Origin: Hyaloraphidium curvatum SAG 235-1
Taxonomy: Eukaryota > Fungi > Monoblepharomycota
Length of the DNA stretch: 64,000 bases
Assembly (NCBI GenBank): GCA_025558095.1
Contig: JAIVFI010000003.1
Span: 558,001-622,000, forward strand
Reading direction: 5' to 3'
The notes under the pieces are model-generated. The model was not told where the DNA came from, did not search any database, and saw only the letters and a program-made list of their open reading frames with translations. A program made the position numbers and the translations under genes. Numbering within the stretch: the stretch's first letter is position 1; each line of letters opens with the position of its first letter. Below are positions 1 to 64,000 of this stretch, piece after piece.

Positions 1-1457
1 GTCAAGCTCGGTATCCGGATGACGCACCTCGACCTGACCGCGCTGCGCGGCAAGCAGCAGGGGAGTCCTGCCGCGGTGGTCGCACGCGTTGAGAAGCTCC
101 TTGTCTTCCACGGCCAGAGTACGCAGCACAGAAACGGATCCCGTCAGCGCAGCGACATGGGCCAGCGTGTATCCCTCCTTGTCCGCCTTCATGAGGTCGG
201 GACGGCGCGTGAGGAGCAACTCCACCACCGGCAGGCGCTGCTGGTCAAGAGCCAGAAGCAGGGCAGTGGCGCTGAAGGAGTCGGTGGCGTCCAGCAGAGC
301 CGGCTGGACCGCAAGCAGGCACCCGCAAACTTCGACGTGTCCGCGGAGGGCCGCAACATGGAGCGCAGTCCGGCGCGTTTCATCGGTGTGCTCAGGCTTC
401 GCTCCCTTCTCGAGGAGGAAGTTGACGATGTGGAGGTGCCCGTTGCTGCACGCCTCGATGAGCGCCGTCCATCCACGACCGTCCGCCCAGTTCACGTGCT
501 CCGACTGCGGGTAGTGGTGGAGCAGCGACTTGACGCAGCTGCAAAGCCGCGTAAGTTGGTGCGCTGCACCATGGGCAATCGAACTCACTCCAGGTGACCG
601 TTGCGAGCCGCGAGCTGAAGAGCCGAAAACTTGGAGCGGTTGGTGGGGATGTACCTCGAGCCCGAGTCCAGGAGCAAGTCAACGACTAGCAAACGGCAGC
701 TTCAGTCTTTGTCCTAACCGAGGGTCGCTTTAAGGGCCCACCAGGGGTGCTCCCGAAGCATGATGCGTGCATGAGCGGAGTGAGTCCATCCTGGTCTTCC
801 ACGTCGACATTTGCTCCACGGTCGAGAAGCAGAGTAACGGCTGAAGCACAGGTCAGAAGATGCAATGGGGACGTCCGCGCGACTCACTCGAGAGCTTTCC
901 ACCGATGGCTGCCCAGATGAGGGCATTCTTCCCCTTCCCGTCTACGGTTTTCAGGTTGGCCTTGTTGTTGAGGAGCAGGCGGATCATGTCGTCGCGTCCT
1001 GGGAGAAACAGTGTCATTGGGTGTTGTTTCCATCCCTCTCCATCCGGCGCCCACCTTCTTGCGCGGCAAACATGAGTGCGGTGTGGTGGAGCTATAGATG
1101 GGTCCGTCAGTCCGACAGCTGGGAGTCCGACCGGGAAATCCGACCCACAGTGTCAATCTCGCAGTCGGCCGACATGCCCTTCTCAATGAGGTGGGCCAGC
1201 GCGTGCAGGTCGGCCCTCTGCGTGGCCGCGCACCATTGCTGCACTTCGGGCGATGCCTCCTCAAAGACGCCAATGGAAGCCGCATCGATCTTGTGGCGCT
1301 TGGCCGGCGGGTCGACTGCCGGGCGGGGTCCTGTCGGGGCCTGCACAACCGGCGACAGTGGGCTAGACGGCGCGCTGTCCTTGCCGCTGCCGGGAGCTCC
1401 GCCGAGCTTGGCGCCCTTGTGCATGCGCAGCGAGCCGAAGCCCAACGCGCTCTTCAT
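1..1457 (-). CDS. Ankyrin-repeat protein, multi-exon, continues off the left edge of the window
   Basis: Minus-strand exons give repeated ankyrin motifs: GKNALIWAA, GLTPLMHA, GWTALIEACSNGHLHIVNFLL, RRTALHVAALRGHVEV, GRTPLLLAAQRG. Likely start MKSALG at 1457. Confidence 0.85.
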
Positions 1458-1717
1458 CGCGAGGACTGTTTGGGGGCTCTGTTTACGTTGGTGGGGAGCG
1501 GCGGCGTCAGGAGCTGCCGCGCGAGCGCGCGGGCAAGAACGCCCGGGACGCCACGTGCCTACACACGATGTCTTCGATCGTCGTGGGTTTGAGTGGCACA
1601 GGTCTCGCGATGGGGCGCAGGAGCAATGGGATTCGAGGTGCGAGTGCTGGGTGGCTGACGTGCGCCAAACGGGGTCCATGCGGTCCAGGACCTAGGCGAG
1701 ATTCCGCGGCAGTCGCA

Positions 1718-3280
1718 ATGCTGTCGCTCCTCAGAAACCCAGGATCCCTCTTCGGCATTGCTTGTGCCCTGTTTCTTCTCTTGGGATCCTCGGTCGTCTC
1801 CGCATCCTCGCGCCGTGTACCGCGAAATGGGAACCTCCGCTCCTACGGCAAAGACGGGGCGGTTCCGGCCTTCGCATCGCCGCGTCGGGTACCGCGAAAC
1901 GGCCAGGAAAGCAACCTCCGTTCACACGGCATCGATGAACCAGTGTCGATGTTCCGTCGGCAGAACGGAACGGCGATTCAATGCCAGCTCGAGCTGTTCA
2001 CGCAACTAATCGGCACCTTCTCCCTCGCCGATGGGACTGCAGTGTGGACGGGCTGGATCTCCATGCTCTGCAACGCCAACGTGACCGTGTGGGATTCGGT
2101 CGAGCTCCTGAACCTCGAAACGGAGTTCGGACCTCTCGTCACCAACAGACAAGCTGGCATAGTAGATCCGCCGGCCGCCCTGGGGCCGGGGTTCACCTTC
2201 TTCAGCACGGCAAAGATCCGTGTGCCGATTCTAGTCGACTCCGACTTGACGTATTACCCGTACGATCGCGTTTGGGTCCCGATCACGATGGAGGCGCTGG
2301 AGGAAACATCGGCGCTGCGCGTGTCGTTCCCCCAAGAGAACGCCATCATTGCCGATACTGACTTTGCGACCGACGACGAGTTCACTCTGTACTCAACGCG
2401 GGCCATCGTCGTCACGGAGACCATCGATTACCAGTTCCGGTATCTGGGAGGCCGCAATGCAACCTACGACCGCATCACCGTCGTCTACTCATTCTATCGG
2501 TCAGACTACGTCAATTGGATACAAGCAATGCTTCCTACGTTCCTGTCTTTCGTGCTGAGCATGGGTGCGCTCTTCCTGAGCGTCGTCGTCGATTTCGAAG
2601 CTCGGATGGGTATTTTGGGCGCAAGCGTCTTCGTCGTCGTGCTCAACATCAACGTGCTGAACGCTTTCTTGGGCTTCCCGAGTGTCATGACCACCGGTGA
2701 CCTGATCAATCTTGTGACAATGTCAATCATCGGGCTGGTCATCGTGGAAACCATCTGGGAAAGGTGGCTTCAGTTGCGCTTCGAAGAGCTGAAGGAGGCC
2801 GAAGAGAAACGCCTCGAGGAACTGGAAGAGGTCGAGAACCGGAAGCTGGACGCGCAAGAACTGGCAATGGCAATCTCGAAGACCATTGCCGAGCTGGACG
2901 ATGACGGAGATCAAGGCGGGCTGCGAAGGAGATCCGCGGACCCTGCGCAGAAAAGCGATGGAGTGGCCGCCGCAGGAGTGATGCTTGAGGTCCCCAAAAC
3001 CGAGGCGCCGCTGTCTGCACCGAGGCAAACGACAGGAACGCCTCTGGTTTCGCCTACGAATCGGACTGCCACGGCCACCCCTGCACGAAAGACGTCCAAG
3101 GGGTGCTGCAACCTCATCCCGAACATGGAGAACGTGCCACTCGATAAGTACGAACAGGCCCTGCTTCACCTCAGTCTGGCCACGTTCGTCTTTTTCATGG
3201 TGGCATATATTGCGATCAACATAGGGCTTTTGGTGGGATACCGACCTTCGCCCTGCTACGAGGACGAGATTTGTCGTTGA
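1718..3280 (+). CDS. Cys-less pentameric ligand-gated ion channel subunit (Pro-loop/GLIC-ELIC-like), intronless
   Basis: Signal peptide. Pro-loop motif DLTYYPYD. Pre-M1 YDRITVVYSFYR. M1 with conserved Pro (AMLPTFLSFVLS), M2 (FEARMGILGASVFVVVLN), M2-M3 loop (FPSVMTTGD), M3, long cytoplasmic loop, C-terminal M4. Confidence 0.8.
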   Translation: MLSLLRNPGSLFGIACALFLLLGSSVVSASSRRVPRNGNLRSYGKDGAVPAFASPRRVPRNGQESNLRSHGIDEPVSMFRRQNGTAIQCQLELFTQLIGTFSLADGTAVWTGWISMLCNANVTVWDSVELLNLETEFGPLVTNRQAGIVDPPAALGPGFTFFSTAKIRVPILVDSDLTYYPYDRVWVPITMEALEETSALRVSFPQENAIIADTDFATDDEFTLYSTRAIVVTETIDYQFRYLGGRNATYDRITVVYSFYRSDYVNWIQAMLPTFLSFVLSMGALFLSVVVDFEARMGILGASVFVVVLNINVLNAFLGFPSVMTTGDLINLVTMSIIGLVIVETIWERWLQLRFEELKEAEEKRLEELEEVENRKLDAQELAMAISKTIAELDDDGDQGGLRRRSADPAQKSDGVAAAGVMLEVPKTEAPLSAPRQTTGTPLVSPTNRTATATPARKTSKGCCNLIPNMENVPLDKYEQALLHLSLATFVFFMVAYIAINIGLLVGYRPSPCYEDEICR

Positions 3281-3315
3281 AACCAGTGGCATCTGGGTTT
3301 AATTCACGCATGCAA

Positions 3316-5968
3316 CTAAGTCTTGAGCCCAGCCAGAGCCTCTGAGAGCCTGTCGTACATTGCGGTGCCCTCCCAATTGTTCTTGGCCCTGCCCAGCGTA
3401 GTCCGCAGCACCATGCGCGCCTGGTACGCCCAATCCTTCACCGCTGGTTCTTCTTTCCCGTCTGCGGTCACTGTCCGAGGGCCCAACGTGCGCAAGGCAT
3501 TCGCATAATCGAGCACGGCGTTTGCCAGCTCGGAGAAGCCTTCCTCCGAGCTCTCGGCGGCAGCTCCGGCGGCCAGCGTCCGATACGCCTTTTGGTAGCA
3601 CTCGATGGCCTGGCGAGGTGCATCTTGCGCTGCCCGAAACTTGCCAAACGCCGTCCAGACCGCAGCCACGCCGGCGACCTTGTCCGTGATCGACTCGAAC
3701 GCTTCCGCCATCCTCTTTGCGAGGAAAGCCGAGTCATCCGTCTTCCCATCCAGCTGCTGGATGACCTTGTCCGTCAAGATCCCGAGGACTTCCTTGTCGA
3801 CGCTTTCGCCCCCGTCCTTCTGCCATCGGAGCTCAACGATCCGTTCCAAAGCCTTCACGGCCTCCTTGAGCTGGTTCAGATCGGTGGCGACGTATAAATA
3901 GTTCTGCCAGATCTTCCAGTTCTCGTAGTCCTGCTTCAGCGCCTGCTGCAGAGCGACGTAGGCATCCTGTGCCTTCCTCTGGCGGATGTGGACAGCGGCA
4001 AGGTTCGTCCACGCTTCCGCATTCTCGTGGTTCAGCGACACGACACGCGTGAAGGCCATAGAGGCGGTGTCAAAGTCCTCCACTTGCAGTGCCGCGCAAC
4101 CCAGGATGAACCAGGAGTTCTCAAAGAGCGGGTTGATGGCCAGCGCTTTGCTGTAGCAATCCATGCTCTGCCGCCACTCGTTCCGTTTGAACCAGTAGCG
4201 GCCCAGGGACCGCATGGCCCGGGAAAAGCGCCGGTTCGCGGCCTCCGAGATCTCCCAGGCATGTTCCCAGTGCCTCGGGTCTCCCGTGACGTCGCCCAGA
4301 AGGCACCACAGCTTCGGGCTGTTTGGCGAGACCTCGAGCCGCTTCCGTATCAGCTCCTCGGCCTTCTTCGCCTTCTCCAGCATTTGGTAGCACTCGATTG
4401 CATCTTCCCACAGATGCAGGCGCTCGAAGATTTCCAGCGCCGAAACCGCCATGCCCAGGCCCATCCACCTTTCCCCAACTTCCCTCTCGAGCTGCCAGAT
4501 CGGGGGCATGTCAACGGACCAGATCAATGCCAGGCGCTCCGCAGCGGTAGCCGGGGCGGCGGTGGTTCCTGACGAAGCAAGGGTATAGTACTGGTCGACG
4601 AGCGCTTGGAGCTGCAGTATGGAACGCTCGACCGTGCGCGACTTTGTGGATTCGAGCCGCGATCGCAAGATCAACGCCATGGTGTAGATCGAAAAGTTCC
4701 TGTTGGGATCGTCCAGGATCCGACTGACGTAGGCCAGCATTTCCTCCTGCGTCAAACCATGCGCCGGGTTTGTGTTGCGCACGTTCAAGCTGGGCCCAAG
4801 AATCAGGTTTCGACCGCCTCCCTTGAAGGTGCGGAAACTCACCAGTGAGCAAGCAAGATTCCTTGATCGACAGTTCGCAGCGGCTTGGTCTTGGAGCCGT
4901 CGGCGAACTTGATGGACTCGAGCAACAAGTCGTCGTTCAACATAAGGCTGCTTGGGGCCCCATTGCCGTTGGCTGCGCCGGTTACCGCGTCGGAAGCCAC
5001 ACGACTCTCCGCTACGACGATCAGCTGCGCCTTGTCTTGTTGCTGAAATCGTGTCCGCTTTCCCAGGGCTCCGCTCAACAGCCAATGGAGCCCGGACGCC
5101 TGCTGAGCTTTCTCGAGCATGGCCTGCGCAGAAGCTGACATAAGCAGAGCCCTAACGGAAGTCGCCAAGTCATCGCACCTTGGCGCGCTGGTCCTGCTTG
5201 TGGTAATGGTAAACCAGGCCGTACTCGAGAAAGAAGAAAGCGCGGAGATCCGATTCGTCTGAAAGGCCTTCCAAAGCCGCTTCCATTTCCTCCATCGACT
5301 CCAGCGTCTCCTCAAACAGAGTAGCAGCAGGGTTGTCCAGGATTCGTTGCTGGACGAACAGGGCCCGAGCCCTCCACCACGCCAAGGAGCGCGGGGCGCC
5401 TAGCGACTGGTCCGCAAACGCTTTCTTCAGTCCCGAAAAGATGCCAAGAGCCAGAACGAGAAGCGTGAGGCCCCTTGTGAGGCCGTAAGCTTCTTCATTG
5501 TCGGCGGAAAGAGCTTCCAAGAGCAGCTTCGCGGGCAAGCCGGACGCCAACTCGGTCCCGTAAGCGACGCTCCCAAAGATCACATCATCGCTCCATTGAG
5601 TCGGGGAAGGCCCGGTCCAGTTGTGCTGCACAAACAGCTTCAACGCGGCGATCCCGACGCAAAGGAACGACAACGCTTTGTCCGGCGACGCAGCGGAGCC
5701 GGCTAGGGCTTCCGATACGGTGCTTGCCAGCAATGCTACGGGATCTAGGGTACTGTGTTATGATAGATTAAAGCAAGGAACGGAACCGCCCACCTCTGGA
5801 CTCGGCGGACGAGATCCGGGGCAAGAGGTTGCCGAAGAGACTTTCGGCGTCGCTCCCACGCAAAACCTCCGAGTACTGGCCTTTCAGGACATCTCTGACA
5901 GGCAAAGGAATGCTCTCTAAATTCTCTTCTGGCTTCGGTACGGCCCCGAGGAGGAGTAGAGCTTCCAT
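3316..5968 (-). CDS. EMW1: TPR protein, TTC27/Emw1 homolog, multi-exon
   Basis: SGALGKRTRFQQ, RSRLESTKSRTVERSILQLQALV, SALEIFERLHLWE and TPR repeats. Confidence 0.9.
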
Positions 5969-6035
5969 GTCGGTTGTTGTCGATTGTTGTCGATCCTCTC
6001 CGATCGGACGGTTGACCCAGTTCGCCGCCCGCGGA

Positions 6036-7269
6036 ATGTCCGACGACGCGGTGCGCAGCACGAACGACGATGCGCTCGCTGCCAAATGGTGCGTCCAGGT
6101 TGCCTTTTCATGCGGGGTTCAGACGGCCCTTGCTCAATTCTGCACTGCGACAAGCTCCGCGGTGGACTGCGGCTACTTCCACGACCCGTTCGTCGGCCTG
6201 TTTCTCCGTCGAAAGCAAAGAAGGGCCCCGATCATCAACAGAGGTGGATTGCTGTGGCTTGGCCGGCGACGTGGAATGGCTTCGACCCTAGAACGCAGGA
6301 TCGTATATTCGGTTCGCTGCTGTCAGCGCCCTGATCGAGCAGTTTCTCGAACGGACGAAGGGTGCCCACCGACGGCAAATCCTTTCCATCGGAGCGGGTT
6401 CCGACACCCGGTACTGGCTCCTGAAGTCTCGGGGGCTGGGATCGAATCTGTCATACTATGAAGTGGACTTTCCCGAGATTACCACCCAGAAGCTCGGGGT
6501 GGTACGCCGACACGCCGCTCTCAATGAGAGCATCGAGGGCCCCGAATACCGTAGGACCTTGTGGCCTCTGTTACCTGTCACCTTGAGCCTTACGTACTGT
6601 CCCCGGATGTCGGCAGTCAAAGGCGGCACCGGCCTCAAATCCGCGGATTACGTTCTGTGCGGAGCAGATCTGCGCTCATTTGACACTAAAGTGCTGCCTA
6701 TGCTATCCCAGCAGGGGTTCTCCGCCCACGAGCCGACGCTCGTCTTGGCGGAATGCGTCCTGGTGTACCTTGAACCCTCGGTGTCGACGATCATCGTGCG
6801 ATCCTTGGCAAATATGCTGTCTGAAGCCGTCATGGTCTGCTACGATCCGATACTACCTCACGACGCTTTTGGAAAGATGATGGTGTCGAATCTGAAGGCG
6901 AGGGGCCTCGAGCTGCCGGGCTTCGAAGGCTTCGGAGGCACTGAGGCTCACAAGCGACGATTTCTGGACAATGGATGGACGTATGCCACAGCGATGGACA
7001 TGGAGCAGGTGTACTACCGATGGGTTGCAGAAGACGAGAAGTCAAGGTGCGGGTGCATTGTGCCTCTCCTTCTTCTTCGCAGCTCACGCGGCCTCCCCAG
7101 GATTTCGCGGCTGGAAAAGATGGACGAAGTCGAGGAGTGGCTCTTGCTATCCAAGCACTATGCCCTCTCATGGGGGACGGTCGCGAAAGATGGAAGCAAC
7201 AGACTCGACGTGTTCGCGGCGGAGATGGGGAACATCGTACCATCCCAATTGACGGCAACGACTCCTTAG
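6036..7269 (+). CDS. PPM1: Leucine carboxyl methyltransferase 1, multi-exon
   Basis: VRSTNDDA, PIINRG, QILSIGAGSDTR, EVDFP, PTLVLAECVLVY, DAFGKMM, DEVEEW..LSKHY. Confidence 0.9.
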
Positions 7270-7297
7270 ATGCTCTCAAAATCCACCACGATCCCCA

Positions 7298-8083
7298 TCA
7301 GCGCCGCTTCTTGGCCTTGCCCCGTCCCCGGATGGGCAGTTTGCCGCGTTTGGCGCGCTCAGCCTGCAGCGCTTCAAACCGCTGCTTGTATTTCTTCCGC
7401 GCCTCCACGTCGGCCAGCAGTTCGTCCACGAGCGTCTTGTCGCGGTCCCGCTTGGGCACCCGGGCCGAGTAGTACTCCCCGGCACCCTCGATTAGCGTCC
7501 CGACCTGGAAGAACTTGGGCGCCTCGCCGCCCTTCTTCCCCGGTCGTTTGTAGTGACGCTTCGGGTCGATTACGTGCCGCATGTTGAGGATTTGCAGGTG
7601 CTGCTTTATCTCGGGCGTCATCTCCTGCGCGGGGAGGTCAAACCACTTTGGTCCCGAGGTGGCCTGCTTGCCTTAATTAGTTTCCAGCAAGTCCTGTCGA
7701 GAACGGCCTCCTACCGGTGCCTGGGCTCCTTTCTTTCCTCCTTTGCCCGTCGACTCTTCCCTGGGAGCTTTTGCCTGCCGCAGTGCGTCCGCTCTGACCG
7801 CGGCGGAAGGAGGCTCCAGACCGCCCGTCACTGGGCCTTCCCGTCGCTTCATCTTCTTCTTTCCGGATTCAGACTCGGTCTCGTTTTCTTCATTCTTCCT
7901 TAGAAGCGTCGTTATTGGTGCGGCGGAAGGTGGCCTGCGGTCGGCACCGAAGTAGTTCCGTGAGCCCAGGCAGCCCAGAAAGCAAACAAGCACCGACTCG
8001 CTGCTGCTTGCTGTAGTTCTTTTGCGCTTCAGAGACTGCGTCGCGGCCTCCAGGAGGCTGTCTAGCAGCTCGTCGTCCGACAT
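7298..8083 (-). CDS. FCF2: Fcf2/DNTTIP2 pre-rRNA processing protein, multi-exon
   Basis: GPKWFDLP, LQILNMRHVIDPKRHYK, PKFFQVGTLIE, TLVDELLAD. Confidence 0.9.
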
Positions 8084-8161
8084 CGCAATCGCAATGTTTG
8101 GGATTGTTGACGCCGACGACATGATCGAGTGATCAGGCGGCGGTTCCCACCACGTCACCCA

Positions 8162-9187
8162 ATGGCCTCCACCGACACCGGCCATACCGAGCTTCCGTCC
8201 GCCTCGCAGGGCTCGCAGCTCGCGGCAGGATTGGCCGTGGACCGGGCCGAAGAAGCAGCGGCCGACCGGCTCGCTCGAGTCCTCGGAGATCAAGAGCCCG
8301 CCGTTCCGCCTCAGGGGGAACACAAGGGCGGTCGCATATCCCTTCCGCCGCCGGCGACGGCTTCGACAACCGCCGTCGGTGGTGTTTACGACAAGAACGA
8401 GGAGACAGCAGCCCGCCACATGGAACAGGCGCTGTCCATTGCGCAGGGACCGCCTGCGACTCCGGAGAGACCTCCCCCGCGTGATCGGGACCTTGGAACG
8501 AAGAGTTTGTGACGTGCTGACACCTTCTCGTCCATCTGCTCATTCTGCCGACCAGGTAACACTCTGTCCGCGGAGGCGACTATTGCGCCCCACCGCAACA
8601 CGGTCTCTGATGCCTTTAAGGACGTGGAGTCGCGTCTGTCCAAGATCCCGTGGATGAACGTGAGAGGAATGCATAGCTCCTCAGACTGAGCATTACACAC
8701 CATGTTCTCAGACACTGGAGACACGCACTGGAATGGCCAAGAGCTTGATCGCCACGATCCTCTCCTCCCTTCTCCTGTTCACCCTCTTCACCGGGATGTG
8801 AGTACCGATCGGCGGTCGACGCTGCACATTAAAGCCTAAGACGTCCCTGCATTAAGCGCCATCCGACCGCTCACGGTCGCCTTTGCGCTCGCGTACCCCA
8901 CCTACCGTGTGATCGATCTCGCGCAGCGCCATCAGCTGGAGCGCGAGTGGCCGCAGTGGCTCACGTAAGAGGGCCGGCTCTTGTCGCTGCGACGAGAACT
9001 AACGACGAGGCCTAGGTACTTTGCCATCGTCGCTCTCATCAACGCGGCCGATTCATTTGCACGCCCTCTGCTGCTTTTCGTCCTGCCCTCGTTCGATCTC
9101 ATCCGCTTGGTTGTCATTGGCTGGATGGGCGCACTCCCCGGAAATAACGGAGCTGCGACTCTTTTCAACAACATCCAAGAGCGGTAG
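8162..9187 (+). CDS. TB2/DP1/HVA22 (Yop1/REEP) family ER-shaping protein with N-terminal extension, multi-exon
   Basis: Spliced exons give AFALAYPTYRVI...QWLT|YFAIVAL...WMGALPGNNGAATLF. Confidence 0.7.
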
Positions 9188-9263
9188 CAATCCTGAGCGA
9201 GGCTCAAGAATGAGCGACAAAGAGGGTCTTGAGATGAACAGCATGTACATTCCAAACTTGTCT

Positions 9264-11345
<2,082 letters not shown>

Positions 11346-11496
11346 GGGGTTGCGCAGTTTCAGCTGCTTTTAGAGAGATTTCCGGGACGTTGTCAGTCTC
11401 CTGCTCCACTCGGCAACCTCACAGCAAACTCGATTTGGGGTCCTGGTCATTTGCGGCCACGAGGTCGTGCTTCTACTTTAAGCATTCGCCCGGCTA

Positions 11497-11690
11497 ATGG
11501 CCGTGCAGACCGACGAGTCGGCCGAAGCTCTTCTGAAGCCTGTTGAAGCTGCTACTCCTACACCCGTACCTGCCCCCGCCCCCGTCGCCGGAGCAATGAC
11601 CAACAATGCCGCGCCGGCGACGGTTCCTGGCGGATTCTTGCAATCCGTGACCGATAGCACCTCCACGGCGGTCAGCGGCATGCTATCCTT
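11497..11690 (+). pseudogene. Truncated, diverged copy of the PRA1/YIP3 5' end
   Basis: MAVQTDESAEALLKP...MTNNAAPATVPGGFLQSV aligns with MAVQTEGPAEPLLKP...MTNSAAAATIPGGFLQSV at 17932. Similarity stops at about 11690, before the PRA1 domain. Confidence 0.8.
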
Positions 11691-12075
11691 CCCATCTGCG
11701 CCGGCCCCGATGCGCGCCGCTTCGCCAAGGGGCCGGGCTGGGGAGCGCTCGCCGCGCTGCTGAGCGGCTTCGGCATGACCGTGGCCTTTGTCGAGACCTG
11801 GAGGCAGGGCATGGCGAACCTGGCCAGCATCGGACAGATACCGGGGATCGTGCTGGACGGCCAGCAGTTCCAGTACGCCGGCGGGCTCGGGGCAGCCATC
11901 GCTGCTATCCCGACCTCGGCGTTCGGCGTGCAGCTGGAGCTCTGGCGCGGGTTTCAGGTGCCGGGGAAGAAGAGGCGGGGAACGAGGACGGGCTCTACGA
12001 CTGGATGGACTAGCGAGCCGGCGGCATGGTGCGCGGTTCTCGATGTTGTCAGAGACAATTGGTTGGTCGATTGTG

Positions 12076-13924
12076 CTACATACTGCATCTCTCCCTGATT
12101 CTTTGTTTTACAGCGGTCTCCCGTAGTCGTCCTTCTCTTTCTCTGTTCCTGTCCCTCCTCTCTTCCCCATCTCGGTGCTCACACCAGCGCTGGCGCTGCT
12201 GGCGCTCTTTCTCGCCAACAGCGGCCGCATGCGGCGCGTGTAACCCCCCAATCCCCTGGCTCCTCTCCCTTGCAGCTTCCCCGACCGACCGCATCGCCGC
12301 CACGGGTTCCCTCCCGTCTTCCTCTCTGGCCTGGGCCAAGGTGCCCTAGGCCACCGACATGATCGAGGCGAGGCATCCTCAGCGGTACGTTCCCGAGCTG
12401 CGCGGCGTACTCGGGGCGCGGTTCGGCGCGGGAGGGATCTGGGCCAGCCTCGAGTCGTTGGACGAGAGCTGGCCGCCGGTCGAGGAGCGGAAAGCTGTGG
12501 TCGGCAGGGTGGGTGAGGTGGCGGTCTGGAATGCGACGCGGGTGGGCTTTCTGTTTGCTCTAATCTCTCTATACGGTCTGTCTCTCTGCGGTTCTCCATT
12601 CTTCTACCGTCTCCCGCCCTCCCTCCTTCTCGTCTCCTCCCTGTCCTTCTGAGCTTGCTGCTCAGACTTCCTCCGCCGCTGCTGGCGCTCGTGCTCGGCC
12701 ACGGCAGCCGCGTACTCGCCTCCCTCGGCCCTCTGGCCCATCCACCTCTCCCCGAGAACCTCCTCCACCGCCCGCGCCATCCCCATCGCGAGCGCCCCCT
12801 CCGCCGTGTTTTCCTGGCCGATGGCACCGTCTGCCGCCGACGTCAGCTCGGCCAGAGCTCGTACCAGCTTGCGCACGGGCACGCCCTGGAGACGTGGCAC
12901 GAGCGCGTCGGCGGTGCGGCGCACGAAGGCACCGACGGTGCCTCCGACGGCGGATCCGATGGCGTCGCGGGGAGAGATGCGGGAAGATTCGACTGCGGGG
13001 ATCCGGCCATCGAGGGGAACGGCGAGGAGCTCGGGGAGCAGGAAGCGGCGCTTGATCGCCCTCTCGATCTGAAAAGACGGACCCTAAGCATCAGAGAGCC
13101 ACACGGTCTTGACCACCAATCCTCACCTCGTCCGGCAGATCCTTTTCGGTGTGCACTCCATCCTCGGCGTCGGGTGCAAAGCGCTCGAGCTGCTCGCGCA
13201 GCGCCTGCGCCTCCGCCAGCCTTGTTGCCTCCCGCTCTGCCGCAAACCGATCCGCGTCCTCCTCGTTCTTCCTCTGCCAGTCCTCCACGTGGCGGTCGTG
13301 ATGGTGCAGGCGCCTCCGTTCCATCGGTCTCTGCCCCTGCTCCGCGAGAACGAGCTCCTGTTGCCGATCGATCGCCTCCTTCTCCCCCTTCGCCATCCTT
13401 TTCTCTTCGCGCTCCCTCCGCCCAGGATTTTTGGCTTCACTCTTTTTGCGCCTCCCTTCATCGGGCCCCGGCACGATCCCCGACGCCGCCTCGGGTGCGG
13501 GTGCGGGAGGCGCAGGGGGCGGCGAGGGCGGAAGGCGGGAAAGCGGCACCGCGGGAGGCGGAAGAGGACGACGAGCGCGCGGTAGGGCCGGCGGAGGAGG
13601 AGCGAGAGTACCGAGGGGCACGAATTGGGGGTTGCAGTCCGAGGGCGCGGAGGTAAACGCGTCGAGGGCGGGTCGCGCGACGGTGAGGTCGAACTCCTCC
13701 TCTGCACGCGATCGCCACCCGTGCGCCATGTGCGGAAGCCAGTCTGCGCTCGCGCCGTCCCACGGCTCGGCGAGCCTGGTCCACGGGCCGCCGTCGAGGG
13801 CGAGCCGCCAGACGGAGCCGTCGGGCCGCACCAGGCACCACCCGCTGTCCAGGCCGGGCAGGCCGGGCAGGCCGCGGACGTACGCGCACCCCACGGCGTC
13901 GCCAGGCAGCGTCGAGCGGTCCAT
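12076..13924 (-). pseudogene. Orphan Pro-rich/coiled-coil gene, probably decaying at its 3' end
   Basis: ORF from 13924 splices via GTGAGG..TTTCAG (about 13126-13069) into the 12604-12924 frame. Past the TAG at 12604 the frame continues through further stops into a repeat of AAAV.E.ERQQR.R. Confidence 0.45.
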
Positions 13925-14922
13925 GGCGGGTCGTCGGGGGGTGTCGATTCACCGATCTCTGATCACGAGGGGAGAGGGCGCTGCGGCGGGATCGGTGTCC
14001 CGCGATCGAACCGGCGAACGCGGCCCCGGATCAAACAGCGTGGGCGCGTGCCCCGCCCCTTCCGACAGTCTCATCGCGCGCGGAAAGGCCGCGCAAGGCA
14101 GTCCCGCCGCGGCGCGCGTCCGCCCGCACGGCGGGGAGGCGTCCCGCGTTCGAACCCGCCGACGGGGTCGCGGCACCTCGTCCGCCCGCAGGTTCGTGCC
14201 CGGACCGAATCTCAGCCCTCTTTTGGACCGCCGCTTCCGTGGGAACGCGCGGCAGTGTTCCACGCGCAGGGCGAACGGCGCGCAGTCAGAGGAGAACCGC
14301 TGTCGGGGTCCACGGTCCCTGCGTGGGCCGGCTTGTCGGCGCCTCGCACCATGCCTCTCTCGACCACGTCGTCGGCGCACAACTGCATGTGCGGCGCTAT
14401 GGATCGCGTTCTGACCCGCTCTTCCCTCCCCCCCAGGTACACCGACGCTCGCCCGGCGCGCGTGCGAAACCGCACCGCAGCACGAGTCGAGTCCGGCACT
14501 GAGGCGAAGGTGAGAACGCGGGAAAGGCGTAGAATCTGCGGCCTGCAAGGCCCCCGGAAATGTCGGAAAGCGACGGTGGCTTTTTCGCGGGGCCGGCGGC
14601 CACGGAAGCGTGTCTGCGCGACGGGTGGGCGCTGAGCGGTGCGAGAGCACGGCTGGTTACCTGGATATGCCAAATTCGTGCTGTCGATCCATGTGTGAAC
14701 ACGGGGAGGCACGACCGATGTAACTTCTCCGTTTTGCGGTGGGGTGGCGGTCCCGTGCTTCGGCCGGGCCGCAGGGGGGGAACCTATGCCGGATTCCGGC
14801 AGGGGTCACCTCAGGCATAGATTTCCGATTCTGCGCGGTGCTCGCGATGCGTGTAGAGGCATGGGAGGAATGGTTCCGACGCTCAACGATCCCTGCGTCC
14901 CTGCACAGCCTCATCCGCCGAA

Positions 14923-17590
14923 ATGTCGAGTCGCCCGAGCAGAAGCACGTCGAAGCGCAAACAGCAGGAAGACGCCAACGGTAAGATATGCTATGCAGGA
15001 ACGGCTTCCATCGCTGACCGGAGATCTCAGACCCCAACGCCAGCGCCAAGCCCAACGCCAAGGAGCCACGCCTCGGCAGCGCAGAGCCCAGAGGCGAGCA
15101 GGTCCAGGAACGTCAGCGGCCCAAGCGCAGGGTCGGCAAGGAACCCAAGGGTGCGTTTCCGAGTGCAACTTGTTGCGCAGCGTCTGTTGACCAGTCGTCG
15201 GGCTCCTCAGCGATCGAGGTCGAACCCCATGACCTCGCCCCGCAGAATCGCGACGTTGTGGTCGACGTCGATTCACGCTGGCTTCAAGCTGCTTCCGACG
15301 TGGAGGGGATGAAAAGCGTCAACGTCCTTCTACGCAAGCTCTCGGCGAGGGACGCACTTGGCGGGAAAATGCCGCCGCCAGTGATCTTTCTGTCAACAGC
15401 TCTGCTTGCTCAGTTCGGGGGCATCGAGGACGTCGAAGGCCTGCAAAAATGCATTTCTGTACTCGCAAACGTCCAGATCAAGTCCCTGGAACACGGCATG
15501 GGGGTATTCAACCGATTCATCCGCGAGGCCTGGTACCCTGCCGCAGCGGAAAAGAAGTTGACGTTCGAACACTCGAATGATTCCCTGTGGAACGTGCTTC
15601 TCTGCGCCGGTGTCACCGAGGCGGGCCGCAAGGCGCTGGTTGGTCGCACGGACGAGGCGGTCCGAACCTTCAAGGGCCACGAGGGCCTCCACGATGCGGC
15701 TCACAACCTGCCGAGCTCATGGAGGGACGGCTTCAACCCGAATCAAGGAATCTCGTCACTCCAATTTCAGTTCTCCAGTTCACTTTACCGCGGAGGCGGC
15801 ACGGCAAAGCAAGTGACGCTCTGCCTTTCGGCCGCCACGTTGAAACGGTTCAACACCGGTGTGGAAGAACCCCCGCAAGCCCTGGAGGACATCCTGCTAT
15901 TCCTGGCAAACGAATCCAAGGACATGGAAGTGCAGCTTGCTCTTGTGCAGCACGCCCTCGGGGTCTTCAACAAAACCGCGATTGCAGACGGAAAGACGTG
16001 GTCCTCGGAGGAGAAGCTCCGGGCGGCCGCCTTCCGTGCGATGATGTGCACGGACGAGGTGGTTCTCGGAAGGCTTCTGGTGGCAGTGACGGCAGGCGAG
16101 TGTTTTCGTTCGTGTTTAGACCGGTTACCGACCGAATGCCCGTAGCGCCCGCTCGGAATCCTACTGGCGGAAGCTGCGAAAACCCGGGATGTCAAGCTGA
16201 ACAAACCTCCAATCACTGGCACGAAATGAGACAGGGCGACGACACAATCCTAGTGTGCGGCGCCTGTGCACGTCATTTCTACGATTTCGAGGAGCTCCCG
16301 GTTCGGGATCCCGATGACGTCAAAAGGCTCCGCGCTCTGGCAACCGATCCACACCTGGCTGCGCAGCGCACTCGGGAGTTGATCGATAACCGGCCGAGAA
16401 CCGACAACTCCTCGGACTGCACGATTTGCGGCGGACAATTCAGAACCCGTGTGACTTTGGTGAAGACGTGGCCAAAGTCCGGCTCTGACGTTCCCGGGGT
16501 AATCAAGATGGCCGTGCGCCGAGGGCACGAGACCGCTGGCCTCGGCGAGGAGGGCACGGAAGTGCACATCAACGTCCTTTGCGCCACGAAGCTCTTGGGC
16601 GTCCAGTACGATCAGCTGCGGGACCGCCTGTTCCTCAAGGGCACGTGGATGTTCGGCACTGAGGCCCATCACTTCGCGAACTTCGCGCCGCCGCCAGACC
16701 TGAGGTCAGATTTCCCCGACTACTCCAACGAGATTCTCGATGACTTTGAGGACTCTCCCGAGGCGTTGATGAGGGAAATCGCGGCGTTCGCCGGTTGGAC
16801 TCGGACTCTGCCCGAGGGGTGGGAGGCGAAGCTTGCCACCGAGGACGGGTTGGAGGTCGGGGGGGTTTGCTGGCGAAGCAAAGATGCTGTCCTCTGTGCG
16901 CGCTTCGGAGGCATCTGGTTCGACATGAGTTTCGCCAAGGCGCGCGGAATCTCGGTGGCCGATGTCGAAAAGGACCGCGAGGAAGGCGCAATGGCGGGAC
17001 ACGCGAATCCCGCCGGCGCCTACGACGGCATGATGAGGCGCGGCTTCATCCCTTCGGCTGCGTGCACGTCGACCTGGTGCGGTATCTGGGCCGGCGCCTC
17101 GGTTGGCTACCTCCGAGTTTGGGATCCCGCCCGTGCAATATCCGCCGGTATCGGCCATTGCACCAGCAAGGCAGACCGCGCGGGAAACGTTTTGGACGGT
17201 GTGAACATTTGGGCACTTGCTGATTCGGAACGCGTGGTGATGGGCGAGGGCAAGGTGGCTCCGAAGGAGAGCAATTCGGGATGGGACTTTGACAAGTCGC
17301 TCAGGGGAACCTATGAGCACCGCGATTACGATGCCGAGGCATCTGTGAACGCGGCGATCAACGCCCAAGACCAATTCCGGGGCGGCTGCAACGCCGTTTG
17401 GGTCAGGCTGTGCGGGCAAGACTGCCTGCGTGTGCAGCAGGCTTGCCCCTCCTACATCTCGATCTGCACCGACGAGGGCCTTCGGGTCCTGGGTCTGAAG
17501 AGGGAGGACGCGGAAAGGGCACGGAAGGTGTGGGGTTCCTTCAGGATGCGGTTCTGTATCAAGCTTAGGAACCCGAGGCCGCAGTTCTGA
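14923..17590 (+). CDS. Orphan ~830-aa protein with a GATA-like zinc finger and Cys/His-rich C-terminus, 3 introns
   Basis: Introns at about 14981-15030, 15151-15194 and GC-AG 16096-16145; the junction at the second intron was not phase-checked. CENPGC-x7-W-x11-CGAC, then CTIC, CTSTWC, CGQDC. Confidence 0.6.
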
Positions 17591-17931
17591 ATACCAACGG
17601 CAGAGTACCAAACGGCAGCGTTGACCAGCTTGACGTCGACCACGTCCGCGACGTCTTGGGCCAGGCTAGCAGGTGGTCGCCAGTCAAGATTGCCGGAGAG
17701 AAGCCCAAGATGCGGCCCGTCCACCATAATCGTCATCTGATCCGGACATCGTTCAATGGAAGACCAACGAGATCGCGCAGGGCCAACGTCATTCTTATCT
17801 TCGAACAGTCCGAAAGAGCTCAGGACGCTTTGCCTTTTTGGAGTGATGGCGACACCGCTCCGAACACGCCCGCCGCCGCCTTGCGCTCCGCAAGCGCGAC
17901 ACAGCATTCGCTGCTGGTGTCGTGACGGCTA

Positions 17932-18698
17932 ATGGCCGTGCAGACCGAGGGTCCCGCCGAACCTCTTCTGAAGCCCGCGGAAGCGGCTCCTGCTTCTGTC
18001 CCTGGTCCAGTCGCCGCAACAATGACCAACAGTGCTGCGGCCGCCACGATACCCGGCGGATTCTTACAATCTGTCTCGGAAACCACCACGGGCATACTGA
18101 CACAAGACAGAATCTCTCTCTTGAAGAAGTACTCGAACGACTCGTTGGCGAAGCTGCGGGCCTGGCGGGACTTCTTCGACCGAACGAGGTTCTCCAAGCC
18201 TGCAAACCTGCAGCAGGTTTCGACCCGGGTCAACTTCAACCTCCAATATTTCCAGAGCAACTACCTCCTCATTATCCTGGGACTGCTGATATACACGCTC
18301 ATGTGTGTGAAGCTCGCGGTGATCCCGGCCAGCTGTTGACGTCCCTGTTCTGCCAGCACGAACCTCTTCCTCACCCTGACCCTCGTCATCCTCCTCGTCT
18401 CTATCTTCAACATCTCTCGGATGACGCCCAACACGCACACTCCCATTTTCGGGACCCGGCTCGTCCTCACGCAGCAACAGGCCTACGTCATTCTTGGCGT
18501 TTGTGTCATCCCGCTGCTGTGGATCTCTTCTGCCGGCTCTGGTTAGTAGCAGCGCGTGCCGGCATTGCTGACGGTGTTAACGGGCCCCTATTCTCGTCAG
18601 CCATCTTCTGGATCATCGGTGGCGGCTCCTTTATCATTCTTTCTCACGCGGCGCTGCTTGAGCCCACAGTGGAGAGTGGATTCGAGAATCCGGTCTAA
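17932..18698 (+). CDS. YIP3: Prenylated Rab acceptor PRA1/Yip3, multi-exon
   Basis: LRAWRDFFD..RFSKP...RVNFNLQYFQSNY, FWIIG..IILSHAALLEP. Confidence 0.92.
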
Positions 18699-18902
18699 GC
18701 GGTCGGCTGAGGCTCGGTGTTGGGGCAATACTTCGGACATGTGCTCATTGGCGAGGCGGATCATCATTCCCGTACTGTAGTCCTCCTATAGAACGTCTTT
18801 CCATTACGCTGTGATATCTTTCGATCGAGCAACATACATCAGAAAACAATCAAGACATACAGCTTCCTCCGACACCACGCCGCAGCCTCCTCCGAAGCAA
18901 CT

Positions 18903-21900
18903 TCACTTCGCAATCCCCTTGTCATCCAGCGCCTTTGCGCTGATTGCAGCGATCCTGTCCTTGAACGCCTTGCCCACAACCGCCCGGTACTGCCCGATCG
19001 TCTGCACGAGCTCCCCCACATCCTTGGCGTCCTGGGCCGCGAGCCAGTACTGGTCGCGCAAGGTCATGGCGTGCACTGAGTCGGCCTGACCCGGCGGGGT
19101 GGGAAGCAGCACCAAGCGAGCAAACTGGTCCACGCGTTCGTCCGACCACCCGCGGCCCTCGGTTTTGCGCCGCGACTTGCCGCGCAGCTCGTCCTGCGGG
19201 AGCACCAGGTCGGGCTCCGATTGTGGGGCAAGCGGGACCTGCTGCAGCTCCGCGATCGCACGCTCCGCGTCCTCGCCCTCGATGCCCACGGCGGCCAGCG
19301 CTGCGCGGCACCGTTCCACCACGGCGGCCGAATCGTCCCGGTAGAGCGCCTCGCTCGCCGCGAGCCGGCCTCCGGTCTTGTCGATCGTCTGGTAAACGTC
19401 GTAGCTCACGCCCGGCGGGATCGGTTCCAGGTTAGACGGCGTCACGCAGGTCATGTCCACCTCCTTGCGCAGGCAGTGGTCAATGTCCACGGCCGAAAAG
19501 AACGCCACCGACTGCGCGAACTTCGGTGAGGAACGCAATGTTAAAGCAGAGGGGTTCAACGTACCAGGGGAAGATCGTCGATCCCGCAAGCGCTGGCAAA
19601 CATGGACCTGACCCAAAGGTTGGAGATCTGCAGCGCCAGCGCGGCGCGGTGCTGGTCCTCCTCCGTCACGAGGAACCGCAGCTCGTCGTGGATGGTGATC
19701 ATGAGGCGGCAGTTGATGCCGAACCGCTTGGAGACGTACTGCACGCTTGCAAGGAGCATGTGCAGGTAATCCACGCCCGAGGACTGGACGACCCAGTTGA
19801 CGCGCGACGTCAGATACTACAGCGACGGGGCGGTTGCTGAGCCTGGGGACCAGTCTGCATGCAAGCGAATGGGCCCACCTGGTTCTTAACGTTCTCCGGC
19901 AGAAGCGCGTTCGGGATCTCGCAACCCAGCACCGGCGTCTTGGGCTGTGCGTCCGCTGCGACCTCCTCCATCTGGTTGAAGAGGAAGGACTCGGTGCCCC
20001 CGAAGTGGAATTTACGCAGGAACGGGTTGCCCGCCCCCTGCCCCTTGAGCTCGAACGACGATGTCTTGCCCTTGGTGCTGGCGAACAGCGCCGACGCCTT
20101 TTCCATAGCCCCCGCCTCGTCGATATCCGGGTTGAACTGCATGAGCAGCTGCCGCGTGTGCTTGAGGCCAGCGCCGTAGATGCGCGAGTAGTTGAAGATC
20201 TTCGCCTGGTCTCTCGAGATGCCGAGAATCTGAGCCGTGCGCGAGTGCACGTCCGTCCCCTCGGCTTTGGTCCCCTGCAGCGTCATCCACCCGATGGCCG
20301 TGCCGCCGTGGATGCCGACCTGCTTGTCGCCGAGCAGGCTGGCGATCCACAGCTCCTGCGAGTCCACGTCGGCGCCCACGATCTTGTACCCCTCGGGCGC
20401 CGCGATCTGCGCCTTGAGCTCGGACCCGATGCGGTTCTTCTTGGCGTTAGACGCCGTCATCCACGTCTTTTCCACCGCGCGGCGGGTGACTGTGCCCATG
20501 GCCACGACCTGCGGCACGATGGCGCCGCCCTGGTTGTCCGGCCGCAGCGGGTACCCGAGCTCGCTGCGCGAAGGATCGTCCGCGTCGGGCACGGACGAGC
20601 GGATGACAAACTGCTCCGCGACCCGCATCCGGTTGCCGAGCCAGTAGGTGCACTCGGCGTTTGTCCGCAGGATCGTCTTGGCGTCGGGGTACTCGCTCGA
20701 CAGCACGCCGTCCTCGAAGGCCTGGATGAAGGCCTTGCTCAGCGGGTTGCCCACGTTGTTGCCCTCGCCGTCCTTGTGCGGGATGCGGATGTAGATGTGG
20801 TCCGTGTCCGCCGCGGCCACGGGATCGAGGACGTGGCCCGAGGGGCGGTTGTCGGGGTCGGCCGTGAAAAGCACCGGGACGCCCTTGCCGGCTCTCTCGG
20901 ACTCCTCCTTCGGCACGCGGTAGGTCCACCCGATCTCGGAACAGTAGTAGAGCGGGAAGCCGCGCCACTGCAGTCGCAGCAGGTACGGCACGCAGCGCTT
21001 GCTCGTCGTGAGCCGGATGCGCTTCTCCCCCGCGTCCCACAGGTCCGCGTACCACCGCGGCTTGCCGTTGGTAGCCCGCTGCTTCGGCGTCGGAGACGAC
21101 GTGGCCTTTTTCGGGACCACGGGCTCCCAGTCCAGGTTGCGCAGCCACGGGTCGTCCTTCCACGAACCGTCGTCCATGTGGTCCCGGATGGCCGTCTCGG
21201 CGAGGCGGACCAGGGTCGCCTCGATTTCCGCCGCGCGAGTGCGGTACGCCTCCTCTGAGCGCTCCCCGTACTGCTTCCAGCGCGAGTCGGTGGGCAGGAA
21301 GGCAGACCCCATGCTGAGCATGCCGGCGAACGAAACGGGGTGGGGGCACTTCTCAAGGAACTTTGGCAGGACCACCTTGTACACCTCGTGCGTGGTCAGG
21401 ACGTCGGTGGCGCAGTACTTGAAGAGGGTCTGAAAGTCCTCACGCACGTCCTCGAGGCTGCCCGTGACGAACACGTCGCGGGGCGCCTTGTCGAGCTTGC
21501 GCTTGAGGTAAAGGTTCGTGACCCACTCGAGCGAAGACATGGCGGACGTTTCGATCCACGCCAGCGTGGGGTCGGAAGGGCTCGGAGAGCCCTCGAGAAG
21601 GGTAAACTCGGCGTCGGCGGGCGGCCCGCCCTCGTCGAGCTCGGGAACCGCGCCGGCCTCCTCGCCCGCCAGCGCGGCCGCCGCGTCGGCCGCCGCGCGT
21701 TTCTGGTAGGCCAGCCAGATGCCGCGCTGCTGGGACGACAGGCCGCCGACGGCCGAGTGCAGCGACATGGTGTCGACGAAGCGCGTCCGCGTGCCGTCCA
21801 AATGGTACTCTTCCCAGGTCCGCGCGCGGTCGTAGCCCACGTTGTGGCCCACCACAAGCCGCTCGGTCCTGCGGTCGCCCAGCGAGATGAGCTTGGCGCG

Positions 21901-22704
21901 CAGCGGCAGGTCCGCGATGGCGTCGTCTTCGGCAAACAGGCAGGGTGACACCCAGCCGTACCAGGCCTCTGAGCTCGCGGCGCAGGCCATGACGGGCAGC
22001 GGGCCCTCGAGCACGACCGTTTCTACGTCGAACACGATCTCGCGCTCGAGCGGCGCTTCCACGGGCTGGGACGATCCGTCGGGCAGGTACCGCGTCCAGC
22101 CGGGCCTCTTGCTCCAGCGTTCGGGCATCGGGGGCAGGTCCGCGCCGGCCAGCCTCGAGGCCATGGCGCGGTACGGCATGGCCTCGTGCATGCCGACGGC
22201 GTGCATGTGCTCGGCGATCGAGTTGCCCAGCAGGGGCGGCAGCGCCAGGTCGACCGCCGGCACGCGCGAGGTCTTTCTGTTCTCGAGGCCGTGGCGCCTC
22301 AGGTGCTTGCGCGACGTGTACACCTGCTCGGGGTGCGGCGCGCGGCGCGGCGGCGGGAACAGCTGCGAATGCAGCGCCGGCGGCAGCATCTGGATGCCGA
22401 CGTGGTTCGTCCGCAGCGCGGGGTCGGCGGCCTCGCCAACGACGGCCTGCGCGGCAGCCTGCTTCGTCGCCTGGTCCGTCCCCGCCTTAACGCCTTCTTT
22501 TGCTTTTGTGTCCCGCGGCTTAAGCTCCGGAGCCTTTGGCGGCGGCGGCCTGGGAGGCGAACGCGCCCGGTCGGGCGGCCGCGGCGGCAGGCGCGTCTGC
22601 TTCCCCGGCAGCGCGTCCTGTCGCCGCCGCTGCGCGACCACGGCGCACGGCGCGCCCACCGCCCGCCGCAGCGGCGCCAGCGGCACGGAACGGGGAAGCC
22701 GCAT
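18903..22704 (-). CDS. MIP1: Mitochondrial DNA polymerase gamma, multi-exon
   Basis: [79 protein letters not shown]. Confidence 0.97.
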
Positions 22705-23120
22705 GGTGCTTCGGGGGACGCAACTCGGTTGTGCTGCGGACGATCAGCGCTGGTCCGGAGTCGGGCGGCCAACCAAGTCTAGGCAAGGCGGGCCCAGGGA
22801 AGAAGTCACCTACTTCCTGAGGAAATCAAAGTGCCTTACTTGCAATCCGCGTGATGCCGGTGTCCGTCGGCTGTCCGATCCCCTCGTGTCTCTCCGTCTC
22901 TCCCCGAAGAAGTGAAGGCCTGCAGTGTCCGCTCAACCCAAGATCTGGGCCTCAATTCCGAGGGACATGCAGTCAACTGTACCTCAGTGAAGCTGCAACG
23001 GTGGGAAAACGCGCCTTCCATGGTTCGAGTGACGCCTCCACTCCTGAAGTCGTCGCGGCCCCGGGCAGGGCCCGTCGTCCCACCGATCGCCGTCCGCACC
23101 GCCTTCCGACGCGTCCAACG

Positions 23121-24073
23121 ATGCGGCCACCCGTCTCCCTCCTCCGCCCGCTCTCGGGGCGCCCCTTCTCGTCGGCCCCCCTCGCGCGGCAGGCCCGCCC
23201 GCCCGCGCCCGCGGACCACGAGTACAAGGCGCAGCACGAGGAGCGCCCGCCCGCGGACCTGTCGCAGTCCTTCGCGGGCATCTCCGAGTCCGCGTTCCCG
23301 CCCGAGGCGACAGAAGTGCTGCTGGCGGAGGTAGACGCGGTAGACGTGGAGGTGCTGCCGGGTACTTTGGGGCTCGTTCTCGCGGCGAGGCAACGGACTG
23401 ACGCCGGCGCGCTTCCCGCCAGACGGCGTGCCGTACCTGCCGGAAATCAAGTACCGGCGGATACTGAACAAAGGTGGCGCGCGTTTCTCGCCCCCTGAAG
23501 GCCGCATCTGATCCCACTCGTTCGATCCAGCCTTCGGACCGGGCGGCTGGGCGCTGGTGCCCCGCAGCCGGCATCGGATCACGGACAAGACCGTGGAGCG
23601 CGAGTACGCGCTGTTCTGCCTTGGCCGCTTTGTTAGCCAGGCCGTCGGCGACGCCGCGTGGGTCTCCCCGCCGCCTCCTCTTCCCTTCCAGCCCGCTCAC
23701 GCCCCGTTCCCTCAGATACTTCGACAAATCCGGCATCGCAACCGCCACCGAGGCCGCCAAATCCAAGGCCCTCATGCGCACCTGCAAGGACCTCGGGGTG
23801 GCGTCGCAGCTGTGGGACCCGCTGTGGGTGCGCGCGTTCAGGGAGAACGAGTGCGAAAGGGTGGCGGTGGAGCACGTGCGGACGAGGCAGCAGAACCGGG
23901 TGTGGAGGAAGAAGGGCGGGGAGGTTGGGTACCCGTGGGAGGAGGTCAAGGCGGGAGCATCGTCGGGGGGCCCGAGGACGTGGGTTTCGGGGACTGGGAC
24001 GAGGACTTTCGGAACGTCGGGCACGGGCTACACGGGATCTGCAGGGGCAGCGAAGACCTATTACAAGAAGTAA
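23121..24073 (+). CDS. MGM101: Mitochondrial genome maintenance protein Mgm101 (Rad52-like), multi-exon
   Basis: Mitochondrial presequence-like N-terminus, YLPEIKYRRILNK|AFGPGGWALVP, ALMRTCKDLGVASQLWDP. Confidence 0.95.
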
Positions 24074-25319
24074 GGCTGTTGGGGCACTGGCTATGTACTC
24101 TTGCGTGGACCGGGAAATGAGAGATCGGTTGAGGAGAAGTTGGTATTGGGCGCTACAATTCCGGTTCGAAACGACGCAGCAAGTAGGTCGTGTCCAACGA
24201 CGGATCTGCTTTCAGACCGCCGCCAGCTTTGAGCTTCGAAGCGTAATGGGCAAGCCGTGATCAGAGCGATGTTGATCAGGCGCCGTCAGCCCAAACACAC
24301 TCCCGCAACACACGCTCCCACGGTTTTCCATGGCCGCCGTGACTCCCGCTCGCGCCTCAGCAAGGATAGAAAGCGAATGAAACGGATTGTAATGCGGCCG
24401 CCCCGTTTTGGAGCCGGAGGGGGATTGGGGGATCCGCGGTTCCAAATGCTGTTGTCCCCGACGGCCTCGGCTCCCGAAACTTCAATCCCGCTGAGCTGAA
24501 CACGAATGCGCGGCACCCGGATTTTAAACATTTTTCTGAGGTGATCCGGGGGTCGATAATGGGTTCCGCTCGGTGGAATGTCCGGATCAGGCCCGCCGGT
24601 TCGTTGAACCACCTCTCGGGGAGAAATTGCAGCACACAAGTTCTTTCGGCACGTTTCCAGCTTTGGTCACGGTTTAGAATTGGCCTCAAATGGCTTGGGC
24701 ACCGCGGATCCGCTCCCTGCCTTGATCTGCCGACGCTCGCTGCGCGCGAGTTGGATTCCGGAACGAATACTCTTCTTGCAACCACGGAAGACAAAGCATG
24801 GGCCATGGAGCGCCAGAATTTGCTCATCCAAGACGGAATGTAAAGCTGACGTGACTGTTGGGCTCCAGTTCCTCGGTTGACGAATTCGGAGCGCCACGCC
24901 ATCGGTCCGATGAGGCTTCTCGGCCGAGTGGAGCTCCAGAAGCCAGCCGCTCGCCGGCGGAGCGTGGCAAGATGCCCAGGAGACTCCAGCGCGTCGAAAG
25001 ATCCGGGGGGAGGCCCGGGAATCCTGCGGGCACCCCGCCGCTTCCCGGCGCCGCGCCGCCCCCGGCGGTGCCTCCCTGAGGCTCGCAGAGGTCCCGCGAC
25101 GACCGAGCGGAGCGACCCTCCAGGACCGCGTGCGAGGCCAGGGAGCAGCAGAGGGGCCGCGTGACCTAACCTAGCGCTCCGCAAGGTACATAAGGCGGCG
25201 GCAATTGAAACTGAGAGAATTGCACTCGACACCGCAAACACTGCCCCGGCTCTTCGCGCCGCAGCACCCGTGCTTTGCCTCAACGTGTCCTGTGCTCCGA
25301 GTTCCAAGCTCGAAACAAC

Positions 25320-27236
25320 ATGCTCAAGCAGGCCCTGCGCAGCGCGCAGCGCTTTTTCACCGAGGTGAGGCCCGGCGGCGGGTGCGCCACTTTTCCCTCT
25401 GACGCCGTCCCGCCCTCCCCAGTCGATACCCGAAGCTGCCGAGACGGTCATCGACTCCTTCAAGGCCATTTTCGCCGAGGTGGGTGTCGCCGCCGGGGAT
25501 ATGCGAGGGCGAGTGCACCCTTTGTTGACACCTCCCCCCGCCACGTCGCAGATGAACGACGACTCGCCCGCCCAACCCGAGGCCGCCGCCGCCGTCGCAA
25601 GCATTGATACCCCTACGGAGGAGCAGGTAGGGCGCATCTGAGCCTGCGCTTCTCGCCCGCAGCCGCTGACCTAGTGCCACCTGTCACGCAGACCGCAGTC
25701 GTCGCCCCCGTCCAGACCATCGAGCTGCCCAAGGCCGCCGAAGTCTCTGCCATCATACCCATCGCTTCGATCGTCGCTCAGGTGCGTCGCTGCCTTGCTT
25801 CGATGGAAGCCATCCCTGACATGCGTCTCCACTTCAGCCGTGCACCCAGACCGGCATTGGCATCGTCAAGATCCTCAAGGACAACTCGAACACGCAGACG
25901 TTCCCTGCGTTCGAGCCCAAGGACATCAAGGACTCCGTGTCCGACGGGCTCGCGCTGGACGAGGTGGTGAGTTGCATGCGCAGTCCCTCGACGATGCATT
26001 TCCTTACCTTTGCGCTCCTTGCAGATCATCCCGACTCGCCTGCACTCGCTCAAGCACCTGCGCGAGTCGATCGAGCTCAGCACCGCGAGCATCGAGACCG
26101 ACGTCGCCGAGGACGCCCTTTCCAAGTGCGAGACCGACAGCACCTACAGCGCCGTCTCGGACATCTTCAACGACTACGCCCTCGACATCAAGCTCGCCTA
26201 CGCCATCGAGCCCATCATCTTCACCGACAAGGACGAGCAGAACGCCTCCGCCGTCGCCTCCGTCGTCGACCTCTACGCCGAGCCGGTCGAGCAGCCCGCT
26301 CCGGAGCCGGCCGCTGCGCACGACATCAAGCCCGCGGCCGAGCCCGAGGCGGACCAGCTGCAGATCGAGGCATGGGCCACCCTCGGCCTCGACGTCACCA
26401 GGGACGGCGCCGTCGACGCCTACTCCGACTCGGACTCGACGGCCGCGCCCAGCCCCACCTCGACCGCCTCCAGCTGCGGCTCGGACGACACCGTCAACAT
26501 CATCGACCAATGCCGCATCAGGTTCGAGATCCTCAAGGCAAAGGTCTTCAAGCCGCGCAAGGCCGCCCCGGCTCTCGCCAACCCCAAGAGCCCCGCCGCC
26601 CTGGCCATTGCCGACAACATGCTCGAGGTCTTCTCCGCCCCCTTTGAGCAAGGTGGCGCCTTCGACAACTTCCTCACCGTCCTCGCCTCGATCGAGGAGC
26701 TCGGCAAGACCAGGAAGGCGTGTTACTTCGACGGCCGGGCCCGCGAAGCCCTGGCCCTGCTCAAGACCCTCCGGGGCGTTCGGGACTGGCTCGCCTCGTC
26801 GTCGGGCTACGTGCGCCGCCTCAGGGCCGTGCACGATGCCATGGACGGCATCACGAGCGTGGCCTACGCCTTCCTCGAGAAGGTCGAGCAGCACCAGATC
26901 CAGCTGCGAGGCTTCGCGAGGCAGGTGGACCAGGACATGGGCCGGGCCTGCCTGCGGGTCGCGGACGCGCTCGAGGGGGTCAGGACCGGCCTGAGGACGC
27001 TCGTGCGCGGCCTGGTCGTTGTCATCCAGCAGATCAAGATGGCTTGCGGCAAGCGCGTCCTGTCGTACCGCTGGCATGGCCTGCGCGACGAGCACATTGT
27101 CAGGCTCCTCCTCGCCGTGGGGGACCTGAGCTGCTTCGTCGAAGGCGGCAGCCTCGAGTCGGAGCAGGAGATTGTGCGCAGGGGAGACTGTTTCTGGGAC
27201 GCCGAGGCCTACGTTCCCGGTGCGCTGCTCGCGTGA
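25320..27236 (+). CDS. Hypothetical acidic/helical protein, multi-exon
   Basis: Several short exons with GT-AG introns lead into a ~1.2-kb exon with strongly C/G-ending codons. No family recognised. Confidence 0.65.
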
Positions 27237-27483
27237 CCGGACGGGGGCCCGGATGCAAACCGGACTGGACTTGAGCCAGAGCAAACAGCACGATACCCGA
27301 TCGTATCTTCAGACACAGCTATATGTAACCTACGCACGATACCACAAAACACCTGATACCTCATCGCTGTGAGTGTCCGTGTCCGGGTCCCAGACGAGAG
27401 ATCGGTGAGGCGGCCGCTTCGAGACGCGTCGCCCAAACATCCACTCCGGACGCCCGTTGCGACGCGTCCCTCGCCTACTTCAC

Positions 27484-28328
27484 ATGCCGCCCCGGCACCC
27501 CGCGTTCGCTGCCGCGTTTCCGCGCCCGCTCCGGACCGCCGCCCCGAGCGGTCCCGGCCCCGCCCCCGTCGGCCCGGGACGGCCGCACCGCTCCGTCCAT
27601 CGCGCGCCGCCGCACGCCTCCCCCGCGCGCGTCCGCCGCCTCTCCTCGTCCCCTCCCTCCCCCGCGGCCCGCCCGTCACGGGAATACTTCTACCACGTCG
27701 ACGTGCACGGCCAGCTCTTCCTCCGTAGGCCGCCCTCCGTACGGCCGCCCCAGCTTGGCTGAGCGACCTCCGCCCGGCCGCCCCGCCCAGACGAAACGAA
27801 AATCAAGAACTTCACCTCGTGCTTCAAAGACCCGGCGTTCCTGCGGTTCTTTTTCACGCGGCTGCGGGCGTGCAGGCCCGGGGAGGGCCCCGGGGGTTGG
27901 CCGTGGGTGAGCCCGTGCGGGGGGGAGAGGAACTACGTGCGCAGCGAGGACGTGCCGATCGTCTACACGGATCTCGTGGAACGGCAAGGCGGGAAGTGGA
28001 TGCTGCTCTGGGCGGGGACGGAGGAGGTGCGTCCGGGGGCCGAGGGCGGCTGTGCCGGCCGATCCGCAACAATTGATCCCGCGCCGGCCAGGTGCCCTTC
28101 GATCCCTCGCGCGTGCACGTCTCCCCGCGGGGGTACATGTACCATCCCTCGCCTTCCGCGGTGGGGACGGCGCCGGACCGGGGGCTGCCGCCGCTGGCGC
28201 TGCTGCGGAGCGCGGCGGCGCTGAAGCACCTCGGCCCGCGGCTCGGCGCGGGCGGGCTGCGGTGGGAGGGGGAGGAGCATCCGCTCGTGGAGCTGGATGG
28301 CGAGCCGGGGGAGGGGATGGGGGGTTGA
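27484..28328 (+). CDS. UPF0598/C8orf82-like (DUF4505) protein, multi-exon
   Basis: REYFYHVDVHGQLFL|DETKIKNFTSCFKD..FLRFFF, SPCGGERNYVRSEDVPIVY, GYMYHP. Confidence 0.88.
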
Positions 28329-29540
28329 TTTGCTGCGGGGGGAGAACGGATCTCGGGTCGTCCCGGGGCTGCACTCACCCAGCCGCCTCGATGAAATTCG
28401 CCGGGCGTCTCCCACGACGTTGGGCGGCGGAGGCCAGGCATCCGCGTGCCCCGGCCCCAGGGATGGGGCGATGGAAGGCCGGCTTTTTGATGCGGGGGCC
28501 GGCGCCGGGCAGGAGGCCCCGCGCTCGACGGGAGGGGGACATCACGTGAAGGGTGTTCAGCCGCTCGTTGAGCAATCGACGGGTTCGGGGCTTCCACTTG
28601 GGGATGGGGTGTTCGGGCGCCCAGGACGGGTGCGGGACGCCTTCTCGCCCGCGATCCGGTCGTTTCCGAACGGGCAATGTGTCGCGCGGGGGCGGGAGAC
28701 GCGGTTGAGGCGGCGGGCGGATGGCGGTCGGGGCTCTTTCGGGCGGTGGCCGCGGCGCGGCGGACGGGGCGCGCGCCGGTGCATGCAATTCCGCGTCACG
28801 CCGCAGCGCGTTTCTGATCCGTGTACACGGCCAATCGATGCATTCGCAGCGGTGCGCGGGCGAAGCCGAGTTTGGTTTGGCACGGCGTCTTTTTCGGTTT
28901 GCCGACACCGACCGATCCAGCCCATCTCTGCCACTGCGTCCGGCCAAACACGGCGCGGCGGGGTCCGCGGGGGCCGCAGGTGAGCGCACCCACGAGAGCG
29001 GCATGCGCGCGGGGCGGGGCGGGGCGGGCTGCGCGGCGCGGGGGCGGCCGGGAGGGCGAGCCGGCCAAACAACGCGGCGGCGTCGGGGCGGCGGCCGCTC
29101 CCGTGCGCGCGCGGCCGGCGCACGCGTTGCCTGCCGGTCGGCGATGCCGCGATGGCGCGCGGCGCGGCGGCGCGGGCTGCGGGTGCCGCGGGGCCCCGCC
29201 GGTCGGCCCCGCACGTGCGGCGGCCGCCGGCGATCGCGCGCACGCGGCGCCGCCCATCGCGGTGCCGCGGCCGCCGCGCGATCCGCCGCATCCGATCTGC
29301 CCGCGCTGGAGCCGCCGCCGGGGTGCCGCCCGCCGGGGCTGCCGGCCCTCCCGCACCGGCTGCGGTGGCGCAATGCCGCCCCGCATCGCCGCCCCCTCGT
29401 TCCGCCCGGCTCGCGAGCTACTGCTGACTCCTGTCCCTCCCGCCCCTCTATTTCCGCAGATCTCGTGCCCCGGGCCGCGTCGTGCGACCGGCCGCCCCCG
29501 AGCCCGCCCCGCCCGCCCGCACAACACGGCACCCCCAAGC

Positions 29541-31466
29541 ATGGCGGGCCCGTACGCTTTCGGCGGGGCATTCGACGGCCTGCAGCAGGTGCAGCCGTAC
29601 GGCTATCCGCCGTTCGACCAGCAGTGGCCGCCGGACGACGTGCCCTACGCACGCGGATACCCGCAGCAGGCCGCACCGTACCACCAGATGGACCGCTTCG
29701 CCGGCTTCCACGACCAGCAGCCCGGCTACCCCCCGCAGCGCATGCACTCGCCCGCGGGTTTCGCGGACCCGATGCAGGCGCGGCACCGCCTGGGCCCGGC
29801 GAGGGGCATGCGCGGGCTGCCCGTGCCGGCGGGCTACCAGGACTTTGACGCGTTCGGCGCCGCGGCGGCCGCTGCGGCCGCCGCGGGGTACTACCCCGAC
29901 GTGCAGGCCAAGCTCGAGCCCGTGGACACGCTGCACGTCTCGACGCCGCACGACCGCAGCCTGGACCGCGCCGACCTGTGCGACATCTTCTTCGCCATGC
30001 CCGCAATGAAAAAGATCAGCTTCCACGAGAACTACGTGTTCGTCCTCTTCGACAGCGTGGCCGCGGCGAGGAACGCCATGCTGGCGCTGCAGCAGGGGCA
30101 GGCCGGGCCAAAGGCCACGCTGCTCACCGTCACGTTCGCGCGCCAGTCGTACCGCGACAACTACTACCACCCGGACGAGGTGTACCTGCCCAGCAAGCGC
30201 CTGCATCTGACGCACGTGCGTGGATTTCCCTGCGCATGCCGTGATCGACGAGCTGACTCCTTCCGTGCATCTTCGGCTTTCCGAATAACCTGCCTCCCTT
30301 CCTGCCGTCCCTTCCTGCCGTGCATCATCGCTGCCCCCTTTGGCGAATAGTTCCCGAAAAACACGCAGGCGCGCGAGCTCGAGCGCATCTTTTCGCGGTA
30401 CCGCGGCTTCGAGCGCCTCGAGCACAACATCAAGTGGGCCTACGTCGACTTTGTGCACGAGAACTTTGCCAAGGAGGCCATGGAGGAGCTCAACACGCAC
30501 ACAAACCTGATCGTCTCGTACGCCAAGCCCGGCGCCGGCGATATGCGCGCGCAGCAGAGCCGCGCCGAGGCCGTCTGGGCCATGCAGTACGCCGCCCGCC
30601 TGCGCGGGCTGGGCTTCGACGGGGACGGGTACAAGCGCGCCGCGCCGCCGCGCATGCCGACGCTCGAGGAGCTCCGCGCGTCGCCGGCCGGCGTCGCCGA
30701 GCTGGGCCAGATCCTGCACCAGCTGTCGCTGGCGGACGCGGCCAAGCGCGGCGGGTCGCCGGCGTTCGACGTGCTAGCGAGGCCGCGCACGGCGTCGTCG
30801 AGCCCGGGGCTGCTGCCGGCGGAGAGGCACCCGTCGGGTCCGCTGCTGGCCGCCAAGGACCTGCAGGTTCGTCGCGTCGCGATGCATGCGATCCTGTGCG
30901 CCGGCTGACCTGCTTGTACCCTCGTTTCCCTCAATCTTCCGTGCCCCTCCATGCTCCTTCGTCGCATGCGCCAGATCGAGGACGGCGGCGGCGACTACCG
31001 CATCACGATGGAGCCGCGGCCGGCCCACGCCGTGGACCGCTCCGTCTCGGTGTCGCCGCTCTCGATGCGCGAGGCGCCCGCGATCATGCAGACCTCCGCC
31101 ACCCCCGTGGCCAAGCACGGCATCATCCGGCGCCCGACCGGGGACGGCGAGCAGAAGGACAGCTGGTCTGGCCTCTCGACGCCCGGCGCGAGCCCGACCA
31201 CGTCGCCGCCGCTGGCCCGCGACTCGGCCTTTGCCTCGAGCGCCGAGACGCTGCTCTACCCCGCCGAGTCGCCCTACTCGTCGCCCACGCTGTCGTCCGT
31301 CTCGGATGAGATCAGGGAGCGCCAGCGGGCCAAGGACGCCGCGCACTCGGACGGCGAGTCGGGGTGGAGCTTTTTCAAGCATGGCATGGACATTGCCCGC
31401 TCGCGCGGGGGGTCCGACTCGGAGGACGACCTGGACTCCGAAAAGACGACGGCCGAGACGGCCTGA
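29541..31466 (+). CDS. RNA-binding protein with two RRMs, multi-exon
   Basis: RNP-like NYVFVLFDS...VTFAR and WAYVDFVH...VSYAK. P/Y/Q-rich N-terminus. Confidence 0.8.
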
Positions 31467-32036
31467 AGGGATCGGGGCCCGGCGCCCGCGCAGAGGGGGG
31501 GCGCGGGCGCCGGCGGCACTTTTGAAACGCGTGGTTATCTGGGGAAAACGTCTTTATTTGGAACTGTTCTGCGTCTTCAGCACCTGTCATCATGGCTTTT
31601 GGTCGCCGCGAGCTTTTGTCAGCAAAAAGGGGCCTTTCGTCGCACACTGCCATCGCCCCGGAGGGGGGCAACGAAGCGGGCCGCGGCGCCGCGCCGTGGG
31701 GGCGGGCGCCGCGGCCGGGATACCTGCACATAATCACACGCTGACTCTCCTTCATCACTCCCTGTGCTCCGGCCGCGCCGACACGGCGGCGCGGCCCCAT
31801 ACCCGAGATTCTGGCTCTGGCAGGTGCGCGGGACGGTCACGGAAACAAGAACAAGAGGGGTCGGATGTACACTAAGAGAATACCTTTGTAGTCCTAAACC
31901 TGGGTCGAACTATAGAACACAACAGTGTCGGTTTGTTCTACGTATTCCCGGCTGCTATCAAGGGCAGAGGTGCGTGTGATCACGAAAAATCACTTCCTCG
32001 TCCGCCCTCCAATTCAGCACGCTGCCAGCCCCAAAA

Positions 32037-32941
32037 ATGCTCGCCACCGACGCTCCCGAGGCCACCACTGCCCCTGCTGCTCCCACCGAGCTCGAGGTCA
32101 AACTCGTCGCCCTGGACGGGAAGTGCGTCTTCGCGATGGCGGGCCCGCGGGGCCGAGGACGGCCGTCCCGCCCTGGGCCCGTGCCGGGTTCCCGGCCCGA
32201 GCAAAACCGTGCTGACCTTTCTCCCACCTTTTTGCTTGCCACGATGTGGCCCGCAGCTCGTTCACGGTCCCCTTTTCGGTGCGTGCTTCGATGAGCGCCC
32301 CGCGACCGCGGTCCCAACCTGCTTCCTCCAGCTCCTCAAGTCGGCCGAGAAGCTCGCCGTCTACATCCAAGGCGAGCTGACCAAGAAGAAGGCCGCGGGC
32401 GAGTCGAACGCGCCCATCGAGGTCAAAGTGCCGCATTGCACCTCGTTCACGATTGAACAGGTAGGTTCCTCGCTCAACGCCAACTTCTTGTGTCGCTGAT
32501 CCGCCGAAACAGGTGCTCCGGTGGCTCGAAATCCACGCCGACGACGCGCCCTACGACGAAAAGACCTTCGTGCCCGACATCACCCCCTACGCGGAGCTGT
32601 CCGAGGCCGACCTGGTCCAGTTCATGCTCGCGGCCGACATCTTCGGGATCCCCGCCCTCGCGCACACCGCCGGAGCAAAGTTCGCGTGGGTTTGGTCGCT
32701 GTATCGGGTGATCCGTGCACCGACGCCCTTTCCCATTTTCAGGGAGTTGCTCAACAACAGCGAGGACCCGCAGAAGCTGCTGGACATGCTCAACCCCGAG
32801 GAGCTCGAGGAGGTCGAGGTCGCCGATGAAGACATGGAGGAGGGTGGGGACGAGGCCGCAGTGAGCGCCATCGCCGCCGCGGCGGCCTCGGCGCCCAAAC
32901 CGGAGGAGGCCGAGAAGGCCGAGGAGCCCGCGGACAAGTGA
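32037..32941 (+). CDS. Divergent Skp1/BTB-POZ family protein, multi-exon
   Basis: VKLVALDG, IEVKVP...VLRWLEIH, LVQFMLAADIFGIPAL resemble Skp1 motifs. Confidence 0.65.
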
Positions 32942-33197
32942 GGAGAAGCAATCAAGGTGCACGATGTAAAATCCAGCTTTGCACGAATCGAGGAACGGAA
33001 AGGACTCTGTTTCGACGTCGCTAGTCGTTGAAGTTATGAAGGACAGCCATATGCATAAATCGACGAAGCATGCCAGAGTCTGCCTGCAGTGCAGCAGAGC
33101 GCTGAAGAGGAGAGGTGTCGAGAGAGTTTTGGGTATCGGTTGGGCGAACGGTGGTCGCATCGTGGTGGTCGGCTTTTGGCGAGATCACGGGATCCAT

Positions 33198-34661
33198 TCA
33201 AGCGTTCTTTGGGCCGAGCACGCTGCGGCCTTGCTCGCGCTTGAGGGCTTCCATGTTGGCGACGACCTTGAGCTGTGGAACGAGAGGTGAGCGACCAAGC
33301 CGGGGAAGCCAGGACAGGGCCACCAACCAAAGCCTCGCGGACAAGAGGCGGAGCAGCCGCGCCGCGCTGGTACGTCGAGGCCCCCGTCGCCGGCACGGCT
33401 TGGATGGCAGGACCCCTCGACTCCCCGAGCTTGGGCTTGGCCGGCTCGGTCCCCGCCGCGCGCGCGTAGCCTTGGCCGATCACCCCAGGATTGCCCGTTT
33501 TCTCTCCCTTGGAAGTCCTGATCGGCGTCTCGCTCGTGAACGGATCGTCCTTGGGCTCCTTCATGCGCACGGCCTGGGCGACGCCGGAGGAGATGAAGGA
33601 CCACGGGCCGAGGGTCTGCTCGCGCCGCCAGTTCTCGGGCTCCGGGGGCCTCGGGCGCTCCTCCTCCTTGCGGTTCGAGAGCGCGCACGAGATCTTGCGC
33701 GGGCCGACCTTGCGGTGGTTCATGGCGGCGACGGCCTGCTTGGCAGACGCGGGATTGGAGTAGCAGACGAACCCGTAGCCCTGCCGCGAACGGTGAGTTG
33801 CATTGTAAGCACGATCATGGCTCAGTGACGTGATCGCTTACCCTGTGCGCACCCGAGGCGTCGCGCACGATGCGGACGCTGACGATCTCGCCAAATGCGG
33901 TGAAGAGGTAGTAAAGGACCTGCGCGACGGCAATGCTGGGTCAGCAGATCGATCGTGCTTTCGAGTCACCCAGGCAACACACCTTTTCATCGACGCCCGC
34001 ATCGAGGTTCTTCACGTAGATGTTGCTGTCGGGGTCGATGATCTTGCTGGCGACGCCCGGGGCGATCTGAGGCACGCGGCTGGCGTTCTTGGCGTTTTGG
34101 AGCACGTTCTGGGGCACCGAGGCCCGCATGGTGAGTCCGCTCAGGAGCAGGCCGTGGAGTTTCCTGTACGCTTCGGTGGCTGTATTGAGAGTCAGAAAGC
34201 AGAAAAGGTTAGACGGGTCGACTTGATCGTGAGGTCGACTCACCGTCGAATTCGTCTTCGAAGTAGAGCGTAGCGTACGCCGGATCCACGTCCCTGACGA
34301 GCTCGATCTTGGCGGCATGGAGAGGCTCGAGGACGCTGGCCAGCTTCGCCTGTAATTGCAAGGGCGCCGGGCGATCAGTGCGGTTGATCGGCGGGTGCGA
34401 AAGGGCTGCCGTGGACCGCAGGTGCAGTACCTCAGAGACCTTGGTGGAGATGTTGGAAAGGAACACCTTGACCAACTCGTGGTGCGGTCCGTCGAGCGCG
34501 TCAGCCCCGTCCGCGAAGCCGTCGTTGCCGTCCCCGAACTGCGGCTGGTCGGGCGACGAGTTCAGCGCGGTTGCGGCTGTGGAGGTCGGCGGCGACTCGG
34601 GCAGCGGAAGCGCAGGCAGCTGCTTGTCCGCGAGCGCGGTGAACGGGCGAGCGGAAGCCAT
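33198..34661 (-). CDS. RNA-binding protein with two RRMs, multi-exon
   Basis: VFLSNIS, NIYVKNLD, FTAFGEIVSVRIVRD, YGFVCYS...AVAAMN. Confidence 0.85.
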
Positions 34662-34937
34662 TGCGGCGGTGCGCGGGCGAGGTGCGGAGCGGAGCGGCGT
34701 GTGAAGCGACGCGCGACGTGACACTGCGCGGCACGGCCAGGGCACGGCGCGCGCTGCAGAACACGCGGTGAACGAGATCGCCCGAGCGCACGGTCGGCTC
34801 GTCTGGCGCGTCGGGCTCGAGAGGGGAGCGGTTTTGACGGTGGTCGTGACTGATCGACCCATCGCCTCACCCCCGCGCTCAATGACCAACCATAAGGCTT
34901 CTCGTCCAGTCTGAAACTCTATCATTCTCCGCGTCTA

Positions 34938-35864
34938 TTACAGTTTGCTACTGATCAGCGGCACAGCGGCCCCTCCGTTAATCTCTGCGGGCTCGGCAAG
35001 CACTCGTTCGAGAAGACCGTTAAACTCTTCGGCCTTCTCATACATTGCCCAGTGCCCCGCTCCCTTGATGATGGTCTTGCTCATGACGTTGGGAAGCCCA
35101 TCAAGGACCTGCCACAGCTCGTCCAGCTTCCCCAGGTAGAGAAAGTCCTTCTCGCCGTAGATCGCGTCGAGCCTCGTTTGGGGGCGCTTCTTCAGCGCCT
35201 GCAGCGCAGCATCCGTCCCCAAAGCCGGTCCGCGCTTCCGCATCCTATCGCGCTCCTGGTTCCATTGGTGAAGCCAGACCGCGAGATCGTCCGCGGCGGC
35301 GGGATCCGCAACCATCAGAATCTCAAGATTCCTGCGGTGCGCGGCGGGTCGCTCGGCAGGCGGCAGCTGCGTCCATGGCACCAGCTTCGGCCTCGGGCCG
35401 CGCACGCCAAACGCGGGAGCACCGACGAGCACCAAGCGGCGCACGAGCGACTCGTCGAGATCGAGAACGAGCGATCCCATCATCCCGCCAAAGGAGAATC
35501 CGACAATGTCCGCAGGACGTCCATCGAGGATGCGACGCAACCCGGCCACCACATGCGGGGCCGCCTCGAACACGCCCCCGCCCCCCGGCACGGGAAGAGC
35601 GTCCGAGTCGCCAAAGCCGGGGAGATCGGGAACAATAACGAGGCGCTCACGCGCGAAGCGGGGGATGTTCCGAATCCAATGAGTCCAGCTCCCCGATCCC
35701 CCATGAAAGAACACCAGGGGAGCAGTTCCTGCCACGGGCGTCCCCCAAGTCCTCCACACGACAGTCACTCCGTCGTTGTGTGTCTCGGAGACCGTCGAGG
35801 CGGCGAGGAGCGCGGAGATTTCATCGGGCACCGGAGACGGCGGAGAGCTAGCCTTGCGCTGCAT
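34938..35864 (-). CDS. Alpha/beta-hydrolase with C-terminal PTS1 (SKL), intronless
   Basis: FFHGGSGSWTHW, DLPGFGDS, nucleophile motif GFSFGG, GAGHW, ends SSKL-stop. Confidence 0.9.
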   Translation of the reverse strand: MQRKASSPPSPVPDEISALLAASTVSETHNDGVTVVWRTWGTPVAGTAPLVFFHGGSGSWTHWIRNIPRFARERLVIVPDLPGFGDSDALPVPGGGGVFEAAPHVVAGLRRILDGRPADIVGFSFGGMMGSLVLDLDESLVRRLVLVGAPAFGVRGPRPKLVPWTQLPPAERPAAHRRNLEILMVADPAAADDLAVWLHQWNQERDRMRKRGPALGTDAALQALKKRPQTRLDAIYGEKDFLYLGKLDELWQVLDGLPNVMSKTIIKGAGHWAMYEKAEEFNGLLERVLAEPAEINGGAAVPLISSKL

Positions 35865-36033
35865 TGCTGAGCGATTTGCTTTGAAACTCTCGGCCCGAGA
35901 GGAGCCGGAACTGTGGCGCGAGTTTTCGCTAGGACGCTCTAAGGCACTTTCTTCGGGGTTAGGGCGTTCCTCGTAGTTGCGCTCGCCCTGCCTCGAAGTC
36001 TTGCTCATCGACCTCGCACCTTGCCCGACCGCC

Positions 36034-36576
36034 ATGGGAATCGTCCGCTCGCTCCTCGGCCCCGGCGAACGCGCCATCCGCGCGAAGGCCATCGCCGACC
36101 GCATGTTCTGGCAGGTGAGCAGCGCGGGCGCCACGCGGGCCCCCACAGGCGCGGGCACATCTCGGCGCCGCGCACCGGACGCGGATTCCCTGGGAGCGGG
36201 CTGTTGAATCGGCGCTGTGCGGCGCACGGGGGAGGGACGGCGCGGGCATCCGCCGTCGCGGGCGCCGGATGACGCACCGCGGGCCGGACCGCCGGGGAGC
36301 ACTCTGGCGGCACGCATCCGGAGCTTGGCGCGGCTCGTTGGACCTCCGGAGCACGGAACAACATCTGACGGACTTGTTCTGGTGCAGCAACCGAGCGACG
36401 TGCCCGTCTTCCTCCGCGGGAGGGGCGACAAGGGCTACTACACCGTCTCCTACGGCCTCGCCCTCGGCGGCGTCCTGTACGCCTTTGTCTGCGCTGCCCA
36501 GATGGCTCTGGTTGGTGTCCATTGGACCGGATGCTGAGTCGCTTTCTCACGCCGCGTCCCACCGCAGAGGAAGTGA
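36034..36576 (+). CDS. Cytochrome c oxidase subunit VIIa (COX7A)-like small membrane protein, 3 exons
   Basis: MFWQ|QPSDVPVFLRGRGDKGYYTVSYGLALGGVLYAF resembles COX7A (FQ..DIPLYLKGG.D..LY..T..L..GG..Y). Introns 36115-36387 and 36511-36567. Confidence 0.65.
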
Positions 36577-36679
36577 ACGGCTTCGGGGACCTTGCGGGCA
36601 TTGCGCGATGTGCTCCTCGGACGCAGATCGCTCCGTGTAGGCGCGGGGGCTTCTGTTAACACTACTGCCATATTGCTTT

Positions 36680-38224
36680 TCACACTGCAACATTGGCTCC
36701 TGCCAGGGCCGCCGTCTCCTTCTTTTTCTGGCCATGGCGGATGCCCGCATCCCCGTCCCCCTGCGCAGCACCGACGCCGGCCGTCCCATTGGAAAGCATG
36801 AATTCGCCCTTGAGCCTGCAAAACTTCCAGTGCTGCCAAAGTGCCCTGCGCTCGATGAAGCACCGTCCGCATCCGTCCTCCGCGGTCCGCGGACAGCGCA
36901 TCTCGAGCCCCAGCACAGGCTTCAGGTTCTCGAGATGCATCTGCATGCCCCACGGCTGGTCGACTACCGCCAGGCCGCATGTCCCGCACGGGAAAAAGTC
37001 GTAACCCGCGTCCTCCTTCTCGAGGCCGTTCCTCCTCCCCGCCTCCTCCTCGTCCGCACCCTCTTCTCCGAAAAGCGCGACCAGTTCGCCGCGCGAGACC
37101 CGGTCATGCTTGTTGGTCCGGTGCTGGAACAGTCGGTGTTCGGAGCCGTATCGGCGACCGCAGTCTTCGCAGACGTGCTTGAGCTCCGGCTCCGGCGACC
37201 AGTCCGCTCCTTCGACCTGCAGCACGTGGATCTGGTACACGTGCGAGCCATGGGCACGGGCGGTCGCAAAAGTCCTCGGGCAGTGCGGGCAGGCAAAGGG
37301 TTTCGCAGCGGTTGCAGGTGCAGCTTGCCGTTTTGCGGCTGGGGAAGGCCTCGCATCTTCGGAGGAGGCAGGCGACAATCGTCCATCCACCGCGCCTTCC
37401 GCCTCTCCCAATGCTTCTCCATTTGCGTCCCCTGCGACCTCCTGGCCCTGACCCGGGGCTACCTGGCCCTCCTCGGCAAACACCCAGCACCAGCTCCTCA
37501 TCTCGCTCCCCGTGTGCTTCCTCGTCTTTTCGTTCTTGAAGCTCTGGCCCGTCTTGTTCCTTTTCGGCTCGTAGCCCGGGTATTCGCGCTCGTCGAAGCC
37601 CTCCTTGGACCGGTGCGCCAGGAGTCCGCCCTTGGTCGCCTGCGAGACAATCTCCCACCGCCCGTCCTGTCCTTCGAGCAAAGACACCTGTACCCTGCCC
37701 CCGGACACAATCCGGCCCGCTGCGCTCCGGAAAAAGTGGGCGAGCAGGCACCGGTGCAGCCGGAAGTCTTCGGTTCCCAGATGCGGATGGTTCCATGCGA
37801 TGCGGTCGAAGCGCGTCCGCGGGAAAACCGAGTCCAGGTCCCACGCATTGACTTCATGCATCACCCGCGAAGCGTCGTCCGAGTCGGGCGGCACGCCGAT
37901 GCGCAGTGAGGCGGCTTCGCAGGCCTGGTCCAGCGAAGCCAGCAGAACACGGGAGTCGTGGTACTTAGACACCACCTGGGCTCGCGTGTCGAAAGAGGTC
38001 GCCACAAGCTGAACGAGGTGCGGCCGCGTGCGGTACAGGTCCGGAAGATCCAGGAAGAACGCGGCGGGGCCGGCCACCTCCCGTTCGTCCCAAAGGAAGT
38101 GCGCAAGTGCTCTCGCAAAGGCAAAGTTGCCCTCGCCGAGGAGGAGCACGCGGAACAGGGGCAGCCCTTCGTAAAGAAGGGATTCGGCGGGGCCGTCCGG
38201 CCCTGGCTCTGCCGTAGCGGTCAT
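36680..38224 (-). CDS. Bmt5-like (DUF2431) rRNA methyltransferase domain fused to C2H2 zinc fingers
   Basis: LLLGEGNFAFARAL, ATSFD, FDRIAWNHPH. Fingers include CPHC..H..H and CEDC..H..H. Confidence 0.8.
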   Translation of the reverse strand: MTATAEPGPDGPAESLLYEGLPLFRVLLLGEGNFAFARALAHFLWDEREVAGPAAFFLDLPDLYRTRPHLVQLVATSFDTRAQVVSKYHDSRVLLASLDQACEAASLRIGVPPDSDDASRVMHEVNAWDLDSVFPRTRFDRIAWNHPHLGTEDFRLHRCLLAHFFRSAAGRIVSGGRVQVSLLEGQDGRWEIVSQATKGGLLAHRSKEGFDEREYPGYEPKRNKTGQSFKNEKTRKHTGSEMRSWCWVFAEEGQVAPGQGQEVAGDANGEALGEAEGAVDGRLSPASSEDARPSPAAKRQAAPATAAKPFACPHCPRTFATARAHGSHVYQIHVLQVEGADWSPEPELKHVCEDCGRRYGSEHRLFQHRTNKHDRVSRGELVALFGEEGADEEEAGRRNGLEKEDAGYDFFPCGTCGLAVVDQPWGMQMHLENLKPVLGLEMRCPRTAEDGCGRCFIERRALWQHWKFCRLKGEFMLSNGTAGVGAAQGDGDAGIRHGQKKKETAALAGANVAV

Positions 38225-38409
38225 TGCGGAGGACTGAAAATCAGGGAGTCGTTCAGTTGACTTCTTTGCTTCGCCGGACAGTCAGAGATCGGACGATGTC
38301 AGGGCGTCTTGGCAACATTTTCACGCGAAGATCAGCTCGCAATGTCATTTTCACAGTGGCAATCGCCAATAGAAGACAAGAATCCGCCACTTTTGCCCGG
38401 CCGCCCCGA

Positions 38410-39883
38410 TCACAGGGCGTTGCCCACCGCCGCAGGCACGTAGCCCACGGGCTGCTGATACTCGGCGTACGGGGTCCGCTGCATGCCCCAACCCTCCTGC
38501 ATGGGATCGGGCGGGCGTTGCGGCGCCGCGGCGTAGGCGCCGAGGTAGTCTGGCTGCGCCGCGGCCATCCTCGCCGAATCGGAAAACGCGGCAGAGGGCG
38601 GGTACATCGGCTGCCCCGGCGAGCGCCCGGGAGATCGTTGCTGTTGGGCGATGGGTGGAGGGGCGAGGGGATACGGTTGCGGTGGCGGTGGAGTCCGCTG
38701 TGGTGCACCGGCGGCGCGCAGGTAGTCCGCCGATGGAGACGCCTGATACGGCGCCGCTCCGTGGAAGGAAGGTGTCCCCTGCTGAGCAGGAGCTCCATAG
38801 TTGGAAGCAGCCTGCCGCGTGTCTGCCGGCGGCGCGCCGGATTGCGGGTGCCCGCCGCCGCCGCTACTCTGCGCCGCCGCGCCCTGGTAGGCTCCCGACG
38901 GGCCCGACGAGGAAAATCCGCCCCCTCCAAAACCGTTCGCCCCGTCGCCGCCGTCCGTATCCGGCGGGCGCTTGCGGTTGTCGAACCGCATGCCCGCGTA
39001 GTCCGCCTGCGCCGCCGTGTCGCGCAGGACCAGGCCCCGGTCCGGGACCCCGCGCGCAAACACCTCCGAGGCATGCCGCAGGAGCGCGTCGCCCATGCGC
39101 TGCAGCTCCTCGATGGTCACGTGCAGGTTAAAGTCGTTGAAGATGAGGAATTCGAGCTCCAGCTGGTTGAGCTCCATGACAGGCAGCCCCCCGACCTGGT
39201 CCGTCCAACCAAGGCGGCAGCAGGAGCAGGCAGGCGGAGACGAGCGCGACGACCGTTAGTGTATGTTTGGGCCCTGGCACAGCAGCCCCCACCTTCGCGT
39301 AGTGCGAGTTGAGGAAGAAGACGTCGGAGAACAGCTTGCTGGCGACCATGACGCCGGTGATGACCAGCCTGTGCACGTTGTACGAATTGATGATGAGCAC
39401 CTTCTTCTTGCGCTTCTTGGACATTGTGAACTCGACGCCGTCGTCGTCCGAGCCGGGGCGGCCGATTGCCAGCGGGCCCAGCGCCGGCGGCTCGACGCCC
39501 TCCGCGGGCTGCCGCGGGCCGAACGGCTGAAAAGCGTGCAGGCCCTGCGTGATCGCGCCGGGCGACGGCGGCGGCGGCGCGGCCTGCGGGGGGGCGGGGG
39601 AGGGGGCGTCCGCGGCGTCCAGCAGCGCGTTTGCGCGGCGCGAGATGCGGTCGAAGTACACGAGCACGGCGAGGAACACCTCGTTTCCGCACGGCGCGTA
39701 CTTGAGGATGCGGCCCAAATAGGCGAGCACGTCGATGGTCGGCACGGTGCGCGCGTGGAACCGCGTGAGGTCGCCGCGGCCGACGCCGTCGTTCGCCGCC
39801 GTGAGCCGCTCGACGTGCGCCGCGACGAGCCGGATCGTGTCGGCCGGCGCGCACGTGCCGAGGTCGAACGTCGGCGACGCCAT
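38410..39883 (-). CDS. Pho80/Pcl-family cyclin, 1 intron
   Basis: FHARTVPTIDVLAYLGRI, NVHRLVITGVMVASKLFSDVFFLNSHYAK|VGGLPVMELNQLELEFL. Confidence 0.92.
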
Positions 39884-40031
39884 TCCCGCGGGGGACGCTT
39901 GAGCGGGTGGAGGCGCACGCGTCGACCACGCCCCGACCCTGCGCAACCTCCCAAGGCTGGCCACGATCCACTGCTCAGAAAAAGATCGCATTTCCTGCAC
40001 AATTTCACACATGCTCTAACCGGTGCAGCTT

Positions 40032-40095
40032 GCCGGCGAGTTCGGCACGGTCCCAGGCCGCAGCCTTTAGGGATCGCGCTTCATGACGCCCCCGT
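40032..40095 (-). promoter_or_regulatory. Eukaryotic SECIS element, form II, in the SelK 3' UTR
   Basis: mRNA reads ...GGCGUC AUGAA GCGCGAUCCC U AAA GGC UGCG GCC U GGGACCGUGC CGAA CUCGCCG. It has the AUGA/GA core, a 10-bp helix II with one mismatch, apical AAA and a mini-stem. Confidence 0.85.
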
Positions 40096-40197
40096 TCCGT
40101 CTCGGAGATCGGCTCGTCGCCGATGCCCGGGGGCAGAGTGCCAGCTCGCTACGCCGTCCTCGACATTGGGGCGGCGCGGGCCCAGATGGACCCGCGC

Positions 40198-40721
40198 CTA
40201 CCGACCTCAGGATCCTCCACCTCCCGGCATGCATGCCGGATCGGCTGCGGTGCTCAGTCCGTGCACGTTGCCTCCCATGCGCCTCGTCGGCCCGCCGCCG
40301 GACCGGTCCCATGCCGATGAAGAGCCGCGCCTGCCGAGCTGCGCGCTGCCGTTGCCGTTGTACGTGCTCGCGGCCTTGCGCGGCGCGGCAGACGCCGAGA
40401 CCGGCTGCGATGCCGCCTGGGGCTGCGAGTGCGGAGCGAGTAGAGAGGAGGAAAGGCGTCGTTGATGTGGCAGGCGTCGAGGGCGGCCAGGGAACGGCAG
40501 GAAGTCAGCCAACGTCAGAACCCCTGCGCGGCCCGAGGGGCCGCGGGCCCTCCCGAAGCCCTCCTCGGCCGAAAGGAGCAACGCACCGAAAGCAGCGTCA
40601 TGAAGAAGAGGTAGATGATGTTGAGCAGCTGCCAAAGGTAGCCCTGGGCCGACTGGAGGGGGTTCCTCCAGACCTCCTTGGTCGGAGCGTCCACCGTGCC
40701 GTCACCGAGGACATACGGCAT
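40198..40721 (-). CDS. SELENOK: Selenoprotein K (SelK/SelG family) with Sec-encoding UGA at 40207-40209
   Basis: MPYVLGDGTV.., TM helix YLWQLLNIIYLFFMTLL, intron 40586-40423, G/R/P-rich tail ending GGGGS-UGA-G-R-UAG like the GGUGR end of SELENOK. SECIS lies downstream. Confidence 0.9.
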
Positions 40722-40887
40722 CGCGGCGACGTAGGAAGGTACGCCGGAGCACGCAGAGTGCGGGAGACCGACCCACGGCCTGCCCGAGGCCAATGTCGTG
40801 GCGGTGTGTCACCGACTCCTCCCAGTGCTCCGCCGCCTGCACGTTTCCACCAGCATCTCCGTCTCGAATCCCTGCACACACGCTTCG

Positions 40888-42009
40888 ATGGCCCCGCTCG
40901 TCCTTGTCGAGAAGGATGGTCCGATCACAATCGTCACGATAAACAGGTCTCCGCGTCATATGCGCCGGCAGTCGCGGAGGAATGCTGACGCGTAGTTTCG
41001 TGCCTCCCACACAGGCCGGAGGCGAAGAACGCCGTGGGTATCACCCCCGGTGCCTCCGTGTACTTTCATCGGACCCACGGGCGATCTCTCCGGCCTCCAG
41101 GTCAACAGGCCGACTGCCCAGGCGCTCGCAGATGCCTTCCGGGACTTTGACCGCGACGAGAGCTCCAGCGTCGCGATCCTCACTGGTGCCGGGGGCACGT
41201 TCTGCGCAGGAGCAGATCTTCGGTAGGCTTTTTAACCCGTGTGAGCCATTGCGGACGGCTGACCCTCAAGGGCGCGCAACAACGCAGTGCCGTGCTCTCG
41301 AACGATCCCCAGCTGATGAATCGCATGGAGACGGACATGTTGGCCGACGGACCCATGGGCCCGACGCGGATGGTCCTCAGCAAGCCGGTGATCGCCGCCG
41401 TGGAGGGCTTCGCGGTCGCAGGGGGCCTGGAGCTGGCCTGTTGGACGGACCTGCGGGTGGCTGCGGAGGACAGCGTGTTTGGAGGTGCGCTAGTGGAGGC
41501 ACGCTGACCGGAGCATCTTTGCTGAACGGCTTGGGGACCGACAGTGTTCTGCAGGTCCAAAGGAGTACCGCTGGTAGACGGCGGCACCGTGCGGTTGCCG
41601 AGATTGATAGGAATGTCTGCAGCCATGGACCTGATCTTGACTGGTGAGCGGTTAGCCTTGGAGCTCGTTCTGCTGTATCTGATCGGCGAGTTGGTGCACC
41701 ACAGGACGGGACGTGCCGGCAAAGGAGGCCAAGGCCATGAATTTGGTCAACCGCCTCGCGCCCAAAGGCCAGGCACTCGCCGAGGCCAAGAAGCTCGCCG
41801 CACTGCTCGCCTCCCATCCGCAGACCTGCATGCGCAACGACAGGCGGTCGGCCTACGCTGCGGAGGGACGATCGGAGGGCGACGCGCTGCGGGAGGAGTT
41901 CGCCTTGGGGCTGGCGAGTTTGCGGACTGCCGACCAGCAGGGCGCGATCTCGAGCTTCTTCTCGGAGAAGAAGAAGGGGGAGATATGGACCGGCGGATCA
42001 AAGCTGTGA
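40888..42009 (+). CDS. Enoyl-CoA hydratase/crotonase-family protein with PTS1 (SKL), multi-exon
   Basis: VTINR|PEAKNA, FCAGADL, KPVIAAVEGFAVAGGLELA, GVPLVDGGTVRLPRLIG, ends GSKL-stop. Confidence 0.92.
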
Positions 42010-42121
42010 TCGGGGCGTGCTTGATTCGAGAACAACTTTCCACCCTGGTTCCAACGACAATTCCGACTCTTCTGGCTCCGTTCCCGGGCGTTTCCGCACT
42101 CCATCCGACAATATCGGTGCG

Positions 42122-44404
42122 ATGCATCGTCCGCGCAGCCGCCGTGTTTCCGGGCGCCCGGGCTGCTGCCACCACCACCACCACCGGCACGAATCCCGGC
42201 CGGCACTGGACGTCGAACACCTCCCTGCGTCCGTGGACGCGTTGCTCGAAAGGCATCGCGAGCCACCGAGGGATCGAAAGAGCGGCGAGTACCGCATCGA
42301 GGCGGCTCACGGGACCTTTGCGATTCGCGGCGCGGCGGTTCCTCACCACGTGGGGCCCTTGCCATTCCTCGTCGTCAGAGCTCACCTGATGTGTTATATG
42401 CATTTGCAGAGGGTTCCCGATGTCTTGGTCCGACTTCGAGCGGAGAAGATGGTGTCGACGGTGGTCGTCGACGCGCTGGTTTCGGACGAAGGTGGTAGCT
42501 CAACGAGTTCGGCCCGGGTCATGTCGAATGCTCACCAGTGCCTTCAGGTCTCGCCGACGTTGTCGATGCGCTAAGGCACAGCAGGAATGTTGCTGCTCTC
42601 GAGATCAAGGTGTCCAAAATCGGGTAGGCTACACAAGCCAGTCCCTGCAGCGCCAGCCAACGTTCCTTCGCATCAGTGCCAGGACTGCACGAGCGCTATC
42701 TGAGCTCTTGAGCACAAGCAGCAGTCTGCAGAGGTACGTTCATTTCTTTGCGAGGGCCTCAGTCATCCCCGACCCTTCCAACCAACCAGCATCGCGCTGG
42801 AATGGAATTCTCTTGGGGCCGACACGGTCGCCGTGCGGATTCTGGCCGATGGGTTGGCATCCAGCGCGTCTCTTCGAGCTTTGGACCTCCGTAACAACCT
42901 CTTGGGGGATGACTCGATCCACATCCTCTCCGAGGGTCTGAAGAGGAACAAGGGGATTCGAACGATCGGTAAGATACCTTGACGGTGGCGCGCAAGCATG
43001 TTCTCAAGCGGTCGTCAGACCTGCGCTGGAACAGGCTGACGTCGCACGGTGCCAGCGTACTTTTGCACCTGCTTTATCACAGCACCTCGATCCAAAACCT
43101 CGAGCTAGCCGGCAACGAGGTATCCAACGAGCTGCTGGACAGCATCGCCGACCAGCTCGGCCAGCGCCGCCGCGAAGCCCCTCGACCGGCTTGCAGGGAA
43201 CCCGCAGAGCCGGACCTCGTGGAAACGTTCGAGTGTCTGAGGGCCACAAACAGGGATACCATGTCTTATCTTGGACAACAGCTGGCCAAAATGGAGCAGG
43301 AGCGTTCTGGGCTTGTGCTGACCAGCTTGCCGCCGCCGAGGGGGATCTCGAGCGCGCGAGACAAGACTGCCGGATGTGGCAGGAGCGAGCAAGGGTGTCT
43401 GAACAAGAGAAGATCAACTACGAGAAGGGCATGGAGAGCATGCAGGAGGAGACTGGCCTGCTGATCAAGACCTTGCAGGAACAGCTCGAGTCCGAAATGC
43501 AGGTGTGTGAAGGCTTTCGTGAAGGTGCGCAAGCTTACGCCTTGCCCATGGTCGGGAAGAAACGTCGCTCTGCTGCTCAGGCAGCACAGTCCGCGGCAGC
43601 GGACCAAACTCGCAAGATTCATCAGCTTGAAAGCGCACTGAAGGAAGCGGCGGGGAGACTGAGGAGCTCGGAGAGGCACAGTCGCGACATCGGCGAGGAG
43701 CTGGAGCGGCAGCGAATCCGAGTCCTAAATCTTGAGCAAGAATCTGCAGGTGAGGCGCCTCTCTTATAGTCAAGCCCCTGTTTGTCTGTTTTAAACCGGC
43801 CCTTGCGTGCCCAGAGAAAGTTGCTGCCGCGGAACGCATGTGTCAAGCAAGGCTGAGTGACGGCGAAGCACTTTGGAAGAACAGCGAGGAGCAGCTTCGC
43901 AGGGACTGCGAGGAGCAGCTCAGGTCGCTGAAGATTGCACATGATTCGCTGCAGGCCGAGCTGGATCGAAGCAACAATTCGAACGAGAGAACCTGTAACC
44001 AGCTCCAGAACCAGTTGCAGGGCTTGACGATCGCCAAATCCGAACTGACGGCGGAGGTGGCATGCCTCAGGAGTGAGGCGCAGGAGCTGTCTCGCTCCAA
44101 AGCGATCGTGGAAAGCGAATGCGAACGTTTGAAAGCGGAGGTCAGGAGGTTCCAGGAAGCGAGCGAAGCCCGTGCTGCAGATCTGGCAGGCGCGGTCGCC
44201 GATCGTGACCGCCTCGAAAAAGCCGAAAGAGCGTGGCAACGAACGAAGTGGGACCTGGAAGCAGTGATCACCAGGCTGAAGGACAACATCGAAAAGAGGG
44301 ACGAGCAAATGGAAAACCACCGCGCAGCAAGGGATGAGGCCGAAAGAAGGATCGACGACGCTGTCGCGATCCTGGCCTCGAAAGGAAGGCGGGTTCCCAA
44401 CTGA
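42122..44404 (+). CDS. LRR plus long coiled-coil protein, LRRC45-like, multi-exon; start uncertain
   Basis: LRALDLRNNLL, DLRWNRL and LELAGNEV repeats, followed by extensive heptad coiled coil. Confidence 0.65.
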
Positions 44405-44629
44405 TTCGCTAGTTGACTCTTCTTCAGATCTGGCAGGCGCGGTCGCCGATCGTGACCGCCTCGAAAAAGCCGAAAGAGCGTGGCAACGAACGAAGTGGGA
44501 CCTGGAAGCAGTGATCACCAGGCTGAAGGACAACATCGAAAAGAGGGACGAGCAAATGGAAAACCACCGCGCAGCAAGGGATGAGGCCGAAAGAAGGATC
44601 GACGACGCTGTCGCGATCCTGGCCTCGAA
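44178..44629 (+). repeat. Exact 205-bp direct duplication (44178-44382 and 44425-44629)
   Basis: The two copies CAGATCTGGCAGG...GGCCTCGAA are identical by eye. Copy 2 is flanked by ACTCTTCTTC at 44416-44425 and 44629-44638. Confidence 0.95.
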
Positions 44630-44684
44630 CTCTTCTTCGTACATGGCGCGCACACGGCAAAAAGACAAGAATGGCGAGGCAGCT

Positions 44685-47327
44685 TCAGCTGTCGCGCTCC
44701 TCTTCCGAATCGTCCATGTCTTCATCCGCCTCCGCATCCCCTTTGTCCGCAGCAACCGACGACGCCGAAGCGGCGCGCGCAGCGTCAAGAGGTGTCGGAA
44801 AACGCGGAGGCGGCTCTAAACCAGCCGGCGTCGGCCCAAATTGCGGCGAAGGTCTGCCGTGCGAACCGCCTCCAAGCGACCGAACACTCCGGGCCTCGTA
44901 ATCCCGATCGTCCCACTCGCCATGCCTTTGGCGCCGCTCCTCGCGCTCGCGCTCTTCCCGATTGCGCCGCCACCTGCGGTACTCTTCCCACTCCCTAAAC
45001 TCTCGCTCGTCCTGCGCCATTCTGTCTTCCATAAGGGCATCGCCTTCCCTGCGGCCCTCTCTCTCTTCGCCGCGATCGCGATCCGCGGGATGTCCGCTTC
45101 CACGCGAGCGGTACTCGTCGTAAAGCGGCCGGTCGTAAAGTTCCTGCCTGCCACCACGACGAAGATGTGACTTGAGCTCGTCAACCTCTTCCCTGAGGCG
45201 CCGCACGCTATCCTCAGTCTCTCTTTGCTTCGCAAGCAAGGTCCGAATGTATTCCGATGCTGCCGCAACGGGGTCAGCCGTCAGTAACGGGAAAAATCAA
45301 GAAAACCCACATTTCTTCAATATGAAGACCTTGCTTGGATTCTTCTCGTCCCTTACCTGATCTTGCGGTAGCAGGTCCCGCAGGTTGTCAAAGCACTGAC
45401 GCAGTGAATCACGCCGCTTTTGCTCGGCGACTTTGTGCGACGACCGCCGCAGCTCGATCGGAGTGTTCGCATCGGTAAGCTGAAACTGCAACCCAACGTC
45501 CGTGGGACCCAAAGGCGGGGTCAAAAAACGCGGTCCCGCTTGCATGTCGAGCCGATACGGTCCCATGTTGAGCATCGCAGACGCAGGTGATGGTGCCTGA
45601 ACGAAATGCGGGGGAAGCTGGGCGGGGCGGCCCATGTTCATCATTGAGGCGGGGGTTGCCGGAGGACCCATGATGGGCGGCGGAAGCGCTTGGATCTGCA
45701 CAGGCCCGCCCTTTGCAGCCAGCATGAGGGGCGAATCGCTCTTGGAACCAGCGCCAGCGGCTACTGCACCCATCGACGCTGGCGAAGCGGCGGATGGGAC
45801 GGCATACAACTGAGGCAGGAAAGCGCCTGCAGAGCCAGGGGAGAGGACGTCGTTCGGTGAGAGAGCTTGAAACACGAAAGGAGGGGATAGGGCGGGGTTG
45901 CTCGGCGGCTGCCCCTTCTCCGGCAGTTGCTCCAAAGAAGATGTGCGAACAACGGACGGCGGTGACGTCTTTGCTGGGCCGAGGGCCGGGGAACCGCCGC
46001 TCTGCGCCGCCCCGCCCGATTTCGCGGTCCGTCGCCTGCCAGACAGCGGCACCTGGTACGGCGGCGTAGTCGCGGTAGGAGGCGGCAAGCCCTGGAAATT
46101 AGTGGAAGCGACGTTTTCCCCGTCGCCCGGTCCGCGTTTCGCAGTGACAGAGACGCGGGTTGGTCCAAAGCCGGGAGAGCGTGTGCTCGAATCGAGAGAG
46201 TCCCCGACAGTCGGTCGCAAAGCCGGCGAACTCAACGGCGAAAGCGCAGCCCCATCACCGTACGCCATTGCCAGAGACATCCGCTGAAAGTCGAGTGAAG
46301 GTGTCATGGCTGGGCTGACCAAAGGTGAGAACCGCACCTGAAAATAAAAGGTCAAAAGCAAAGTCAGCTCAGACTCGACGCAACGCAGGGCCGCTCGTCC
46401 TACCGTGCGATCGTCCTCGATCTTCTCGTCCAAAATGACACCAGAGTCGGGTACAGCCGACCCCGACTTGATACCGCGACCACGTTGCGGCGAGGGCTTG
46501 CTAGACCCGCCTGGGGTCGCTTCCGCCGCACCAGCACGGCGCTTCCCTTTCGATCCGGGCTGCCTCGGCGGCGACTCGGTGGTCTCCAAATCGTCCGCCG
46601 CGGCACCACTCGGTCCATCCGCGCTACGGCCCAGATCTTCGGAACCTTCCGCCGGTCTTCCGCCAGAAACATAGTCGCCCGGCTTAGCGGATGTTACAGA
46701 CCGATGACGGCGTCGCCCAGAATCACGCTGTCCCGGCGTCGCCTCCGGGGCAGGGCCCACAACACCGTCAACCTTCTGAGCCGAGGCTGCAGCTCCCGAA
46801 GAGGCCATGGCATTCTGAAAGGCCATGAGGAAGTCGGGCTGCTGGAGGAGGAGGAGCTGCTGGTCGAGGTTCAACGAGTTCCAATCGACGATAGTGGCGG
46901 CCTCGCCGGATTGCGACCCGCCTCCACCCGTGCTTCCCCCTATACTCTCGGCGCCCAGATTCGCGCTACCGTGTCTGAAAGACCTCAACTGTCCATCGAT
47001 GCTGCCGCCCGCGGCATTCGCCTCCATGCCATGAAGAAAGTCCAAGCTCTCGAAATTGACGCCCATCCCCAGTCCCAGCGATGCCAGGTCCGCAATGTTC
47101 ACGCTTCCGTCCGCGCCGTGTGGAAAGGGAGCCATGGCCGCGGCATCGGCGCCGCCGCGTGTGCCGTGGCCGAGGAAAGGAGTCGCCTCGGACAGTGACC
47201 TCAGGTACTCGCTCGCAAACTGCGTAGGGGACAGCGGCATGGCCGCCTGATCGGTATCCCCTACGGCTCCAGGAGTTCCGGGGTCCCGCAGCGGGCCATC
47301 GTTGGGCTTGGCCGGTCCGGCGGCCAT
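44685..47327 (-). CDS. bHLH transcription factor, Pho4/NUC-1-like, multi-exon
   Basis: RRSSHKVAEQKRRDSLRQCFDNLRDLLP...SKVFILKK|ASEYIRTL. SP-rich FSPLVSPA, LSPLSSPAL and ATPASMM motifs. Confidence 0.8.
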
Positions 47328-47557
47328 GTGAGGAATACGGCCGTGCAGAGCGGCCGCACACAAAGCACCGTAGCGACACGCGGCGGAGGCCTATCCGAGG
47401 GTCACGATAGGCCCTACGACCGCAAAGCAACGCAGCCGAGGCCGCCGCGGCGAGCAGTGGCCACCGACCGCCTGCGCTGCCCTGACGCGCCACCAGCCGC
47501 TTTTGGAAAGGGGTGATCCGGCAGGACCGAAACAAAAAGTGCATCTATGTATCTTCA

Positions 47558-50527
47558 TCATGACGACAAAGCAGCGCGAATTATTGCATCGTAGTGTTTG
47601 GCATGCACCTCGCGGTCGTGCCTGGCTAACCGCGTGACCTTCTTGCACAGGTCCGAAACCTCGGCGGCGACCGCATCCAGCCCGCTGCTGACCAGACTCT
47701 GCGCCGTCGGCAGCGTGCCCGACTGCAGCGTCTGGCGCACCCGATCCTGGACACGCCTGCTCATCATCGTGAAGACGGTGTCCTTGTACGTCAAAGTCTT
47801 GTCCACCATGCTCTTGACCAGCGCTTCCTGCTCCGCAGCGAGCCTGGAGCCGGCCGATTTCTCGGCGAGGATCGCGTTCATGGTCGCTACGAGCTCCACG
47901 GAAAGGTTGTCGACGGTGGTGCCGCCGTCCGGGTCCCGGAGCAACGTCATCAGGCGCGATTTGAGGCGTCCGGCCGCAGCGTCGTTCGAACGCAGCTCGG
48001 CGATCAGGTTTTTGGACAGCACCAGAAGGGCGGCGACGATGGTGATAGCCTGCCCTTCGTTCTGCATGCCGAAGATGCGATCGGCGTCCAATGATAGCGT
48101 CTCGGGGCAGTTGACCGCGTTGACGGCGGTGCTTCCAAAGACCAACGAGAGGAGACCCTCGTTGTAGACGTCCTCGAAACGCGGAGCGGCCACGGCGTCC
48201 GAGCTCTCCGGGTTCCGGGCCGCGGCCACGGTCAGCAGCGACATGGCAGCCGATTGGAGCCACTCGCGCGTGCGGTGGAGGGTCACCCGGCCGGCCTCCA
48301 GGGCCTCGTCGAACTTGCGGCTTTCATACGACACGGCTTCAGTCGCCAACTGCGGCCTCAGCTGCTGCAGCCTAAAGTTGGCGAGGTCGAGCTTCATGTC
48401 GTCGAGCGTCGTGAGCAATCCGTCCCAAGCACCTGCGAGATCCGAGTCGACAATAGCGACCAAGTCCCTGATCGCGCCATCCCTCGCCGGGGCGCATAGC
48501 TGCAGCATTTTTCCGAGGATGAAGCCCGTGCTCTGTCGCATATCGTAGATGCGCCGGGAAATCTGCTGCGAAATCAGCTCCAGATCGAGGACCTCGTTGA
48601 TCTGCTGCGCGACGCTGCCGTTTTCCCGCAGCATGGAGATTAGGGCCTGCAGAGCCAATACTAGTCAGAGAGAGAAAAACATGTGACGCGACGACCACTG
48701 GCCTTTTTCGCCTCGTCGATGAGGCCGACCGCGTAACGTCCATACTCGCCGACAGCAAAGTCTTCCCTCACAGCATCGAAAAAGGCCCTGCGCGCTGCCG
48801 ACCTGATCCCTTCTTCCAAGGCGCTGCGCTTCGGTGATTGCAGCTGGAAATCGGGATCCATGACCAGCTCGTGCGCCAGCTGCTCGTTCGATCCGAATGG
48901 CATGGCCGCCAGGCTGGCCCAGATCTCGCGCATGTCGTTGAGTCCACCAGGGTTAGGGACATCCGCTCTCGCCCCGGACGCGACGGAGGCCTCGATCGCG
49001 GCAGCGAAAGACGAACTGCGGCTCAAGTTGCGAGAAGGCGAGTTTGGTACGCTGCCGTTGCGACTGCTGGTGACTGAGTCCGTCCTCGCAGACGAGGCTC
49101 GCTTCTCGTTCGATGACGGAAACCGCTTCGGTGAGCTACTGTAGGTATTGGCAGGCTTCCGGGGGGGAGAGCCGGGGGGAGATGCGACGAGGCGTCCGGG
49201 CAGATCCTGGGGTGCAGAAGCGACGGCATCCTCGACCGCGTCGAGGTCTTCATCCACAAGGCCAAGCTCGGCTCTTGCGCGATCGGCCGCGGCAACGAGA
49301 CGTGCGATGCCATCGTCTCCGGCAATCTGCTTGATCCTGCTGCGGATCTGATCCTGCTGCTTCTCCACCCTCCCGTGCCATTCGACGTCGGCGTGCAGCT
49401 CGGCGCGAACGGAAAGCCAGAGCCGTTCAAGGTCCAGCCAGTGCGCGATGAACTCCCCGACCACCTTGTGCGTGTCCTCCCTCTTCCATTCCTCGAACGC
49501 CTCATAGAACTGGACCCAAAGACCGAGAAAAACCAGCAGGGCTGAGCTAAAGTCCTTGGGAGCGACATCGGTCCCAACTTCGGTCGCCAGCAACTCGAAG
49601 GATTCCAGCATCTTCTCCGCAAGAGACTTGATCGCCTGCGGAGATACGTCAGCGACGGACAACGGGTGAGGTTCCGACGCCCACAGTTTCCGCAGGACCC
49701 TCCTGGTGAAGAATGGCCGATGTGTGCCCGACGATGACATAGGCGCTCAAGAACACGCGCGCAGGGTTCTTGAAGTCCACACGAGCAGACTCCGGAGATG
49801 CAGACTTCACACCGAGCAGGAACCGAGCCATAGCCTTGATGGTAGACGGCTGTTGGATCTTGTCCACCAGCTCCGCGAATGCCGTCTCGCGTGCGGATGA
49901 CAGGCTGAGCTTGCACTTTGCCATTTCCCGCACGAGCGCGCTGTACTTTTGCTGGCGCCACACGGCCTGTAGCACCCTTGCAGCAGCTTCGCGCTTGGAG
50001 CGCTCCTGTTCGGCATTGAGGGCTTCATCACCCTGGTCCCCGGTGCTGGAGCTCGTCCGATAACGCAGGCGCTTCGAGGGTTGCTCCCTCGGCGTTTTGG
50101 CTTTCTTCTTCTCCAGTTCGAGCTCCTGCAGCTTCGCCTTGTTGCGCTCCACCTCCTGGAGCTTCTGCAGGAGCCCCTCGCGGCGCGCGGTGACCTGACC
50201 TTCCAAGCGCTGCTGGTTCTGCTCGAGAACCTCCTCGATTCGCTTCAACTTGGCACGCAGACGGGACCGCCGCTCGTCCAGGAAAGCGGCTCGGTTGTCG
50301 CTCGCGGAGTAGAGTAGAGGACTGCGATGCTCGGCCCGAGCTTCGAGGTGCCGCGGCTTTGCGGCCGGGCTCTGCAAGTCCTCGGCGGCGACAAAGAATG
50401 CCAAAGAGCCGGAAACGTCCGCCCTTGCCTCGCTGCCTTCCCTGGAGCAACGCGGCGCGGGAGATGTCGCCTCGGCGGGCGTCGCCTTGCCGCTGTTCGA
50501 CACAGAAACAGTCGTCTCCGAGTCCAT
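47558..50527 (-). CDS. TCP11/Sok1 family protein, multi-exon
   Basis: RVFLSAYVI, NEQLAHELVMDPDF, LCAPARD, MKLDLANF, CPETLSLD. Confidence 0.9.
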
Positions 50528-50681
50528 GCCGAGAGCCAAACCCGGAAACGACTTCCGCAGAAGGGCTCCCCGACCGACTATATTCGAAGAGGGGCTTTGG
50601 AGTGAGGTCTCACGATTTTGGTGCTTTGACGCGCCAGCGGAGTTTGGCTGAAGGACCCCAACGCGAGAACCCCCTCGAAGT

Positions 50682-52679
50682 TTACAAGACCGGAGACGGC
50701 GCCCGCTCGGCGGCACCGCGCTCTACGTCTTGGTTCTGTCCGAGTTCGTCCAAAGCATCCGACAAGATGGCTGCCTCGTTCGCGTTCCCGCCCCCCGCGA
50801 GCCCATCATGTCGATCACCAGGGAAGTCATCGGCCTGATAAGGATCCTTCAGCTCGTCGACTGGATCGTCCTTTCCGTCTTTCATCGAAGGGTTTCCGGT
50901 CGCCGCGGCCTCTCCGATCAGGTTGTCCCCGGCGATCTTGCGTGTTTCGGGCACCACAGCGGGAGGCTCCCCCGGAGCGTGCGTCAACTTGGCCAGGATC
51001 TCTTCGCGCAAGTCCACGATGACTTGAGCGAGCTCCATGGCGTCGGTCTTGAGAAGGGCAACGTCAAGCTTCAGCCTTTTGTTCTCCGTCTCGAGTGCAT
51101 TAAGCCTCTGCAGAGGAGCGGCATGAAGCACCACGGCCAACAGCTGCAGACTTCGAAACATACGATCTTCATGGCTTCAATCTCCTGGAGGTCCGGAGCT
51201 GGCACCTGCACCACCGGATCGCGCGCGGAAGGTTCCATTGCGTCGAGATCGCCGGGCTCCAAATCTGTCGCTTGGCGGGCCTCAACTCGTGCTGTTGTCC
51301 AGAAAGCGGCCATCCTACCGTCGGATCCGAGGAGAAGAGGCCTACCCCTTCGTGTGCGGGGCTGAAAAGCGACGCTCGGTGACGTGGCCGACTTCTCGTT
51401 GGGTTTCTCGCTCGTGCCCAGACGCGAATGAGCAGACGGCCGAGAAGCACGAGACGCATCGTCACGTGCGCCGTCGTTGGCTGGCAGCCGCCCTGGATTT
51501 TGTTTCACGGGAGGTGGACCGTCCTCCAGGGTCTGCAGTTCCGCCCTCGTCGCACCCGCCCGATCTTGCTCTTGATCCAAATCGTTCGTGCGCTGGTCGA
51601 AGGCGGCGGCCACGGAATCTCTGTCTTTGTGCGCCGGGCTTGAGAACGAGTAATGGCTCCCATTCCGCTTGCTGATTTGCGACACCAGAGGGCTGTTGGA
51701 CAGGACCAATGGATTATGATCAATATGACTGCCCGGGTTTGCGCCTCACCTGACATCCCGCTCGCTTCGTTGATCCACCGGGGAAGATTGCGCTCCCTTC
51801 CAAGGGCGCCTCGGTGACGGGTCTGCGGTGATCTCGAAAGCTTCCGGACCCCGTTTCTTTGAAGGCAAATCATCACGGTCGAAACCAGATGTGCTGTACT
51901 CGAGCCTGTTCGATTGATCAGCAATGAAAGCTTTGCTTCCAGGCCCGCGGTCACCTTTCCGGCTCAGGGCGGTAACCGATCTCACTCCTTTCAAAGACCG
52001 GGTTCCCGGTTTCCTCGTCGAAGTCCCGAGGGTCGTAATGCGTGCTGCGTTCCGTCTGCGAGTAGTTGGCGCCTTCGGACCACGTGCGGTACTGCGCAAA
52101 GTGGCGGTCGTTTTGATACGGCTTGCGCATGGACGACGAGCGGGCTGGATCGATGTCGAACGCTTTGCGGATGCGCCCCGATCCCCGATCGTTCTCTGTG
52201 AAAAAGACCCACAGCTCACCGCGTTAGTGTCCGTGGTGGTTTATGGTCTTATCAACTCACCTCGTACGGGTTCCCGTGCGAGGTAAAGGAGGTCGAAGCT
52301 GCGATTTGGGGCGTCCGCCGCGGGCCAACCGTCTCGCGCGACCCCGCCGTGACGGCCGCGATCTTGATCATGCACGGCGTGATCGCCTCTTCCGGCCATT
52401 CCCCCGCGTGGAATGGAGGACGCGAGTCTGACAAGCGATCCGATCAAATCTCCAGGACTCGGTCTTCCGGTAGACCCACTGCTTGAGCCGCTGATTCTGG
52501 AAGAACTCGCGCTGCTTTAGTTGATCCTGCTTGATCTGCAGCTTGTTTCTGAGTGGCGAGCGTGACAGCGGCAGGGCCGTCGAAGGAAAGGAATGAAGTG
52601 CAAAGCACGCGTTCTTAGGGCTTCCGGGTCCTCGCGCGACGCTGGGGAAGCAGTACTTTCCGCTGCTCATCCAATTCAT
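50682..52679 (-). CDS. C12orf40/REDIC1-like N-terminal motif protein, multi-exon; 3' structure uncertain
   Basis: MNWMSSGK|..NKLQIKQDQLKQREFFQNQRLK resembles the MNW.GG.R....KQ....QKE.F...RL N-terminus. C-terminal coiled coil. Confidence 0.5.
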
Positions 52680-52841
52680 TCTTTCCTCAGTAGAGGGGAA
52701 CCTGTCACGCGTGATCGGCGACCGAGACTGGCCTGGGCGAGCGATGATTGGTGCCGTCACGCGTCGCGTCGCCGCCCTCGTCTCCCGCTGGTCCCGCTAG
52801 CCCACCTCTGCCAGGCAGTAGTTGCTCAAAGGAACGCAACG

Positions 52842-54145
52842 ATGGCGGAGGCCGTCATGGCATCTTCCACATCGGCCCGCTTGGAGCAGTACCTGCTCCT
52901 TATCAAGGTCTCGAACTGCCCGGGTCGCTGCCCGAACGCCGATCTGACCACTTCGCTCTCTGGCTACGGCCCGGGACGCGGACATCATGGAATCTACACA
53001 TTCTTTCGACTTGTTTCTGTCACATGGATCAGAGTGCCAAGGGAGCAGCCGCGGCGCAGCTCATCCAGGACGCGCTTGGGGCTCCCGGGGTCTTCGTCTT
53101 TGCCGAACTCCTGGACCATCCCAACGTCAAAGCTGTGCGTTCCAAAGCCATGTCCCCATGGAGAATATCTATGAACGCGTCGCTTGTCTTCTGCAGCTCG
53201 AGAATGATCCTCAGCATGGAGCCGCCGTGGAACTGCTGAAGCTCTTCGCGTACGGCACCTACGAAGACTACAAACGTCGGTTGCTTCCGGACGCGCTGCA
53301 GTGGGCGTTGCTTGACGGCGAGCAATTCACCAGAGAACGCGGCATCCCTGCCCGCACTGACGCCGGCCCAGGAAAAGAAGCTGAAACACCTTACCCTCGT
53401 GACGATGTCCGGGGAGCAGAGGGTACGCAGTCTTCGGGACACGGGGACATTTCCGTGATCTCACCGAGTGCTTCGCAGACGCTGGACTACGAGCGGCTGA
53501 TGCGGACGCTCGACATCCCCACCATCCGCGATCTCGAGGACCTCATCATCGACGCGATCTACCAGGACATCCTCCGGGCCAAGCTCGACCAGCAGAGGAA
53601 GCAAGTGGACGTCGAGTTTGCGATGGGAAGGGATCTGCAACCGGGAGGGAGCGCCCAGCTGCTGCGGGTATTGGGGGCATGGTGGGACTCGGTCGGCTGC
53701 CGGCGTCATACGGCATTTGACGAACGGAAACTCAGGTCGACGACTTCGGAGAAGCTGTTAGAGGCGCTGGAGAATGCGATCCAGCAGGTTTCGCAGACCA
53801 CGCAGGAACACAAGGCATCGAAGGAGGCATACGAGAAAGACCTGGAGAAGGCAAGCACTCTTGTCCGCAGACTTCGGCCCCTTCTCATCCCCACGCCAGG
53901 CAAAGGCGTCGCTGAAGAGCGGGAAGGGTCAGCAGGCCATGCAGCCTACCTCGATGGATTTGCTGGACATGGACGACGGCGCGTCCGGGGACTGGGAGGG
54001 CGTCGAACCGCTGTCGCAGGGTTCCAACCAGCGGAGTCGTCAGTCGAAGAGGTCTGTTGCGGACCATTGTTCACATCGCAGGCTCCTGACGCGCAGTCTG
54101 TACAGGGCGCCGCACAAGCATCGGGGCGCAGGGCGCCGCGGATGA
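52842..54145 (+). CDS. CSN7: COP9 signalosome subunit 7, multi-exon
   Basis: LEQYLLLIK|SAKGAAAAQLI..ALGAPGVFVFAELL, LLKLFAYGTYEDY, KLKHLTLV, RDLEDLIIDAIY, AKLDQ, GRD. Confidence 0.93.
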
Positions 54146-54273
54146 CGCTTCGGCCGGGCAGGGCAGGGGTCTGAGTCGTGATTGAACTTTGTCGTTGGCA
54201 TTCGCTCAAGCGGCGCCTCATTCGGTGTACACCAGCAAGACTATACCCATTGAATACCGTCAAAATCCGCCTA

Positions 54274-55497
54274 TCATCTGCGGCCGGTGTCCACCTTGGC
54301 CTTTCCGGCCTTCGTCGCCGCCACCGGAGCTTTCTTCGTCGCGCCCTTGGCCTGCCCGGCCCCAGTGGCCACCATTTTCTGGAGCTTCATGAACTCCTCC
54401 TTCATCTTTTTGATGTGGAGGTCCACCTGTGAATGGGGACGGTGAGGGACCCAACGGGGCGTCACCGCATCCGTGCCCACCTCGCGCTTCTGCACCCCGT
54501 CCTTGGGGACAAAGTTGTGCAGCGCCGCAGAAAGGATCTGGTCGGGATTGAAGGCAAACTCCGCTGCTGGCAGGTATGCCGGCTGCTTGCTGCTCGCCGG
54601 CGCTGCGTCCGCGCTCTTTCCCCCGACCAGTGGGTCCACGGCATCCTCCTCTCCATCCGTCGGCGTTGGGCCTGCGCCGCCACGACCGCCGGAGTTTGCC
54701 CGCAGCGGGCTGCCGTTGATCGAAAAGAGGCGCTCGTTCTTCCGCGGCTTGCGGATCGGGCGGTTCGCCACCGACGGCGTCTGCGGCAGCATCTGGTTGA
54801 AGACGATCGGATCTTGCTGCGACACCGAAAAGCGGGAGGATGCGCGGGTGGCGCGGCCGCCGTTGTCGTCCTCTTCGTTCTCGTCGACCGTGCGCGGCCG
54901 CTTGGCCGGCGAGACCTCGTCCGGAGCGGTCTGGTCCCGTTTCCTGGCAGAGAGGGACGGGTGTTGGCACCAGACCAGGGGTTGCCGCTGGAGATTGCTC
55001 ACCGCTTCCGAGAGGGGGATTCGAAACCGGCTTCCCCGGCAGCAGCGCCGGCGACTCCGTGCCGCGGGGGCATGAAGCTTAGGCGCACGCCGTCCTTTCC
55101 CCGCAGCACGCTCGCCAGGTCCGGGCCCTTGCCCTGTGCGACGTCCCGCATGCGCATGGCGCGCGCCTCGGCCGGGACGCGGTCCAGGATGGCCTCGCAG
55201 CGGATGACGAGCGCCCTGCAGAGCATGTCGACCATGTCCTCCATCTTGCGCGAGCGCGCCGCGGCTGCCGGGCCGTGAGCCGCGCCTCCAACTACCGCCG
55301 GCCGCCGCACCTTCGCGCTCGAGCGTCTCCAGCATCTCTTTCTTGCGCGCGGCCTTTGCGGCGCCGTCGAGCGCGGGCGGGGCGACCTCCGCGGCGGGCG
55401 CCCCGGCCGGCTCGGGCGGCGACGGCGCGGCCGACGCCGCCGCGTCCGCGCCGTCCGCGGCATCGCCGGCCTTCTTGGCGGGCTTCCGGCGGCCCAT
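54274..55497 (-). CDS. Borealin/Nbl1-like chromosomal passenger complex subunit, multi-exon
   Basis: N-terminal helix (LETLERE...ILDRVPAEARAMRMRD) and LPQTP..RKPRKNERLFSINGSPL. Confidence 0.7.
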   Translation of the reverse strand: MGRRKPAKKAGDAADGADAAASAAPSPPEPAGAPAAEVAPPALDGAAKAARKKEMLETLEREGAAAGGSWRRGSRPGSRGALAQDGGHGRHALQGARHPLRGHPGPRPGRGARHAHAGRRTGQGPGPGERAAGKGRRAPKLHAPAARSRRRCCRGSRFRIPLSEAVSNLQRQPLVWCQHPSLSARKRDQTAPDEVSPAKRPRTVDENEEDDNGGRATRASSRFSVSQQDPIVFNQMLPQTPSVANRPIRKPRKNERLFSINGSPLRANSGGRGGAGPTPTDGEEDAVDPLVGGKSADAAPASSKQPAYLPAAEFAFNPDQILSAALHNFVPKDGVQKREVGTDAVTPRWVPHRPHSQVDLHIKKMKEEFMKLQKMVATGAGQAKGATKKAPVAATKAGKAKVDTGRR

Positions 55498-55739
55498 GCT
55501 TCCGAGGGGAGGGGAGCTAATTCGGAGGGATTGAAGGTCAACATCCGCGAGGCGGCGCGGAGTCCAACTGCACACGCATGTGCGGCCACGCGGCCGAAGC
55601 AGCCGGCGGGTAGCAGCTCCTGCTGTCTAATAGGAGAAGACGCGCGTCCCCCCGCCGCCGCTTGTCGGGCCACGCGTCTTGGCCACGCTGGACGGACCCG
55701 GACCGCCGACTGCCACGTGAAACCCTCCCCCTCCTCACG

Positions 55740-57342
55740 ATGTTCTCCATATTCTCTCGGAAGGTGCTTTTCGCGTCGATGTGGGGTTTCCCGGTCGTCC
55801 TCAGTCGCCGTCGCGCCGTTCCCAGAAGGACCCCACGGACGAGGAGTACGAGCGGACCCTCGCCGATCTGGACGGCAAGATACGGCGGGCCGAGCGCTCG
55901 CTCTCGGAGCTGAAGCAGCGGGAGAGCAGGTCCATCGCGGACCTTGCCTTCTACTGCGCGGCGCTCTACGTGCTGTACCTCGGCTTCTACATCCTCGCCG
56001 TCTACCTCCCCGGCGACCGGAGCGGCTACTCGGAGCTCACATGGGTCGGGCTCACTTTCCTTGCCATAGTGCTGCCGGTGATGTGGGTCCTGCGGCTGGA
56101 GGCTGCTTTCAGCGCATTTCTGACGCGTCACGGGCCAGAATGTGGTACTTTGTCCGGTTCGTGCGATGGCTTCACAGGCGGCGGCAGGCCTCCACAAGTG
56201 GGTGGCAGCCGTTGGACTTTCGGCGCAACGGAAACTGAGGCCATGTCGTGTCGACCACCGCAGTGAAAGATTTGGAGGCCCTGCGCAAGTCCCAGAAGGA
56301 CACGGTCGAGGAGCTGAAGAAGCGGACAAAGTTCGACAAGACCAAGAATCTGATCGAGAAGTACGGCGGCGATTCGGGCTCCGGAACCCCGCGGAGACCA
56401 TTATCGGGGCCCAACGGTGCCCAAGAGGTGGGTCTTTTGCAACGACTGTCTGACAGGCGGCGACTCAGCACGCCCTACTGGCCAGGTTGGCCCAGCCGCC
56501 GGCGTGCCACAAGCACGCGATTCCCCTGTCCGCCGAGGGCCGCCGCCTTTCGCGACGCCCGCTAAACCCGGTGCTTCTCCGGATCACGCCTCTCCCGCCA
56601 AGGGAATGGAGGCTCTTTCCCCTCCGCACATGCCCGGCGGGTTGGTTTCACCTCCCAACAACCGAGTCGGCGGGCCCGCTTTGGGTAAGGCACGCGAACG
56701 AAGCCGCAGCTGAGTCGCTCACAGATTGGGGCAGATCCGAGCCTGCGACCCGCCGGTGTTCCGCCTGGAGCGCCGTCGAACCCCGCTGCTTTGGTCTACG
56801 ACACGCCAAAGGCTTGGTACGACAAGCTCTTCGACGCCCTGATCGGACCCGCAGAGGGTCCCAACTCCAAGTACGCGCTGATCTGCTCCAAGTGCTTTGC
56901 ACATAACGGGCTGGCTGTGGCGGAGGAGTTTGAGGATATTCGTGGGTGGCTTCCGGGTTGGCGTCACGATTCGGCAGCGCTCACCTGCTCCGCAGAGTAC
57001 TACTGCCTGCGCTGCGGCCACTTCAACAGCCGAAAGAAACAGCACCAGCAGTCCGCCGCCTCGCCGACGGAGGAGCGCCGAGGGCGGTCGCAGAGCGCGA
57101 CGCCCTCGCTGCGCGGATTCGAGGAGCTCGGACTCGGACAGCAGGGCGGATCGCCCGTTCGCGGCGATGCCCGCCATTCGGAGATCGCCCAGGAGGCGGA
57201 TCGCCTGCCATCGCGGCGGCAGGACAGGACTCTGAGCGCGGACCGGGGGATGGGGCTGCGGGACGACGGGAGCGATGAGAATGTTGACCCGATGGACGTC
57301 GATCCGGGGTCTCCTACGAAGGCGGGGCACGGGTCGGGATGA
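55740..57342 (+). CDS. LNP1: Lunapark ER junction protein, multi-exon
   Basis: EYERTLADL, two TM segments, LKKRTKFDKTKNLIEKY, WYDKLFDALIG, YALICSKCFAHNGL..YYCLRCGHFN. Confidence 0.93.
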
Positions 57343-57449
57343 GTGCGAAGCTTGCACGGTGATCTTGCTTCATGGAAGGAGGAACGGCAGTGTAACGAGA
57401 GGCTGTGGATCAGATGGCGGCAGATCTTGAGACATCACCGCGACAAACA

Positions 57450-59319
57450 ATGAGTGTGTCCGCCTCGTCGCGGCTCGATGCCGCCGCCAAGGAGGCTGCT
57501 GCCGGGGTGGAGCAAAGGTTTTTTTTTGTTCATCGCCGGTCAGCAATGCAATCCAACCTTGCCGGACCAACAGGAGGCGACTGGGATCCGATGAGGAGCT
57601 ATGGAACCTCGTCCTCCTGGTCGTTGATGCCTGCGAGCGTGCTGTGCCTCCTCATTCCATGGGCTCCTCGGGGCAAGGAGATTGGGATGAATTGTCTTCC
57701 GATCTGTCGGCGGCCCTCCGTTTTGTGAGGAACGCCTGTGCCGGGATCCCAGCGAACCAAATGAAGGCGGAGTACGGACTTCTCTGTCTCCCTCCATGGC
57801 CCCGACACTCATGATCCATCAACTTCTTCCAGGGGAACACGTGTTCACGTACGCACGCGCGCCTTTGTGGACGCGTGGACGGCAGAGGCGCGGCGCGCGG
57901 ACTTGGCCCTTGTCTGGATCCAGATGGTGGCCAACATGATGACGGGCAATGCGGAGAGCCAGGAGATCATTTGGCCGTGGGTTGTGAACGAGGCGGCGGA
58001 CGTCCTGCTGTAGGTACACCGCTGGCTGCAAGCGATTCTTGGAAGCCAACGAGCTCTTCAGCAAGAGTCTGGACATGGGAGACCCGAAGCTCACGAGCTC
58101 TGTGCTAATTCTCATTCACAATGCCACGTCTGGCAGTGAGACGAATACGTGGGAAATCTTTGCCGTTGGAGCCGCGAGCTTGCTCACTCTGACGGCCGTG
58201 GACAGGGACCGTCTTGCGAGCAGCAAAGCCGGCCCTGAACTCTTTGTCCGCCTCTCAACGCTAGCAGCAGCCCACGCGGACGACGATAGTTCCAACATCT
58301 TCGATTTGTGGTGCGTCTTCAATGCCCTTTCTTGGAACGTGCGGGCTAATACCAGGCCAGTTATCTGATTCTTCAGACGCTCGTGGAATTTGGACACGCG
58401 GGAAGCATCCTGAAGGCTCATTCAACAGATGTCGACGAGTCCGCCCTTCTCCGCATTACGCCAGCCCAGTTTTCTTGCATCAAGATCTTGGAGGGCATGG
58501 CCTCCTCGCGAAGTGCGGTGACAACGAAGCTCTTTGGCCCCGATGTTCTCGCTATCGTAGCTCAATGGTTCCGACGCGCGTACGATCGGACTACGGATAT
58601 CTTGGTGGGCCTCACCGCGACCGAGGATGGAGATGCCGAACAGCGTGGACACACAGATCTGGAAGCTCTTGCGGTTCTTCTGCGTTTGTTTGGCAAAATG
58701 CTCCAAGCGATGGCCGTCGACGTCAAAGAGCGCTGGTCGGCGGACACGGACCTGGTTGGGACTCTGATTGGTGCGTCTCAATCACGAGACCGGCGAGGTG
58801 TTCCCTCATGCGTGCTCCATAGCATTACTGAAGGATCTGGATGCCGCGAGGCCGCGCCGTAAACCGGATCCGAAGAAGCCCCCTACCGCGACCACGGCCT
58901 CGTCACCTGCCTTTCTGCTGAAATCCGACGTGATCAATGTCCTCGGCAACTTCTCTTTCGGATCGCGCGTCATCCAAGACGACATACGCGAACGGGGCGG
59001 CCTCGCCATGATCCTCGATCACTGCAACTTGGACGACGAGAATCCATGTGAGCTCGGACGGGCCCATTGGCCAAACGCATCTAGAGCCGCCCCGCAGTCA
59101 TCCGCGAACAGGCCATTCTCGCAATCCGGAACCTTCTGGAACGGAACCCAGCCAATCAAGATGTAGTCCGATCCATGGAGGCGAAGCAGGTCCTAAACGA
59201 GGAAACTTTGGACGAGCTCGGCATCGAGGCGCGCATTGACGGTTCCGGACGGCTCAAGCTCGGGAAAGGCTCCGCCAGCGGATCGCACAACGCGTCTTGA
59301 AGAGGGAACGATGGTTTGA
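57450..59319 (+). CDS. Ataxin-10/Ctr86 family ARM protein, multi-exon
   Basis: KSDVINVLGNF, QDDIRERGGLAMILDHCNLDDENP|..IREQAILAIRNLLERNPANQ. Confidence 0.88.
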
Positions 59320-59331
59320 TGCAAGCGTACA

Positions 59332-61333
59332 TTAAGCCTCGGGAACGATTGCAGACTTGGCGCGGATTCGTTCCTTCTTGGCATTCAGCTCCCGCTTTGC
59401 GCCAAAGTTCAGGTCGGCCAAGTGCAGGTTCGCTACCCGCTTGGCAACGCTGACGGCCTCCAACAGATCGAGAACCTTGTTCTCCGGCACCATCAAGGCC
59501 TCGAGCTTCTTCCCGATCTTCTTTTCGACATTCAGGAGCAGGCCAACGTCGTGCTCGGTCACCATGGCGATCGCTCGGCCGCCCCGGCCAGCTCGGGCCG
59601 TACGACCAACGCGGTGGACATAGTCCGTCGCGTCGGCGGAAATGTCGTAGTTGATCACGACCTCCACTTCGGGAATGTCGAGCCCCCTGCTTCCGACGTC
59701 CGTGGTCAATAGAACGCTGATGATGCCACTTTTGAACTTCATCAGCGCCGCAATCCGCTCAGCCTGGCTCATTTGCGCGTGCAAGGCCGTCGACGCAATG
59801 TCCAGCTCGCGTAGCATTACGCGCAGTCTTTCGCACGTCAGGCTTTTCCCCACAAAAATGATGACGGACTTTCCAGCGCATTCCTCCTTCAGCAAGTACG
59901 TCAAATAAGTCTCCCGTATGGAGTTGGGCACGATAAGGAAGCGCTGGTCAAGTTTCTCCACGGTGTCGAATCGGTCGGCACAGTGATGGACAAAGACCTT
60001 CCTGCCACCGGCCTTGGATTGCTCCTGCACCTCCCCAATCTCCTTGGTCATGGTCGCGCTGAACAAGAGAGTCTGCCTCCGCGCCGGCAGCCGGGAAAGA
60101 ATGACCTCCAAGTCGTCCGCGAACGTCGTTTCAAGCAAACGGTCCGCTTCGTCGAGAACCTAGGAAGAAGCAGTTCGCAGCGATTCGAAAGCTATCGCGC
60201 GTTGAACGCACCAGAAACTTGAGCCGGTCCAAGTAGATCGGACTTCCCGATCGCGTCAGGTGATCCACCATGCGACCCGGAGTCGCAACCACCACGTGTG
60301 GCCTCTTTGCCAGCTCCAAAGACTGCTTAATCATGTCCATGCCTCCGACAATGACGGCCTGCCGCAGGTTCATGCCGGCGCCTAGGGCGCGGAACTGCTC
60401 CGCGATCTGGAAAGCCAGCTCCCTAAAAGACAATCAGGATTGGCCAAGTCGCGTGGGCATCGGCGCACCTTGTTGGCGTCAGCACGAGAGCAAAAATGCC
60501 GTAAGGATCCTCCGACAACTTCTGCAGTATCGGCAGCGCAAAAGCCGCCGTCTTGCCACTCCCAGTCTTGGCGCTCCCTACGACGTCCGACCCTGCGGTT
60601 GACAACGTTTCAGTGACCAGTACCAACGATGGCCACAAGCCAGCAACATCATTCGGGGCTCAGACAGCTCCAATAAGTGTTCCACATCGACTTTCAGGCG
60701 ATTTGTTGCGTAATTCGATGTTTCTTCATCCCAGCCCCTCCGCAAAGCGACTCTCCTCCGCAGCTCACCTTGCAGGATCCGGGGGATACACGCTGCCTGA
60801 ATCTCAGATGGAGCTTTGATACTCATATGCGACATCTGGTCTGTGAGCCATTTCGAGAGGCCCAAATCGGCAAAAGTGGTGCCCGCGGCAACAGAGCTCG
60901 TCCCTTCCTCGCGGTCGCCGTTTCTTTCGACACTTTCCACCGCTGCCAAAGTCACCGAGGGCTTCTTTTCCGATTTGTTTCCGCTCCGAGTCCCCGCAGG
61001 AGGTCGTGCGATGTTTGCTTTGGTCTCCGGAGGGTCATCGGCCGGCGACGAGTCTGCCCGGGCCTCCTTTCGACCCTTGGGCGTGAAGGACGCTGCTTTC
61101 AAAGTCCGTATCTTCTCCATCCCCTTTGATTCCAGCAGGTCGTCCACGGTGAGCTGGTGCTCCTGCTCGCTGTCGGAACCGCTGGCCTCGAAGCCATCCT
61201 CGAGACCGGAGCCGGGGCCCGCGTCCGACTCCTCCCCGCTTTCCTCATCGTCCTCAAAATCATGTCGGCTCACAGTTTTGCTGTACTGGGCGGAGGACAG
61301 GCCCGTCCGCCGCTTCTTGGCCGCCGGAAGCAT
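59332..61333 (-). CDS. DBP8: DEAD-box RNA helicase Dbp8/DDX49, multi-exon
   Basis: [52 protein letters not shown]. Confidence 0.95.
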
Positions 61334-61518
61334 GTTGTTGTCGATTGTTGGGAGTGAGCCCGATCCGAGTCATCACTCTTTCAGTCTTTCCGGCCACGTT
61401 TCATCGAAATGGAGGCAGAGGCGAGGTATGTATCTACAGTATAGCTCACTACAAGAGCTCTAGGTATCAAAGGTCATGCCAGAGTGCAGACAAAGATCGA
61501 AAATTGGGACCCTCAGCG

Positions 61519-62734
61519 CTACCAATCGCGAGCCGCGTTTTCAGTGGCGAGCCACTTCGTGAGGTATTCGCAGGTCATCGGGGTGATGGGTCCGTCATCG
61601 TCGCATTGGTCGTATACGGGGCAGGTCCCGCACGGGAAGTCCGTCCACGCCGTCGTCTTCCCGAACCGATCGCGGATCGTCTTGTAGACGAACAGATCGT
61701 CTCCCTCGTCGTCCGAGCCAAAGCCGCTTGTCCGCAGCTTCTTCTCGATCTTGCCGTCGAAAACGAGGCGATCGAGGATCACCTGCACGTCCTCTTCCCG
61801 CAGGGCGGTGTTGACGACCTTGTACTCCTCGATCGCGGCGACGATCTTGAGCAGGGAGGGGTACTTGGCGTAGCTGGGCGGGAATATCAGCTGCGGATCG
61901 CCCTTGGGAAAGCTCTTCAGGTGAATTGGGATGTCAAGCAGAGAGATCAGCGATGGAAGTGCACCATGTCGCGTGGAACCAACATATTTGAAGATGAACT
62001 TCTCGACCCATTCGGACACTTTGGTGATAAACTCCAGGTCGAACTCGTGGTCCGTGTACCACGTTCCGCCGGATACTTCCTCCGAAGGATCCAGCTCGAA
62101 AAGCATGTACACCTTCTTGATGGGATTCTGGGCACGAGAGCGGTCAGAGCTTGCGACCAACGGAACAATCCACTCAAGGCCACCTTGACGGATTTCACGC
62201 TCTTGATGAACTGCTTCTTTTCCAGGCTCTTTATGGCATCCTGTACGATCTTGGAGTGGATATTGGACTTCTGCTTCAGGTCCTTGACCCAGATGCCCTT
62301 GTTTCCGGCGTTCTTGATGTGCCCGTAGATCATCTTCTCGTGCACGTCCATGGTGACCAGTCTACGACGTCGAAATGAGCTCCAGAAGCCGATGCAGCCG
62401 AACGGTTGCCCCACTTGGCCACCTCTTCCTGGCTCTTGGCCTTGAAGGTGACGTTACCGCCACTCCCGGCCCCCCCGACGGCATCTATCCGCGATTTGTG
62501 GAGCAGGCTATTCAGAATGGCCCCCAACTGCTTGATGTTCCTGTCCGGTAGCCGCTCAAGGATGGCATCGGAACCGATGGCCTGCGGTGGAGCAATTGGT
62601 CCTCCGCGTCGCTCCAAGCGCCCGAGGGACCCCACGTGGCCGTACTGAAGCAAGATACTGTAGACCCGTTCCTCATCGTGGGTCAGAGAGAGCTCTGCCG
62701 GCTCTGGCTTCGCCGGCTTCGCCGAGTCCGTCAT
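61519..62734 (-). CDS. RPC34: RNA polymerase III subunit C34/RPC6, multi-exon
   Basis: AGNKGIWVKDL, IKSVKSV, YMLFELDPSEEVSGGTWY, C-terminal CGTCPVYDQC..ITPMTCEY. Confidence 0.95.
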
Positions 62735-62790
62735 TGTTGAATTGGTCTCTCAAAACGGCGTCGCGAGGCGCCAACCCTCACAACGCGACC

Positions 62791-64000
62791 ATGAGCAAGG
62801 CCAGCACGCGCCAATGGCAGTCCGTGAAATACTCCAGATGTCGGGACGGCGGCACTTGGGTGCATCTGGAGCAGGAGATCGGCGTTCGTTTGGACGGAAG
62901 GCAGCTGTTGGTGGAAACGGACAAGGACGGAGGAAACCTCGAAAACCTGGCCCTGGATGCCAAGTCTCTCGGCAAATCCCAGCTAAAGGGTCTGCGAAAA
63001 GGCGCTGCGATCGGCTTTAGGTACGAAGAGAAGGTTCGGCGAGCACACGGTGGCGATCGGGACGCGCGGCGACGTGATCTTCCCACCGCAGGACAAGACG
63101 CGGAAGTTCCAGCTCAAGTTCTCTACCGAAACTTTTGCTACCGCCTTTCAAAGTGCCGTCGGTCAGTTCGTATCCATTCGGGACATAGCGGAGCAGCAGG
63201 ACGGCCAGCGGCAGAACGGACCAAGCGCGGAGAAGAAGCCCGAGGCGACGCAAAAGGCCGAGCAGAACGGCAAGGCGCCGCCGCAGGCTATCCGCCAGAG
63301 CTCTCTTCGAGCCGGATCTGCGTACATGTCGCTCGCACAGCCCTCGTTCGTGTTGTCGCAGCCGTTTCAAAGCGCATTCGTCCCTGCCTGCCAGCCCACA
63401 GCAAGCCACCCGCAAGACGACAGCCGATCTGACAGCGTTGGAAGCACCAGATTCTCCCAATCGCAGATTCAGCACATGCCGTCGCCGGTCGCTGGCCAAG
63501 CTTTGCCCATGATTCTGGGCCAGACCCCGACGGAGCAGCCGTGGTCGCAGCCGATCTACTTCAATGCTCCTCAGAATGTCGAGTACATGTCCCAGCAGCC
63601 CCAGATGGTCCTGGTGCCCTCGAGCCCAGCTCTCCATCACGACAACAAGATCGTGACGACACCCGTGCGATCGACGCCCATGCATGGCCACATGATGCAA
63701 GGAGGGCAGATCTTCCAAACACCAACCTCGGCGTACCGCGTCGGGAACGAAGTCTTCTTTGCGTCGCAGGCGTCGCCACTGTTGCAGCGCACGGGGCCCC
63801 CGCTCGTCATGCAACATCCGAGTCCTTTGGTTGCATCACAGGCGGTGCAGGATGGCATGTCTCAAGCGCAGGACTCTGGCCCCTCGCAGCTGGCCGCGGA
63901 TGCGGCGATACCGATGAGCCAGAAGAGACACATCGAAGACGACCCAATGAAGGCCGCACTGCCCGGCGAACCGATCTCAGAGAGCGCACGGAAACGGCCC
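62791..64000 (+). CDS. Rec114-like meiotic DSB factor (PH-fold N-terminus), runs off the right edge
   Basis: WQSVKYS..WVH, LE, IGFRY|..RKFQLKF match Rec114 signature motifs, followed by a disordered S/Q/P-rich region. Confidence 0.6.

What the first reader, a model, noticed from the sequence alone, without database searches (positions are those of the whole stretch)
1718..3280. Cys-less pentameric ligand-gated ion channel in an apparently fungal genome
Seen: signal peptide, a beta-rich ectodomain with the Pro-loop motif (V-D-S-DLTYYPYD-R-V-W-V, Val at both canonical Cys positions), pre-M1 Arg, four TM helices, and a long acidic/coiled-coil M3-M4 loop. Known: pLGICs occur in animals, some protists and prokaryotes (GLIC, ELIC) and are generally regarded as absent from fungi. 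The M2 start FEAR resembles GLIC YEAN (Glu at -2'). Inferred: a cation-leaning chemosensory channel. It is intronless among intron-rich neighbours, which fits horizontal acquisition or retention in an early-diverging lineage.
Basis: partly seen in the sequence, partly recalled or inferred. Interest (0 to 1): 0.88.

Follow-up and report, generated by a model that had tools for sequence, protein, structure and literature searches.

The report
Divergent pentameric channel gene in chytrid

Summary
Window 1718-3280 (+) is an intronless 520-aa ORF with a signal peptide, a basic linker, a beta-sandwich ectodomain, a Pro-loop (VDSDLTYYPYDRVWV, Val at both Cys positions), a pre-M1 Arg, M1-M4, and a long M3-M4 insert.

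Pfam and PDB sequence searches with the protein alone find nothing. An exhaustive profile search then links it to bacterial pLGICs:
- Family profile against bacterial-subfamily profile: HHalign E 2e-37.
- That bacterial profile against GLIC/ELIC: E 4e-29.
- AlphaFold model (pLDDT 87) against GlyR, GABA-A, ELIC and GLIC: Z about 22, rmsd about 2.5 A over about 285 residues.

The genome is the fungus Hyaloraphidium curvatum. The gene is not a contaminant:
- It has four paralogous loci, and the two full-length ones have host-type introns.
- An ortholog in a second eukaryote shows synteny on both sides.
- One spliced RNA contig links it to both neighbours.

The same genome holds at least 8 canonical Cys-less pLGIC loci that NCBI already labels as such, though I found no paper on fungal pLGICs. 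The new part is a second, divergent, unannotated family.

The origin (bacterial transfer or ancient paralogy) is unresolved (AU p = 0.20). Cation selectivity (Glu at -2') is an inference, and the ligand is unknown.

The parts
1718..1810 (+). Start codon and predicted signal peptide (about residues 1-31: an n-region with Arg, a 17-residue hydrophobic core, then small residues S-A-S)
   Evidence: Sequence read. It aligns with the hydrophobic N-terminus of ortholog P0002 and of P0006/P0008. No signal-peptide predictor was available, so the cleavage site is inferred.
1811..1969 (+). Basic linker with two copies of an RRVPRNG..NLRS.G motif between the signal peptide and the ectodomain. It is poorly conserved in the ortholog.
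   Evidence: Translation and alignment. This is the subject of a separate first-stage note (s1-709522).
1970..2506 (+). Extracellular beta-sandwich domain (residues 85-263), with family-conserved Cys89 and Cys118
   Evidence: AlphaFold strands E10-184 of P0001 with pLDDT >95. The region aligns to the ligand-binding domain of pLGICs.
2234..2278 (+). Pro-loop VDSDLTYYPYDRVWV. Pro181 and Asp183 are nearly invariant across 126 homologs, and Val sits at both canonical Cys positions.
   Evidence: P104 and D106 of P0001 are at least 90% conserved.
2498..2500 (+). Pre-M1 arginine (Arg261), nearly invariant across the alignment
   Evidence: (R184 of P0001 at least 90% conserved).
2507..2569 (+). M1 helix (residues 264-284), containing the conserved M1 proline (MLPTF)
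   Evidence: (H187-207 of P0001).
2594..2671 (+). M2 pore helix (residues 293-318): Glu294 (-2'), Ala295 (-1'), Arg296 (0'), Gly 2', Ala 6', Phe305 (9'), Leu 13', Asn 14', Asn 16'
   Evidence: (H216-241). The register comes from the profile alignments to GlyR, ELIC and GLIC M2 combined.
2693..2902 (+). M3 helix, continuous with a long acidic, coiled-coil-like cytoplasmic helix (residues 326-395)
   Evidence: a single helix H249-318 of P0001, pLDDT >95 to about residue 310.
2903..3145 (+). Disordered Pro/Thr/Ser-rich cytoplasmic loop ending in a conserved Cys-Cys pair before M4
   Evidence: (pLDDT 42-58) and alignment (CC invariant).
3146..3238 (+). M4 helix (residues 477-507)
   Evidence: (H400-430). 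It is included in the structural alignments, which reach model residue 432-436.
3239..3280 (+). Short extracellular C-tail GYRPSPCYEDEICR with two family-conserved Cys, then the TGA stop. Only 35 nt separate it from the stop codon of the convergent TPR gene (3316-3318).

Best explanation
Window 1718-3280 encodes a subunit of a pentameric ligand-gated ion channel of the Cys-less ('Pro-loop') type in the fungus Hyaloraphidium curvatum. It belongs to a small lineage-restricted family: four loci here, at least four in a second related eukaryote, and a few in metagenomes. The core of the family (ectodomain through M3) is most similar to a bacterial pLGIC subfamily found in Cyanobacteria, Syntrophobacteraceae, Streptomyces, Bacteroidota and others. 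Onto that core the eukaryotic family has added a signal peptide, a long helical-plus-disordered M3-M4 cytoplasmic insert, and a Cys-containing C-tail. Inferred mechanism: five subunits assemble around a pore lined by M2. An unknown extracellular ligand or condition acts on the beta-sandwich domain. The signal passes to the pore through the conserved interface residues (Pro181/Asp183 of the Pro-loop, pre-M1 Arg261, M1 Pro, M2-M3 loop). The hydrophobic girdle at Phe 9'/Leu 13' acts as the gate. The ring of Glu294 at -2' (Asp in the closest relatives) favours cations, as in GLIC. What is shown here: homology, fold, signature residues, genomic integration and presence in RNA. What is inferred: pentamer formation, gating, ion selectivity (about 60% cationic) and plasma-membrane location. 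The ligand is unknown.
For: Homology. A profile of the window protein and its ortholog found 127 proteins with E<1e-3, 17 of them below 1e-10, among 1.84 billion, and 47 of 126 hit Pfam Neur_chan_LBD. The chytrid-family-only profile against the prokaryote-type-only profile gives HHalign probability 99.94%, E 2.1e-37, over 255 columns from beta1 to the end of M3. The prokaryote-type profile alone hits GLIC/ELIC at E 4e-29. The family-only profile against the PDB puts 17 pLGIC chains on top, aligned in register, though at E 0.02-1. Fold. The AlphaFold2 model has pLDDT 87.1 and pTM 0.77. Foldseek finds at least 500 PDB matches with E<=0.001, the listed top ranks all pLGIC chains. VIA-align gives Z 22.7, rmsd 2.4 A over 284 residues to GlyR alpha2, Z 22.2 to ELIC and Z 22.1 to GLIC, covering residues 4-436. 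The structural neighbours in the ESM Atlas are prokaryotic pLGIC clusters (four bacterial, one archaeal) with TM 0.71-0.83, and the embedding neighbours are pLGIC clusters at 0.94. Signature residues. Pro and Asp of the Pro-loop and the pre-M1 Arg are at least 90% conserved over 126 sequences. Real fungal gene. Paralogs are named Hyaloraphidium curvatum by NCBI. There are four loci in the genome, one with a GT..AG intron in M2. The ortholog sits between the same ankyrin and TPR genes in another eukaryote. A 9.8-kb RNA contig, 100% identical, carries spliced neighbour introns and an unspliced channel ORF.
Against: The protein itself matches no Pfam pLGIC model and no PDB sequence. The family-only profile reaches PDB pLGICs only at marginal E-values. 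The AlphaFold model was built on an alignment that contains genuine bacterial pLGICs, so the fold match is not fully independent of the sequence link; with only two sequences the model failed (pLDDT 37). The RNA contig is unstranded and merges three genes, so sense transcription of the channel is not proven. No pentamer model, electrophysiology or ligand information exists. The 9' Phe and the E-A-R motif (Ala -1' and Arg 0' are anion-channel-like) leave selectivity uncertain, and the P0006/P0009 subclade has Gly at -2'.
Confidence: 0.85

Rival explanations
1. Origin A. The family came from a bacterial pLGIC by horizontal transfer into an ancestor of the Hyaloraphidium lineage. It then gained a signal peptide, a cytoplasmic insert and introns, and it duplicated.
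For: The nearest detectable relatives are 310-390-aa prokaryote-type proteins in bacterial contexts: a molybdopterin/NrfD operon, a cyanobacterial CP12/DUF3177 neighbourhood, an Azospirillaceae MAG, and 80 named bacterial genomes. HHalign to this bacterial subfamily gives E 2e-37, against E 7e-4 to the canonical pLGICs of the same genome. A shared M2 motif (R-x-G-x-L-x-G-x-x-F-x-x-V-x-N, with Phe at 9') is seen in both groups. Among the clusters whose names were looked up, no named fungus other than H. curvatum appears.
Against: The family sits on a very long stem (1.8-2.4 substitutions per site), and its attachment point within the bacterial sequences is unresolved. No donor clade can be named. 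The weak A4-A8 score partly reflects the low diversity of both profiles. The AU test does not reject one clade for both fungal families (p 0.20). Other eukaryotic Cys-less pLGICs (Monosiga, Capsaspora, algae) could not be added to the tree.
Confidence: 0.45
2. Origin B. The family is an ancient eukaryotic Cys-less pLGIC lineage, possibly an old paralog of the canonical H. curvatum family. It was retained in this early-branching fungal lineage, lost elsewhere in Fungi, and diverged rapidly.
For: Jaiteh et al. describe patchy eukaryotic Cys-less pLGICs that group near prokaryotic ones, with frequent loss (PMC4795631). The same genome retains at least 8 canonical Cys-less pLGICs. The family has eukaryote-type features (long M3-M4 insert, introns in paralogs, several paralogs, conserved synteny). 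The AU test allows a single clade of both fungal families. The embedding neighbours are eukaryotic pLGIC clusters.
Against: Profile similarity is much stronger to the bacterial subfamily than to the canonical fungal family. No eukaryotic relative outside the Hyaloraphidium-like organisms was recovered in the exhaustive search as far as origins could be checked. The structural nearest neighbours are prokaryotic clusters.
Confidence: 0.45
3. It has the pLGIC fold but is not a functioning ligand-gated channel. It could be a non-conducting receptor or scaffold, or a decaying gene.
For: No functional data exist. The 9' Phe is unusual, no ligand-site residues could be assigned, and one locus (C11) looks partial.
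Against: The full ORF is conserved at 46% identity with an ortholog. M1-M3, the interface residues and the C-tail are nearly invariant. The pore-lining pattern and the coupling residues are intact. The ORF is present in RNA.
Confidence: 0.08
4. It is bacterial contamination or an assembly artefact in the fungal assembly.
For: The closest non-family relatives are bacterial, and the gene has no intron.
Against: The G+C content matches the neighbourhood. One RNA contig joins the gene to two intron-bearing neighbours. The same gene order is found in a second eukaryote. Paralogs carry spliceosomal introns. The contig is 1.15 Mb long.
Confidence: 0.01

Closest known systems
Prokaryotic pLGICs GLIC (Gloeobacter) and ELIC (Dickeya/Erwinia), and the uncharacterised bacterial subfamily carrying the WD[VL]x[NQD][FY]PFD motif
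   Same: Cys-less Pro-loop, beta-sandwich plus M1-M4 fold (Z 22.1-22.2, rmsd 2.6-2.7 A), conserved Pro/Asp/pre-M1 Arg, an acidic residue at -2' as in GLIC (alignment), and a shared M2 motif with Phe at 9' in the bacterial subfamily.
   Different: The fungal protein has a signal peptide and basic linker, an insert of about 125 residues between M3 and M4 (an M3-continuous helix plus a disordered loop) where bacterial proteins have a short turn, a Cys-containing C-tail, and two conserved ectodomain Cys. Sequence identity is only about 17-20%.
Eukaryotic Cys-less 'Pro-loop receptors' of protists (Monosiga, Capsaspora, chlorophytes, diatoms) described by Jaiteh, Taly and Henin 2016 (PMC4795631)
   Same: A eukaryotic host, no Cys-loop cysteines, patchy distribution, and a long cytoplasmic loop.
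   Different: That inventory found none in Fungi. The sequence relationship to this family could not be tested here, because no reference sequences were available through the tools.
Canonical Cys-less pLGICs of H. curvatum itself (NCBI: 'neurotransmitter-gated ion-channel ligand-binding domain-containing protein'; P0151-P0159)
   Same: Same genome, same superfamily, Cys-less, and a long C-terminal/cytoplasmic region.
   Different: They pass the Pfam PF02931/PF02932 thresholds and have WTPD, FPFDxQ and an M2 'PERLGLTITLVLT' with Glu at -1' and Leu at 9'. The window family passes no Pfam threshold, has Glu at -2' and Phe at 9', and matches them only at HHalign E 7e-4.
Animal Cys-loop receptors (GlyR, GABA-A, nAChR, 5-HT3)
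   Same: Overall fold (top structural matches, Z 22.7) and a long M3-M4 intracellular domain.
   Different: There is no Cys-loop disulfide. The intracellular helix is continuous with M3 rather than an MA helix continuous with M4. Sequence identity is 11-16%.

Membership tests
[quoted passage not shown] | Sequence match to the curated family models (Pfam PF02931 Neur_chan_LBD, PF02932 Neur_chan_memb) above the gathering score | tested here: not met
   No hit at E<=10 for the window protein or for P0001. This reflects divergence: many bacterial members of the sister subfamily also fail, or score below the cut-off.
[quoted passage not shown] | Statistically significant homology to bona fide members | tested here: met
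   HHalign 99.94%, E 2.1e-37 to a bacterial subfamily profile, which itself matches GLIC/ELIC at E 4e-29. HMMER E values down to 2e-11 to individual bacterial members in a 1.84-billion-protein search.
[quoted passage not shown] | Subunit fold: N-terminal extracellular beta-sandwich followed by four transmembrane helices, with the C-terminus outside | tested here: met
   Model with pLDDT 87. Z 22.7, rmsd 2.4 A over 284 residues covering the ectodomain and M1-M4. Foldseek probability 1.00. Caveat: the alignment used for the model contains bacterial pLGICs.
[quoted passage not shown] | Pro-loop [FY]-P-x-D, pre-M1 Arg and M1 Pro at the ectodomain-membrane interface | tested here: met
   YPYD at residues 180-183, Arg261, and MLPTF in M1. 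The Pro, Asp and Arg are at least 90% conserved in 126 homologs.
[quoted passage not shown] | Homo- or hetero-pentameric assembly with an M2-lined pore | not testable with these tools
The M2 pattern (small residues at 2'/6', hydrophobic at 9'/13') is compatible with a pore.
[quoted passage not shown] | Ion conduction gated by an extracellular ligand or protons | not testable with these tools
   This needs electrophysiology.
Cys-loop receptors sensu stricto (animal type) | Disulfide-bonded pair of Cys 13 residues apart flanking the F-P-x-D motif | tested here: not met
   Val173 and Val187 occupy the two positions, so the protein is Cys-less.
Cation-selective pLGICs | A ring of acidic residues at -1' or -2' at the cytoplasmic end of M2, and no Pro(-2')-Ala(-1')-Arg(0') anion motif | tested here: inconclusive
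   Glu294 is at -2' (Asp in P0002-P0005 and P0008), but it is followed by Ala(-1')-Arg(0'). The P0006/P0009 clade has Gly at -2'. The register is inferred from the alignments.

The most novel reading that the evidence does not exclude
A bacterial pLGIC was captured by an ancestor of the Hyaloraphidium lineage and turned into a eukaryotic channel: it gained a signal peptide, an M3-continuous cytoplasmic helix, introns, and four or more paralogs. This fungus would then carry two independently acquired pLGIC lineages, in a kingdom that the literature lists as lacking the superfamily.
Probability: 0.4. Interest if true: 0.7.

Novelty: new variant of a known kind. Interest (0 to 1): 0.6.

Why it matters
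The standard inventory of pLGICs states that Fungi have none (PMC4795631). In about 8.4 million full texts I found no paper that links pLGICs with chytrids, Monoblepharidomycetes or Hyaloraphidium.

This fungus has two pLGIC families:
- a canonical one that is already auto-annotated in GenBank but apparently undiscussed in the literature;
- the divergent, unannotated one in this window, which standard domain searches miss.

That changes the known phyletic distribution of the superfamily. It gives a compact, intronless, eukaryotic but bacterial-like subunit that could be a convenient structural and functional model. It also offers a test case for how a prokaryote-type channel core acquires a eukaryotic intracellular domain. 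Finally, it fits a picture in which this lineage retains or acquires sensory ion channels that are absent from other fungi.

Tried and rejected
Steps that led nowhere:
- A direct Pfam scan and a phmmer search of the PDB with the single protein gave nothing relevant.
- AlphaFold with a two-sequence alignment failed (pLDDT 37).
- Word-index homolog searches with the protein and with the 9-sequence family alignment returned only the protein itself plus one relative each.
A 6-sequence alignment worked.
- I tried to name the second organism (SRR26194948) and the third (SRR23967301) by a paper search and by an Rfam scan of their contigs. Neither gave a hit.
- A search of earlier scan findings for pLGIC words returned nothing.

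Ideas considered and rejected:
- Bacterial contamination is rejected.
- The upstream ATG at 1568 is unlikely to be the start. It abuts the intron/5' exon of the divergent ankyrin gene, and it would bury the hydrophobic segment 50 residues inside the protein, whereas the ortholog starts at the equivalent of 1718.
- Using the absence of introns as an argument for transfer does not hold, because the paralogs have introns.

Steps not done:
- I made no joined (spliced) gene models of the paralogs or neighbours and sent none to any search tool. Exons were examined piece by piece.
Full report
**1. Is the feature there?**

Yes. The + strand carries an open frame from 1568 to 3280.

- The N-terminus MLSLLRNPGSLFGIACALFLLLGSSVVSASS looks like a signal peptide.
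- It aligns with an equivalent hydrophobic segment in the 46%-identical ortholog P0002 and in the more distant relatives P0006 and P0008.
- The public gene model (P0001, 443 aa) starts at residue 78 (window 1949) and lacks this segment, so it is probably truncated at the N-terminus.
- The Pro-loop at 2234-2278 reads VDSDLTYYPYDRVWV. Val lies eight residues before and six residues after the Pro, exactly where Cys-loop receptors have their two cysteines.
- The pre-M1 Arg, M1 with its Pro, and M2 starting DFEARMG are at 2498-2671.
- M4 and the tail GYRPSPCYEDEICR are at 3146-3277.

**2. Is it a pLGIC?**

Direct tests fail. There is no Pfam hit at E<=10 and no PDB sequence hit of any relevance. 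The first positive sign was a language-model neighbour search, whose nearest clusters carry Neur_chan_LBD/Neur_chan_memb (score 0.94, 206 of 256 shared features).

I then ran an exhaustive HMMER search of 1.84 billion cluster representatives, using a profile of the window protein and its ortholog restricted to ectodomain through M3 (A2).
- It returned 127 proteins at E<1e-3 and 17 below 1e-10. Most are 310-350 aa, the size of prokaryotic pLGICs.
- Of 126 aligned hits, 47 match PF02931 individually.

To avoid circularity I separated the sets.
- A4 holds the nine close relatives only. A5 holds 102 prokaryote-type hits only.
- A4 against A5 by HHalign gives probability 99.94%, E 2.1e-37, over 255 aligned columns from the first beta strand to the end of M3.
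- A5 alone against the PDB gives GLIC and ELIC at E 4e-29 to 1e-26.
- A4 alone against the PDB puts 17 pLGIC chains on top, aligned in register from the Pro-loop through M3, but only at E 0.02-1.
- Across the 126-sequence alignment the only nearly invariant residues are the Pro and Asp of the Pro-loop, a Gly, and the pre-M1 Arg. These are the interface residues that Jaiteh et al. describe as the conserved core of the superfamily (PMC4795631).

**3. Fold**

- With a two-sequence alignment AlphaFold failed (pLDDT 37).
- With the 126-sequence alignment it gave pLDDT 87.1 and pTM 0.77, with values above 95 for residues 10-310 and 400-430 of P0001.
- Foldseek against the PDB found at least 500 matches with E<=0.001. 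The listed top ranks are all pLGIC chains, at E about 1e-14 and probability 1.00.
- VIA-align gives Z 22.7, rmsd 2.4 A over 284 residues to GlyR alpha2, Z 22.2 to ELIC and Z 22.1 to GLIC. These alignments span model residues 4-436, so they include M4.
- Structural neighbours in the ESM Atlas are prokaryotic pLGIC clusters with TM 0.71-0.83 (by target) and rmsd 2.4-2.8 A: four bacterial (Cyanobacteriota, Bacteroidota twice, Planctomycetota) and one archaeal.
- Caveat: the alignment used for the model contains true pLGICs, so the fold result supports the sequence link but is not independent of it.
- One unusual feature is that helix 3 continues without a break for about 45 residues beyond the membrane (H249-318 of P0001), through the acidic EELKEAEEKRLEELEEVENRKLDAQELAMAI segment. 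About 80 disordered residues follow, then M4.

**4. Whose gene is it?**

- Two close relatives are NCBI proteins of Hyaloraphidium curvatum: KAI9016126.1 and KAI9016919.1.
- The canonical pLGICs found in the same assembly are also labelled H. curvatum.
- Earlier follow-up notes of this scan reached the same identification.
- NCBI taxonomy places the species in Fungi, Monoblepharomycota.

Contamination is excluded on four grounds.
- One RNA-derived contig of 9757 nt is 100% identical to window 28-6000. It has nine short introns (CT..AC on the + strand, one CT..GC) spliced out of the two flanking minus-strand genes, and it runs unspliced from 1559 to 4789.
- In a second eukaryote (Logan assembly of SRR26194948) the ortholog lies between the same genes. 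The downstream TPR protein is 67% identical. The upstream ankyrin-repeat gene is 60-65% identical, and further TPR-gene exons are 53-54% identical.
- The assembly has three more loci of the family, on C22, C23 and C11.
- The C22 copy has a 50-nt GT..AG intron inside M2, and the C23 copy is split into about five pieces.

The RNA contig is unstranded and merges three genes. It shows presence in RNA and the absence of splicing, but not the transcript's strand or its ends.

**5. Distribution and origin**

Family members were found in four kinds of source:
- H. curvatum;
- the SRR26194948 organism (P0002, P0004, P0006, P0010);
- SRR23967301 (P0009);
- environmental metagenomes (P0003 and its cluster).

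Among the 30 clusters whose sources were looked up, no fungus other than H. curvatum is named.

The next-nearest sequences are bacterial:
- a soil contig with a molybdopterin oxidoreductase/NrfD operon;
- a cyanobacterial CP12/DUF3177 neighbourhood;
- an Azospirillaceae MAG;
- 80 named bacterial genomes recovered with the subfamily motif WD[VL]x[NQD][FY]PFD, including Leptolyngbya, Pseudanabaena, Nostoc, Syntrophobacteraceae, Streptomyces and Chryseolinea.

In maximum-likelihood trees the fungal family is monophyletic (SH-aLRT 100). Its stem is 1.8-2.4 substitutions per site long, and its attachment among the bacterial sequences is unresolved.

**6. A second pLGIC family in the same genome**

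- Searching the assembly with Pfam PF02931 gave ten matches. Nine are above the curated cut-off, at eight or more loci, several of them in adjacent pairs.
- They are also Cys-less (…AAFPFDKQNL…), but otherwise textbook: WTPD, FPFDxQ, and M2 'PERLGLTITLVLT' with Glu at -1' and Leu at 9'.
- NCBI already names them 'neurotransmitter-gated ion-channel ligand-binding domain-containing protein [Hyaloraphidium curvatum]'.
- So the presence of pLGICs in this fungus is visible in public annotation, even though the literature I could search does not mention it, and the 2016 inventory and a 2024 survey that cites it still give the old distribution.

How the two families relate:
- The window family matches the canonical family only weakly (HHalign E 7e-4, probability 27%).
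- The canonical family matches the bacterial subfamily at E 9e-24.
- In a joint tree both fungal families are monophyletic and separate, but forcing them into one clade costs only 5.5 log-likelihood units (p-AU 0.20).
- I therefore leave bacterial transfer and ancient eukaryotic paralogy at roughly equal odds.

**7. How it probably works (inference)**

I placed the window sequence on the M2 numbering through the alignments. The positions are Glu294 (-2'), Ala (-1'), Arg296 (0'), Gly (2'), Ala (6'), Phe305 (9'), Leu (13'), Asn (14') and Asn (16').
- The hydrophobic 9'/13' girdle is the usual gate position. Phe at 9' is shared with the bacterial sister subfamily.
- An acidic -2' residue is conserved in the window's subclade: Asp in P0002-P0005 and P0008. 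It matches the position of the Glu in GLIC's 'YEAN'. That favours cation selectivity, but the following Ala-Arg resembles anion channels. I put cation selectivity at about 60%.
- The ligand cannot be inferred.
- Other features are likely but untested. The two ectodomain Cys (Cys89, Cys118) and the two C-tail Cys are probably disulfide partners. The conserved Cys-Cys before M4 is a candidate lipidation site.

**8. Verdict**

The claim needs tempering in three ways.
- The Pfam test fails for this protein.
- Canonical pLGICs in the same species are already annotated in public databases.
- The argument for transfer is open.

What is new is a divergent, lineage-restricted pLGIC family with a bacterial-like core and eukaryotic additions, unannotated and below Pfam detection, in a kingdom for which no pLGIC is described in the literature.

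Noticed in passing
G000:C6:45168-47763, C6:861959-863872, C1:280170-282228, C37:166327-168319, C39:459761-460393 (loci L103-L107): There are at least 8 canonical, Pfam-detectable Cys-less pLGIC genes in the same genome, mostly as adjacent pairs (one tandem pair, three divergent pairs). M2 reads PERLGLTITLVLT, with Glu at -1'. NCBI labels them neurotransmitter-gated ion-channel proteins, but I found no paper that discusses them.
   Followed up: partly
window 1718-1948 versus public model P0001: The public gene model starts at Met78 (window 1949) and omits the signal peptide and basic linker that the ortholog supports.
   Followed up: partly
L002 2245-2294 (G000:C22, about 681323-681372): The C22 paralog has a 50-nt GT..AG intron inside M2. 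The public model P0008 (KAI9016919.1) reads into this intron and ends prematurely, so it is a truncated annotation.
   Followed up: yes
P0005 (KAI9016126.1), G000:C23:484627-486130: This 1114-aa public model joins a Peptidase_S58 domain (residues 399-656) to a channel-family C-terminus (residues about 750-1114). It is probably two neighbouring genes fused by the annotation, though a real fusion is not excluded.
   Followed up: partly
G000:C11:572948-573561: The fourth locus matches only the N-terminal strands, part of M3 and the M4/C-tail of the family profile. The Pro-loop to M2 region is missing, so this may be a degenerate or highly divergent copy.
   Followed up: no
window 1478-1559: The first intron of the upstream minus-strand ankyrin gene has CT..GC on the + strand, which is a GC..AG intron rather than GT..AG. 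That gene's 5' exon lies within about 160 nt of the channel's start codon, so the two genes are head to head with almost no spacer.
   Followed up: no
window 3281-3315: Only 35 nt separate the stop codons of the channel and the convergent TPR (TTC27-like) gene, so their 3' UTRs must overlap. This explains why the RNA assembly merges three genes into one contig.
   Followed up: no
window 1811-1969: The region between the signal peptide and the ectodomain holds two copies of RRVPRNG(x)NLRS(Y/H)G, rich in basic pairs. It is not conserved in the ortholog. It is the subject of a separate first-stage note.
   Followed up: no
L019 (ENA ERZ28593542 metagenome contig): A third organism's family member (P0003) also lies near a TPR gene of the same Pfam make-up, but in a different arrangement (same strand, with a DUF952 gene between).
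   Followed up: no

Follow-up and report, generated by a model that had tools for sequence, protein, structure and literature searches.

Locus, transcript and family membership

The window analysed here, a 64,000-nt stretch of contig JAIVFI010000003.1 of Hyaloraphidium curvatum SAG 235-1 (Monoblepharidomycetes, Chytridiomycota in the broad sense), carries on its minus strand a gene of the selenoprotein K (SelK) family that is split into two exons and starts with the ATG at 40721. By translation, exon 1 (40587–40721) contributes 45 codons for a short N-terminus and a single hydrophobic, transmembrane-type segment, hydropathy peaking at residues 27–45 (mean Kyte–Doolittle value 1.42, 19-residue windows). 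A phase-0 GT..AG intron of 164 nt (40423–40586) leads to exon 2, whose 71 codons up to the UGA (40210–40422) encode an apparently disordered tail rich in glycine, serine, alanine, proline and arginine (69% of its residues together), with the motif RRMGGNVHGL and then the terminus ACMPGGGGS. Directly behind lie an in-frame UGA (40207–40209), which we propose as a selenocysteine (Sec) codon, and, in frame with it, GGT CGG (Gly-Arg) and the true stop TAG (40198–40206 in all, TAG at 40198–40200). With Sec, the predicted protein has 119 residues, ends in ...CMPGGGGS-Sec-Gly-Arg and carries Sec as its third residue from the end. The first-pass annotation had read this terminus from TGA 40207–40209 and GGT CGG TAG as ...PACMPGGGGS-U-G-R, which is exact; the 164-nt intron upstream had gone unmentioned. 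Exon 2 matches one public protein (P0001, residues 46–116, 100% identity, contig of 1.15 Mb), a 116-aa hypothetical H. curvatum protein that corresponds exactly to the two exons joined and breaks off at the UGA. The public annotation of this gene is thus correct in its splice and three residues short in its protein, as might be expected of the under-annotated selenoproteome that had been suspected from the window alone.

Transcription of the locus is documented by contigs from a public run (X1) that holds 69% of the words sampled and whose RNA label was a guess, the RNA origin being inferred from a splice joint. One X1 contig joins 40422 to 40587 and skips 164 nt (ends CT..AC on the plus strand), and since this is exactly the predicted GT..AG intron, we take the data to be RNA-derived. 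A second contig, 317 nt long, runs unbroken over 39993–40309 and so places the UGA, the TAG, a hairpin at the stop codon and the SECIS element in one transcript piece; because it spans the UGA without a gap, no splice removes that codon, and the mRNA does not end ahead of the SECIS, the outcome that would have told against Sec insertion. Beyond the SECIS, the rest of the 3′ UTR extends over 39993–40031 (minus strand), its outer limit being the contig end at ~39993, which is no proof of a poly(A) site. The X1 contigs match the SelK locus without any difference.

The spliced protein P0001, which served as the reference for profile scoring, matches the Pfam family SelK_SelG (PF10961) at 37.1 bits (cut-off 23.3) over profile positions 2–84 of 86. 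Each exon contributes its own part of this match: exon 1 alone scores 20.6 bits at positions 2–41 of 86 and exon 2 alone 8.4 bits at positions 51–85, collinear with exon 1. Because the match extends to the last positions of the profile, the UGA, directly past the last matched positions, falls at the extreme profile end, where SelK carries Sec. Family membership and the frame together bear out the earlier proposal of a hidden selenoprotein K with a UGA at the Sec position.

Distant homologues are few. An exhaustive phmmer search gave nine matches among 1.84 billion representatives, a profile search gave 24 (all with PF10961) and a word-based search with P0001 returned only P0001. The named matches of the profile search come from diatoms, a dictyostelid, a conifer and one record labelled “archaeon,” and no fungal SelK other than the query is among the 24. 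All three distant homologues whose DNA was retrieved have a TGA at the end of the predicted protein, with one or two further sense codons ahead of a stop: the locus of the diatom Epithemia reads GGG-TGA-GGA-CGG-TAA (U-G-R), a TARA contig has one codon between TGA and stop (U-S) and so has a Logan contig (U-G).

Several observations accompany these homologues. The Epithemia locus (L022:1670–1815) contains a perfect 12-nt inverted repeat (GGAGTCACTCTT / AAGAGTGACTCC) that starts a few nucleotides past the SelK stop and has arms ~110 nt apart; it may be another structure adjacent to the UGA and stop in a distant SelK gene. The “archaeon” record (P0022, 86 aa) is annotated as a “SelK/SelG family selenoprotein” in a MAG, and finding this eukaryotic family of membrane selenoproteins in an archaeal bin points to bin contamination, or else is notable in itself. 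In H. curvatum SelK, a cysteine (40225–40233 region of the window) precedes Sec by 6–9 residues (C-x5-8-U), and such a cysteine is common to three relatives (see below) and to the diatom and TARA homologues. The H. curvatum clade differs in this from human SELENOK, which is not known to have a cysteine 6–9 residues before Sec. By analogy with SELENOS, a Cys–Sec selenenylsulfide pair in H. curvatum SelK is conceivable.

The neighbouring genes are close on both sides. An X1 contig runs from SelK exon 1 to 40947 and into the next exon of a plus-strand enoyl-CoA hydratase (crotonase) gene, its loose end beyond 40947 reading P-E-A-K-N-A-V-N; a crotonase intron starts near 40948. As one contig links both genes, SelK and the crotonase gene appear to share or overlap a head-to-head promoter region of ~170 nt. 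Downstream lies a PHO80-type cyclin gene (PF08613, 93.6 bits), whose X1 contig ends at 39903 with an Illumina adapter, only ~90 nt from the SelK contig end at 39993, which indicates very compact gene spacing.

Selenocysteine machinery in the genome

The first-pass annotation had supposed a complete Sec machinery in this organism, and we searched for its components in the H. curvatum assembly (32 Mb, 55 contigs). Five of the six stand: tRNA-Sec (78.2 bits, above cut-off; called SeC with anticodon tca by ARAGORN), SepSecS (198.9 bits over three exons), the selenophosphate synthetase SelD/SPS (C2:990953–991939; 169.8 bits summed), eEFSec and SBP2, while the sixth, PSTK, is represented by a weak candidate only. 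Both tRNA-Sec and eEFSec, whose absence from the genome would have been fatal to the proposal, are therefore present. The SelD match contains one in-frame TGA, a sequence pattern consistent with SPS itself being a selenoprotein in H. curvatum, as in other Sec-using fungi. The evidence for eEFSec is a match to its domain III (PF21208, 54.5 bits), a model with zero matches in the control genomes, and human eEFSec is the sole PDB match for two pieces of the locus; a 604-aa ORF that was the top match of the bacterial selB model (TIGR00475) proved to be mitochondrial IF2 and was rejected. For PSTK, a P-loop ORF matches an archaeal model (TIGR03574) at 30.5 bits, and there is one KTI12-family locus.

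The SBP2 homologue lies on contig C31, where two collinear exons of the L7Ae region have the SBP2 chain 7zjw_B as their best PDB match (residues 666–699 and 712–763). These L7Ae pieces were searched alone, as PDB matches of the long C31 ORF are swamped by ankyrin repeats. The other L7Ae matches that were considered as SBP2 turned out to be ribosomal proteins (L7A on C10 and L30 on C32), and only the C31 locus is SBP2-like. In that gene (C31:198350–199650, i.e., L033:1501–2800), the frame with the second L7Ae piece continues into the ankyrin repeats, which have PDB matches of up to 72.7 bits; a C-terminal ankyrin domain would be an unusual feature for SBP2, and the locus may hold one gene or two. 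The same contig has two frames of equal length (343 aa) lying ~12.5 kb apart (C31:77548–78204 and 90101–90757), both of which match positions 42–256 of the SelD model at ~42 bits, below the cut-off; they may represent a duplicated gene of a SelD-related family.

Recoded end, SECIS element and stop-codon hairpin

Three orthologous loci were reached via phmmer fragments: L019 (a 22-kb contig from a Logan run), L020 (a JGI metagenome) and L021 (a Logan run). The gene order of L019 is that of the window (i.e., a divergent enoyl-CoA hydratase gene upstream, SelK, and a PHO80-type cyclin gene downstream, with 60% identity between the two cyclins), L020 likewise has a PHO80-type cyclin gene downstream of SelK, and L021 is too short for neighbours. 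All three keep TGA-Gly-Arg-TAG: the codons after the TGA are GGA AGG TAG in L019, GGT CGG TAG in L020 and GGC AGG TAG in L021, such that the two post-UGA codons differ synonymously only (GGT/GGA/GGC and CGG/AGG) and the variable sites coincide exactly with the synonymous positions. Mean pairwise identity is 0.88 over the 12-nt recoded end, compared with 0.66 in the preceding coding sequence and 0.40 in the spacer beyond. The conservation of the two following codons, as judged from sequence, supports read-through of UGA 40207–40209. As the Gly and Arg codons lie partly within the stop-codon hairpin described below, RNA structure may add to their conservation.

In the 3′ UTR, a type II SECIS element occupies 40032–40093 on the minus strand, with AUGA at 40081–40084, a helix II of 10 positions, AAA at 40066–40068, an apical mini-stem and CGAA at 40041–40044. 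A form-II SECIS some 115–125 nt past the UGA had been predicted, and it is found, with its AUGA/CGAA core, AAA and mini-stem, at 122 nt (UGA 40207–40209 to AUGA 40081–40084); the minimal UGA–SECIS spacing is ~50–110 nt. Nine of the 10 helix II positions are paired, helix I has four to five pairs, and the apex, where the AAA is bulged 11 nt after AUGAA and followed by a mini-stem of 3–4 bp and a 4-nt loop, is that of type II. The Rfam model SECIS_1 (RF00031) aligns to 40032–40093 over its full length (1–64) at 28.7 bits, short of its gathering score of 35, with AUGA, the unpaired AAA and GA all on consensus. In a scan of the 32-Mb genome on both strands, the SelK element is the third of five matches to this model (E 0.019), and chance does not account for a match of this score positioned directly past a SelK-type UGA on the gene’s own strand. 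Folding energy depends on the segment chosen: the minimum free energy of the whole 82-nt SECIS segment is no better than that of shuffles in this GC-rich sequence (z = −0.43), whereas the segment of helix II and apex alone stands out against shuffles (z = −3.1).

The SECIS core recurs at the orthologous loci, where AUGA lies 160–179 nt past the TAG, AAA follows 11–12 nt on and (C/U)GA closes the helix. The flanks GC...AUGA(A/C)GC and GC(C/U)GA(A/U)CU are kept across loci in a 3′ UTR that is otherwise divergent. The inner SECIS segments of H. curvatum, L020 and L021 fold into a closed helix II with an apical mini-stem, and that of L019 folds in a shifted register. Between lineages, helix II positions 4, 5 and 7 change on both sides (C-G/A-U, G-C/C-G and U-A/A-U, by inspection), a comparison that rests on the inner-segment folds plus inspection, constrained folds being noisy. 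Across the four loci, MAFFT with RNAalifold did not recover the SECIS helices, whose bulges and apical lengths differ. SECIS_1 scores L021 at 20.4 bits and gives no match in L019 or L020, whether run on the whole loci or on the 3′ UTRs alone; these two loci have longer apical parts. In a survey of fungal selenoproteins, SECIS elements were found in 5 of 16 fungal selenoprotein genes and many were said to escape standard tools (bioRxiv 10.1101/314781), a remark that the misses in L019 and L020 match.

Could the UGA be an ordinary stop, so that a Sec-less SelK would end ...GGGGS and the 3′ UTR hairpin would be a chance likeness to a SECIS or serve another role? The public annotation does end there, and the SECIS falls below the Rfam gathering score, yet we regard this as very unlikely, given that the UGA occupies the family’s Sec position, that in three orthologues the TAG and both codons ahead of it are preserved, with no changes but synonymous ones, that the SECIS core is conserved in a UTR otherwise 40% identical, that its match is third best in 32 Mb and that the genome retains Sec machinery.

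A second conserved structure lies at the Arg and stop codons (40170–40202, minus strand). This hairpin has a main 11-bp stem (40173–40198) that starts at the G of the TAG, with a short extension that pairs the Arg codon, and thus begins 4–8 nt after the UGA; its dG is −29.2 kcal/mol (z = −3.7). Hairpins occur at the same place in all three orthologues, with dG values across the four loci of −25 to −29 kcal/mol and z of −3.0 to −4.3 against shuffles; the outer stem is kept, and the loop-proximal parts vary in sequence and length. RNAalifold finds nine consensus pairs, of which two are changed on both sides and one by a wobble, and a third covarying pair is seen by eye (arms GGCGCG/CGCGCC vs. 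GGCAGC/GCUGCC in L021).

By analogy, the stop-codon hairpin resembles a Sec redefinition element (SRE) and is a candidate for an element of that kind. The SRE of SELENON (SEPN1) is a stem-loop next to the Sec UGA (PMC3541580, summarising Howard et al., 2005, 2007). Like it, the H. curvatum hairpin is stable, is kept across related lineages and follows closely on the Sec UGA; unlike the SELENON SRE, which is coding, it takes the last sense codon and the true stop into its stem and is mostly 3′ UTR.

Recoding and the place of SelK in the fungal selenoproteome

Taken together, the gene structure, its transcription and splicing, the family assignment, the SECIS-like hairpin in the same transcript, the conserved recoded end and the machinery genes leave us highly confident that the SelK gene genuinely encodes a selenoprotein, is expressed and conserved and has a type II SECIS, and that its fungal host possesses Sec machinery. 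Two further alternatives have been weighed, and both are more remote than an ordinary stop. Under the first, SelK would be a decaying relic, still transcribed and no longer translated past the UGA, e.g., for want of one machinery component such as PSTK. The lack of a convincing PSTK match is what such decay would predict; however, this family is divergent and the model used was archaeal only, the other machinery matches contain no internal stops beyond the ones that introns would produce and the Sec-type TGA of SPS, and UGA-Gly-Arg-stop and the SECIS core are visibly constrained in four lineages, and we consider decay extremely improbable. The second, equally hard to credit, is that the locus is contaminating algal or protist DNA, in which a Sec-containing SelK is common: although diatoms and a dictyostelid supply the nearest named homologues of SelK that were retrieved and Hyaloraphidium itself was historically taken for a colourless alga, the gene sits inside a 1.15-Mb contig of the 55-contig H. 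curvatum assembly, between housekeeping genes of the same GC content and intron style, is matched by the RNA contigs without a difference, and shares its genome with Sec machinery on at least six other contigs.

For the genuine selenoprotein gene that we favour, the known eukaryotic mechanism offers a model. The SBP2 homologue would bind the SECIS in the 3′ UTR of the SelK mRNA, and the SBP2–SECIS complex would recruit eEFSec with Sec-tRNA(Sec) to a ribosome holding UGA 40207–40209 in its A site; Sec would then be inserted, two further codons read and translation ended at the TAG. The stop-codon hairpin would probably slow the ribosome or in some other way tip the balance from termination to recoding, like the SRE of SELENON. 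The product is probably, by comparison with animal SelK, a membrane-anchored ER protein with a redox or adaptor function and a reactive Sec at its flexible cytosolic tip.

Compared with the SelK proteins of animals, algae, diatoms, dictyostelids and trypanosomatids (PF10961), H. curvatum SelK belongs to the same family by profile and shares the short N-terminus, the single hydrophobic segment and an RRMG-like motif in a tail rich in Gly, Pro, Arg and Ser, as well as a Sec in third-last place (the U-G-R end being that of the diatom homologue and of human SELENOK, GGUGR) and a SECIS in the 3′ UTR. It differs from them in its fungal host, in its longer tail (119-aa protein; 94 aa in human SELENOK) and in having a conserved hairpin at its stop.

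Fungi used to be regarded as lacking selenoproteins, and only a handful of early-branching Sec users are now known. The 2018 preprint of Mariotti et al. describes seven fungal selenoprotein families (SPS, AhpC, MsrA, DI-like, TR, SelenoU and SelenoH) in five species including Gonapodya prolifera, with SECIS elements that fit the eukaryotic consensus and lie 40–420 nt after the stop; SelK is absent from the seven families, in agreement with the first-pass annotation, and H. curvatum from the five named species (bioRxiv 10.1101/314781). Later papers cite nine Sec-using fungal species, and Amses et al. (2022, PMC9457484) report Sec in 11 early-diverging fungal genomes, the passage concerned naming neither the species nor the selenoprotein families. 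H. curvatum and G. prolifera are of the same class (Monoblepharidomycetes) and have in common a eukaryotic-type machinery and, probably, SPS as a selenoprotein; SelK lies outside the families that the 2018 preprint lists for Gonapodya and the other early-branching fungi. A literature search, in which Mariotti et al. was represented by the 2018 preprint rather than the 2019 version, found no paper combining Hyaloraphidium curvatum with a selenoprotein, and we provisionally regard SelK in Fungi as previously unreported. The SelK family, the Sec mechanism and Sec use in the Monoblepharidomycetes are already known; what is new is the occurrence of SelK in Fungi, the truncation of the public model and a conserved hairpin that spans the stop.

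At a level of confidence that stays somewhat below even, we tentatively propose the fuller reading that SelK is a previously unlisted, clade-retained member of the fungal selenoproteome whose recoding depends on a pair of cis elements: a SECIS of type II, and a hairpin that covaries and spans the stop. If this is true, no recoding stimulator of the SRE type would have been seen in fungi before this hairpin. Its position over the termination codon would be unusual and might let it modulate termination, two codons past the UGA, as well.

With the H. curvatum gene, the fungal selenoproteome gains a family that is membrane-anchored and non-enzymatic; the gene is also a concrete example of a selenoprotein truncated by public annotation. 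Its SECIS and UGA-proximal hairpin are short cis elements on which Sec recoding can be tested in a fungus, and a fungal SelK favours a scenario in which the ancestor of Fungi inherited a wider set of opisthokont selenoproteins, to be lost one by one in later evolution.
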